DNA of 63,569 nt, filler included, from Globobulimina sp. (taxonomy: Eukaryota): assembly GCA_003354225.1 (NCBI GenBank). It is 55 parts of 55 records of this genome, joined end to end, with 100 filler letters (N's around TTAATTAATTAA, not from the genome) between each part and the next. Parts side by side here need not be neighbours in the genome. Positions count along the whole stretch, not along the records: positions 18,537 to 19,594 come from PIVH01024615.1; 54 more parts are not named here. The stretch is one strand, 5' to 3'. The notes beneath the pieces were generated by a model. That model saw only the letters and a program-made list of their open reading frames with translations. It was not told the DNA's origin and did not search any database. Position numbers and translations under genes: made by a program. This document shows positions 1-63,569 of the stretch, piece after piece. Numbering within the stretch: the stretch's first letter is position 1; each line of letters opens with the position of its first letter.

Positions 1-617
1 CATGACTACTAAGAAAATACAGATTAGGTCACTCACTCCACTAAGTCAATAGCTCAGTACATGTCGCGGATCAACTTTCAACTCGGATCCAATACAATAA
101 TTACACACTACTCATTGCTAGTTGTCACCATATGAATTAGTTTTAGACGTGGCAGCGCTTATCACAGTTTTCGCAATCTCCCAATTAGATTCTCATCGGA
201 GTGGATGGGCGTTTTTGTTATTCAGAAATTATTTGAAAAATACGCATTTTGGAACATCACTCATTTGGCTGGGTTTAGACCTATTGGATATTGTCAAGGG
301 TCTCTGGGATGACATTTATCTGTCGAGAAAAGTGGGTGTCACCGGGTTAAATTTTGAGAAACAGAGATATTTATATTCGGTTATGCAGCAAAAATTATTT
401 ACATAGGACTTGGTGATAAAACTGGCTGGATTTATTGTAAATATTTTGTGTGTTGTGCAAGGATGAATATTTAATCAAATATGGTGCGATGCAACAAATA
501 TTATGCAAATAAAATATCACACAACGCAATACCCAATGTTTATGTGGTATTGTATCATTATAAGTAGTTATATTGGGCCATTTGGATGCATTTATGTCAT
601 GTCAATGGTATCGGATT

Positions 618-1059
618 ATGTATACATTTTATAGATAAAATATGAAGATTGTATGAGTTGGAGTTGGTATATATGATCAGCTGCACATTAATCAGTGGGA
701 TGTGGTGAACATATAGAAGTTGGATGTGGTGGACATATAGGAGGCGCTGCAAACGAATAACTTGTTTAACTTTCTTGCAAGAAATAACTTGTTTGCAAGG
801 GTTTCTATCTAAACATTTCAAAACGAGCACATTTGCACATAAAGGCTGCATTTTTTTTAAACGATGTCTACAAGGACGGTTTGCTCAGCTATGAGGTGCA
901 CAATTATGTCAAGTTATTTCTTGCAAGAAAGTTAAACAAGTTATTCGTTTGCAGCTCCTCCTATATGTTCACCACATCCCACTGATTAATGTGCAGCTGA
1001 TCATATATACCAACTCCAACTCATACAATCTTCATATTTTATCTATAAAATGTATACAT
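618..1059. repeat. Long inverted repeat / foldback (arms 618-791 and 910-1059, 118-bp spacer)
   Basis: 910-1059 is the reverse complement of 618-791 apart from a 24-bp extra unit in the left arm and one substitution. Confidence 0.9.
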
Positions 1060-1159
1060 NNNNNNNNNNNNNNNNNNNNNNNNNNNNNNNNNNNNNNNNN
1101 NNNTTAATTAATTAANNNNNNNNNNNNNNNNNNNNNNNNNNNNNNNNNNNNNNNNNNNN
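1060..1159. other. Artificial contig linker (first of 54): N44-TTAATTAATTAA-N44
   Basis: Identical 100-bp spacer recurs every ~1158 bp; stops in all six frames; ORF-track tails XXX..LIN are artefacts of it. Confidence 0.99.
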
Positions 1160-2218
1160 TCATCATCCTTCTCATCCTCATCACACATCTCTGCACCATA
1201 AAATTGGTCTAATTTAGTGTCATCCTCAAAACAACACCGGCGCCATTTGTATGCATTACCCATCACCGGCGCCATTTGTGCATCATATGCATTAAATTCT
1301 TTTTTTTCTTCAAACACAACTTCATTTTGCTCGTCTTTTTCTTTTTCTTCATTTTGTTGTAATTTATGTTTAACCACAATCATTGAAGTCCATGGTGTCA
1401 CAAATTTGTATTTCAATGCCAATGCTAATGCAATTTGTTCACAATGTTCATCCTCATCATACTCAATCATATCATTGCTAATTAATTTATTTTCTGCAAA
1501 TTGTTTTAACTTTAAATACGCCCAAATGCGCTCAATATTATCTTTGTCGATATCTTTCTCCTTTTCATCATCCATTTCATTAAGCGATACTTTTATTTTT
1601 TTATTTATTTCAATCGGTTTAACCACCATCTTAACATTGCTTTGTTTTCCTGTCATCGCAGTTATATTGGCAGTCATTGTTAATATCTTATCATTCTTTA
1701 ATTGGCCACAAACAATAATATCATTTCCAGCATATAAGGTATTGAAGCAAGTTTTGGTCAAATCCATATCATCGATACCTTCATATTTAATATTAATATT
1801 TGATAAAACCGGTTTGGATAAAACATCAAAATACTCATTTAGCTGAGTCTCGCATTTTGATTCTTTGATTCGTTTATAAATTCCATCGTTATTTAAAGAC
1901 AATAATTTTAAAAATGAGTGGTTTAAATCTTGCGTCCACGAAGAATCATTTTTATCCGAACCAACACCAAAACAAAATATCGAGATTTTATTTAGTTTAT
2001 TTTCTTGCATCACATTTGAAATAATTGCATTTGTGTCCGTCACGCCGCTGTTTGGTTCGCCATCGGTTATTAACACCAACTGATTCAGAAAGAAATTATA
2101 TTCTTGCATCTCACTCATTAATTTGATGTCACTTTTAATTAAATCAATACCTTTTAACAGTGCCAAATTGATATCCGTGGAACCGCCCGTTTCTTGCTTT
2201 TGTACATAAGAGATAGAT
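1160..2218 (-). CDS. vWA-domain protein, inter-alpha-trypsin inhibitor heavy chain/VIT-like (partial)
   Basis: GGSTDINLAL, LVLITDGEPNSG, IFCFGVG, IERIWAYL, LALALKYKFVTPWTSMIVV motifs. Confidence 0.85.
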
Positions 2219-2703
2219 NNNNNNNNNNNNNNNNNNNNNNNNNNNNNNNNNNNNNNNNNNNNTTAATTAATTAANNNNNNNNNNNNNNNNNNNNNNNNNN
2301 NNNNNNNNNNNNNNNNNNTTATTTCCATCATACATATAGTTTCTGCAATTTTTTATATGCACAAATATACAGTTGTACATATTATAGTACAACAACAATT
2401 TAAATCGCAGAATGAAATATTACAACTTAATGATTTTCTGCAATATTACATAGTACAGCACAATCACGTGATCACAGTACACGGAAATATATAATATATT
2501 AAACAAAATGTGATCCTCACCAACAAGTATCACAACACTTTGCAGTCAGACATCCAACACAACACAACCAACGCGGAACATAAATTCGAAATGCGACAGC
2601 AAGCAAAGTTTTTTTAAAACAAAATGAAAAAACCTTCACTATCACACTATGAATTTCCACCCAGTTGACTGCACAAATTAGCTGCTCGAATAAATCATTT
2701 GCA

Positions 2704-3377
2704 ATGCGGATCTTATTATTAAGCACTTTGTTATGCGGTTACATATCAGCAACCTCCACCGGTTCAGCATCAGCATCCTCAGCATCCTCAGCATCCTCTA
2801 CCTCCTCATCCAAATCCATATCCTCCTCATCCGTAAAAAAAAAGAGCAACAGCAACAGCAACAACAACGTGGCTTGTAATTTAAACGAACCATGGTCATG
2901 CAAAGAATACCCATATTATGACTGTCATACTTGTATCAACAATGTATGTTTTTTCACTGAGTATGCATTCCTAAAATCAGGGGAATTTAATGAAAAAATG
3001 ACACATCACTGCCAATTATTGCCCTTTGACTGCAATTACTTCCATGAAACCAAAGAATGCCACACTCGCTTCTGTCCCACAAAAAGCTTATGTGCCTCAG
3101 ACGATAACTACGATTTGTGTCTATTTAAAGCCATTTTGTGCTATGACGCGTATTGCGAACCTGATCTATCTGCGTTGCCCTTCGATTATCGCTTATATGA
3201 TCTCTGTTGCAATATTCATGATATTGGTATGTTATTTACTCATTTTTTATATGTCACATCATATCAAATCATATTAAGATAAAGAGATGAATCTGTTCCA
3301 TACTCGTCTTGTTATCGTATTAGGAGCGGTAACATTGGTCATTTTTATTGTGACCTATCAAATTTACACTCAATTCA
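2704..3377 (+). CDS. Secreted Ser-rich then Cys-rich protein (partial; intron 3227-3278)
   Basis: Signal peptide MRILLLSTLLCGYISA, Ser tract, many Cys; GTATGT..AAG intron. Confidence 0.6.
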
Positions 3378-3477
3378 NNNNNNNNNNNNNNNNNNNNNNN
3401 NNNNNNNNNNNNNNNNNNNNNTTAATTAATTAANNNNNNNNNNNNNNNNNNNNNNNNNNNNNNNNNNNNNNNNNNNN

Positions 3478-3662
3478 TCGGGATATGAACGATAGTTTTT
3501 TTGGCGCTTTACGTCCCCGGACACATCCCCATATACATCAGTGGTCAAAAAGCATAGACCAATGAGCACCATTATACTATAGGACAGAACGAACCCAAAT
3601 GTGCTGATTTGTGGTGGAACTAAGATATCTGTGAATTGTTTTAAACTAAAGTTATATTTCAT
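3478..3662 (-). CDS. Hypothetical bacterial-type protein N-terminus with hydrophobic segment (partial)
   Basis: Starts 43 bp downstream of the co-oriented 3706 ORF and runs off the contig. Confidence 0.4.
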
Positions 3663-3705
3663 TGCATCCCCATGGTTTAGTTTTTCTACCCTTTATTAGC
3701 ATCTA

Positions 3706-4536
3706 TTATTCAATCGCCTCTTCATCAAAGATCGGATCAGAATCAGTATTGATGATAATTTCTTTGAGTTCGCGTATAAGGTCATCCACATTCAGATCTT
3801 CACGTATAACAGAATCTTTAATTTTAGCTTCCACAGGTTGGAGCGCATTAAAATTTATTGATCCTTTCGCAAGATTACCGGTCCAGGTACCATCCAACGG
3901 ATTGATGGATTCCAATGTCGTTTGTCCGCTTGCACATTTACCATAGCTGCCGGTAAATGATGTTCCATCATCTGAAAATTTTAATATAAAAGGGCCGCTC
4001 CAATTATCATTGGGGCCGCATTCTTTGGTGTCATCATCTTCCGACCACCAACCTTTCAGGGTTTTGTTTTCAAAAACCCCGGTTATTTTTCCACCCGCAT
4101 AATCATATCGACCGGATACGGTATTTCCCTTTTGAACAAAAAACATTCTATTAAAGTTGGAATCCCACTCGCTTGTTTCGGATACCGGTGCAAGGGGACC
4201 ATCCGTGTTGGAATGTGATGATTTTATTTGTATATACCCTTTTTTATCGCTTTTGATATTTTGACAAATTCGAGGATTATCCACTTGAACCGTATACTCT
4301 CCTGCAGGAAGTTGACTGTTCAATATCGTTTCGGCATTACACCATTGTGTTTGGTAAGGGTCACAATCACCGCGCTTAAAAACACCTTGTGCGACTTGTT
4401 GGTTGCCACGGTTGAAAATACTAAAAGGAACGTTATTTTCATTATTACGCCAATGATACCACACAAACAGTTTTCCGATAACTGTGGATTGGTTCAGTTT
4501 AAATTGCGACTGTCTCGTATAACCACAGGCGTCTTT
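3706..4536 (-). CDS. Bacterial-type extracellular beta-rich hypothetical protein (5' partial)
   Basis: Intronless, open to contig end; G/W/Y-rich beta-strand motifs (VSGRYDYAGGKITG, LKGWWSED, FSDDGTSFTGSYG). Confidence 0.6.
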   Translation of the reverse strand, partial: KDACGYTRQSQFKLNQSTVIGKLFVWYHWRNNENNVPFSIFNRGNQQVAQGVFKRGDCDPYQTQWCNAETILNSQLPAGEYTVQVDNPRICQNIKSDKKGYIQIKSSHSNTDGPLAPVSETSEWDSNFNRMFFVQKGNTVSGRYDYAGGKITGVFENKTLKGWWSEDDDTKECGPNDNWSGPFILKFSDDGTSFTGSYGKCASGQTTLESINPLDGTWTGNLAKGSINFNALQPVEAKIKDSVIREDLNVDDLIRELKEIIINTDSDPIFDEEAIE

Positions 4537-4636
4537 NNNNNNNNNNNNNNNNNNNNNNNNNNNNNNNNNNNNNNNNNNNNTTAATTAATTAANNNNNNNN
4601 NNNNNNNNNNNNNNNNNNNNNNNNNNNNNNNNNNNN

Positions 4637-5067
4637 AGGCGCCAACTGCAGTGACTGACATGGATGTGAATGGAGATAGTGATGATTTTACAGGAAATGT
4701 AATGAGTGGCAATGCAGAGAGTTTATGGTGGATCTGGGTAGTGGTTATATTGGTGTTTGTGGTGACTGTTTGTGTTTGTTTTGCGTGTTATGAATATCGC
4801 GAATTTCAAAAAGCGAAATGGATCAATTCTCCTTCATCTTCGGCAGTGTCGTCCAGATCTCCTAATTCGTGCGCATCAAATTTCAGTGTTGGTATTGATG
4901 GGAATATGTGTCAACAAGCCTGTGATGCGAAAGAAACGGAGTTGCAAATTGAAAAATGGGCGAATGAGGCGCCGCGGCATTTGGGCCATCACAGTATAAA
5001 GTCGACTGTGACGAATATTAATAATATTACCATCATGTACAGTGATGACGGACCTGGCACCAAATAA
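4637..5067 (+). CDS. Single-pass membrane protein C-terminus (partial)
   Basis: TM segment WWIWVVVILVFVVTVCVCFACY, Ser-rich tail, T-rich 3' region follows. Confidence 0.55.
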
Positions 5068-5795
5068 CAAAAATGACTTAATTACAGTGCTATACATTGT
5101 GGCTGCGTTATACTGAATAATATACACTGGATATGTTATTTTGTTTTTCTTTGTTTTTCTTTTCCAGTGAGTTAATGTGAACCTTTGTTTTTGCTTTTCT
5201 TTTTCAAATGTTTTGTGTTGTCGAAAGTATGCTTAATTGTTTCTATATATATATTTATACTAAATATCCATATATCTTTCATAATTTTATTTCCTCCTTC
5301 AGTTTTGTTGTTAATTTTATTTGCTTTTGATTAAAAACGTTGGATAAATCCGATAATTTAAATGTAATGGGTATCAAAAATATTAGCTTTTTTTGACAGT
5401 TTTTGTGTTGTGATCAATACATTTAAATATCAGATTTATCCGATAAATATTAAAGCTGTTTTTAATCTTTGTTTTGTTTTGTTTTTCTGTTGTTTTATCT
5501 CTACTGTTACACGTAACGTTTTGCATAAATAAGTTGATTCTTGATATCTCTCTAAACCCTATATCCTATTGGATAACCTCTGGATTTGCAAAGACAAAGT
5601 TATAACAAACAGTTTCTGGTATAATTGAATAAAATGTATACAACTTCTCGACCCTGGGTTATTTACTGAAAGAACGCAATGAAGTACACGAAAAANNNNN
5701 NNNNNNNNNNNNNNNNNNNNNNNNNNNNNNNNNNNNNNNTTAATTAATTAANNNNNNNNNNNNNNNNNNNNNNNNNNNNNNNNNNNNNNNNNNNN

Positions 5796-6854
5796 TATGT
5801 TTCTCGAAAACATAAGGTATTGAGATCAAAGTGTTTAATATTCCGCAAACACCATGTGCTGCGCCAAAATATTGTGAGTTATGCCATTCCCACATTAATG
5901 GAATATTATTTGTGCATAAAAAATTATTTTTTGATATATTATTGGCGATTAACACATATTTTCTCCCTTCTTCAATTACAGAATCACAAATTGTTTGAAC
6001 TTGATCACATTCCAACAAATTATAATTCATATTTCCTTTGGCAATAAAATGATTAACAAATAAATACGTCGAGATGTAGCCCATTCTGCCATATAATAAT
6101 TCCATGGCATCCAATTTTAAAACTTCATTTTTTAAATCTTTTAATTTCGCAATATATTTATTCATTTTTTTACTATTTTTCATGTAATAATAATATATTA
6201 TTCGTATCCCATAACAACCACTTATACCTTCTAAAAATGAGTATCTTTGTTTTTGTCGAGATTCAAAGTCATTCAATGCGTTATTGTTATATTTTAAAAT
6301 GATTTTTAATAAATAATCTCGTAATTCATTCTTCTTTTTTACATTGCATATCGTACATAATGTGTTAAGAAATGTGTTCCATTTTGATATTTCGTATTGC
6401 GATTTACAATGACTGTGATTATTTATATTTATATCAGCTCCTTTCATGTCAGTGTCATTATCATTGTTATTGTCATCATATTCATCCATTATTTGAATGA
6501 CGCGGAAAAACAAAATACAAAAGCCACTGATTCCGGTGTAAACCGAGCCGCTGTATTCATAATTTCCCAGTATCTGGATTATATTCTTTTAATAAGTAGC
6601 GAATGAACGATAAAATGTAATCAATGAACTCTTCATCGATATTAGCCGATAATGCGGAGATTACAGTATGTGTATTGCCATCACATCCTTATAAGTTATA
6701 ATTATGTATAAATTCATTTTCATGTCAAGGTAAAATGAGTATAGTTATTCATGTACTTTTTATCATTTCTGCTTTTTCTGCTTTTATTTGACTCCAACTT
6801 TTGAACCGATTTTCAAAATATCGTTGGTCTGTGGATATTTTATACCCAAATGTT
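5796..6854 (-). CDS. LANCL: LanC-like protein (LANCL/GCR2 family), partial, apparent 1-nt frameshift near 6564
   Basis: RYFEN, SVYTGISG, ELLYGRMGY, PLMWEWHNSQYFGAAHGVCGIL motifs. Confidence 0.85.
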
Positions 6855-6955
6855 NNNNNNNNNNNNNNNNNNNNNNNNNNNNNNNNNNNNNNNNNNNNTT
6901 AATTAATTAANNNNNNNNNNNNNNNNNNNNNNNNNNNNNNNNNNNNNNNNNNNNT

Positions 6956-7051
6956 CCTATAGGCTTAAATGGGTTGTCGGCTCCATTTATAGGATTCTCT
7001 GTTGATAGGTTTATTCATAATTTACACAAACGATTAACAAAGAAAAAATAA
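6956..7051 (+). CDS. C-terminus of upstream phage-type small protein (possible holin)
   Basis: Open frame ending in basic tail KRLTKKK; TAATG overlap with next start. Confidence 0.4.
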   Translation, partial: PIGLNGLSAPFIGFSVDRFIHNLHKRLTKKK

Positions 7052-7389
7052 TGGCCAAGCCTCAATATATAACTTCGCTTGAAAAGGAAGTTGACGATAT
7101 AAAAACCTCTTTAGCCCTCAACGAAAAATCCCACGACAAACTCTTCGATAAGCTTAACGCAATTCATGTATGTCTTGCGGGTACAGATTACGACCAAGAC
7201 GATGGCAATGGGAAAGGGGGTGGGGTGGTGCGGCGTTTAGGCCGTGTCGAAAAAAAAGTTACCTCTCTCCAAGTTTGGCGTACTAAAACGATCACTAAGA
7301 CGAATTTGGTTTGGCTTGTGGTGGGAGGCGCATTGACGGCTGTATGGTCAGTGATAATTGCAAATTGGTCTAACATATTCAAAGGATGA
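7051..7389 (+). CDS. Phage-type coiled-coil protein with C-terminal TM helix (holin/XhlA-like)
   Basis: C-terminal LVWLVVGGALTAVWSVIIA; ATGA overlap with amidase. Confidence 0.55.
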   Translation: MAKPQYITSLEKEVDDIKTSLALNEKSHDKLFDKLNAIHVCLAGTDYDQDDGNGKGGGVVRRLGRVEKKVTSLQVWRTKTITKTNLVWLVVGGALTAVWSVIIANWSNIFKG

Positions 7390-8009
7390 AAATTATAATC
7401 GACAACGGACATGGTGACGACACCAAAGGAAAGCGCTCACCAAATTGGCACAATGGTATTCAGCTTTTCGAGTGGGAGTTTAACCGGGATATAGCTGTCG
7501 AATTATATGACCTATTGCGGGCCGAAGGAATTGCGACCACATTGCTTGTTCACGAAAACAACGACATACCAATCAAGGAGCGTGTCAGGCGGGCCAATGA
7601 GATTCACAAGGCCGAAGATTCAGTTCTTGTGTCGATCCATGGGAATGCTGCACCAAAGTTGAGCGCCGGACCGCACGGGATCGAAACTTTCTACTATAGT
7701 CTGACCGGGAAGGTCTTGGCTTTGAAGCTGCAAAAAGAGCTTATTGCGGCGCTTGGATGGAAGGACCGGAGAGTAAGAAAGGCGTACCGGAAAGTCAAAA
7801 CGAACGTGGGCACAGATCAGGAAAAATTCATCACTACGTATAAAATTGCTATCCTGAAATACACTGATATGCCAGCGGTTTTGACAGAGAGCGGTTTTTA
7901 TACTAATTTTGATCAGTGCCAAGAAATGATGAAAGAAGAAATCAGGAATAAAATTGCACAGGCACACGCCGACGGAATTGTAAAATACTTGTCTAACTTA
8001 AATTCTTAA
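7386..8009 (+). CDS. N-acetylmuramoyl-L-alanine amidase (Amidase_3), probable endolysin
   Basis: IIIDNGHG, EWEFNRDIA, ERVRRAN, VSIHGNA, MPAVLTESGF zinc-amidase motifs; upstream AAGGA Shine-Dalgarno. Confidence 0.93.
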   Translation: MKIIIDNGHGDDTKGKRSPNWHNGIQLFEWEFNRDIAVELYDLLRAEGIATTLLVHENNDIPIKERVRRANEIHKAEDSVLVSIHGNAAPKLSAGPHGIETFYYSLTGKVLALKLQKELIAALGWKDRRVRKAYRKVKTNVGTDQEKFITTYKIAILKYTDMPAVLTESGFYTNFDQCQEMMKEEIRNKIAQAHADGIVKYLSNLNS

Positions 8010-8113
8010 TCATNNNNNNNNNNNNNNNNNNNNNNNNNNNNNNNNNNNNNNNNNNNNTTAATTAATTAANNNNNNNNNNNNNNNNNNNNNNNNNNNNNNN
8101 NNNNNNNNNNNNN

Positions 8114-9172
8114 TGCAGTATAAACATTATGTTTTAAAGGTTCGTCTCTTTTATCGTTTCCATATATGGTAATAGATAACCCTTAGCTTGCTCGATAGCG
8201 ACCCATCAGTCAGGTGCGGTTCGGATGTACGTTTTCCATATTATCTACGCTACCACATGCATTCTTATTGTGTTTAAAGGCTTAAATTGTCACTACCCTG
8301 TTCGGGATACGTGCGCCTTTATTCTTATTATATTTACATCATAAACACAAGTACACGGATCGACGACTTTGATGTTACAAATTGGTGACAGCGGTCCTGA
8401 CTTTTGTGTAGCTATCTTGAGAGCGAAAGGGCAATCCCTTCCAGTACAGGAGGCGGACTGTGGCGTTTTACAAGCAAAAAGGCGACGGTACGTATTATAA
8501 TGTCACATGTATGTACAAAAGCACTATTTGAATTGGGAAATTTTTTACATGTTTATGTTAATAATGTTTGGAATTTGGTCAAGGACAGAGTACAGGAGAC
8601 CCCTGTCACTCGACAACATGATGCAGTCTTGTCTAAGGACACAGACACCAAGCAAGTCACACACAAGTTTTTCCAGAGTCCTTTTTCAGATATCCCAGGT
8701 AACGATAGTGACGTAAGCAAAACAACAGGTGTTCAAACTATCCACGATGAGCTGGCGTCGCTACGTAGAAAGATAGAAGGTTTAGATAAGTCCATTCAAG
8801 CCTATGAAAAAGTGACCACTTTTTATGACAACACCATTGATAATCATGTACGTACATCTAGTCACGTACATACAATGGACAATCATATAACCACATTTGA
8901 CAATAATAATCATATTTGTAAATACTGTGTATTGAATAAACATGTATGTATATGTGCATTTAAAACTGGTATTCAAAGTGTACCGATAATGGAACCCAAT
9001 TATCCCAAATTGCGGTTTTCTGCCCCTGACCCGAGTGAAGTGTCAGGTTGTAAAGTTAGTTCAATGGGTGAAGTGGCTTTCGAAGATGGGATAATTACAT
9101 CTTTCGCGCTGAGACAATCAAGGAGACAAGCGATTATTCGTACAGGAAACAATAGAATATCGAGAAAAGAGA
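8114..9172 (+). mobile_element. Ty3/Gypsy-like LTR retrotransposon 5' region: LTR end (TTACA, 8379), PBS, gag-like ORF
   Basis: TTACA-AAT-TGGTGACAGCGGT followed by an intronless ORF (8404/8500-9172) with a coiled coil. Confidence 0.6.
8383..8395 (+). promoter_or_regulatory. Primer-binding site TGGTGACAGCGGT (tRNA-Leu-like 3' end)
   Basis: Begins TGG 3 nt after a CA terminus; complementary to ...ACCGCTGTCACCA. Confidence 0.6.
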
Positions 9173-10455
9173 NNNNNNNNNNNNNNNNNNNNNNNNNNNN
9201 NNNNNNNNNNNNNNNNTTAATTAATTAANNNNNNNNNNNNNNNNNNNNNNNNNNNNNNNNNNNNNNNNNNNNGCCGTAATTAATAGAATCTGAATTTAAA
9301 ATGAATCCATGTTGAAATGACGCTAATTTAGTAGATCAAAATCGACCTTTGAGGTTTGAAGGATGCCATGAAGACAGCATAAAATATATGAAAAACATAA
9401 CATGAACAACATGTTACACGTGTATTTGTATGATGATATGGTTGATAAAATGTGTGTTGTTTCAGTGCGTTTAATATTCATCAGGATGACGTATCCAATG
9501 AATATTTTCAATTAATTATTTGAATGACGATTCCAATAAAATGCACATTTACCAAATGTTAATGAAGTTTCCAAACATTTACGATATCAACTCTTTCGAT
9601 CCTAATAACAATTCCACAAATTTAATGCAATTAAACCAATACTTTCCCTGTAGTGTACTTTCTAATATCTGAAATTCTGAACTAAAGTATTTCCCTTTGA
9701 CACCGCTTTCCCTTTGCGATCAACATATGCAAAGTTTAGATATGTCTATAGCATATCCCATAAATCAATCGATGGTATCAGGAAGCAGTATTTATTTGTG
9801 TTTAATATTAACAAACTCTATTAATAACAAAGCGTCATAATAATAATAATAACAAACTCTATTAATGATTGTGTGACAAACTCTAGTAATGATCCATATT
9901 TTGCATGGTATCTTTGTATGTTATTTGAAATTTGGGTATACACAAAAGGCCATGTATTCTAACTACAATAAATGGAAGGATACATAGTGCAAAAAAGATG
10001 AAATTGTGGAATCTTGATTATATTTTCCATCTTTTTTCAACTTTTTTTGCAGAAACGCACGCTCAAAGATGGGATATCAGCTCAAATCTTTCGCTATAAG
10101 CAATTCTGAGCGCTATTCTCCAAATGCTTTGAGCACAACAATTCTGACCCATGCATCTGAGCGCAGTATAAAACCTATTCACAGTATCACCATTTAATAG
10201 AGTTTTCCTATTTGACCTTGATTTTGCTCATGATCAACTTTTTTTAATCATTTGCGAATTGTTAGACAAAAAGCTTAAGTAAATGTTCGTCTCATCTTAT
10301 CGTATCGATTAGAAACTGTAAATAAAGATCNNNNNNNNNNNNNNNNNNNNNNNNNNNNNNNNNNNNNNNNNNNNTTAATTAATTAANNNNNNNNNNNNNN
10401 NNNNNNNNNNNNNNNNNNNNNNNNNNNNNNATAAATAATAAAAGTTGTATACAAG

Positions 10456-11488
10456 TTACCAATAAGTATTTCTATGGATCCACTGTTTTGGATATCTTCT
10501 GCACCATCCTTTCCTTATCTCGTCATACATATAAATGGCGATACAAAACGGCACCGCAGCGGTCCAATCAATAAATCGAAGCGGCCGCGTCGACAAAACA
10601 ATATTTGCCGCCGGAATATAAATCAACACCGCACCCAATATCGTCTCAAAAAACAACGAATAATTCATAAACGTATTGGTCATTCCTTGCTCAAACAACG
10701 ACCGAATCCGCGTCTTACAAATCATCAAATCCGCCCATTGCACAATAATAATCGATATAAAATACGCACTATTCGACCGATACAGCGCTTCCGTCCGTGT
10801 CCGTAAATCGATCGGATACGTAAAAAACGGATATTCCTCCCCTTCATTCTCGCCTTGCGGATACACCGTATACGTTCGTGGTTTATCACCATAATCCTCA
10901 CGATTGCAATTCTGTACATTTTGGTTACTTTCCTCCGTATATTGGCTCAAATAATCGCCCTCGGTAAAGCACCGCCGATTTTTCTGCAGCGTCGATTTCC
11001 ACACTTCCTCAGTCCACACATCACGGACCGTGCCCCAATAAAACGCAATCCACTCCGCATTGGTCAAAGGTGTGCATTGATCGTTTAATCCCAAACAACA
11101 TCCAATCAATACAATGCAATCCGGATTGGTTGAATCATCAAACTGGATCGTCCCAAATCGATCAAGTAAATAATTCTTGGCATCCTGCACAAAGTCCTCA
11201 CCATTATTAAGCCAGTCATCCCATTGCCCCTCGCCATAAAAGGGTGCATTGGTGGCACCATTCAAGGAGCCGAAATTAGGGAAATACTGGCAATCATAAT
11301 CCACCATATCCTGGTTCCAACAGTACAGCCAATACGCATCGCGAGTGTCTGCGTTGCGGCCGGGGTCATAATCGAATATGAAATACAAATCTAAGCCAAT
11401 TAATTGGTTGGGCTGAATACCAAAGGAATGCAGCACTGTACAATAGGCATAAAAGCCAGAAATGGCTTGAAACATTCCGATTTGCAGA
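10456..11488 (-). CDS. ATP1A: P-type IIC ATPase (Na+/K+-ATPase alpha-like), M7-M10 C-terminus (5' partial)
   Basis: QIGMFQAISGF, AYFISIIIVQWADLMICKTR, SLFEQGM, YDEIRK, C-terminal WIHRNTYW. Confidence 0.93.
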
Positions 11489-12150
11489 NNNNNNNNNNNN
11501 NNNNNNNNNNNNNNNNNNNNNNNNNNNNNNNNTTAATTAATTAANNNNNNNNNNNNNNNNNNNNNNNNNNNNNNNNNNNNNNNNNNNNGATTAAGACAAG
11601 GATGTACAATGTTGCCTATATTAATCCTTTGACTCATCACCGACGCCATATGGCGTCGGTTTGCTACCTAACATCGCAAAAAAAATTTAAGAATCTTAAT
11701 TTCGTTTAGGCATTTAGGCGCATTTGTAAGATTGAATGTCTGCTCACTGCTTAGCTGAGAGAAGGCTATTTGTAAGTTAATAACCTTACATTTTTTAAAA
11801 GCTTAGGCTTAAGCTTTTCTCATATGTAAGGTTTGACCAAATGTTAGGTTGCTTACGGTACTTTTGCGTTTTGTTTCGAATTCGTTTCGGAACGCTTTTT
11901 GCATTGTGGTTTTGCTTTGTTTTCCATGAATACTTGCTTTTATGTCCATTTATGGCTTGGGTACCATTGATATTGAGTGGTCACAGACTGTGTTTTGTTT
12001 GCCTACTTATAAACTAATAATTGTACGATTGTTTTAGCCTCGAAAGGAAACGAAACGAAACAGAAGGAACACACTACGTTTCAAAATACAATCACTACTG
12101 CCTGTACTTCTATTTATTTTGTATTTCGTATTATTAAAACATTTTATTTA

Positions 12151-12310
12151 TTTGCCATTCAAGGCCAACCCACCACCATCAACATAGTTAACAACATTTG
12201 CCATTCAAGGCATCATCCATAATATAAAGTGTGAAAAAACATTTGCCATTCAAGGCATCATCCATAAATACAGTATGAAAAAACATTTGCCATGCAAGGC
12301 ACGATCAATA
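12151..12310. repeat. Degenerate ~45-bp minisatellite (4 units, core TTTGCCATTCAAGGC)
   Basis: Core at 12151, 12197, 12242, 12286. Confidence 0.8.
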
Positions 12311-12746
12311 ACAACAGAGCTAATGTACTGATGACATGGGAAAAGTTAGTGTCACTTTTAGTGACCAACAATACATTTAAGACACATATAAACCCGTACT
12401 GTTCAAACACAAGAGATCACCGATTGTTGAGCTAGTAAAGGCATTTGCATTTGGTAAACGATAATGGAATGATAATGCATAACAACCTAATTAGAATCAC
12501 ATTTAAAAAAATGTACTTAATTACATCAAGTGGTTTAGGCGCATGGCAAATAAAGACAAGAATAGTTTTAAATGACTGAAATTAAAAAAGAACGCCGCTC
12601 TACCAGCGCTAACTACACTAAAAAAAGAAATTAAAGAAACAAAACGNNNNNNNNNNNNNNNNNNNNNNNNNNNNNNNNNNNNNNNNNNNNTTAATTAATT
12701 AANNNNNNNNNNNNNNNNNNNNNNNNNNNNNNNNNNNNNNNNNNNN

Positions 12747-13804
12747 AGACCAGTTCTACATTGCAATTGTTCTGAAGACAAGCAATATCGATATTCGTCA
12801 TATTTTCATCCAGTAATTCGCTTTGGTTTTGACTCCCTTTCACAGCAAACTCTAACATCTTATTATACCAAGAGTCATCTCCATCATTACCAGCCTGTGA
12901 ACAGTCACCTATTAAAATACTTGTGGTCATGTTTTTGTGATGAATTCTTGTGTAACGTAAGCTGCATTTGCCATCTGTTCCAGCATATGTACAGTTTTTG
13001 GAGTGTTTTCTTTGTACCTTTTCAAAATTCTTTGCAAATGAAAAAACCAGCCAGTCTGCTGAAGTTGCTAGATACTGCATTCCGAATTCAAGACATGTTA
13101 TAATGTTGTTAGTGGGATTTATGCTATTGGTTGTGCTCAGAGAAGTTGTTGTTGTTTCAGATGTTGTTCCAGTTTGCAGAGTCATTGTGCTGATAGAAGT
13201 TGTAGACTGTGTCACCTTTGTAGTAAGTCCAGTTGGTGTTGCAGTAATATTTGACCATATCATTGATTTGTTTTGAGGAGACACACATTTATGATCTTGA
13301 AACATTCTGACCATCTTATACATTAAATCTAGATTGCAGTAGTCTTCATAACAAGTACTTCCAATATCCTTTTTGGATTCATTGAAAGGTTTATCTATTG
13401 TTGAGAGTGCAATTTCGAGCATTTCAGAAAACCACCAGTCATTATCTTTCTCCCCTTCTTTGGGCATTACAGCACAGGCAAAAACCAAATTATGATTGTT
13501 TGAATGTTCAGAGGTAATGAGGAATATTCCACAATTCTCATATGTTTGGCATGTCCCATATTTTTTTGCCTGATATTCAACTTCACTTATTATTCTATCT
13601 GACAGCAACCAGTCAGGTGAGTTTGAATAATATTCCAATGGAAATCGATAACATGTAATCTTTTTTCGTCCAGTATGATAAGTTGAAACATTAGGGGACA
13701 ATAATGATGTCCACATAGACTTCGTTGTAATTGAAGCCAGTGCAGTTTCTGTTGTTGTGGATTTGTTTGCACAAATCATTGGCTTATTGTCTGAGGACAA
13801 ACAT
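12747..13804 (-). CDS. Extracellular protein with tandem Cys domains (ITC...CN, three-finger/Ly6-like) and Thr-rich linkers (partial)
   Basis: Two homologous ~110-aa units ITC..DWL..W(F/Y)..MLE.A..C....CN. Confidence 0.6.
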
Positions 13805-13904
13805 NNNNNNNNNNNNNNNNNNNNNNNNNNNNNNNNNNNNNNNNNNNNTTAATTAATTAANNNNNNNNNNNNNNNNNNNNNNNNNNNNNNNNNNNNNNNN
13901 NNNN

Positions 13905-14349
13905 TTTGCATTGAATGTGGACAAAATACCATCGATTTTAATATTTGTCGACGATTAGCACGACTTGCACTAATAATTGGATTCTGATGTGAATTGATTG
14001 GACATTTTCCATTATTTTCCTGTACCAATCGATTTAAACATTGTTTCCAATATAAACATATTTCTTCATCATTATGATTGCAGCCTAATTCCACCGCATC
14101 ACAACAAACTGAGCCACAATCAGCACATAAATATGCTTGTGGTGTTATGAATATTTTCTCATCTTCAAATATTTTACAATTCCATCCTTTATTATTTACC
14201 TTTATAAATGAAAGCATTTCATCCATTTGATTATCAGGATTATTACAGAGATTTTGAACATTAAAACTACTTCTTCGTTTTTTCTGTTTTCTGCCTGATT
14301 TTGATTTTTTTGGTTGTGGTCTATTTTTCCTTTTGCTTTTGCGAGGCAT
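13905..14349 (-). CDS. Degenerate RING/TRAF-type zinc-finger protein (partial)
   Basis: CADCGSVCCDAVELGC..CLN..CPINSH..RRQILKSMVFCP; basic N-terminus. Confidence 0.65.
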
Positions 14350-14590
14350 CAGATTTAATTATGCTGACTCAATTACTCAGAAAAAACTGTGAACAACATT
14401 TGTCATGGCGCAAGGATGCGAAACTGATGAGATTGACTGTGTCAAAGGCACAGGGAAAGATTGATGATCATGAATTGTGCGGAACGAAGTGTCAGAGGTT
14501 GAGAGGTTTAAAAATAATATTAACAGCTCTGGATCTATATAGGTATCCAGTTTACATATAATTTCACAAAAAAAAAACGTTTTTATTTGA

Positions 14591-14962
14591 TCAAATATCA
14601 ATAGTAACTCCTAATTCTTTAATAAATTGTTGAACTAATTCAATCTGTCCAGGCCACGCGGCACCAGAAATTAATGTATATTCATCATCTGTACCTTTAT
14701 CAGTAAAACATTTTGTAATTGGTTCCGGCTGTAAATACTGAGCATTACAAATCGCAACAACTGGTGAACACGCTGGATATGCAGTAGTTTTTCGCCCATT
14801 TAAAATTTGTGCTGCAGCCAATACCAATACACCATGACAAATTTGAGCAATCACTTTTTTTTTCTTTGCAAATTCTTGAACCATCGATATTACACTTTTA
14901 TCAATTGATAAATATTCAGGTGCACGCCCTCCGGGAATATATAAACCATCGTAACCATCAAC
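14591..14962 (-). CDS. DJ-1/PfpI family protein (5' partial)
   Basis: YDGLYIPGGRAPEYL, IAQICHG, GRKTTAYP, GAAWPG. Confidence 0.92.
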   Translation of the reverse strand, partial: VDGYDGLYIPGGRAPEYLSIDKSVISMVQEFAKKKKVIAQICHGVLVLAAAQILNGRKTTAYPACSPVVAICNAQYLQPEPITKCFTDKGTDDEYTLISGAAWPGQIELVQQFIKELGVTIDI

Positions 14963-15062
14963 NNNNNNNNNNNNNNNNNNNNNNNNNNNNNNNNNNNNNN
15001 NNNNNNTTAATTAATTAANNNNNNNNNNNNNNNNNNNNNNNNNNNNNNNNNNNNNNNNNNNN

Positions 15063-15665
15063 ATTGAATTGTTTTGCATTGGTTTCAAAATGTAAATATT
15101 TTTCACGATGAGTCACACAAACAATAGGATCGATATCCACTTTATCATTAATGAGATATTCAAAACATGCTCTCAATGAATTATGTATTATGTCTATGAA
15201 ACCAATGCTAAACTCTTTGCATTCAAATCTATTCAAAATCTCCCCTTTTGTAAGAAAGACACTTTGTACGTTTTTCATATATTTTTTCTTTATAACCAGA
15301 TTATGATTCATCTCATTCTCATATTTCAGTCCAAATTGATGTACAATATGGCTTCCCATTGATAAGCTGGGTACAATCACCATATCCAATTTTAATATTT
15401 TGCATATTTCATAGGCAGTTTGTATAGTTCGTAGCATTGGAGAAACATAAATACGTTTTATTGGTTTATATTGAGATATATTTAGCAATTCCTTTGATAG
15501 CACAGATGCAAAATTATGTGCTTGTTGTACACCAAACTCTGACAGTGGTAAATCAAATAAACGTGTTACATCTGCTTTCTTTGCATATTCAGGATCAATG
15601 TCTTCAATTCTTTCACCATGTCGAATACACCAAATAAACGTTGTTTCATGCTGCTCCAGGCTCAT
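15063..15665 (-). CDS. Histidine phosphatase (phosphoglycerate mutase-like), 3' partial
   Basis: IRHGER, DLPLSEFGVQQA, YVSPMLRTIQTA, VCVTH. Confidence 0.88.
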
Positions 15666-15749
15666 GATCACTTCACTTAAAAGGTTAGTAACTGAAGTAA
15701 CTAATAAATAAAATATCACACAATAAATTATATACAGTACAACTTAATT

Positions 15750-16120
15750 TTATATGCGATGAATTTGATATCCCCAATCGTGCCTAAAATCATTAAAACA
15801 ATAACTACCAAGTATCATCATCAAAGCCACAGATAATAAAGGCAACACAACAAATGTGACACAAGCGCAATATGCACATGCATTGGTATCACAAGCACCA
15901 AAACACCAACAACAATCTATGAAATTACAACAATCATTACATCTCCCACAGTCTGAGCAACATCCACAACACGTCTCTGTCGGTTGGCGATACCCAAAGT
16001 CTTCTGTTTGTATTCTACAATCAGTTGGTATGTAATTATAAACAGTATAACTACCGTCCTCCACTCTGCCCCTATCCGCATAAATAACGTAATTACTCAG
16101 ATTTATTGTATCCGGCATGC
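15750..16120 (-). CDS. Cys-rich membrane protein C-terminus (partial)
   Basis: CCGCCSDCGRCNDCC cluster followed by a TM segment. Confidence 0.45.
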
Positions 16121-16521
16121 NNNNNNNNNNNNNNNNNNNNNNNNNNNNNNNNNNNNNNNNNNNNTTAATTAATTAANNNNNNNNNNNNNNNNNNNNNNNN
16201 NNNNNNNNNNNNNNNNNNNNCAAAGGGGACGGGTTATCCAACCACGGGGGGGTTATGTATCAAAACTCATCGTTTAGAAAAACCAGCTGAGATTGTATGG
16301 ACAAAGATATTGATATTGTCCATACACCAATTTATAGATGGGAACAAAACAATAAACACGAGCAAAAGCAAAATTGGTAATAAAATAATATAACTTAAAG
16401 TTTTTCTACAAAATGAGACTTAGAGGTAAAAAACCAGTGTGGTTCAAACCATCACCGCGTTTTTGAACTTCATAGAATGTCCTCGTTGTGTTGCAACAAA
16501 AAAAAAACAGCATCAGCATCT

Positions 16522-17278
16522 ATGATTGGTGGAACAAAAGGTATTGGATTTTGGTCGGGATGTCAACTGTTAAGTTGTATTCACAAAAAGCAAACAAAGC
16601 AAAAGCATATTCTTGGTTGAGCACAGTTTAATAAATAACATGGTTGGCCCCGCATTGGTTTTAATCCCAGCCCTATTCCAAAAATACGGTTATTTACCAG
16701 TATTATCCATGTTATCCGTAGCTTGTTTGTTGTCCTTCTTTTGTGGTATCATGCTAACCCACGTGATCACAAACATCCAATCCTCGCCAGATCGCAATAT
16801 GGCAAATAAGCGGCCAGAAATGAACCATATCATTGACTTTTACTTTACGACGCATACATATTTAAAACATGTAATCATGATAACGTACATTGCCTCGTTG
16901 GTATTGACTTTGGTCAGTAATATCATCCAAAGTGCACAAATCGTCGATTTAGCCATCAGAGATATCTTTGGTTGTTCCTATGCATTAGAATTATTTCCTA
17001 CATTTTGTGGAATAATCTGTGGCGAGCAACATAGCGATGTGACCCCATTTGGACAGCATATCTATGTCATTTCGACCGGTTTTATCATCTTAGCCGCTGT
17101 CTGCTTAGTACTATACACTGTCAATTACAATTTGGATGATAACATTATCCTGCAATGGATTGCCAACATTGGTTTATTATTCTTGTCTGTCATATGGTTG
17201 GCTATCTTCTTCGAGCAGGACACCTTCGAAGCATCGCGTATCGGTGTGTTGCATGAGAATAAGGCGCTGAATGTCGAC
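16522..17278 (+). CDS. Amino-acid transporter (Aa_trans/AAAP family), partial; intron 16569-16626
   Basis: Spliced start MIGGTKGIGFWSGCQLLINNMVGPALVLIPALFQKYG; multiple TM helices. Confidence 0.8.
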
Positions 17279-17378
17279 NNNNNNNNNNNNNNNNNNNNNN
17301 NNNNNNNNNNNNNNNNNNNNNNTTAATTAATTAANNNNNNNNNNNNNNNNNNNNNNNNNNNNNNNNNNNNNNNNNNNN

Positions 17379-17933
17379 CGTATTATAGGCTGTGATATGC
17401 GTCGTTATATGCGGCGAAGTGGAGGAATACTCGCTCGCTGACAATGAGCGCTGATTAATGGACAGAATGTGGTGCGGTGTGTATGTGAACGTGTTGTCAT
17501 TGCGATGGCCGCTATGTGTCACCGTAGAATTGTTATCCGTTAACACCATTTTTTTTCTATTCTTATTCTGCTGATTTCTGTTGCTGCTCTTCGTGGGTTG
17601 TACGTCATCGCTGTGCTGCTCGTCCAAATCCACAATATATTCGTCCGGGACATGGCGGCAACGATCATCGCTAAACGTTGCTGTTCGCGACGACTCTGAG
17701 TCTGAGGAGGCATATTCATCGCTGTCGTTGCTGTCATTGACTGCCGTTCTCGATGCGTCTGCGTCGTCGGTGGCTACGGCTTGGCTGAGCAGAGCAAATG
17801 GATTGGAAACCTGTGATATTGATAATGCATTTTTTAATGGGAATGGGGTGGAACGGTGAACTTCGGTGCTTTGCGTTGGTTTGTTGATCTCGAAGGCACC
17901 GTAGTGATTGAATACATTTGTTGCATCTGCCAC
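17379..17933 (-). CDS. Low-complexity S/T/D/N-rich hypothetical protein (partial)
   Basis: Long GC-richer ORF; no recognisable domain. Confidence 0.45.
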
Positions 17934-18308
17934 TCTTAAAAAGTAATCGTCAGCGTCCTCGTCCTTAGCCTCTGGTGTCTGTTATCAACGTAGTGCTTTG
18001 GAATAATTAACATATATATATAAATATACTGTATATACAGGGAGATAAAATGCATTGTTTCTAGCAGATCGACGGGGCTTTTTATTTCGAGATTGTTTGT
18101 TAGACTTTCGAGATTGAGAAAAGTTGGTTGCCATTAAAAAAAGTTGGATGACTGCAACTTGAAAACTGAAGTTTTGCAAAACTGTAACATCGGTGGTGTA
18201 CTGATATAATATTTGGTCCTCAGAATGCCAGTGTTCAATATTAATGCCTGTGAGTTGCGTCTGTTTTCCATGATTTAAATAATAACTCAAGTGAGTAGCA
18301 AAAAAGTG

Positions 18309-18436
18309 ATGGCAGAGCCTGTCATCATCAAAGAAGGTTATCTCGACAAACAATCAAAATATTTAAAGCAATTCAGAAGAAGATGGATGGTGTTAAAAGG
18401 AGATTATTTATATTCATATTCAGAGAAAGATAGAAA
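18309..18436 (+). CDS. PH-domain protein N-terminus (partial)
   Basis: IIKEGYLDKQS..FRRRWMVLKGDYLYSY. Confidence 0.85.
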
Positions 18437-18536
18437 NNNNNNNNNNNNNNNNNNNNNNNNNNNNNNNNNNNNNNNNNNNNTTAATTAATTAANNNNNNNN
18501 NNNNNNNNNNNNNNNNNNNNNNNNNNNNNNNNNNNN

Positions 18537-19594
18537 AATGAGTCAGTGTCACGAACTAAATGGAAACGACATTTTGGATATTTGATTTGGCAAAGGAAAC
18601 ATACTGTTATGTTAACTATATTTGATGAATGGAATTGTAAATCAGATATTTGGAATTAACATTTTTAAGTACAATGTATGAAAAAGATCAGGTTCATACA
18701 AAGGATGATGTTATTAGTACATCTTAACTTAATGGCAATCAGAGAGCAAACCAGACCAACACGACGAACACAACAGATACAACTGACACCGCAAACACAG
18801 ACACCACAGACACCACAGAGACATATCGTAGATGTTGCATCGCAATTACCACATTCTATGATTAGTTATATGTATTTTAATCGTATCAAAATTATTAGCA
18901 AACGTTGGATGCAGTACCAGACACAAGCGCTACACAAAAGTAATGAGCTTAAGAGCGCACATTATTATAGTTTTGTATTGTTATTTTTTGGAATATATTT
19001 ATTTTGCAAGAAACACTCTAATGTTGGAATAGCCGATATTATATGTAAATATATTGGGTCCACTCTATATCCCGAAGAGTTTATGGATATATTCACGGAT
19101 AAATTAATTTTTGGGATTACACACCCGCATATTCGCACAAATTTTAGATTTAGACATATTGCATTGGTCAAATTTGAAAGGCAAGACGACGCAGTACAGT
19201 GGCAATTTAATATGGGTAATGAATTTAGGAATATGGTGTATAATGACCGCATAATAAGTACTAAAACAGATGAAGATGAACATGAAATGGTAAGGGAATC
19301 GTGGGAATCGTGCGACTCGTGGCAATTATGGGAATCTAGGCGAGATTATATTGTTAAATTAAAGCCAAAAGATACCAAAATGCGAGTTAAAATATTTGAG
19401 GACAAATCTATGCGTCAAGAACGATTATGGCCAGAAATTACAATTTTTATGGAATCACATCAATCAATTCCTATCAATGAGTCAGTGTCACGAACTAAAT
19501 GGAAACGACATTTTGGATATTTGATTTGGCAAAGGAAACATACTGTTATGTTAACTATATTTGATGAATGGAATTGTAAATCAGATATTTGGAA
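18537..19594. repeat. Contig with exact 119-bp terminal direct repeat: 939-bp circular or tandem unit
   Basis: 18537-18655 is identical to 19476-19594. Confidence 0.95.
18678..19594 (+). CDS. Hypothetical protein (up to 306 aa) completed across the repeat junction; stop TAA at 18657-18659
   Basis: Single open frame; continuing through the repeat gives ...CKSDIWN-stop; true start may be a later ATG. Confidence 0.7.
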
Positions 19595-19694
19595 NNNNNN
19601 NNNNNNNNNNNNNNNNNNNNNNNNNNNNNNNNNNNNNNTTAATTAATTAANNNNNNNNNNNNNNNNNNNNNNNNNNNNNNNNNNNNNNNNNNNN

Positions 19695-20160
19695 CGTTGT
19701 CAGCATCTGTTTTGGACTCAGCAATGTAGACTAAATTGCCGCCACCGCCGGTCGACCAATATTTGTCTTTAAATTTATTTTCTTCCCAAATTGGAGAGTC
19801 GTACGGTGTCCATAAATCATTGATATCGTCGACTATTTGCAAATTAGCTAAACCGAGCATACATAATATCAACACTGATAATGTCAAAATCAATACGATG
19901 CATGGACAGCGCCCTACTGCTGAGCCTAATTTATAAAATGCATTCTCTATGGCGAAGTTTATTTTACGTGTAATGTGGTCACAGCAGGCACATACTCCGC
20001 GAGCTGGAGACCTGCTCGATTCGAGTGTCTGTCTCCTCATTGCATCCAGTACTTCTATCTCTTCATTCTCTTGCTTACTTTTGTTTTGTTCTGCTTCATT
20101 ATCCTCTTTGTTTTGTTTTGCTTCAGCTACGGTTGTTGGCGCACCGTCTGTTGTCGCCAT
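19695..20160 (-). CDS. Patched/NPC1-like membrane protein N-terminus (partial)
   Basis: FYKLGSAVGRCP-TM-GLANLQIVDDINDLWTPYDSP pattern. Confidence 0.8.
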
Positions 20161-20243
20161 TGTTTTCCAAATGCTGCGGCTTTTTTTGAGTACTTTTTGT
20201 TTCCGCAAAGTCAAAAACACAAACAAAGTCAAATTATTTTTTC

Positions 20244-20663
20244 ATGGCACAAGAAGCTCACAGTGTTGTTAATGTCACAACCTTAGACCAATTTAATGAA
20301 TATCTGGATAAATCAGATGAAAAGGCATTGTTGATAGATTTTTTTGCGACTTGGTGTGGTCCATGCAAAAATATAGCACCTCAAATAGAACGACTATCAA
20401 AAGAATATGTGAATGTACAATTTATAAAAATTAATGTTGATAAAATGCAACAAATATCACAAGAATATGAGGTATCTGCCATGCCGACATTTGTATTTAT
20501 TAAAAATAAACAAGAAATATCAAGAGTGCGTGGTGCTGACATTAACTCGATTGTGAATCAACTAAACACATTAAATTCAAACATCCAAACTGTTCAACAA
20601 TATAAACAAAGTGTAAATTATTCATATTCACACAAGAGAAATGTTAATGTGGCAAAATTATGA
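20244..20663 (+). CDS. TXN: Thioredoxin domain protein (3' end uncertain)
   Basis: DFFATWCGPCK, VSAMPTF. Confidence 0.92.
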   Translation: MAQEAHSVVNVTTLDQFNEYLDKSDEKALLIDFFATWCGPCKNIAPQIERLSKEYVNVQFIKINVDKMQQISQEYEVSAMPTFVFIKNKQEISRVRGADINSIVNQLNTLNSNIQTVQQYKQSVNYSYSHKRNVNVAKL

Positions 20664-20852
20664 GAAACACAAAACACTTGCGCTTTTTTGTGGACATTTC
20701 CATGAATTTTTTCCAAACTCCTTTTCTTGATGTCCTATCCATGCCAATATGCNNNNNNNNNNNNNNNNNNNNNNNNNNNNNNNNNNNNNNNNNNNNTTAA
20801 TTAATTAANNNNNNNNNNNNNNNNNNNNNNNNNNNNNNNNNNNNNNNNNNNN

Positions 20853-21910
20853 CAATGAAGTATTTTTAGCAATAATTGGCAATTTCGACATTAAATATTT
20901 ATTTCTATTTTGTATCTTTGTAAAATCAATCCATTCTGTAACAAATCTTTGCAATCGGAGCAATCTAAAAAAATATTTTATTTTCTGATTTTTGTCATAA
21001 AAATATTTCCATCTGAAAAATGTTTGATTTATTAATAATTTTGCGTCATTTTGAATAATTTTAAATTTCCCATTCGTTTCAAATGCAATGCTCGATACAT
21101 TATTTGTGCTCAAAACTTTAATTCCATCACGTTTTTGTATCAAAAGCATTGCATTTTGATTGATTTGATGTGATTTCAATGCAAAACATTTCCATTCATT
21201 CAATTGATATGCAACGATTTGCAATCGCACATTTTGAAAATTTTCCTTTATATTATTATATATTTTTTGTCTTTGTTTATTAAATACTTTCCAACCTTTC
21301 ATATATTTTTGCATTGTCTTCAAATAGTAAAAATTTGTCGAAATTCGTTTATTTTCAACATATTTCTTCCACGAAATAAACATATTTGGCACTAAATGAG
21401 AATGATAAAAATGTAATTCTTTCACAATCAAATTATTTCTTGACTCAGTAATATATTTCCAATATAACAAAGTATCGCACATTTTATTTTCTAATCGCAT
21501 CGATTCATAAAACCTGACCGCTTCATTCAATTTTAAATCACGAAATACTTCCAACAGCTTACATTTCCAAACAGTAAAATACCGTTTTAATGTATTTTGT
21601 GTATAAATCTCTGATGATATATTGTATTTGCTTTGTAATTCATGATAATATGTTGCCCAGTGATTAAATGATTGTTTAATTTGTTTAAATTGATTATAAA
21701 CCATTAAATCCTTCATTTTATTCAATAATATTTCTTCTTTTCGTTGCTTATTTATGTCGTGTTGAATGAGTGCGTTATTAATCAACGAATCAATGATAGA
21801 TTTGGTTGTATATAATCGCTGCCATTTAATAAAACAATTTTTGAGCAACAATGTATAATAATAAATATCTGCGCTATTATGATCATTTCTGGTTTGTTTC
21901 ACAAATAAAA
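20853..21910 (-). CDS. Sfi1-like centrin-binding repeat protein (partial)
   Basis: Periodic F..W(K/Q) motifs (FIKWQ, FNHWA, FTVWK, FISWK, FFRWK) in helical sequence. Confidence 0.65.
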
Positions 21911-22010
21911 NNNNNNNNNNNNNNNNNNNNNNNNNNNNNNNNNNNNNNNNNNNNTTAATTAATTAANNNNNNNNNNNNNNNNNNNNNNNNNNNNNNNNNN
22001 NNNNNNNNNN

Positions 22011-22294
22011 AAACTTTTGCCATCACTGGATTTCCATTACACATTTCACCTGTTTTTGTGGTTTGTTTAGGATGGTAATTTCTATACAGATACATATTGC
22101 TTACCGTTATCACATAACGAGAACAAATAATTATGAGATCCGTCGTAATCAGTGGTTACTAATTCCTTGCCTTTGGCGCAGGTCAAATCAAATGTAGCCT
22201 CACCACTGGGAGTGTTTACGGTCCATTTACATTGACCATTTACAATCCTATAACAACAATATATTGCAAATAATAAACATTTGCTGGTTGACAT
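22011..22294 (-). CDS. Secreted/type I protein with MRH (mannose-6-phosphate receptor homology)-like start (partial)
   Basis: Signal peptide then C.W..TFDL...NYLFSLC pattern. Confidence 0.45.
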
Positions 22295-22458
22295 GTTTTT
22301 TTTTGCTGAGTGAAATGTTTAAGGCTATTAAGGGAAAGAACTGTGTTTGCGACGTCTTCGTAAATTATTCCCACACTAAAATATAATAAAACACTGAAAT
22401 TCTATCTCAAATTCAAGTCAACTCAATCAGTCAGTTTTGTCATTGTTTCTTGCACAGT

Positions 22459-23068
22459 TTATCCAAAGAATGAAGCCTGCCATTTTTTATAAATAAACAT
22501 AAAGCGCGCCAAGAATGCCTCCAAATGAACAATTGGCTTCGCTCCAAGTTGCATTCTATGTTCATGATAGGCCGCAATCTTCGCAATTTCCGGCCTTAAA
22601 GAATCATCCACGTTTTCCATCAATGCAATAGTCAACCTTTCAAATATAATATCACCGGGAATACAATTTGCCAGCAACTCATACAATTTCTGTCTCGCCA
22701 ATAACAATCTTTGCGGCGACTGTTCCTCAACAACAATCCGTGCCAACTCCTCCACAAATAATTGCCATGGCGCTGTCCTTGTTTTCTTGTCACCGATCAA
22801 CTCATTACTTTCTGTACACGACACTTGCAACATTAATATAGCTCTCCTGCACAGTATTAACTATATAACACTCCCTAATAAACAACAAAAACAAACATAC
22901 CGCAAATTCCTATTCGATTTCATAGCAACGTGTCTAGCAAATTCGTCATCGATGGTCACCCTCTCTTTGCTCGCAATCTGTGTTGCGATACACACCCAGC
23001 TTGCTCTGAAGTATCCCCGTAGCTATACCTAACCTGGAAGGGGCACACAAACTACTACTTGTGAAAGC
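22459..23068 (-). CDS. RFC3: Replication factor C subunit (RFC3/yeast Rfc5 type), 5' partial; intron 22847-22900
   Basis: NRNLRRAILMLQ, EEQSPQRLLLARQKLYELLANCIP, EHRMQLGAKPIVHLEAFLARFM. Confidence 0.92.
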
Positions 23069-23196
23069 NNNNNNNNNNNNNNNNNNNNNNNNNNNNNNNN
23101 NNNNNNNNNNNNTTAATTAATTAANNNNNNNNNNNNNNNNNNNNNNNNNNNNNNNNNNNNNNNNNNNNTTGGAAAACAATTTGAAGAAAGCAAAAG

Positions 23197-24168
23197 TTAA
23201 TAAACATAAAACTTTGATCTTTCCTCTCGTGGATTTTTTAACTTTTCAATATTTTTGGTGATGGTATCATGCAAAATGATGTAGCTATTTCTTAGGTCAA
23301 TACTCATTGATTTCAAAGTCATTAAATACGATTTATCAAATTCATGCAATGCACATCTATAATCATTAATATTTGGCCATTTTAATATTTTTGAAATTGA
23401 TTTGCCTCGAATTTGATAATAATTTGTAATTTGCTCAATTGCATCCAATGCGCCATTCTCTGCCCTGCCTAGGTCGTCGACAATGTCCTCTTGGATTTCC
23501 ACACCAAAATTATCCCCTTCTTGGATTGCCGGGATTTTTAAGGCGATGCACATCTTCAATCTGGTTGTTATATTTATAATGTGTATAATTTCGGATGTAA
23601 TCAAATTTGATATCTCTTTTAAACTCCCATTCAAATCAACAGGTGTTTCTAAGCGAAATATTTCCGATTTGCTTCGAGCTACTTTCCTATCCCAGATTTT
23701 ATTAATATTATCATTCTTCTCATCATTTCTATTTTTATTCAATTTTCTGCGCTTTCTTGGCGGTGCTTTATTATTAATATTAGTACGACTCTCATTTTCC
23801 ATAACATTCACTTTGATAGTTTCTGATTCCACAAATAAGTTTGAAATCTTATTATTCGTACACATCAATATACAATTAATTAATATAAACGTTGAACACC
23901 CTCAACTTAACTGATTGGGACAATGTATTTAAAGCAATAATTTTATTTGGTATTTGTTGATTTATATATTCATCAAATTCTGAGTCTATGGTTTTTGACA
24001 AATGTAATATTTTATTTTTAATCTCTTTCATTGCTTGTTTCTGTTCCGATGATGATAACTTTCAATCAAAGTAACAAACACCGACATCTATTACAAATTT
24101 ACAATTTGCAAAGGAGAAGAGATGCTATTTTATCATACATTTTTGTATTGTGATACTGTTAAAGACAT
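23197..24168 (-). CDS. PSME3: Proteasome activator PA28 (PSME3-like); introns 24059-24138 and 23848-23911
   Basis: LKIPAIQEGDNFGVEIQE, YYQIRGKSISK, LRNSYIILHDTITKNIEKLKNPR; spliced frame is continuous from ATG 24168. Confidence 0.9.
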
Positions 24169-24326
24169 TATGTCGATTTGCGACTAAGGGAAATAAGGAG
24201 TTTTCAAGATTTTCAAAATAACCTCGNNNNNNNNNNNNNNNNNNNNNNNNNNNNNNNNNNNNNNNNNNNNTTAATTAATTAANNNNNNNNNNNNNNNNNN
24301 NNNNNNNNNNNNNNNNNNNNNNNNNN

Positions 24327-24430
24327 CACCTACACATCCTCCACCTACACATCCTCCACCTACACATCCTCCACCTACACATCCTCCACCTACACATCCT
24401 CCACCTACTCATCCACCCCCACATCCACCT
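24327..24430 (+). repeat. 15-bp tandem repeat CCTCCACCTACACAT (would encode PPPTH repeats)
   Basis: About 5 perfect plus 2 degenerate units at contig start. Confidence 0.85.
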
Positions 24431-24873
24431 ACGCAACTACAACAATGGGCGAAATCCCCAGAACTAATTATTTGAACACAAATGAGAGAAGAAATGCCGT
24501 CATATATTAAGGCGGCGATAATGAGAAAGAATCCGCTTGCTAATTCGTCTGTGAAATTCAAATTGCTTGAAATGACCATTTTATTTGTATTCCAAATGAA
24601 TCGTTGATTGCGCACCAATATTAATTCAAATAACCAGCATATTCTTTTTGATCATCTACACGAATAGTTCTCAAAAGTTCTCACGTGATGTGGATTGTTA
24701 AATTGACTACTGCTAACTAACTATTTTCTAAGAGGCAATACTTAAAACTTCGAAGATCACTTAGTGCATTGCATGCCAGGAGCGTGGTTTGGTTAAAAGT
24801 ACTCATTCCACACCTCTCTAGTCATGTATATGCAATCAAAAAAGTAATTGCAAATTTGCCTCCACATAGATAT

Positions 24874-25075
24874 TTGACTTTTTAGGCTTAAACTTCTAAA
24901 CACTCCTTTTGTGATTGGCAAGGTTTTTGGGTTAGCTAGAGTGGTTTTCAACCTAGTATTCGAAGTTGACCTCGGTTTCGAATCCTAGTATTCAAAGTTG
25001 AAAACCACTCTAGCTAACCCAAAAACCTTGCCAATCACAAAAGAAGTGTTTAGAAGTTTAAGCCTAAAAAGTCAA
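24874..25075. mobile_element. MITE-like element, 79-bp TIRs (24874-24952 / 24997-25075), 44-bp core
   Basis: Arms differ by one base; second partial copy at 35902-35997. Confidence 0.85.
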
Positions 25076-25102
25076 TTGTATAATGGTAAATAAAACAAAA
25101 AT

Positions 25103-25172
25103 GGTCGCATAGCTCAAGCAGAGCACTGGGTCAATCCAGAAAATACAGGTTCGAATCCTGTGGCGACAGCCA
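25103..25172 (+). pseudogene. Degenerate tRNA-like sequence ending in CCA
   Basis: TAGCTC..GAGC D arm, ACAGG-TTCGAAT-CCTGT T arm, GTCGC/GCGAC acceptor pairing; anticodon arm shortened. Confidence 0.65.
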
Positions 25173-25484
25173 AACATTTTATGGAATGGATTTTGAATGG
25201 ATTAGATGAGTTAGAATAGAAAAAGTCAATGAAAAAAAAGGAATTTTGTGGTGATATGACACCACCAAACGGATGAAATTTTGAATAGAAAAAGAAAGAA
25301 TTTTGTGGTGATAACCACTACAAATAAAACAGGGAAAAGAAAATAAAAAATGGAAAAAATTGAAAAAGAGAACGGGAATTAAGTNNNNNNNNNNNNNNNN
25401 NNNNNNNNNNNNNNNNNNNNNNNNNNNNTTAATTAATTAANNNNNNNNNNNNNNNNNNNNNNNNNNNNNNNNNNNNNNNNNNNN

Positions 25485-26542
25485 TATTCGCGAGCATTGC
25501 AATTAGATGACTTGGATTATTTACGCAAGTCAGATCATTCCGAAAATTTATTCAAAGAATTTAATGAGTCATGGAAAATACAACAAAACAAAGCAGGAAG
25601 TAAACCTTCTGTATTAGGAGCAATTATGCGTTCCTTTGGGAAACCATTTTGGATTTCAGTGCCATTCAAAATCGCTTATGACATTTTATTATTTTCGGGA
25701 CCAGTACTTCTTGGATATTTTATTGAAGCGGCCAAGGAAGGAAACACCACCGATTTGTATTTTTATGCCAGCGTCTTTTTTCCTCTTCACATGCTGTCCT
25801 CGTTCCTGTTGCAGCAATATTTCCATCGTACACACTCAACTGGAATGAGAGCACGTGGCTGTTTATTAGCGGCTCTTTATGACAAAATATTGAGAATTAG
25901 CGTGTCTTCCAGAAACGAACAAACTACGGGTTACATAATGAATATTATTACCACGGACTGTAGCAAAATACAGCGTGTCTTCCAATATGTACTGGTGTTA
26001 ATATCCGCTCCTTTTCAAATTACAATCGCGATATGTTTGTTATACCAACAAATCCGATGGTCTGTGTTTGTTGGAGTGGCATTTCAAATGTTAATAATGT
26101 TACCGATACAAATGATCATTAATATGAAGACAAAAGCGCTGCAAAAGGAAGTAATGAAGTTAAGAGATTCGAGATTGTCTGTTGTCAATGAAGTGTTTGG
26201 GGCTATTAAAGTTATTAAAATGTATGCGTGGGAGTTGAGTTTTGGTAAAAAGATGAGTGATATTCGCGAGAAAGAATTGAAAATATTACTTAAATATTCT
26301 TTATATTATTCCTTCAACGTTGTTCTTTTTATGTTTGCATCGGTCTTTGTCAATTTATGCGCGTTTACAAGTTTTGTCGCATTTGGCGGGAAATTAAATG
26401 CGAAGAACACGTTTGTATCCATCGCATTATTCAATCAATTACGTTTTCCATTGGCCATGTTGCCAATGATTGTGGTGGCCGCCATTGAAGCCTCTGTTTC
26501 TTTGAAAAGAGTCAGATTGTTTTTATGTTCTACAGAAGTTAA
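25485..26542 (+). CDS. ABCC: ABC transporter subfamily C (MRP-like), TMD1 region (partial)
   Basis: GMRARGCLLAALYDKILR, TTGYIMN, IKVIKMYAWE, ALFNQLRFPLAMLP, EASVSLKRV. Confidence 0.93.
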
Positions 26543-26687
26543 NNNNNNNNNNNNNNNNNNNNNNNNNNNNNNNNNNNNNNNNNNNNTTAATTAATTAANN
26601 NNNNNNNNNNNNNNNNNNNNNNNNNNNNNNNNNNNNNNNNNNCGATTTCCAATGTGATTCTTTACTTTATTATTAATTTTGGATATA

Positions 26688-27700
26688 TTAGTATGAGATA
26701 AACTCGGAAGGCCTCCTCCATGGACCCCATAATGCACCGCTTTTATGCTTGTCATTGATCCAATTCGAGATCGCTATCTCTTGCGGGACTGTCGTGGGCA
26801 GGTTCCTTACCTTACTGCGCGAGAGGTCCTTCGTTCGGGAGACGTCGATGTCGAAACCGAACTCCAAGCCATTGAGTAAGTAGTCGGTGTCCAGTGGACA
26901 GCCGACGGAGACGCTTCTCCAGAACCCTAAATCGTAACCATAACGAGGCGGGAACGCGCTGCGGACTGCTGCCTTGAGGGTCTTTACGCACTCTTTGAGG
27001 ATTTTCCTGGCGCCTTTGGGAGCCTGAGAGTCAAAACAAACAAACGCAATGAATAAATTAAATAAAAAATTAATTTAACACATAAATAGGCTTAAAATGT
27101 AGCAGCGGCTGCTGCGAGGGCCTTCTTCTTTGCTGCAGCTAACTCGGCAGCTGTCCACTTGCGATGCTTGTGCGAGCAGTCGGCCGCTGACTTGTTGCAC
27201 TGGCCCATTCCGTGTAAATAAACGCAGAAGCCGGGTGGCACAAATGATGTGGACTCTGGATCTTTATAGATCGTCCAATCCGGGTCTCTTCTCTTCCGGG
27301 GATTCTTCGCAGGTCTCTTCTGCTTGACCGGTTTCACGGTGTAGGCACCTCTCTCGAACCCGGACAATTTTGCTTTGCCGAAGGTCGCATCCTTAATCGC
27401 CTCTCTTACATCGTCTAAGAAGTTGCCGCGGTTGGTGCGACCACCGATCTTCTGTCCCAAGATCTGGGCACATTCTACCTGTACCGATAGCGGATATCGG
27501 ATGCACAGGTTATTCAATTCCACAGCACAGAACATCATCAGTACTGTGACCGTCTCTTTTTGCACCGCCACCTGCTTCATTGAGAGTTTCCGTGAAGGTT
27601 TAATCGCTGCTAAGGCGCGGCGCGCTCTCTCCTGGATCAACGCATCCATCGCGAGTCTCGGAATGCCAACGATGACTATATGACGTCAATGTTGACTCTC
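26688..27700 (-). mobile_element. DIRS/Ngaro-like retrotransposon fragment: gag-like ORF with CCCH finger (to 27092) and RT N-terminal region (~27030-26688)
   Basis: FCVYLHGMGQCNKSAADCSHKH; second frame DYLLNGLEFGFDI..VRNLPT..ISNWI..GALWGPW typical of pre-RT region of tyrosine-recombinase retroelements; GC-rich relative to host. Confidence 0.7.
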
Positions 27701-28086
27701 NNNNNNNNNNNNNNNNNNNNNNNNNNNNNNNNNNNNNNNNNNNNTTAATTAATTAANNNNNNNNNNNNNNNNNNNNNNNNNNNNNNNNNNNNNNNNNNNN
27801 GTTCGATGTGTTTTAATGTGGATAGCAATGTTTTCTTATCTTTGTTCGAAGCCATTTTATACGTTTTCTTGTGGTTTTATATGAATTAAGAAAGAAGTTA
27901 AATAAACATGAAAGTTGACATGTTACTCAGGTGAAAAACATTGATGCTAAACCTTTTCGGCTCTGAAATAAAAGATGATGCGTCCTAAGGATTTCAATAA
28001 AGAATATTGCTACCGCTTACTGCGTCAAAATTTGCTAAAACCATGGTGGAATGTATATAGTTTGTGAGACTGAAAACATTTGAACC

Positions 28087-28858
28087 ATGACCATGGCTCC
28101 AAGAGTGGTCTTTTATTTTACAACACTATTTCTGCTCAACATGATCGAGACTCAACTGCTATTTAAAAAATCAGTTTGTAATACTGATTCATGCATTAAT
28201 TTAAATCCTCCACCAAGCCTCCACATAGCATGCAAAGCCGCATTTTGTGAGTTGGAATGTAGCACAGCCAACGCATGCAACAATATACTATACACTTGCG
28301 GAGACATTGATGATTACGATGTCCTCCACGCCAACGAAACAAGTACCTGTACAATAAACTGTCTATCCGCAAATAGTTGCGGTAATCTAACAGTAGTCTC
28401 CAACAGTGGCGAGACGCAAATCAATTGCCATACTCCTGATTCCTGTATTAATTCCCATTTCGTTTGTAACCCATCCTCGCAAATCAACGCGCTTTCCATT
28501 ATAGAGACGCAATGTAACCTGGACTGTACAATGCAATCCTGTCGACATGTAAACTATTTATGCACCGGCTATGTATCAACCTGTTCTGCGCAATGCAGTG
28601 ATGCGGAATCATGCCGTTCATTGGATATGACATGCGATCAACATCTAACCCCAAGGACTAACTCAATGCAATGTGATTTATTCTGTGGTGCGTCATGTGA
28701 TGCACAGTCTAAATTCAGTTGCACCAAATCAAGTAATGCACAATGCGAATGTACTGGGAATTGCAATGCATTGCTTAAGTATGGCGTTGATACCCTCTCC
28801 CCGAAAATGCTGCCAACTCGCTCTCTCTTATTAATGCCAACCAAACCGCCAAGTACTG
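28087..28858 (+). CDS. Secreted Cys-rich repeat protein (C.I.C....SC repeats), partial
   Basis: Signal peptide; repeated CTINCLSANSC, QINCHTPDSC, CNLDCTMQSC units. Confidence 0.75.
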
Positions 28859-28958
28859 NNNNNNNNNNNNNNNNNNNNNNNNNNNNNNNNNNNNNNNNNN
28901 NNTTAATTAATTAANNNNNNNNNNNNNNNNNNNNNNNNNNNNNNNNNNNNNNNNNNNN

Positions 28959-29900
28959 GCATCTTTTTTAAATTCATCGGTAAGAGCAGACAGCTCAGGT
29001 TTTAACTGGGCGACTTTATCGGCGTATTGCATAATTAATTTTGCATCGGGACAATCTCGCGATAAATTTAAGTCATTGGAGGATTGTAATGGATATTTAT
29101 GCTCTTCTGTTCGTTCGTAGATTTCCCAATGTTTCTTGCCTTCGATTTGCAATACAAATACTTCGACATCGTCCCAATGCGGCGCTAATCCCTGTTTCTT
29201 GCTGGGTGTTATGTACACATTGCACCCGACTTCTACACCAAAATGAGATTCCAATAAGGTAATCATTGTAGCAATGTCATTGGAAAACTGTTTTGTTTTC
29301 GTTTTTGTGTTGTTTTGAATTTGAATTTGAATGAAGGGAAACAGCACTAAACATGTTGGGGATGATGGAATTGCACAGTATATCCCGCTTGAATTATTTT
29401 TTGAAATTGAGGTGTTGTGATTTTATCATTACGTTTAATGAAATCTGCTTCTTCTTCTTTGTTACCGTCATAACGCTGGGGAGGATTTAACAAAATATTT
29501 AGATTTTTTGCTGAAGGGACAAATACAAAATGCATACTTTACATATCATGTGTTGACCAAATAGCAATTCATTTTCTTTTATTATTTGATAAATGTTTTT
29601 GAAATCAAATTTTACGTTATGTTTTTTATAATAACTAATGTTTTTCCGTGCAATAAATAATGGTTTTATACCAAAATACTGTTTGAAAAATGTATCAACG
29701 GATATCTTTTCTTTATTAAATAATAGCCACGAAATACAAGTTTGTGGTGATGATTTCCACGCATTCTGCTTATTTTGTTTGTTATTCCGGTTATTTTGGT
29801 TTTTCTTGTTATTCTTGTTTTTGTTTGTTTTTCGTTTCTTTTTTGGTGGTCGTTTTGTATCAATTGACCTATCTGCTCTTCGCTTTTTATTGCTTTGCAT
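28959..29900 (-). CDS. RIOX1: JmjC ribosomal oxygenase (RIOX1/NO66-like), partial; introns 29476-29537 and 29288-29352
   Basis: FFKQYFGIKPLFIAR, VGCNVYITP..QGLAPHWDDVEVFVLQIEGKKHW. Confidence 0.85.
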
Positions 29901-30116
29901 GCCGGCAAAAGTATAAAAACAGATTTTCAAAGTTCAGCGGTTTTTTCAATAAAAGTTTATATACAGTACGTGCACTCAGTTTATTGTTATAAAGAGATTT
30001 AATGTTGAAGAAGAAANNNNNNNNNNNNNNNNNNNNNNNNNNNNNNNNNNNNNNNNNNNNTTAATTAATTAANNNNNNNNNNNNNNNNNNNNNNNNNNNN
30101 NNNNNNNNNNNNNNNN

Positions 30117-30410
30117 AAACTATATAATACATGAAGAAAAGCTCAGAAATAGCGATATAATAATTGCAACTGACTCACACGAAAAAAGAACAAGCCTTAC
30201 TGGAATTGGTATATTCATTGGCTACGGAGGATTTCTGAGTCTGCCTGGCCAGACTGAACTCCGGAACACACACCTTTAAAATATTGATGTTCTATCTGTC
30301 CAATATTCTTTCTTCTGCATGGAGTTACTATGTACGATTTGGCATAAACAGAGCACTGCCAGCTACATCAACGGTACATTAAATGCGCGTGCAATCAAAT
30401 TATTAAAAGT
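30117..30410 (+). pseudogene. Degraded retroelement RNase H-like remnant
   Basis: IIIATDS..TGIGIF in one frame and YINGTLNARA in another, with stops and frameshifts. Confidence 0.35.
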
Positions 30411-30512
30411 TGCGTGCAATCAAACTTGTTTCTCATTCGTTTAGATTTGTGTGATTTATACCATTCTTAATAATTATCCAATCTGTTAAGTTCACAGTTC
30501 ACTGATCCAAAC

Positions 30513-31173
30513 ATGGAGGTCGCTCAAAATGGTGGTGATGGATACCGATTTGTCAATTTTGACATCGATTTGCAGGAAATAATAAACGCCACATGGGAGG
30601 CAGCAAAAGAACAATTCGCTTCATCAAAACCTGTGGAAGAAATGTATGATTGGTATTATGAGCATAAAGTGGTACTTTCTGTGGCTGCATTATTTGTGAT
30701 TTTATTGGGTATTTCATTTATGGTCATGGCTGTTTATGCAATAATCCGCTTTAACAAATTAATAACAAGGTATCTCATTTGGTTTTGCATAAAAAGTTGG
30801 TATGGAATTTTATTCTTATTTATTGTAGTTATGGTTTTGGTATTTTGTGCTGATGATATTGTGGCAACAAAAATTAAATTTGGCATTACAGACAAATTTA
30901 TTTTGAAAGTGGAGCCTCGCTCCGATTTTATGATGTCAAATGGTTCTGATGTGTATCGAGACCCATTGTATCAAGAATTTATTAACAAAGGCAGCGCGTA
31001 CATCAAAGGTGTGGTTGATAAACTGGATGTTTGCTCGGAAGAATTATCTGCTCTTAATAAAGAATACGAAGTATTTATAATTGAATTTGAGCGATTTACA
31101 AATAAAAATGCACGCTACGTTTATCAAAAGTGGTATGATTACTATGTAAAAGGTGAAAATTATGAAGACTATG
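30513..31173 (+). CDS. Hypothetical two-TM protein (partial)
   Basis: Long ORF with two hydrophobic segments. Confidence 0.55.
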
Positions 31174-31273
31174 NNNNNNNNNNNNNNNNNNNNNNNNNNN
31201 NNNNNNNNNNNNNNNNNTTAATTAATTAANNNNNNNNNNNNNNNNNNNNNNNNNNNNNNNNNNNNNNNNNNNN

Positions 31274-32289
31274 AATTTATTTATGATTCTGCGAAAACAA
31301 ACACAAAAATAAAATCATTCGTTTTCTACGGACTACAAACCTGGTCACATTCTGTTATATTATTATTACATATTATTTCATGTTTTGTTTATATTATAAT
31401 CAGAATTAAAATTACATTTATTAGCAATAATAGTTTATGGGATATCGATCAATATGTTGATTTTTGTCATAATGTGGTTGCGTATAAGTTGTTTGTTGTA
31501 ATTTTTCCAAACTATTTATTTTTGATATTTCTATGTTGTGCCATATTACGAAGTGAATTTGTAAGATTATCATTAACGGCACCGAATAGTGGCTTTTTTA
31601 ATAAAGATTTCTGTTTCATTCCAATTATTATTATTACAATATTTTTATGTATAATATGTGGATTATTTCATAGTATTTCTCTGACCGTTCAAGTGACTGA
31701 TTATGAAATTGTATCTTTTGGTGGGATCACAGGTTGTTTTCCTCAAAAAATTCCAAGTGCATTTATTCGAAATTATAATGATATTATGTGGTCCATATGC
31801 ATTATTTTATCATTTATTACGTTTTTAGTACCATTATGTTTACAAGCAAAGTTGCTTAAAAATATTACAAATTCACAAAAGAATGATGATATTAAAGTAT
31901 TATTGAAGAGATTAAAACAACTTAAAATCAGAGTATGTGTTCCTGGAATTGTATGTAATTTATCATTGGTCGTTGGAAGGAAATTTATTCAATATTCTGA
32001 TATAACTGATTATAACACCAATTACATAAAAATATTACTATGGATAGTATTGTACGTAAATCTTTATTTTGTAATGATATTTGTTTACAGTGATTGGAAA
32101 CAAAGAGTATGTTCAATATGTATCCGTTGTAGTATTTGTACATGTTGTAAAAAAAAGAAAATTAAAAAGAAGGATGATATCATCACACCACACTTTGTTC
32201 CAATGGTCTCACAATCATCAAAAACAAAATTACAAACTGCAGCAGTTGCAGTTGTTGAAGAAAAGGACGATGAAATCACACCTCCTTAA
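31274..32289 (+). CDS. Multi-pass (7TM/GPCR-like) membrane protein (5' partial)
   Basis: At least five TM helices, Cys/basic C-terminal tail. Confidence 0.6.
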
Positions 32290-33587
32290 TTTATATCTAT
32301 TGTTTAAATATATTAATATATGCTATTTTTNNNNNNNNNNNNNNNNNNNNNNNNNNNNNNNNNNNNNNNNNNNNTTAATTAATTAANNNNNNNNNNNNNN
32401 NNNNNNNNNNNNNNNNNNNNNNNNNNNNNNATTGGTGGAAAGAGCGCATGGAAGATATTGGAAATTGTTTTGTAATCACATAAAAATAGCACATTGTGGC
32501 CATATTTCTGACATTACAGAAACGCTTTTGTATCCTTGCACTTTCATAAAATTCTCTAATTCAAATCCGCTTAATTTATTTCTTTGTTTTGTTGTAATAT
32601 TAAATACAAATGCACCAATATACTGTGAGTTTTTTTTGGCATCTTTTTAAATTCACTACAACCTTCGCCTTCACCTTCTCTTTTCAACATACCATCATCA
32701 TCATCTCTGCGTAGATTGGCAAACAATTGCAATGACAAATGACGACGGTACGCAGATTTCTCTTTTAATTCTTTGAATTTAAGATGAGAATTAAACTCTA
32801 ACCCAGCTCATCTGATTTTTAACATCGAATCAAAAATAAACAAATTAAATTAAAATGATGAGAAAAGACCGAGTTACAAACAAATCTGAGACACACACAC
32901 ACAAAAAAGCAGAATATATTTGTCAATGTATTGTATTAAATTAAATGTATTGCATTGCAAAATAAATAGCATCAAAAACAGAATTTTCCTGAAGTTTCAG
33001 AATGAAAAACTAGATTATTTGCTGACCAATGAATTGATCAATGTTTAGTATTTAATTATTTTTAAATGATGAGATGATAAAATAATAAAAACACTGAGAA
33101 ATCTCTGATTTTAATCCTTTATTCTAATAACAACTGTGTTTCTGATACAGATCTATATTCTAAACATTTTTGCTTTGCTCTTTTTGTATTTTATTATATC
33201 TGATTCTGAGCATAATTCATAATATTTAGAGCATGGACATGGCGCAGAATATTTTGAAAAGCAAACAGGTAAAATATTTCTACATTTTGCCAAGAGTTGT
33301 AATGATGAGATGTTTCAATTCAATTCAATCCAATCTGAAAATGATGATGAAGTACAAATACACGAGCCTCTTAACTCTGAGCAAAATATATTTATGCATT
33401 TTATCTCTCTTTTTTTGCTGGGCAAATATTAATATTTTTTGTTGAATATATCTAGGTATTTATCGATTATATTTTGTGATTTGTTCTNNNNNNNNNNNNN
33501 NNNNNNNNNNNNNNNNNNNNNNNNNNNNNNNTTAATTAATTAANNNNNNNNNNNNNNNNNNNNNNNNNNNNNNNNNNNNNNNNNNNN

Positions 33588-33915
33588 ATGGTTTTTGGGA
33601 CAAAATATCGGTGATATTTTCGTTTTTTGGAATTGGGACTGATATTTTTGGTTTTTGGGTATCGCGATCCCCGAAGGGGTCGCGATGTCCCAATAAACAA
33701 AAAATATCTATCAGTCCCATATTCCGAATAAACGAAAATATTTAACTGATATTTTGTCACAATAAACCGTAATATGCCTATGATATCTCAGATTTCCTCT
33801 AAATTTAACATAAAATTCTTCTCATAATTCACATGTTGATATTTTCAGATTTCGGCACCCAAATTTTGAAAATATCACCGATTTTGGTCTGATATTTTGT
33901 CTTTTAGGGGACAAT
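33588..33915. repeat. Structured repeat: 15-bp inverted pair (33607-33621/33868-33882), GC hairpin 33661-33686, recurring GATATTTT
   Basis: ATCGGTGATATTTTC / GAAAATATCACCGAT; ATCGCGATCCCC-GAA-GGGGTCGCGAT. Confidence 0.55.
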
Positions 33916-34918
33916 CGGAGATATCAGCATGAGAGGTGCAATGATAAATCGTAAAGATGAGAATGATTGTTGGCACTGTAACAGATAATGAAAGTTTTTT
34001 GAAGTGTTCAGCAAATTATTACTAAATATTATTAATGTCGCAGAGTATCTCAATCGGTGAATTTCAGGTATAATGATTTACCGCTTATTGTTGCAATCAA
34101 TTACGTACATAACTTTAAAGGACGATCAACCAGTAATTGATTTAACAGATATTAGCATTGTATTACAATTTGCAGAGTGTGTTAAGAACTTATCGACTGC
34201 TCATAGACAATCCATTTGGTCACAAAATGTGCATTTTAATCGTTCCATGCAATCCCAAACAATGTCACAGAGTCAAATTAACGATATATTGTTATTCCTT
34301 ATCATCATTTATGGAAAAGTTAACTTTATAAGCTTTCTTTTCTTTTCTTTTCTTTGTATTGTGTCTGACTGTCTTATTACTGTCAATGAAGGAACAATAT
34401 CCAGACGAAGAAGAACAATTAATTGCCAAATTAAAACTGTTCATTGCATCATCGCCGTTTATTGCAATGACAAAATACATTCAAAAAACATATTTTCCAT
34501 TATATTGTGATGAATTTGTACATAATAACAATTATTTTTCATCAATGATAGAAGATTATGGTACAACAATAAGCAAATATGGTAACTCATCCATGCGATC
34601 ATTGAGATGTATGAGGTGCGCCTCTGAATGCACTGAAACTGAAANNNNNNNNNNNNNNNNNNNNNNNNNNNNNNNNNNNNNNNNNNNNTTAATTAATTAA
34701 NNNNNNNNNNNNNNNNNNNNNNNNNNNNNNNNNNNNNNNNNNNNGATGTTCCAAAGGGACAAGAATCACTTTTTAGAACGCTTGCAGCTAAAGCCCTTCG
34801 GTAGTAAACAGAAAAGTTTTTTCGAATGTTTAACCTCCGAACTTAAATGGCAGTAGTCTAATGTTGAAAACTTACTCAATGAAAATCTCAAAACAAGCTG
34901 AGAAAACATTTTTTTATA

Positions 34919-35801
34919 ATGGCATCAGAATGCAAACTAACACCTCCCTCTGCCTGGCTCATGATATATCGAGATAAACCAACGATTAATTGGTACGCTT
35001 GTTGTGTCGACAATATAAAAGCAATGCGATTCAAATTAAAAGTAATATCATATGGTAGTGGTGGACTGCCAGAATTAACAAATTATTTATCAGCAAAAGC
35101 AATGGCAACACAAGCTATCTTTGCTGAGTTGTTAGTTAATGAAGTTCCCAATGAAAAACAGTATAAACTGATAAATTTACAATGGATTGGCAGTCAGTTA
35201 AGGTTTATGGCGAAGGCAAAAATAGCAGCACAAATAGATTCAATTTTGAATGAATTTCCTGTGAGACATTTAGAAATTAAATTGAATGAAACAAAGCTTG
35301 ATTTAATATCTCCGCATAAGTTAGAAAAGAGATTGAATTCATACAGAGGACCATATAAAGTAAAATATAATTTCATTGTCAAATGTTATCACCACAACAA
35401 TACCAATGATGCATTTGATAGCAATAGCAAGTGGAAAATGGATTGTTTGCTGAAACAAAACGAAAACTTACAAGCAAAAGTCAATGAATTATCTATAAAA
35501 TTAGCACAGAAACAGCAAGAAATTGATCTTTTAATATTAACCCAAAGGCAGCAAAATGTTGAATTGAAAGAAAACGATAAAGATTTTTGTGTAGCGTCCT
35601 TTCATTTGTTTATGGATCGCCATATCAAAGTTGATGAAATTAAAAAATCGTTTTTGCAGAATGCAAAGTATAATGATATCCGAATGATGATATATTTGGA
35701 TGCGGATATATTATATGAGATTGGTATTAATAGTAAAATATTTATCAAAATTGTGTTAAATGAATGCAAACAATTAATTGAAGCTCAAACAGAATTTATA
35801 A
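34919..35801 (+). CDS. Hypothetical protein with coiled coil and C-terminal SAM-like domain (partial)
   Basis: Heptad region LQAKVNELSIKL; DIRMMIYLDADILYEIGI motif. Confidence 0.55.
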
Positions 35802-35901
35802 NNNNNNNNNNNNNNNNNNNNNNNNNNNNNNNNNNNNNNNNNNNNTTAATTAATTAANNNNNNNNNNNNNNNNNNNNNNNNNNNNNNNNNNNNNNNNNNN
35901 N

Positions 35902-35997
35902 GAATCCTAGTATTCAAAGTTGAAAACCACTCTAGCTAACCCAAAAACATTGCCAATCACAAAAGAAGTGTTCAGAAGTTTAAGCCTAAAAAGTCAA
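35902..35997. mobile_element. Second copy (right half) of the MITE at 24874-25075
   Basis: Matches 24980-25075 with two substitutions. Confidence 0.85.
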
Positions 35998-36148
35998 ATA
36001 GTTTTTTGGTGTTTTGAAGAAAGTGACTTTCGAGCACTTTTGCATAAATTAGAAGTCCGGCTCACTGCTAAACAAAACATGCGCAAAAACTCTAATTTAT
36101 GCAATTAATCCACTCAAAAACTGCACCCGATATCACAAAGCGAACATC

Positions 36149-36958
36149 ATGGCTTTCTTATACAGTGATCTAACCGAAGTATCCCCATATTTAAAAGCAC
36201 GCAAAAAATTCTATACACCCGACGCGTGGACAAAAATGATAAATGCTCTGAAAACAGTTACTCATCTCTTCCAACATCCATTTAATTTCCCACTCACTTA
36301 CATGACATACAAATATGCCTCGCCAGAGCACAACATTATATATAGGTAATTTATCTTTCTATACTGACGAAGAGCAGGTCTATACATTATTTTCTTTATG
36401 TGGCCCTGTTAGGAGGGTAATTATGGGCATCCATAAATACACTCACTTACCCTGCGGATTCTGCTTTGTTGAGTTTAGTTGTACATCAAATCCATTTTTC
36501 TTATCCTATCCTTGCACCTAAGTCATTATTCAACTATGAATAGATATTATTTCCATCGCGACGCCATGGCAGCAAGAAACTATTTGAATGGCACGAAATT
36601 GGATGATCGTATCGTGCGCGTTGACTTAGATCCCGGTTTTGAGGCCGGACGGCAGTTTGGGAGAGGTACCACTGGCGGACAGGTACGGGATGATCGGAGA
36701 CATGAATATGATGAGGGAAGAGGTGGTCTGCCACCAAGACATAAGCAGAGATTAGAAAAACATGCCATTACATCTGGCACACTGATTGGACCCACTTCGG
36801 GGCCTCTAAATAATCAGAATACGAATAGACATCGCTATGAACGCAATATGACTGCGAATAATACAAATACAGCCAAGAAAGAAGAGGAACATAAAGATAT
36901 GAAACAAATCAATGAGAATAATGGTAGTGATGGTAAGAATGGTAAGGTTGGTGAGGAT
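36149..36958 (+). CDS. NCBP2: Nuclear cap-binding protein subunit 2 (CBP20); introns 36257-36326 and 36473-36543; 3' partial
   Basis: [58 protein letters not shown]. Confidence 0.95.
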
Positions 36959-37278
36959 NNNNNNNNNNNNNNNNNNNNNNNNNNNNNNNNNNNNNNNNNN
37001 NNTTAATTAATTAANNNNNNNNNNNNNNNNNNNNNNNNNNNNNNNNNNNNNNNNNNNNCACATGTCTCAGATCTGCAGCAGGAGCGCAGTCTGGCAACGA
37101 ATCTTTGCCATTGGATATAATGCTAGTGATTGCGGCTAAAAAAAAACTTTTCTTATTTTTCTGAAACACTAAGAAAAAAAAAACATTGTCCCGATTGCTC
37201 ATTCCTTGAACACAACGTGTAGTATAAAATCAAATTAATTTGTCATCAAAAACACACACATTTTCCACGTTAACAATA

Positions 37279-38115
37279 ATGAACGATCCGAGTGATATGG
37301 GTGTTGGAGACGAAGGGCTTGGAGATGAGCATGGCTTTTACTGCGAGGATGACCGTCATACGCAAGAAGCTTATAAACGAAACAAAGGTCGGTTGATTGA
37401 AAACAATCCATACACCGATTTAGAAGAATTCCCCGACGAATCCTCGTTGTTCATTGGCGATTTATCACGTACAGTGACCGAGGACATGTTATTAAAATTA
37501 TTCAGTGAGTGTGGGCCCGTCGACGGCGTCGACATCAAACGCGACAAAGTGACCAAAAATAATTTAGGTTATGGCTTTGTGAAATTCAAAGACCGCCAAC
37601 AAGCCGAACGGGCCAAGCACAAAATGAATGGCTACGAGATTGGAGGCAGAGCCATTCGCATTGGCTGGGCCCAGAAAAACACGAATTTGTTCGTCTGCTT
37701 AGTGGGCGATGTGGAGGAACGCATCACCGGCGAGCATCTCCGCGACATCTTCCACGATTTCGGGCCGATTTATGAGGAGGACACCTTTGTGAAGCGCAAC
37801 AAATACGGTTTCGTCAAATTTAAACATCGCGCCCACGCCGAAAAGGCCAAAGCGGCGCTGGACGGCAAGCATTTGATGCTGCAAAATGGATACAAGACGC
37901 AGAAGCCTGTGCGGATCGGGTGGGGCGACGCCAATACACAGAGGAATTGTGTGCATGTCCAATTTGAGCAGAACAGCGCCTCCAATGTGGACCTCAAGGA
38001 AGAGGATTTCAAGCAGCAATTTCAGAAATTCGGCGTGGTGAATAAGGTGAGTTTGCCCCGCTATTCTGATAAGCGACTAAAAGGTTATCGCTTCATCCAT
38101 TTCGAGGAGAATGAC
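37279..38115 (+). CDS. Multi-RRM RNA-binding protein (partial)
   Basis: LFIGDL / LGYGFVKF, KYGFVKF, KGYRFIHF RNP motifs (three RRMs). Confidence 0.9.
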
Positions 38116-38508
38116 NNNNNNNNNNNNNNNNNNNNNNNNNNNNNNNNNNNNNNNNNNNNTTAATTAATTAANNNNNNNNNNNNNNNNNNNNNNNNNNNNN
38201 NNNNNNNNNNNNNNNCGATCTGCACAATATATAAAAGTGAAAAAGTAACATAAAAATATAAGGAATATAAAAAAATGCAAAACCAGAATTACTATGATCG
38301 AGTAACAAAATGATCATAAAAAATAGACAAAAAAGTATATTTAATTTATATGTAAAAAAGTAAAAAAGTAAAATAAAACAAAAACAGATTTAATATCCAA
38401 ATAAACCAAAAGTGACATCCAATCAAATAAAATCACATAAACAAAACAAAAAATACATACATAGACAAAGGTTAATCAATATTATATAGCTCCCTTTCTT
38501 CGCAAATT

Positions 38509-39272
38509 TTAATTTTCATCATCACAGAATTCTCTTTGATGAGGACGGCATCGACGACATTCCATCAACCAATTTTCATGATATCCATTAATATTACATC
38601 CTTTATTCTTTATTATACAATTTTCTGAGCAATGTTCGATATCATATTGCTTATTCAGTAATGTTTTGGGAAATTCTCTAGAATCTGAATATAAGTCACA
38701 AATTATCATCCAATTCTCGCACATTACACTCAAAATATTTATCAATTTCTCCAATTTATTAACAGCGGCAATATCTGTGTCCATGTAATAAAATCGCATT
38801 TTAAGTCTATGTTTTTTGCAATTGACATTTTCTAATGATTCAATTAAAACATCCAACAGAGCCAATTCGTGTTCTTGTAGGGTGCCGTATAGATTGACAC
38901 CAATATATTTTAAAGTTTTCATCATTTCATTAATCCATATTTGACATTTATCAAAATCCTCGAGCTCCGTCTCCGTAACACGTTCAATATAAAGTCTCTC
39001 CAAACATTTCATATTATGTTCAGTAAATGTCCAGTATCCTTTAAAATATCCTAAATGTAATTCTTTTAAGTTATTAATTTTCCGATATGTAATCTTATAC
39101 TCTTTATCAAAATGTAATGACTCTAAATTACAACTATTATCACATTTCGATAGAATCTTTTCGATTAATTCCGTCATCTCCTCTTCAACATCATCGATTG
39201 CGATTCCTTTTAAGTTTTTGAGAAATTCATGATCGATTTCATAATTCTTAAACGAAAACGATTCAAATTCAA
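38509..39272 (-). CDS. Hypothetical protein C-terminus, LRR-like (5' partial)
   Basis: LESLHF, LKELHL, LERLYI motifs. Confidence 0.5.
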
Positions 39273-39372
39273 NNNNNNNNNNNNNNNNNNNNNNNNNNNN
39301 NNNNNNNNNNNNNNNNTTAATTAATTAANNNNNNNNNNNNNNNNNNNNNNNNNNNNNNNNNNNNNNNNNNNN

Positions 39373-39742
39373 CCTTTTTTGGCGATAAACCAAAACAATT
39401 TTCACGCAACAAACTTAATAATGCATTGGTTCCGCTATTGTATAAACCGCCAATCATTGCACTTTTATACTTATATTTGTAGTCAATGTGGAGGCCATTT
39501 CTTTCATATTTGTTGCAATACTCATCATCGCCATAAATAAATACTTTTGAGAAGTCATAAGTAGTGATATTGCTTAATGCCAGATCATTATCGTAATGTG
39601 TATTAATTGAATATAATTCGGCGATCGCTGGGAGTGCGTCCTTGTCACTGCCCACATTAATGATAAATAGGTTCATTAGAATAAACAATGAAATTATGAT
39701 AAGCAAAATGATTAAAACAAGTTTGGATCTTAACCGACGCAT
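39373..39742 (-). CDS. Type II membrane protein, sulfotransferase-like (partial)
   Basis: N-terminal TM anchor; GLYNSGTNALLSLL resembles a PAPS-binding loop. Confidence 0.45.
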
Positions 39743-39906
39743 TTTTGCAAGTTTTGTTCTCAAAACTTTTGAATGTTCGGACTTTGCCACTTAAGCTTAT
39801 CCACATAACTCAATCAGATGGGACTTGTTGAATGTCGCAACAGCCGCGAAGTTGAGATAATTGCATCTTCCATTCATGGAAATCATCGACTTGCAATTTA
39901 AAGAAT

Positions 39907-40310
39907 ATGTTTGTCCAAACCTCATTGCTCAATCAATACAGCAAACATTCCAACAACATTTCAAATTGTATCAATATATTTCATTCAATCTCAAACAATA
40001 AGAGAGATTTGGTGGGAACGTGTGCGATGATGAATGCATTTATTAGATTTGGATGTGATGAGAATGTCTTGTTATTGTATGAGCAAAATGCAGCATAATA
40101 AAAATGAAAAAAAAATTATCTTATTTTTACAATTTAGCCATCAGAGCTTGCAAAAACACAAATAATTTGCAAAAAGGCCAGGAAATCCATATGTTGTTAA
40201 AAGAAAACCATCCAATCCTTTATAGAAACGATTTTGTCATAGCTTCCTTGATTAGTTTTTATGGACATTTCCGACCTACAAAAGATGCATTGAATGTGTT
40301 TAATGGATAA
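39907..40310 (+). pseudogene. Frameshifted pentatricopeptide-repeat (PPR) gene
   Basis: FVQTSLLNQYSK, AMMNAF, LAIRAC..LQKGQEIH, FVIASLISFYG..ALNVF split across frames. Confidence 0.7.
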
Positions 40311-40529
40311 TGACAAAAATAAATATGCTCTTTCTTTATACAATAAGTTTGGTGCAAAATCATGAGAAATACGATGATTTGTCACATTTTATTGGCAATA
40401 AAAATGTGTATGAAAAGCAACAATTACAGNNNNNNNNNNNNNNNNNNNNNNNNNNNNNNNNNNNNNNNNNNNNTTAATTAATTAANNNNNNNNNNNNNNN
40501 NNNNNNNNNNNNNNNNNNNNNNNNNNNNN

Positions 40530-41137
40530 AATAAATGTTAATTTTGTGCAGAACTACATTGGAAAATGTGCATAGGTTTTCGATTGAGAATTTAATGTTT
40601 ATTACGGAATATGTTATGGTCAAAAAACTGATGATGAGCGACGAACAGTTAAAAGCATTAACACAACATTTAAACTTGGATTATGATTTGACGTTACATG
40701 AATCACTGACGAATAGCTGTTTAATTGCAAGGGAGTATGGAGAGACTAAATGCTTTATGGATGCAGCAAAAGCATTATTTTTGAAATATATTAATCCGAG
40801 AACTTCCGCATTGGAAATAAATTTACCGTTTAGAATGTCGCAAAGCTTGATATATAAATTTAAATCGTTTGCGATAAAGGAAATGCTTGATGATGATATA
40901 GCGGCAGTGATGCAATTATTTGATGATTCGGCCGATGCAATTTCTAAATTAATGAATGATAGTTTTGCACGATTTAAATATACGGAAACCTTTCAGAAAC
41001 TCATAAAACACGTTGATGAAAATGAGGATATGGACGGCATCGTAAAACTATCTTCAAATAAAAGAAATAGCGAGCAATTAAGTGTTCGAATGGAAAAAAT
41101 AACGAAATTACCAAGTTTCTCAGTGTCCAGATCATAA
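40530..41137 (+). CDS. RGS-domain protein C-terminus (5' partial)
   Basis: FSIENLMFI, FLKYI, LEINL, LMNDSFARF. Confidence 0.85.
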
Positions 41138-41686
41138 TCTGTTCACTGTCGCACTGAAAAGCATATGATTAAAATTGTTACAAAATGCTTTGTAAATATT
41201 TCATTTTGTTAATTTTATGGTGTTGTTCTTATATCACGCGACATGTACGGATAAAAAAAGGAAGCATCTTAAATAAGTTTTTAATTTTCAAAAGTCAGTT
41301 ATAAATTGTTCATGATCAGTCTTCTATAAATCAATAATCACTTTGTCTTTTGATTTGAGTTGTGGCATTTTACAGACTTTGATCTGTTTCAATTTGCTTT
41401 GCCTCAAATTGGCATGATAACCACAGTAATCCTTGACTTGTACGCAAAATGTAAAAAGTATCGTAAACCAAATGACAGAACTCTTATTCCACTCCCATAC
41501 AAAGTCTAATTCTTTACAAATTGAGTTTGGTAAATAATGGCTTAATCAGCGAATACATAACAAGATGGCAATAAATACGAAATACCNNNNNNNNNNNNNN
41601 NNNNNNNNNNNNNNNNNNNNNNNNNNNNNNTTAATTAATTAANNNNNNNNNNNNNNNNNNNNNNNNNNNNNNNNNNNNNNNNNNNN

Positions 41687-42743
41687 AATTTATTATAATT
41701 AAAAAGCCGAGACGATATTTTTTTATTTTTTTTACTACTCATAAATGGAGTCATTGTTTTATTATAATTATTATTATCATCCTCCTCTTCATCCCCATCC
41801 ATTATATCACCTCTTTGTATATATTTATTGGCCCCGGCTTCATTCCTCCTCATTATTTCTAATATAATTTGATGTGCTATTTTTTCCTTTAAATATTCAT
41901 TTATATATTTAAATTGTGCTAATTCCTTATATTCTGGCTTTGAAAATGCATAAATTGATAAATTATGTACTGCTGGTTTTAATTGTAAACAATTTGACGA
42001 TTTCTCCGATTTAATATAATTCAAACCGCATTCAATCATTGTATTAATAATGGATATAAAATGGCTCTTTGTTGATACTTGAAATTGATGATTATTCTGA
42101 TTATTTTTATATCCATCATATTTACTGTTATTATTATCAAAGTCATTGTTATTCCATCTCTTTTGAGTGAATATAAGAAACGGAACGGATGGAATTAATT
42201 CTGTTACACATGAATTTATATTGAAACCTCTCGCTAATATTGACGCATACTGACATACATCAAATGTAACATTATCATTCTCAGACTCATTAACTTTCCG
42301 TGTCGTACTTATATCGGATTGATTGAATAAAAATTGTTGAACTATATTCATATTTTCTTTATATTTGACACGATTTTTATATGCATTTGATGGATATTGT
42401 AACTTTTTAAATGTCTCCGTGGCGCATTGTTCGTGTATAGCAATCATCAAAAATGGTAAATATCCCATTAATATAAACTGTTTCTTGTGATTTATAATAC
42501 GTTTCAATTCATCATATTGTTCAATTAATTGCGCGCATTCAAATGTAATACGAAACAATGGATCGACATATCCCAAACCCAAATAATTCTCCACTACGCC
42601 ATCCATAATCTTATTATCATTGCTTCCACCAAACCCATATATCATTGAACCTATCTCGCGCCATTTGTCCCTCTTTCCATTCGCCACTGTTTTTTCCTTC
42701 TTAGATTTTAATATTTTAGCCCAAACATCAAATATATTTTGCG
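41687..42743 (-). CDS. CHTF18: CTF18-like (alternative clamp loader subunit), internal fragment
   Basis: IFDVWAKIL, KIMDGVVENYL, KKQFILMGYLPF, LQYP, LKEKIAHQI. Confidence 0.6.
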
Positions 42744-44000
42744 NNNNNNNNNNNNNNNNNNNNNNNNNNNNNNNNNNNNNNNNNNNNTTAATTAATTAAN
42801 NNNNNNNNNNNNNNNNNNNNNNNNNNNNNNNNNNNNNNNNNNNTACACAGATCTCAAACCAACGCTATAATCCAGTCCTCCTATCACCTATGAACTCATT
42901 CTACCAATTTTCGCGACAGCTGACAACAATGAAGCATTGGAATCAATCATGTATACAATGATACAATTAAAAACAGATGATGTAAATAAATACATATTGA
43001 ATCAAATTTTATATATTTTATTGACGATAACATTCTATGTAAGTTTACTGTGATGGCTCACCAATGATAAATACAGCGGATAACGGAGAAGATGTGAATA
43101 ATAATATTGTGTGGGAATTCGACAACGAATTTTATTTAATAAAAGAGACTCAGCGGAGTGCACCACAGCGTGTCCAATCCGTTATGGATTGATTTAGTTT
43201 GTGATAGAAATAGGTTTAAACATTGTCGAACATATACGGCCAGGCATACATAATCTGACCATCGATGACTGTCTAACTATTCATTGTAGAGAGAAATTAG
43301 TGTTTTTATGTGAGAATGCCGTTATAATGTAGGACACCGTGACAGTCAGACGATTATTCCACGACGCAAACGATAAATATATTGATATAATGTCATCACA
43401 TTGTAAGTGATAGAAAATGTTGGTTTGATATTGAAGAAGAAATTTGGTAATATCTGCCATCGCCGTCGTGGATATGTCATACGATCATTGACAATGTGAT
43501 CGATAATATGTAGAGTCGATTGTGCGTGAAGTTGAAACTTGCGAGCAATTCATATTCAAACTATGTCATGAGTCACAAACGGAGTTATTGCATCGTATGC
43601 AAAATGCGCGAACATGGATCGTGTTGTATAGGTCACGATTGTCTGCCAAGTCCACCATTACACACAATTTAGTCAAGAATTATTTGTGAAGAAAGGACTT
43701 TCTGTCCAAGGTACCGCAGCCATATTGGCGGGATTTTGTAGTTTATCATATGGTTTTATTTCATTTTCTGTGTTTGTTTTTTGTTTTCTGTGTGTTTATG
43801 TTATTGTTTTCCATTTGTACGGATGCAAAATATAGTCAGACGTATACAAATGGAAAGTAATGATCTGCCTTCTCAGCTGCCGCGAAAATGTGATAGAATT
43901 NNNNNNNNNNNNNNNNNNNNNNNNNNNNNNNNNNNNNNNNNNNNTTAATTAATTAANNNNNNNNNNNNNNNNNNNNNNNNNNNNNNNNNNNNNNNNNNNN

Positions 44001-44622
<622 letters not shown>

Positions 44623-45157
44623 TCTTGGGAGTCACTTTGAAGAGAAGTATATAACGTTTTCAACTACAGACTTAAAAAATGACCGGCTCGCAACTCTGCG
44701 GGCGGAGCGTTATTACTTCTCAGGCATTAGATTTAGATCAAAGTTGTATTTTGTGGTATATTGACCTTTGTACCCCTATTGTAAGCCCCCTAGTATTCAC
44801 TACTTTAGTATCTTAGACCTTAGCTAGTCACTAACCCATTCTACCTATACTCCACGATATACCACAATTTATACAGCAGAAAACTAAACGAGTATGAACT
44901 ATACAAAAATAATAAATATATTAAATATATATATATAATAACATCATTTGTCATTATAAATAAGACAAATGAGAGATAGAATGCTGATCTTTAATGCTTG
45001 ACTTTACACGTTGCTGTTCTTTAGAATAATCATAAACCAATTCTGCTGAGGAAAAATNNNNNNNNNNNNNNNNNNNNNNNNNNNNNNNNNNNNNNNNNNN
45101 NTTAATTAATTAANNNNNNNNNNNNNNNNNNNNNNNNNNNNNNNNNNNNNNNNNNNN

Positions 45158-46214
45158 CAGAATTAGTTGTAATCCAATATATAAACTCTGAAATGTCATA
45201 TTCCTGTGAATCCTCTCTCCAGTCATCGTTATCATAAATATTTGCAAACTGAAACTCATTGCTTTTCACAGTTAATTCTAAATGTAATTGTCTCTGATAT
45301 ATGCGATGTAAAATATGCTTTGGCATTTTTGAAGCAATGCAATACGAAATCCGTTCTGGATTCAACTGATGAATCGTATTAAGTAAACCTAATCCATTCG
45401 GACTGAATGAATCGCCGCAGTGCACCGTGCGGTTAATTCCCAGTCGCTTTGCTCTACGAAACACATCAAAGTGTAATCTCGAATGATATTTTAGCTCATG
45501 GCCACCAAACAAATCTATGCCCACAATGTGACACTGATTATTGCGCAAATCTCGATATTTAAAGGCTAAATCGAGGATATTCTCATTTAAGTCTGGCCGA
45601 TATCGCAAACAAGATAACAATGGATGTATTTGGATATTGTATTCTTTACAGCCTCTTTCTAGTCCTTTTATAACGGATTCAATCACGCATTCCAGCTCAT
45701 TTTCCAATTCTTTCTTATTTATTATATTCATATTACTATTTATGTAGTCCTCCTCCGGGACAACTTCATCGAATTCATTTAACGCGATGGCATCACTCAT
45801 TGTGGTGTCAAATGATTTGCAAAGCAAGTATGGATTGAAGCGGATCTCTGTGTAATACACTTTATTTTTATATTGCCGGGCACATAATTCATAGGCAACG
45901 CGTTCAATTCCTTGGTAATTTCCGCCGAGTATTGCGCATAAAAAACGATGTTTATCATAAAATGTGTCATCGTCAGATATGTCCGACTCCGATGGTATTG
46001 GGGATTGGATATAAGATAATAAATCGTGCTTATTTTCAAATGATATCAGGTTGTTGTTGTCGTGTTTTTTGATTTGGTACAGATCCCATAAAGTATTCAT
46101 ATTCATTGTTCCCTCCAAATGCAAATGCTGTAAATTAATATGTTATAAATTGATATTAAAAATGTACAATAAATATATTACTAAACAAGCTCAACAAATC
46201 GAGGTTCTGTTGGT
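45158..46214 (-). CDS. Adenosine deaminase-like protein with divergent active site; intron 46128-46186; partial
   Basis: FVELHLHLEG, YYTEIRFNP, IVGIDL.G.E, RTVHCGD. Confidence 0.85.
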
Positions 46215-46644
46215 NNNNNNNNNNNNNNNNNNNNNNNNNNNNNNNNNNNNNNNNNNNNTTAATTAATTAANNNNNNNNNNNNNNNNNNNNNNNNNNNNNN
46301 NNNNNNNNNNNNNNGCGTACGTGGGAACATTTGAAGTTTGTAGTTTTTTCAAGGAATTTGACCGACCAAATTATTGAATGTATATTAATATTTATTTCCG
46401 CAGTAAAAAGAGGAGTATAATTTGAGTCTATAAAAACTTATCTTTTTTGTATTTGGTTATAAAAATCAATATCAACTTGTTCAATCAATCGAGAAAATTC
46501 ATATAGAGCCATATCATATTGATTATATATTTCAACAGTACGTCTTTATCTTTTTTTGTCAGTGCTCCACAAATGCTCGAAGATGAGAGGATGCTTCCTC
46601 TTTCTGAATGTTTTGTCATCCATTTTGCTTTTACTGCAGCTGTG

Positions 46645-47371
46645 CTAGAAACATTTTTTTGCAATTTCAAATCCAAATACTTTGTGACTTGTTGCAAGCA
46701 AATATATATCCCAAATAGTACCAAATGTATATCGTTCCATTGGCAAAATATAATCTATTTTTAATAAAAAATGAAGTGCATTTATAAAATGTTGATAGTT
46801 AATCGATGATCGAGGAACGTAATTTGATAACATCAGGTAATTATCATTGGATTCATTATATCCTAAAAAAGATGTTATTATATTTGAACCCATTTTAGTT
46901 CGAATGTAGGGAATATTAACATGACCACCAAACTGTGATATATTAGATCGTGTGGTTTGGACAATATATTTAGAATTATTAATAAGTAGCCTTTTATGGT
47001 CATGATCAAACCTTATATCTACTGGAAAATATCTATATGTTTCCATATGGTCTGAACAATTTTTAGTTAAATGCACATGCGACGAATCCAATGATAATTC
47101 ATTTATTATTCTTTCAACGTCATTTGCATTATTGATTGGTAAATATTGTTGATAAAATGTATTGTTTTCAGATTGAAATAAATCAATATGAATATTTTTG
47201 AAGTGTTGAGGTTTTGTCAAACGAACAAAATCTGTGCCATCAATATTCCATATAGCACATGACGGTGATTTTAACTTAATTGTTGAGTCATTTTCTGTTA
47301 AATAATTCATACGCATATTTTGCAAAAATCGTAAGCTGTCTATATTAAACTGGTGCGTTTGTGAGCAAATA
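46645..47371 (-). CDS. Hypothetical protein (partial)
   Basis: Long ORF, no recognised motif. Confidence 0.4.
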
Positions 47372-47471
47372 NNNNNNNNNNNNNNNNNNNNNNNNNNNNN
47401 NNNNNNNNNNNNNNNTTAATTAATTAANNNNNNNNNNNNNNNNNNNNNNNNNNNNNNNNNNNNNNNNNNNN

Positions 47472-48330
47472 CTGTTCCACCAATATTCTATGGCCGCTAT
47501 GTGGACGATATTTGTGTTTTAATTAAGGATCGTGCAGCATTAGATACCCTCTTATCATCCCTCAATAAAGCTGATTCTGAAAAGCGGATTATTTTTACAC
47601 TCGATTCGAGACAAATGGTTGTTTGCCATTTTTAGACAGTCTCTTGGATCGTAATGACAATAATCTGACTATTCCTGGTCTCAGTGGTCCATTAGCAAGT
47701 TTTTTGAAACGTTGGAACATATCTATTGGTTATCGAAAACAACAGACACTTGGTCATTTACTCTACAAACGATCCCCTGAAACTGAATATTTTGATCAGC
47801 AAAACGTCATATACAAAGTTGATTGTCCTTCTTGTGATAAATGCTACATTGGACAAACAAGGCGGAAAGTTAGAGTCAGATTAAAGAATCACAAAGATGC
47901 GATTAGACTGAATCACAATGATAATGCTATTTCTTCTCATGTAACACATTATGGACATCGAATTGACCCTTTCACTGGAGAGATAATTGCAAAAGATAAC
48001 AGAGTAGACCTATTGTTGGCAAAGGAGAATTTATTGATTGATGCAGCCAATACCATGAACATTACTAAAGGCTGGGCAAACAAAGCGTTGGTCCAGTTAT
48101 TATCCAGTTAAAGGAGCCTAGTTTGATTAGAGTTGTTTTCTTGCATTTTTATCTGCCTTTGTTTCTGTACTCTATAGTAGAAGAGAACAAATTTTTAATT
48201 ATATTTCTGTATTTACAATGTAAGTGATTCTTATCTTTGCTACTTTTGTAATTTATTATGTCTTATTTGTGTTTTTAGTGTACTCTGATGATGGCCCGCG
48301 TTTCTGGGTCGAAATATTAGAACATAAAAG
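47472..48330 (+). mobile_element. Penelope-like retroelement (RT C-terminus + GIY-YIG endonuclease), internally deleted and frameshifted
   Basis: YGRYVDDICV, LPFLD, NVIYKVDCPSCDKCYIGQTRRKVRVRLKNH..H..H; stop 48111; 3' hammerhead. Confidence 0.92.
48272..48330 (+). ncRNA. Minimal type I hammerhead ribozyme
   Basis: CTGATGA (48285) - stem II GGCCC/GGGTC - GAAA-TAT-T; stem I GTGTACT/AGAACAT; downstream of Penelope ORF. Confidence 0.75.
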
Positions 48331-48689
48331 TTTTCATCTCGCTAGATACCGTCAAAACATTTATTGAAAATTCCCAAAGCATCTCTTTATTCAAAAAAGG
48401 TAATTTAGGAATAGGGAATTTGAAGCCCACGATTTCAACTCAATCGCTCAAAAAGCATATACTTAAAAACAGGATGGAATCCTTAACGATAACACTTAAT
48501 ATTTACTTTAGACTGCGTAAATGGTAAANNNNNNNNNNNNNNNNNNNNNNNNNNNNNNNNNNNNNNNNNNNNTTAATTAATTAANNNNNNNNNNNNNNNN
48601 NNNNNNNNNNNNNNNNNNNNNNNNNNNNAGGGTTACGGTATCGTATACGGTAAATGTATAAAAATATGGAATTTTTGAAGAAATTTTTT

Positions 48690-49685
48690 TTATTTTAAAA
48701 TACACGAAAATAGGGAAATTATAATAATAGTTAAAAATCCGTTTTCACAAGAGTTATAAGTCATGTCAATGAATACAATGTTATGAGCAACTAAACATGA
48801 CTTTCTGAAAAAATGCAGCATTTGATCACTTGCCATAAATGCCCGAACAGATGATGTAGTGAGGCCTTTTTCGAAAGCTCTCAAAAACTTTCCATTTGCC
48901 TCGAATTACATTCGGAAAACTTTGTCAAAATCCGTTCTCTGAGAACTGCCGCCTTTGCCTTTTTTGCTACCAGGGGTATCCCATGCAATACTTCGCGCTT
49001 GCTGTTTGGATCGAGGAACAAAAGCGGGAGCCATATCGGCTGCATTTCCAGTTTGTTGAGCAACAGAATGAATGTTTTGTTGGGGGGTAAAATGTTTTGC
49101 TTGTTCACGCATTTTGATCATAACACTTTTGGCAGTCGGTTGGAATGGCTTAGACTTATCTTTACTATTACCATGCGATATGTTCATAAAATCGAAAGGG
49201 TCACACAACCACTCATATGAAACAATAGCCCATTTAGGAGCAACCAAATACTCATCCAAATATCCAATAAAAATAGATTTTTTGAATTCTTTTGCTACTG
49301 GGTGCCTGTAGAAACGACGCCTTATTTTCATATCAACCCTGGCATCTTCTGACATTTTCTTCAGTTTTCCAGAGTTTTGCTTTTTCACTGATCTCAAATT
49401 TGAATCAACTGAATAATACATTGTTTCACCAGAATTACCACCCCAAGAACCATAAGAGTCCCTAACAATGTCATCAGGATGTTTCAGCTCTGACAATAAT
49501 ACCTGTATTTTACAGTATTTTGCATTAATAAAACCCATTATAAACGAGAAAAAATTATTATGACAAAAACTGAAAAGGCCTAATTTTTGTGGTGAGCGCT
49601 GTTTTAAACCGCGTACGACAGCGGAGTGGCGGTGCGGCTTTTGGCGGTGCGCGGTGCGGCGGTGCGGCTTTTGGCGGTGCGGCTA
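48690..49685 (-). mobile_element. Degenerate Mutator-like (MULE) transposase remnant with GC-rich tandem repeat at contig end
   Basis: SDQML..IVFIDMTYN motif in 48690-48884; broken ORFs upstream; GCGGTGCGGCTTTTG repeats 49621-49685. Confidence 0.5.
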
Positions 49686-49848
49686 NNNNNNNNNNNNNNN
49701 NNNNNNNNNNNNNNNNNNNNNNNNNNNNNTTAATTAATTAANNNNNNNNNNNNNNNNNNNNNNNNNNNNNNNNNNNNNNNNNNNNTGAGAAATACTATTT
49801 AAGAGTACATTTATTTTATAATCTTTGCAACATTTATTTGATTCTCGT

Positions 49849-50616
49849 TTACCACATCCATACAGGTCCCGAGACACGCACTGAGCAAACTGGCGTTATA
49901 TTTGAGCGAGCCTCCGAACCTAAAAACACATCGTCTTCATCGTATTTTAAAGTCCGTGATATTTCTTGCAATTCCTCAAAAACCATCGTTCTCAACAAAT
50001 CCTCAAATGGTTGCGACGAAAACTGCAATATATCCACCATGGCATTATAATCATACCCGATGCAATCCGAATAAGTCAAATACATTACATCCACATTATT
50101 AAATTTCTTATATTTCTTTCCCTGAATGATGTGCGGCGGCGGCAATATTGGCGGTAACTCCTTTGTGTACATGTAACGAAACATATGTTTTAATGCATAC
50201 TCGTCGTATTTATGAATGTGTAATATATGAATGAATTCAATAAATTGCGGGAACGTCAGCAATCCGCTGGGAATGAACTGATAATTTGGAAAACTCGAAG
50301 CGGATTCGAGCGATATAGTTAATTTTCGAACATCATCATATAATTCGATAGCATCATCATCCTCAAGTTTTTGCGCAGAGATGGTTAATATGGACGGAAT
50401 AACAAAGGGCTGCGCGGAAGAGAGCTTAGATATCGTTGAAAATGTTGTAGATGGAGTTAATGGTGTTTTTGTGATCATATTTGTGTCGCTTGCAGATACA
50501 CTTACTATTCCATAGCCGGCATGGCGACGGCCACGGCCACCTGTGAATGTATCATTGTTTAATAAAGTAACTGTGTCCTTTTTTTTGGTGTTGGGAATTC
50601 TAACGCAACAGCCCAT
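49849..50616 (-). CDS. Hypothetical protein with MGCC N-terminus (possible myristoylation/palmitoylation)
   Basis: 255-aa ORF beginning MGCC. Confidence 0.5.
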   Translation of the reverse strand: MGCCVRIPNTKKKDTVTLLNNDTFTGGRGRRHAGYGIVSVSASDTNMITKTPLTPSTTFSTISKLSSAQPFVIPSILTISAQKLEDDDAIELYDDVRKLTISLESASSFPNYQFIPSGLLTFPQFIEFIHILHIHKYDEYALKHMFRYMYTKELPPILPPPHIIQGKKYKKFNNVDVMYLTYSDCIGYDYNAMVDILQFSSQPFEDLLRTMVFEELQEISRTLKYDEDDVFLGSEARSNITPVCSVRVSGPVWMW

Positions 50617-50942
50617 GGCTTATGACTCCTGAGTAAATATCTAAAAACTCTCAGTAGCTTAATCGTGAGTAAACTTATACATTCCCACAACGACGGCGCC
50701 TATTATCAGTTAACAATATCGATGCGCTCGATGGGAAACAGTACCATATCAAACATTGCAGCGATTCATTCAACACAAGCTAATATACCACCAAAAGAAG
50801 GTAATTCTTCATTACTAGAAGATAATGAACTAAATGAAGGATNNNNNNNNNNNNNNNNNNNNNNNNNNNNNNNNNNNNNNNNNNNNTTAATTAATTAANN
50901 NNNNNNNNNNNNNNNNNNNNNNNNNNNNNNNNNNNNNNNNNN

Positions 50943-51999
50943 AATGAATAATTTCTCATAAATCACACCATGTAATAACTTATTTTTGTCCTCGTCTTTG
51001 ACATTTTCGTCTTCAATCCGGTCATACAATGCTTCCATAGCATTCACAGTGTCATTCTTCCAGTCATAAACTTGCTTTTCCACCTTTGGATCGTCCACAT
51101 CTGGCTTGATTATAATATTATTAATCTCTGAGTCATTCATACTCTTTAAAATCTTATTCATTTTCTTTTTCACTGACTCGACATTCAACTTCTTCTCAGG
51201 CGCATCTCTATGGATTGTAAACACATAATGCACCTCTTCACCATTTACAACACCGCCAATATCAAACACCACTTCTTCTTCCTCATCAATCCGGTCATGT
51301 TTCTGCAATATGACTGCCAAAATCTTCTCCGATTGCGTAACAATCGCTGTACGTACCATATCCTTATGGTCATGCTGTGCGCTTTTGATTTTATTCTCAT
51401 CCGCACCAAAAGTAGGCGTTGCTGTGGGCGCATTGGTTGGCGCATTCTCATCAATATCAATATCAGTCACAATGGTGGTAGTCAACGTAGCTGGTCCATC
51501 CTTGCCGTCTTCTTCCTTCTCATCAGAATCACGTTTAAATACCTGACCAAAATCAATATAAAATGCCATAACATCCATTTCCAGCCTAATAACCGACAGA
51601 TTGCCAGTCTCTGCATCCAATTCAACGCCAAACACATCGTTCTCTTTCATCATAGCTAAGCCACAGTCGCCGCCATCATACGCACAGCCTTTATCCTGAC
51701 AGGCCCGATCGCACACTTTGTCGCCTACCCATGTTATAGGACAGCCAGAGGCACAGTATCTATCTTCCGACCTCTCGCCGCCACCTTTATCCCCACCGCC
51801 TGTTCCAGCACTACTCGTACTGCCCGTATTCACTCCATGTTCATCCAAACAATCCCCGCCATCCCAGCCGCAATCTAACGTATCGCAGGCACCATCACAA
51901 TATCCGTCATGTAACCAGTTATTCGGACATCCTGTATACAAAAAACACGCATATAACACTCAAAAACGCCCAGAAACACTTAACCCTCGGAACATTTGG
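50943..51999 (-). CDS. GNPTAB: GlcNAc-1-phosphotransferase alpha/beta-like (two LNR repeats), internal fragment; intron 51932-51984
   Basis: CSEGCPNNWLHDGYCDGAC..CGWDGGDC and YCASGCPITWVGDKVCDRAC..CAYDGGDCG. Confidence 0.8.
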
Positions 52000-52337
52000 N
52001 NNNNNNNNNNNNNNNNNNNNNNNNNNNNNNNNNNNNNNNNNNNTTAATTAATTAANNNNNNNNNNNNNNNNNNNNNNNNNNNNNNNNNNNNNNNNNNNNC
52101 AAAATAAAAACATTGAAAGTCAAAATTGAATTCTTAAAGGTTGTGTTTCATCGGGAACCATTAACATTTTATTATTAACCTATTTTCCTTCCTAAATTCA
52201 GAAATTGTTTGACTAAATGTAACGTGTAATTGTTTGACTAAATGTAACGAGTTTTTACTAGCTTGCAATTTTGTGACTCACCATAATTGAATAAGCGCAA
52301 CGCAATCTTTTACATTAATTACATTATTAATAATATA

Positions 52338-53055
52338 ATGACCGATATAATTACAGTCAAATCAAATTTCAAGGCATCTCCTGTCGCATCTCCTGATTTA
52401 TCAACGTCAATATTAGAATTAGTCGAACAAGCCGCAGAATGTAAGCAATTAAAATGTGGAGCAAAGGAATGCAAAAGAACATTAAACTCAAACATAGGAC
52501 GAGCAATGTTAGTTGTAATGGCAGCGGATACAGAACGAATTGAGACGTTCCAGCATATTTCATTATTATGTACCTATAACAGTGTTCATTTCGTATTTGT
52601 TGCATCCAAATCATCGATAGGAAAAGCCTGTGGTTTGAGAAGATGCTGCATTATGTGTTGCATTGTTGATAAAAAAGATTCAAATTTAACAAAACAAATT
52701 GAAACAATTCAAGCAAGAATTGAAAAGTTTGTATTTGTATTCAAATGTTTTTGCATTTTTGAGTTATGGAAAAAATGTTTTTTTTAGGATAACACAACCG
52801 AATCATAAAAAGAATGAGAATGTGGAGGAGGATGAAAAGAATAAGAATAAGAATAAGAAAAAAAGGACATTTGAGGAGAGTGAATGTGCTGAGGATGTTG
52901 GTATTGTTCCAGCAACAAAGAAACAGAAAGTTGATGATGTTGTGATTGAGGAACAAGAACAAAAAACTGATGATGAAGGATTAAAAAATAAAAAAGATAT
53001 AATAGTGGATGTTGTGAAAGAAATATCGCAGAATGGTGGAACTTGGAAGTACTAA
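52338..53055 (+). CDS. L7Ae family SNU13/15.5K-like paralogue with charged C-terminal tail; intron 52727-52787
   Basis: KASPVA, ILELVEQA..KQLKCGAKECKRTLN, LVVMAAD, HISLLC, VFVASK..IGKACG. Confidence 0.8.
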
Positions 53056-53256
53056 GAAAAAGGTGAAAAAAGATAAGAAACAAATTTAAGAAATTTGTAG
53101 TATATTGACCTACTGTACCCAGTACCCCCTATTGTAAACACCCTTGATTTAAGTTGNNNNNNNNNNNNNNNNNNNNNNNNNNNNNNNNNNNNNNNNNNNN
53201 TTAATTAATTAANNNNNNNNNNNNNNNNNNNNNNNNNNNNNNNNNNNNNNNNNNNN

Positions 53257-54313
53257 ATTATGCAACTGTATCATTTAAAGAATTAAAACAAAAGACAACG
53301 CAAGAAAATAGTAATGATATCTCAGGCAAACCAATGCAAAGACGATCATGGAGTGAGACAGTATCAAAATGTAAAACTTATGAATGGCGATTGGTTGAAT
53401 ATAATACAGAAACATTTAACTGTGCAAATGAATGTATTTATCAATTAAAATTAATATTATCCGATGGCAGAGCTGATGCGTTGCAACATTACACAAAACC
53501 GATTGATTATCCATTATTTATTAAATATAAAAGTCAATTTAAAATTAGTGAATTAATAAATTTTGTCAACCAACACATTGGACGCTATCATGGTGACAAC
53601 GAAGAGCTGTCCAACATTTTATTAAATATGAATGCAAATTCTTGTATCTTGACCTCTTTTTCGCGGTGTTACGCATCAAATGAATTATTTATAAACCGGA
53701 CACCAAATATTGTCACACATTTAAATATATTTAGCATTGAAAATGAGAATATAAATTCTAGAATGAATGAAATTGATAATAAAGAAAAGCTTATTCTCCG
53801 TATACGATTTGTTGATGGACCAGGTGGTAAATCAGGAACAGTCAGTTCAAGAGTGTCATATTATGATACAGTGAATAAATTAGTTGGTATTCCATATCTT
53901 GTATCATTTAATAAAAATGATAATTTACAAACAATTATTGAACAAAAAGAATTTGATGTTTGGTTAAAAAATAATATTTCGTGTTGTTATAAATTTAATG
54001 GGACTGATAGCAATATCGTGAATGTTCCGAGAAGAGCAAAATCATATAAACATATTCAAACATTTAAGGAAATCATGTCAAGAGATTTGAATGAATGTCT
54101 TATTATAAAATTACGGACGTCATTGAGTGCTTATCGCACACCAATCGCAATTAGAAAATCAATTCATAGCAATAATAATATGAATGATGCTGCTAATAAT
54201 AATGAGGAAGATGCGATACGTTTTCAGATTAATCGTCCACCGCCTTTGGGACATAAGAGAATGAGATTTAAAATGCGGAGGGGACAGGCATTTGGTTCTA
54301 TTTTTAAACCATT
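53257..54313 (+). CDS. Hypothetical protein (partial)
   Basis: Open across essentially the whole contig. Confidence 0.55.
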
Positions 54314-54413
54314 NNNNNNNNNNNNNNNNNNNNNNNNNNNNNNNNNNNNNNNNNNNNTTAATTAATTAANNNNNNNNNNNNNNNNNNNNNNNNNNNNNNN
54401 NNNNNNNNNNNNN

Positions 54414-55190
54414 GACGACGGCGTGAAGACTCATCCCTGGATTTATCAACTTGTTTCTTATGACTGTCACGATTATCATCATTGCGATTGCCGTATCGCC
54501 GTCGTTCTCGTTTATGCGGAGCATGTTTGATGGGCGATTTAGTAACATCGGAGTATTGATTCGTGGTCGAAACCTGATTCTTGCCGTCAATGTAAATATT
54601 AATCTTCTTATCGCGCTCAAATTCGTCCAATTTAAATTGCGTAAACGTGCTCAATAAGAATTGAACCACATTTTTCTGAGTATTTTCATTGAATGATTGC
54701 AACACCGAATTGTTATCCATTAAAAAGCATATTGGCTTATTATTGGCCATATAAATCGTTAATATTTTGATAACTGTGGACCAGAAAACAATGGCATTGG
54801 TGTTTTGTTTGCGCGCAAATGGCGTAATTTTATTATGGAAGAGCTGGATATTGGCTTTTACCATTTGTACCCATCCAATCAATAAACGGGTAAACCGCGG
54901 GGAATAAGGGACTGTATTTAAAGCGGATAGGACAAAATCCATCGCATTCTGCCAAGCTTTAAGGATAAAATAAATGGATAGTTTGGATTTAAAGGCAGAG
55001 TAAATCTCTTTGGAAGGCGAACTAATATCGGACAGATTATATGTCGTTGATAAATATTTAAGCGTCGCATGCAACAATTTGGGGATTTGGATAAATTCAT
55101 CGGATGCGAATCCGGTAAAAAATTGAATAACTTCGTTGCGTGTCTTGATTTTCTTTCTTAGCGCAGAATTTACTAATTATTTAATGCATT
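54414..55190 (-). CDS. Hypothetical helical protein with R/D-rich tail (partial)
   Basis: Long ORF; start uncertain. Confidence 0.45.
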
Positions 55191-55596
55191 CGTTTGTGTG
55201 GTTATATTTAAACGGAGTTATCTGAAACGGTACTTATCATTTAAGCACTTTCAGATACTCACTATACAGTCACTTGTATAGAAACAGTCGTTTCTTTTAA
55301 CAAACTGTTTTACAGAGTACGTAGGGTATATATAGGTACTGTTAATGGTACAGATTATGGAAATTGTGCAGGTTCCGGATGACAGTAAAGGAACACCGTA
55401 CTTTTAGGAAAAAGAATCCAAGAATGAGAAGGGCAGTATCATTCTATGCTGTACAGAGACCCAGCTGCAGNNNNNNNNNNNNNNNNNNNNNNNNNNNNNN
55501 NNNNNNNNNNNNNNTTAATTAATTAANNNNNNNNNNNNNNNNNNNNNNNNNNNNNNNNNNNNNNNNNNNNGAATATTTTTTTTTTGTTTCTTCACA

Positions 55597-56627
55597 ATGG
55601 ATAACGGTGACTGCGTCACCGGATGACTTTAACGACTTACTGAATAATTATGAGTGGGTTAAACATATTTTTGTAAAAAATGAAGCTGAACGGATTCCAA
55701 ATGTATCAAATTTATGTAATATGTTTAAACAATGTGATCATATTACCATTGAAATGGCGAAGACATTGATTAATTTTAATCTAAACAAATTTTGTAGATC
55801 AGTAATTGAGGACACATTAAATATATCAAATAAAAATATAGTGATTGAGTTTAAATGTCCAACGATTAAAAGGGCAGCTTCAATGGAGTTAAAATTTGAG
55901 CAATATTCACAACGATACAATAAATTAAATTTACAAACACATTCCAATGGGAAATCAGTGATTATATTGCCATGTTATAGGGATGATGTTATGTCCTGCA
56001 ATGAGACCGATAAAAGTCACAAAACTGATATCGATTTGAAATTGGACACCGCCGATAATCAATCCGATAAACAAGAAACTTATGAGGAATTATTGCTTGC
56101 CGGATTGACTAGAAAGTACGGCGTGGAATATGAAATCCCATCATCTGTTGTTCAATTATGCCATTTATACTTTGCTTCTTTTGTATTTCCTGCATTGCAA
56201 AGCAAAGTAAAAAGCAAAAGTAAAAATGCAATTTTACGAATATTTGAATTATTTCATAGAGACGATTATCAGGTATGGATGAAGCATTATTGTGGTAAAG
56301 TTGGTGTTGTTGTTGATCATCACATAACAAATGGTGTTAAAGTCAGATTTGAGGGCAAAAAACCGGTCACAATCTGGTATGAACCATCATGTTTTTCTCA
56401 AATTGAAGGTAAATGTATTAAAATGGATATACGATATTTAATTGATGATAAAGTACTGTTTTATCGACAGCCAACAGGAATTAATATGAAATTAAGTCAC
56501 AAAGAATCAGGATTCATTGATAGAGTCGGCACAGTTTGTAAATACGAACAGAATACGCAAACTAAAGAGTTATTATCTGTTTGTTTTGGAGACCAATATG
56601 TTATCCGTAGTTTGCCGAGTCAATGTG
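55597..56627 (+). CDS. Hypothetical multidomain protein (partial)
   Basis: Long ORF; LLLAGLTRK..IPSSVVQLCHLYF helix motif. Confidence 0.55.
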
Positions 56628-56835
56628 NNNNNNNNNNNNNNNNNNNNNNNNNNNNNNNNNNNNNNNNNNNNTTAATTAATTAANNNNNNNNNNNNNNNNN
56701 NNNNNNNNNNNNNNNNNNNNNNNNNNNAAGTTTTTTATAGGCGTTTTTTGGGATAAATATATATATATGTCAATGAAAACGCAATGAAAACAAATAAATA
56801 AAACAATGAACATTGAAGCGTAGCAAATCATATTC

Positions 56836-57784
56836 TTAATATCCGGATAACATCATATTATCATCAACAAATCCTTGGTTTTTACCCTTCCGCGCAGCAG
56901 CTAATTTTGGGCATTGCATAATTCGATGCCCTAATCCTCCACAATAATGACAACCAACGGTACCATCAATATCTTGATAAGAATTATTCATATTATTTTG
57001 TTTCATAATGGATTGTAAGATGGGTGGTATTTTTTGCTTTGCTTCGATTAATAGTCCTAACAAGTCATACAATGTGATTTCGGGTACATTAATATTGATA
57101 AATGTGGTGGCCACACCAGTCTTGCCACACCTGCCCGTCCTACCAATCCGATGGATATAATCTTCAATTTCTTTGGGCATATCATAATTTATCACATGGC
57201 CAATATCTGGGAAATCTAAACCCTTCGAAGCCACATCAGTGGCAACTAATACATCCGCCTCATTATCATAGGCATAGCTTGAATCATTTGTCGATTGCTT
57301 TTGAAATAACTTTATTGCATTTCGTCTTTCATCCATATCCTTTCCCGCATGTATAGCCACCGCAGACACGCCTTTTAGTAATAAGTATTCGTGGACATCA
57401 TCCACATCACATTGGTTACTACAAAATATCAACACGGGCGGCGCAGTTTTTTTTAGACATTCTAGTAAATACACAATTTTTGCTTCATCTTTCACATATT
57501 CCACTTCTTGGATAACATCCAAATTTGCTGCACCTGCTCGACCTACATTGATAACAATGGGCGATACCATGGATTTGGAGGCTAAATCTCGCACTTTTTG
57601 AGGCATAGTTGCGCTGAAAAATACTTTTTGGACTTGGTGCTTGCAGCATGATAATATATCTCGTATGTCGTCTTCAAATCCGATGTCCATTAATCGATCT
57701 GCCTCATCTAACAATGACAAAACAAGACATAGATACTATATTTACATTGTTCTGCATGCCGCATACCTAGACACCAATATGTGA
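56836..57784 (-). CDS. DDX41: DEAD-box helicase DDX41/Abstrakt (5' partial); intron 57708-57766
   Basis: [65 protein letters not shown]. Confidence 0.96.
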
Positions 57785-57884
57785 NNNNNNNNNNNNNNNN
57801 NNNNNNNNNNNNNNNNNNNNNNNNNNNNTTAATTAATTAANNNNNNNNNNNNNNNNNNNNNNNNNNNNNNNNNNNNNNNNNNNN

Positions 57885-57996
57885 TGCTAATAATATCTGT
57901 ATGGATGTAGTGGGTGCTACATTTTCTAACGTATCCACTTACTAATAATTGGGACTGTCTTTTCCTGAGAGGATGGTTCATTTCTTGCTTTAACAT
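57885..57996 (-). CDS. N-terminus of divergently transcribed hypothetical protein (partial)
   Basis: LLVSGYVRK..IHTDII motif, similar to the motif in 55597-56627. Confidence 0.5.
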
Positions 57997-58024
57997 AGCA
58001 TCAAAAACGTTTACTTTGTCGATC

Positions 58025-58941
58025 ATGGCAGAAGAAAAAAAAGATGATCATGATTTATCAGAATGCACAGGGAAAGATTTAGAATCATTTGATTCCGATT
58101 TTGCATCAAATCCCAAAAACGAACTGGCAATGAATATAGTGACACACAGTGAGTTGACAACAGCCGCTTTGTCGCGAGCTGCGCGCTTAACCCACGACCA
58201 TGTTTATTCAGTGTCAATCCCGGAAGAAGGAAAACCAGTTTGCGCACAAAATTCAACTGGCCGTTGTTGGTTATTTGCCGCTTTAAATGTGATGAGGTTA
58301 ATTTTGTCTTTTTTTACGATGATAAATATAAAATTCCTGAAATTATTTCCAAATAGAATACCATTTATGAAAGAACACAAATTGACAGAATTTCAATTCA
58401 GTCAAAGTTACTTATATTTTTGGGACCATTTTGAACGTTGTAATTATTTTTTAGAGCAGATATTAGACACTTTATCAGAGCCATTGGATGGCCGTTTGGT
58501 GCAATATTTATTGTCAAAGCCCATCGAAGATGGCGGCCAATATGATATGATTGTGAATATTGTGGAGAAATATGGGGTCGTTCCACGTCAGATATTCCCG
58601 GAAGTGGAAGCAACGAAAGCGTCGCGGAGATTAAATTGGATCTTAAAGAATAAATTGCGAGAATATGCCATGATATTAAGGTAAAAATATCTGGTCATTG
58701 TGCAAAATATCTGTATCAAACTAGCATGAAATGTAAATATAAAGTTGCAAATAAGCATGTTTTACAGATTCAATTTTATATTTACACGTCATGCCATTTT
58801 GAGTAATATCATTTTTAAGGAAGGAATATGGCCAAAACAAGGGCATCAATGTCAGCAAATTGAGAGAAATCAAGAAAGTGCAATTAAATGAGATATATTC
58901 CGAGGTCAATGACAATCGAATGTATCAATATGACAGTTTTG
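58025..58941 (+). CDS. BLMH: Bleomycin hydrolase (C1B peptidase), partial; introns 58297-58356 and 58681-58819
   Basis: QNSTGRCWLFAALN, FSQSYLYFWD, DGGQYDM..IVEKYGVVP, KLRE. Confidence 0.95.
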
Positions 58942-59041
58942 NNNNNNNNNNNNNNNNNNNNNNNNNNNNNNNNNNNNNNNNNNNNTTAATTAATTAANNN
59001 NNNNNNNNNNNNNNNNNNNNNNNNNNNNNNNNNNNNNNNNN

Positions 59042-59989
59042 CAATGCTTCGGTGTTGCACATTTTATCAAATAATTCTAATTGATCCGTCATACTGTTTG
59101 TGCTGTAATCTTCATACAACACTTCATCGTAACAACTCAAACTGGCCACGAATATTACGGCAGTCACTTGGTTGAAACAGTTGATCCATTTCTTGCGTTC
59201 AGATTTTTGACCGCCAACATCAATGATGGAAAATGCGCCTTTTCCATTTGCCAGCTCATATTTTTCCTCATTGGCTCCTATATTAAAGTATATGTATTTG
59301 TACATATTTTATTATTTATAACAATGTACAAAGATACCAGTGGTCTTATATCGGACCAATAATATGTCAGCTTCATCCGGTACATAACCGATAGTGTTTA
59401 ACTCGTCCAATTTATCCCAAAAATAGGCAGACGAATCGACAATTTTGGTGATATTTCGCATGTCATACATTCTTTGAATGGCGGGTTCCGCCCATAAACA
59501 TTTTATGGCAGAAACGATATCATCATTTAATCGATATTTAGTGTAATGGAGATTGGATAAAAATGCTTCCGCTTCTTTACCGGATTCAGATAATTCAATT
59601 GAAAACTCGTCCTCTTCGAATGCATCCACTTCATCGATACCTACATTTTGTTTTAATTCAATATATTTGCTTTCGTTTTGATGTAATAGCATCATGCCGT
59701 CCCTGTCACCGTTTCTATATTCTTCCAATACGAGACAGGCAGATTGCATTTGCTCGATGACTTGTTCGTGGATATACGATATAAATACACTCCTTTCTGC
59801 GTGATTAAACCCTCTGCCATAAATCCCTCGCAACTGTTTGAATATGGTTGATTTGCCACTACCGCCACTTCCTAAAAATAATATTTTCTTGACTCCGTTG
59901 GAGCTTCTTTTATCTTTTTCTAATTGTTTTGCTATTGTAGAGTTCTGTATGTCTCCATCAGTCGCTCCACACGTAAAACAATCGCCCAT
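59042..59989 (-). CDS. Heterotrimeric G-protein alpha subunit, 3' partial; intron 59278-59337
   Basis: MG start, GSGGSGKSTIFKQ, DILLVRYKTTG, DVGGQKSERKKW..F..VTAVIF. Confidence 0.95.
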
Positions 59990-60319
59990 TTATTTTTATT
60001 AATTCCTTGGTTTGTTTTTTGGAGTGGTTCAGGAAAGACAGCGCTACAATGATCTACAGCTCGAGTTCGAAAAAACAAAAAAACAAAAAAAGAACAGANN
60101 NNNNNNNNNNNNNNNNNNNNNNNNNNNNNNNNNNNNNNNNNNTTAATTAATTAANNNNNNNNNNNNNNNNNNNNNNNNNNNNNNNNNNNNNNNNNNNNTT
60201 TTGTCCATATTGCTGTTGATTCATCGGTGATTTTTGTTGTTGATGATGTCGGCAATGCACAAATTTAAGCTTTAGACTTTAAATCTGTTGACTGACTAAT
60301 GGTTTGGCACCATTGTTAA

Positions 60320-60394
60320 TTAGTTACTAAAATAACTAAATAGTTACTAAATAGTTAGAAAATAGTTACAGTAACTATTTTTGTAACTATTTAG
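60320..60394. repeat. Short tandem plus inverted AATAGTTAC repeats
   Basis: Several TAAATAGTTAC-like units then GTAACTATTT x2; palindrome AAAATAGTTAC-A-GTAACTATTTT. Confidence 0.65.
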
Positions 60395-60575
60395 AACGCC
60401 CAGCCTCGAACCGATTTATTCATTAAAGTTGAAAGAATATGTTGAATTAAAAAAGCAGCAATTTGTACCATCCATTTCAATCCATTTAGGAACAAGTTGT
60501 CAATTTCTTGGTGTCACACAACATTAAGCCTGACTTTTGAAGAATAGCAAAAACTTTTACTTCCATCATTTAAGC

Positions 60576-61255
60576 ATGGGAATTTTTGCAAACACAACGT
60601 ATCTCGAATTTTTTACATCAAATTTAGTACTCAATCGTTATTCGTTTCTCGTCTCAACGTGTCTATTGACAGTGCTTACCATTTTACATATTACCAACTT
60701 ATATAGAAAAAGCAACCTACATAAAAAATCCGAAAACATAGCAGACAAATCAATAGAAGCAGAAGAAACATCCCATTCAAACATATATGCACTTTCAAAG
60801 AACATAAAATCGTTTTCAGCCATAGCTACTATATCACGCATTATCACTGTTTACAAGCGTGGGAAACAAGAAAAATATGTAATACTATCACATTTAATGA
60901 CCATTACTACGATGATATTTTTCATATTTCATGGTGTTGTGGATACACTTGATTTTTATGGTAAATTCCATGGTCTGATCGCCTGTCGATCGGTGCGGAT
61001 ACTCGCTGCAATATTTTGGCATTGCGGTAAAACGGCAATGTATTTTCTATTTTATGCGAGGCTGCAATTAGCATTCTACGACACTGCTTTTCAATATTCC
61101 AACCGCATAGTTTATGGCTTATTATTTCTGATTTGGAATTTTTCGATAAGTTGTATGGTTGGCGATGCTTTTGAAATTTTAGGAGAAGTGCGATATGACA
61201 GTTATTATCAGATTTGGTGGTGCCAACAATTTGTGCCTTTGTGGGGTTGTATAGC
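60576..61255 (+). CDS. Multi-pass (7TM-like) membrane protein (partial)
   Basis: Several TM helices; YFLFYARLQLAFYDTAFQYS motif. Confidence 0.6.
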
Positions 61256-61740
61256 NNNNNNNNNNNNNNNNNNNNNNNNNNNNNNNNNNNNNNNNNNNNT
61301 TAATTAATTAANNNNNNNNNNNNNNNNNNNNNNNNNNNNNNNNNNNNNNNNNNNNAACAAACGGATAAATCATGACTGTCCTCATCGATATCCTCATTTT
61401 TAAATTTCAGACTACGAAGACCCAAATCAAATAAATGAAATAAATAATAATGAATTGAGTCGCATTTAAAATATCTGCATAAAACCTAAAAAATGCATCA
61501 TTATTGTCATTTTAATGTCAAATCACTTCTATAAAAATTGTCAAAAGAAAACAGGCAAATTTGATGTTAGTTAAGTTTTTTTTTAGTTTGTTCAGTTTGA
61601 CAGTAGCTTTTCTCATCTTTCTTTCTTTTATCATGGCATGACCCACAAAAAAACTAACATTACAAATAACATCCGATTGATTTGACTATGAGTTGACATA
61701 TAATTTAATAAGAAAGACTATTAAGTACGCAATGCATTCC

Positions 61741-62412
61741 TTATATGTAGCCATTAATATCAACCCGCAATTCCACTGCGAATGCCGCGTTGAAGGATGA
61801 GAACAAAGACTTTGGCTGCTTCCCACTTTTAAAATCACTGCTTCCCACTTTTAAACGAAATCTCTTCATTGAAGACACATTGCCAGAATATGACCCTCTG
61901 ATATGAGCTTGTAATTTTGTCGGATAATACGTATCATTATTATTTATATCAAAAATAATCCAATCATCGGTTATTTCATTCTGTGTGCTCGCATAATACT
62001 TACTGTCAGATGTTAGCACTCTGTCCGGTACATAGTCGGTATGATGACCTTTATGAGAATGAATTTTCATTGAAATATGTTCCTCTTTGGAAAGATTCAA
62101 CAATTTCCCGGCAACAACAATATATTTAATATTTGATTCAATAGTCATATTTAAAGGTTTTTGAATGGAATGTTGTATCATAAATTGATATTTCTTGTCA
62201 AATTTAAAGACATCTTGCATTTGAGCTGAATATTTATTATTTTGTCCTCTTTCAATTTTCACATTATTTAATATCATCAAATCCGCGGAATCAGAAACCA
62301 CATCAATCTGTTTTTCATCACTATCCACTGCCTCATTCACTGCACATTTAATCACAAACTCATTCGATTTATGTTCCTCATTCGACACAAACTGCCATTC
62401 CAATTTTACTTT
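61741..62412 (-). CDS. Hypothetical protein with C-terminal discoidin/galactose-binding-like domain (5' partial)
   Basis: YVPDRVL..YYAS..DWIIFDI..MKRFRL.VGS. Confidence 0.5.
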   Translation of the reverse strand, partial: KVKLEWQFVSNEEHKSNEFVIKCAVNEAVDSDEKQIDVVSDSADLMILNNVKIERGQNNKYSAQMQDVFKFDKKYQFMIQHSIQKPLNMTIESNIKYIVVAGKLLNLSKEEHISMKIHSHKGHHTDYVPDRVLTSDSKYYASTQNEITDDWIIFDINNNDTYYPTKLQAHIRGSYSGNVSSMKRFRLKVGSSDFKSGKQPKSLFSSFNAAFAVELRVDINGYI

Positions 62413-63569
62413 NNNNNNNNNNNNNNNNNNNNNNNNNNNNNNNNNNNNNNNNNNNNTTAATTAATTAANNNNNNNNNNNNNNNNNNNNNNNNNNNNNNNN
62501 NNNNNNNNNNNNGTATTGGACCTTCATCATCCTGCTCAGTACTATGATATTAAGGAAGTGGTGGATCATGCAAATAAAATTGTAAATGACTTGGAAATGA
62601 AATATGGGACAGTCAATGAAGTGTGCCATGACTGATGAGTCGTGTATAGACTATAGATAGATTATAGGAAACGTCAATGTACTCAATATTAATACTGCTA
62701 GCCCTTGTTTGAGTTTTATGCATAATGCCGAAAACCAAATAGTAATTATTTTCACTTGAGCTCAAACTTACTAATGCAGGAAAACCAAAAAAAAAACAGA
62801 AACAGCTCACACGGTTTATTAACATACTTTTCTTCAACAGAAATTAGAGCATTAAGTGACAATGGTATTGGTATCAAGCAATTTACAGAATTCAAAGCGT
62901 TAAATGATTGTATAATAGAATCAATCGCTGGAATTACTGATTCAGTCGCAACACAGATGTATAAAGTATTTTGTTGGTATTTATATCAAAGTATATTAAT
63001 TCAATCTTATTTCCAATGTGCAGAACATATTTATTGGATATTTTATTTTTTCAATATGAATATATCCGGCCCGATCATTTGGGGCAAAACGCATAGAAAT
63101 TCATTGTCGTATTGTTATGTCAATGGGAGAAAGCAAAATATATTTCATACATTAAGTGTAGTACTTATGCAATACATTTCGATTTTTATTGGATTATGTT
63201 TAAGTATATGGTTTATTGATTATTTTTATTCTCAGCCCGATGCACAAACCATTATATATTCATTGGTGGGTAAACCAGATGGCAGCGGTTATAATACAGA
63301 TTTAAAAACAATTTGTATATATGTTATGCAAACAGTATTATTTCAGATTGGTGATCGGTTAATCAATAGAATTGAAAAATTATTTTTTAATGAAAGCAAT
63401 TGGTTACAATCAAGTTACAGATGTTTAACATTTCATTATCTTATTACAAATAAATATATGCATGTAATTTTAAATCCAAATTTTGCTTTTTATTCATGTT
63501 TATTTTATTGGAGATCGAATATCTATGATTTTATTATATTAATTTTGCCATACATTGTATTATTTATTT

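Follow-up and report, generated by a model that had tools for sequence, protein, structure and literature searches.

Contig PIVH01024615.1 (C24615) of the Globobulimina sp. assembly GCA_003354225.1 ends with the letters with which it begins and is almost entirely covered by one circular open reading frame, which raises the question of whether it represents a one-gene DNA in its own right, circular or tandemly repeated, or a path that the assembler closed through a gene of the host. The contig belongs to a window of 63,569 nucleotides, filler included, made of 55 length-sorted contigs of 1,057-1,059 nt each with N spacers between them; the source assembly is fragmented, with 70.2 Mb in 48,370 contigs. 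The neighbouring contigs are unrelated to the looped contig and reveal a eukaryote that is rich in AT, uses the standard code and has GT-AG introns measuring about 57-60 nt. Introns of this length with the unusual donors GTTAAT, GTATCT and GTTTAG are found at 58297-58356, about 59280-59340 (minus strand) and about 36470-36530, and one unusual-donor intron reads through in frame without a stop. The contig at 6955-8013 contains a frame (7374-8006) which we take to be N-acetylmuramoyl-L-alanine amidase-like, and which therefore points to bacterial or phage DNA mixed into the assembly; the contig at 47472-48528 shows, at 47581-48108, what is presumably the C-terminal reverse-transcriptase and GIY-YIG part of a Penelope-like element.

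The ends of the looped contig match exactly over 119 nt, as the preliminary description had reported, and leave a repeat unit of 939 nt. None of the other window contigs, which number 55 with this one, has a terminal repeat of at least 10 nt; however, three of 100 whole contigs fetched from the assembly, which were not randomly chosen and so do not give a rate, also show a 119-nt overlap, and the claim that this topology is found in a single contig holds within the window but not in the assembly. The units of these three contigs are 959, 958 and 3,942 nt long, with remainders of 2, 1 and 0 modulo 3. In L071 the end of the long frame resembles an abundant host motif, L077 shows long frames on both strands, and L106 has a frame of 1,057 codons. 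An exact overlap of one fixed length, common to unrelated contigs, is the mark of an assembler loop (DTR) contig; 119 nt is the overlap length of the assembler, as previously supposed, and it marks a closed path, so that a head-to-tail joint exists. PMC8116208 describes such fixed-length overlaps in assemblies of circular templates. The assembly yielded neither another piece of the unit nor a second DNA copy or a paralogue, in a genome search that gives lower bounds only. The features of the contig are collected in Table 1.

Table 1. Features of the looped contig and related contigs (positions along the window).
Feature	Position or contig	Strand	Remarks
First copy of terminal overlap	18537-18655	.	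Arises from the assembler, not from a biological repeat; three other contigs have an overlap of this length
Second copy of terminal overlap	19476-19594	.	End falls exactly on the two-A/three-A site
A-run	18654-18655	+	Two A's in the looped contig, three in runs X1 and X3
Last 20 parent codons within the unit	18656-18716	+	Three-A frame, no stop, host-like codons
Hairpin of 5 bp made by the joint	18707-18723	.	Holds TATTAGTAC; no more stable than shuffles
Head-to-tail joint	18714-18716	+	TTA at both segment ends in the linear parent, once in the loop
13-mer	18718-18730	+	Occurs again 26 nt upstream, within the left flank of the linear parent
Thr-rich segment, (N/D)TT repeats	18743-18864	+	Frame +2; probable exon, its start suggested by the CAG acceptor at 18740-42
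Candidate 34-nt GT..AG intron	18865-18898	+	18% GC; would join frame +2 to the main frame
Main coding segment	18858-19594	+	245 codons from ATG 18858, or exon from 18899; orphan
Hydrophobic stretch of 15 residues, then basic residues	18963-19007	+	Mean hydropathy 1.91 over 15 and 1.26 over 19 residues; possible, marginal membrane anchor
Other self-closing contigs, 119-nt overlap	L071 = C24123; L077 = C24129; L106 = C1669

The unit is present in three public sequencing runs (X1, X2 and X3), which come from one sample and one study and are thus not independent of the assembly, no RNA run being listed among the sources; the Logan contigs of the runs were used, and such contigs drop rare variants. 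Run X1 contains 94% of the words of the unit, and an X1 contig of 2,172 nt aligns to it as 18714-19593 and then 18654-18716, which is exactly one turn. This contig enters the unit at 18714 and leaves it at 18716, with the same TTA at both ends, and extends beyond it by 59 letters to the right and, as obtained by subtraction, by 1,170 to the left (255 are listed). Neither flank fits anywhere on the unit at 85% likeness, and 30 letters of each were inspected. Coverage is limited to 18849-19083 in X2 (share 0.19) and to 18537-18712 in X3 (share 0.11); the X3 record, of 177 nt, has its start on the first contig base, 18537, and stops 4 nt short of where the joint ends, either by coincidence or as an effect of the way records are reported. 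A linear parent, seen in one short-read contig of one run, therefore holds the segment once between unrelated flanks; single copy means here one turn in the linear X1 contig, and the depth figures of the runs were not taken as copy numbers. The head-to-tail joint was not seen in the contigs of the three runs, from which rare variants are dropped, nor was an empty site with the flanks joined at TTA, which alignment to the unit alone could not show. Searches of the assembly with flank patterns found neither flank, a result that does not by itself show their absence.

The left flank and the unit have the 13-mer in common (chance about 6e-5), and because it is repeated in both, the left flank is taken as the native, old neighbour of the unit. 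Flanks added to a native circle at the same three bases would need two chimeric events or a true integration, and integration is unlikely because the left flank carries the 13-mer of the unit. Both the X1 contig and its native left flank agree with extrachromosomal circular DNA (eccDNA) formed from a contiguous stretch of a linear parent; a collapsed homogeneous tandem array does not fit one turn between two unrelated flanks.

The looped contig and the runs also differ in one letter. In X1 the joint goes back 940 nt, and in X3 an A is put in behind 18653; since both runs read one more A, the parent segment is 940 nt long, the X3 evidence being a single low-depth contig that also differs at 18672. 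The two-A form gives the unit of 939 nt and puts the TAA at 18657-59 in frame, whereas the three-A form puts it out of frame; the unit described as a multiple of 3 that ends at this TAA is thus true of the looped contig and not of X1 and X3. Over 18656-18716 the three-A frame has a codon score of 0.374 and 0 stops, against -0.16 and 0.013 with 2 and 3 stops for the other frames, in a stretch that is short and noisy, and it remains open across the 30 right-flank letters inspected; thirty open codons are expected by chance with a probability of about 0.08, which is supportive but not decisive. The one-base deletion lies 60 nt before the joint, within one 119-mer, so that deletion and joint travel together, which suggests a single founding molecule. 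The overlap of the contig ends on this site, as a fork in the graph between the two-A and three-A paths would produce. A 940-nt circle also resembles a tidy one-gene circle: its frame would end at TAA 18725-27 and ATG 18732 would follow after four bases, and a stop within 4 codons has a chance of about 0.29.

The circular frame from ATG 18678 to TAA 18657-59 encodes 306 amino acids. In 2000 base shuffles of the circle, the longest stop-free run had a median of 72 and a maximum of 205 codons; a run of 306 codons is therefore beyond chance and indicates real coding DNA. From 18858 the ORF frame is free of stops, whereas the other two contain 9 and 32, and its codon score of 0.157 is at the low end of the host range (0.11-0.42, obtained from 32 host frames that also served as the training set). 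Between 18732 and 18857, frame +2 scores 0.215 and the ORF frame 0.018. This region contains an AC-rich repeat of eight 9-nt units in which, by hand alignment, eight of the 12 differences fall at third and none at second codon positions of frame +2; the AC-rich stretch has 4 T's in 87 nt, and the other frames stay open over it because of this composition. The frame covering about 98% of the unit in the preliminary description does exist on the circle, but its codons 1-12 come from beyond the joint at 18714-16, and 18732-18857 appears to be coding in frame +2, so that the AC-rich 5' part, previously taken as a possible UTR, appears to be coding as well. No intron had been visible in the unit; nevertheless, five GT-AG pairs could restore the frame, and one of them is the 34-nt candidate, which lies within one of the most AT-rich windows of the unit and is shorter than the inspected host introns (about 57-60 nt). 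If this intron is right, the parent would encode a stalk that is rich in Thr and bears N-x-T sites, together with a marginal hydrophobic stretch and a long tail, and the encoded fragment would belong to an orphan protein, perhaps membrane-anchored. The intron-like frame change and the host-like codon use suggest that the parent is most likely chromosomal and belongs to the eukaryotic host. The single ORF over 98% of the loop is thus a composite of a gene fragment, cut at the head-to-tail joint and closed by the one-base deletion, and a shadow frame.

Searches with the protein found no relative at E 0.001 among 1.84 billion representatives and, at E 1 in a 5.8-billion set covered for lengths of 134-429 only, none among 27 candidates. 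Three stretches in viral contigs and 25 in metagenome contigs were obtained, none of which was confirmed as a relative, and the PDB, plasmid and ESM Atlas searches gave no match. The profile search proposed for the 306-aa protein returned no Pfam family. Its sole match among PHROGs, with a PHROG of unknown function (E 0.033), was taken as chance, and two weak matches in the assembly (E 0.003 and 0.09), which lie on short hydrophobic stretches, were dismissed. AlphaFold without an alignment gave an unusable model (pLDDT 36). Rfam returned two snoRNA matches at E 2-4, far under the gathering scores, and a viroid- or obelisk-like rod was rejected, as the circle folds into a branched structure in which about 60% of bases are paired (without shuffle control). 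A short host protein motif, made of leucines, Gly and Arg, then Ile-Pro-x-Asp and a Cys before aromatic residues, is abundant in the assembly, with at least 11 copies, among them 56072-56191 of the window and contigs L005, L006 and L027-L034. The residues near 18975-19060 were considered as a copy of this motif and rejected, since the 11-copy profile gives -3.8 bits and 454 of 1000 shuffles score as well.

Taken together, we consider with a probability of about 0.8 that the assembler formed this loop by passing through a head-to-tail joint of passive origin, and that the gene in which the joint lies is a single-copy orphan of the host and most likely chromosomal. The linear parent bounds a 940-nt segment with TTA at both ends, and the loop joins the two, minus one A 60 nt before the joint. 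The segment would take in the tail of an intron (or of a different non-coding stretch), an exon rich in Thr, a short intron, and the greater part of a long exon continuing beyond its right end. A single founding molecule, in which the short repeat served for strand switching or end joining, would explain the private one-base deletion, and the loop would have no means to replicate and make no intact product.

The overlap of 3 nt cannot decide the origin of the joint because 7% of random joints reach it. The end rules known for Helitrons, IS200/IS605 elements, integron cassettes and back-splicing were compared by eye with both ends and did not fit. Amplification with phi29 makes same-strand joins with overlaps of 2-21 nt (PMC1855051), direct joins of less than 10 kb being 11 of the 475 multiple displacement amplification (MDA) chimeras given there; the overlap of MDA chimeras peaks at 6 nt (PMC4595205). 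Microhomology is likewise found at the joints of cellular eccDNA (PMC10581685), and small circles are favoured by phi29 (PMC4640604). We tentatively place a chimera from DNA amplification or library making at the head of the origins, followed by cellular eccDNA picked up or enriched in one library, which is possible; a local tandem duplication in a minority of cells or in one allele is doubtful, and in some cells it would yield the same graph as a chimera or eccDNA. All three are passive, and it is jointly that they carry the probability given above. A minority circular molecule is also possible, since a rare variant would be missing from Logan contigs.

The preliminary description had proposed that this DNA exists mainly as a one-gene minicircle, autonomous or amplified, or else as a long homogeneous gene array, and this proposal agrees with an assembly that holds the loop only and with a frame over 98% of it. 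We now regard it as the least likely of the explanations, because X1 shows a single copy between unrelated flanks with neither joint nor second turn, the frame is cut by the joint, and a dominant loop would, judging from graph simplification, have broken the X1 contig; moreover, the frame is near-complete thanks to the loss of one base, which two runs still have, and to a shadow frame across a segment where 4 of 87 nt are T. Long reads with no more than a local two-copy duplication within chromosomal flanks had been named among the findings that would speak against the proposal, and X1 answers this in spirit, by a short-read contig instead of long reads. The TTA at both parent ends and once in the loop, the 5-bp inverted repeat 2 nt inside both ends and the several such loops in the assembly would be expected if a dedicated enzyme had cut out a discrete element or eliminated segment at TTA and circularised it, in the manner of PIF/Harbinger or of ciliate pointers. 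Elements of the PIF/Harbinger or Tourist type show TTA or TAA direct repeats at their ends and terminal inverted repeats of at least 14 nt; the former are present here, but the five inverted pairs found include no terminal inverted repeat, only the 5-bp pair lying near the ends, and no transposase or further, dispersed copies were found in a genome search that gives lower bounds. Sequences eliminated in ciliates are non-coding inserts whose removal restores a gene, whereas this segment is itself coding and, at its right end, interrupts a frame that is open and host-like. With the 13-mer common to left flank and unit, and no empty site in three runs (within the limit of alignment to the unit alone), enzymatic excision appears very unlikely, even in a group for which genome rearrangement in the life cycle is described (PMC10936158, PMC11606643).

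Failure to find the flanks in the assembly, and a protein with no host paralogue and no relative in any search, could also mean that the loop is a defective sub-genomic circle derived from some larger, unknown replicon or virus; the 2,172-nt contig would then represent most or part of this parent, whose proteins would copy the loop. ATG 18858 overlaps TAG 18863-65, as in compact genomes, and the joint creates TATTAGTAC, which we take to be one letter off the babuvirus nonamer. Nevertheless, the frame +2 segment has no ATG after TAA 18725-27 and so needs splicing, and no match was found in viral contigs, plasmids or PHROGs beyond the one at E 0.033. CRESS viruses carry a nonanucleotide in the loop of a stable stem; the stem here is of 5 bp, with -2.1 and -2.5 kcal/mol (z 0.23 and -0.44), and 113 and 66 of 200 shuffles fold as well, and neither Rep, capsid nor other viral protein homology was detected. 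Such an origin is therefore quite unlikely.

If the loops are real molecules, this protist might regularly shed gene-sized circles of its chromosomes, closed at short direct repeats, when its nuclei break down or its genome is reduced during the life cycle, with both breakpoints resolved at this locus (TTA, with the 5-bp inverted repeat inside); we hold this unlikely. Foraminifera rearrange their genomes during the life cycle (PMC10936158, PMC11606643), and the reorganisation in PMC10936158 is described from microscopy; a narrow search of titles and abstract openings in the open-access literature gave no report of circles of this kind in foraminifera. This locus contributes a parent in which both breakpoints can be seen, and loops that were cellular and breakpoint-specific would give a sequence-level handle on foraminiferal genome reorganisation. 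The assembler loop that we favour calls for caution, since a self-closing 1-kb contig with 98% in one ORF can arise when a gene fragment combines with the deletion of one base and a shadow frame, and such contigs of this assembly should not count as minicircles.

Nanovirus and babuvirus segments and the Rep-less CRESS satellites are circles of about 1 kb with one long frame and a nonamer at a hairpin. The loop is like them in size, in its one long frame and in a nonamer-like word at a hairpin, but unlike them it shows no stable stem-loop and no viral relatives, its frame is cut by the joint and a linear parent is present. With the direct MDA chimeras of PMC1855051 and PMC4595205 it has in common a same-strand join with an overlap of a few bases, within 1 kb, seen in one assembly but not in the run contigs, from which rare variants are dropped, although direct joins of less than 10 kb are rare among those given and amplification of the sample is not on record. 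The eccDNA or microDNA of PMC10581685 is likewise unique sub-gene DNA of about 1 kb, joined at a short direct repeat and with no replication gene, whereas the loop is seen as an assembly path and its overlap is just 3 nt. Finally, the DTR contigs of de Bruijn assemblers, as far as PMC8116208 describes them, show the same exact end overlap of one fixed length common to unrelated contigs (119 nt in four of the four loops checked here); these are usually whole circular or concatemeric genomes, and the looped contig differs from them in that its linear parent is seen with both flanks.
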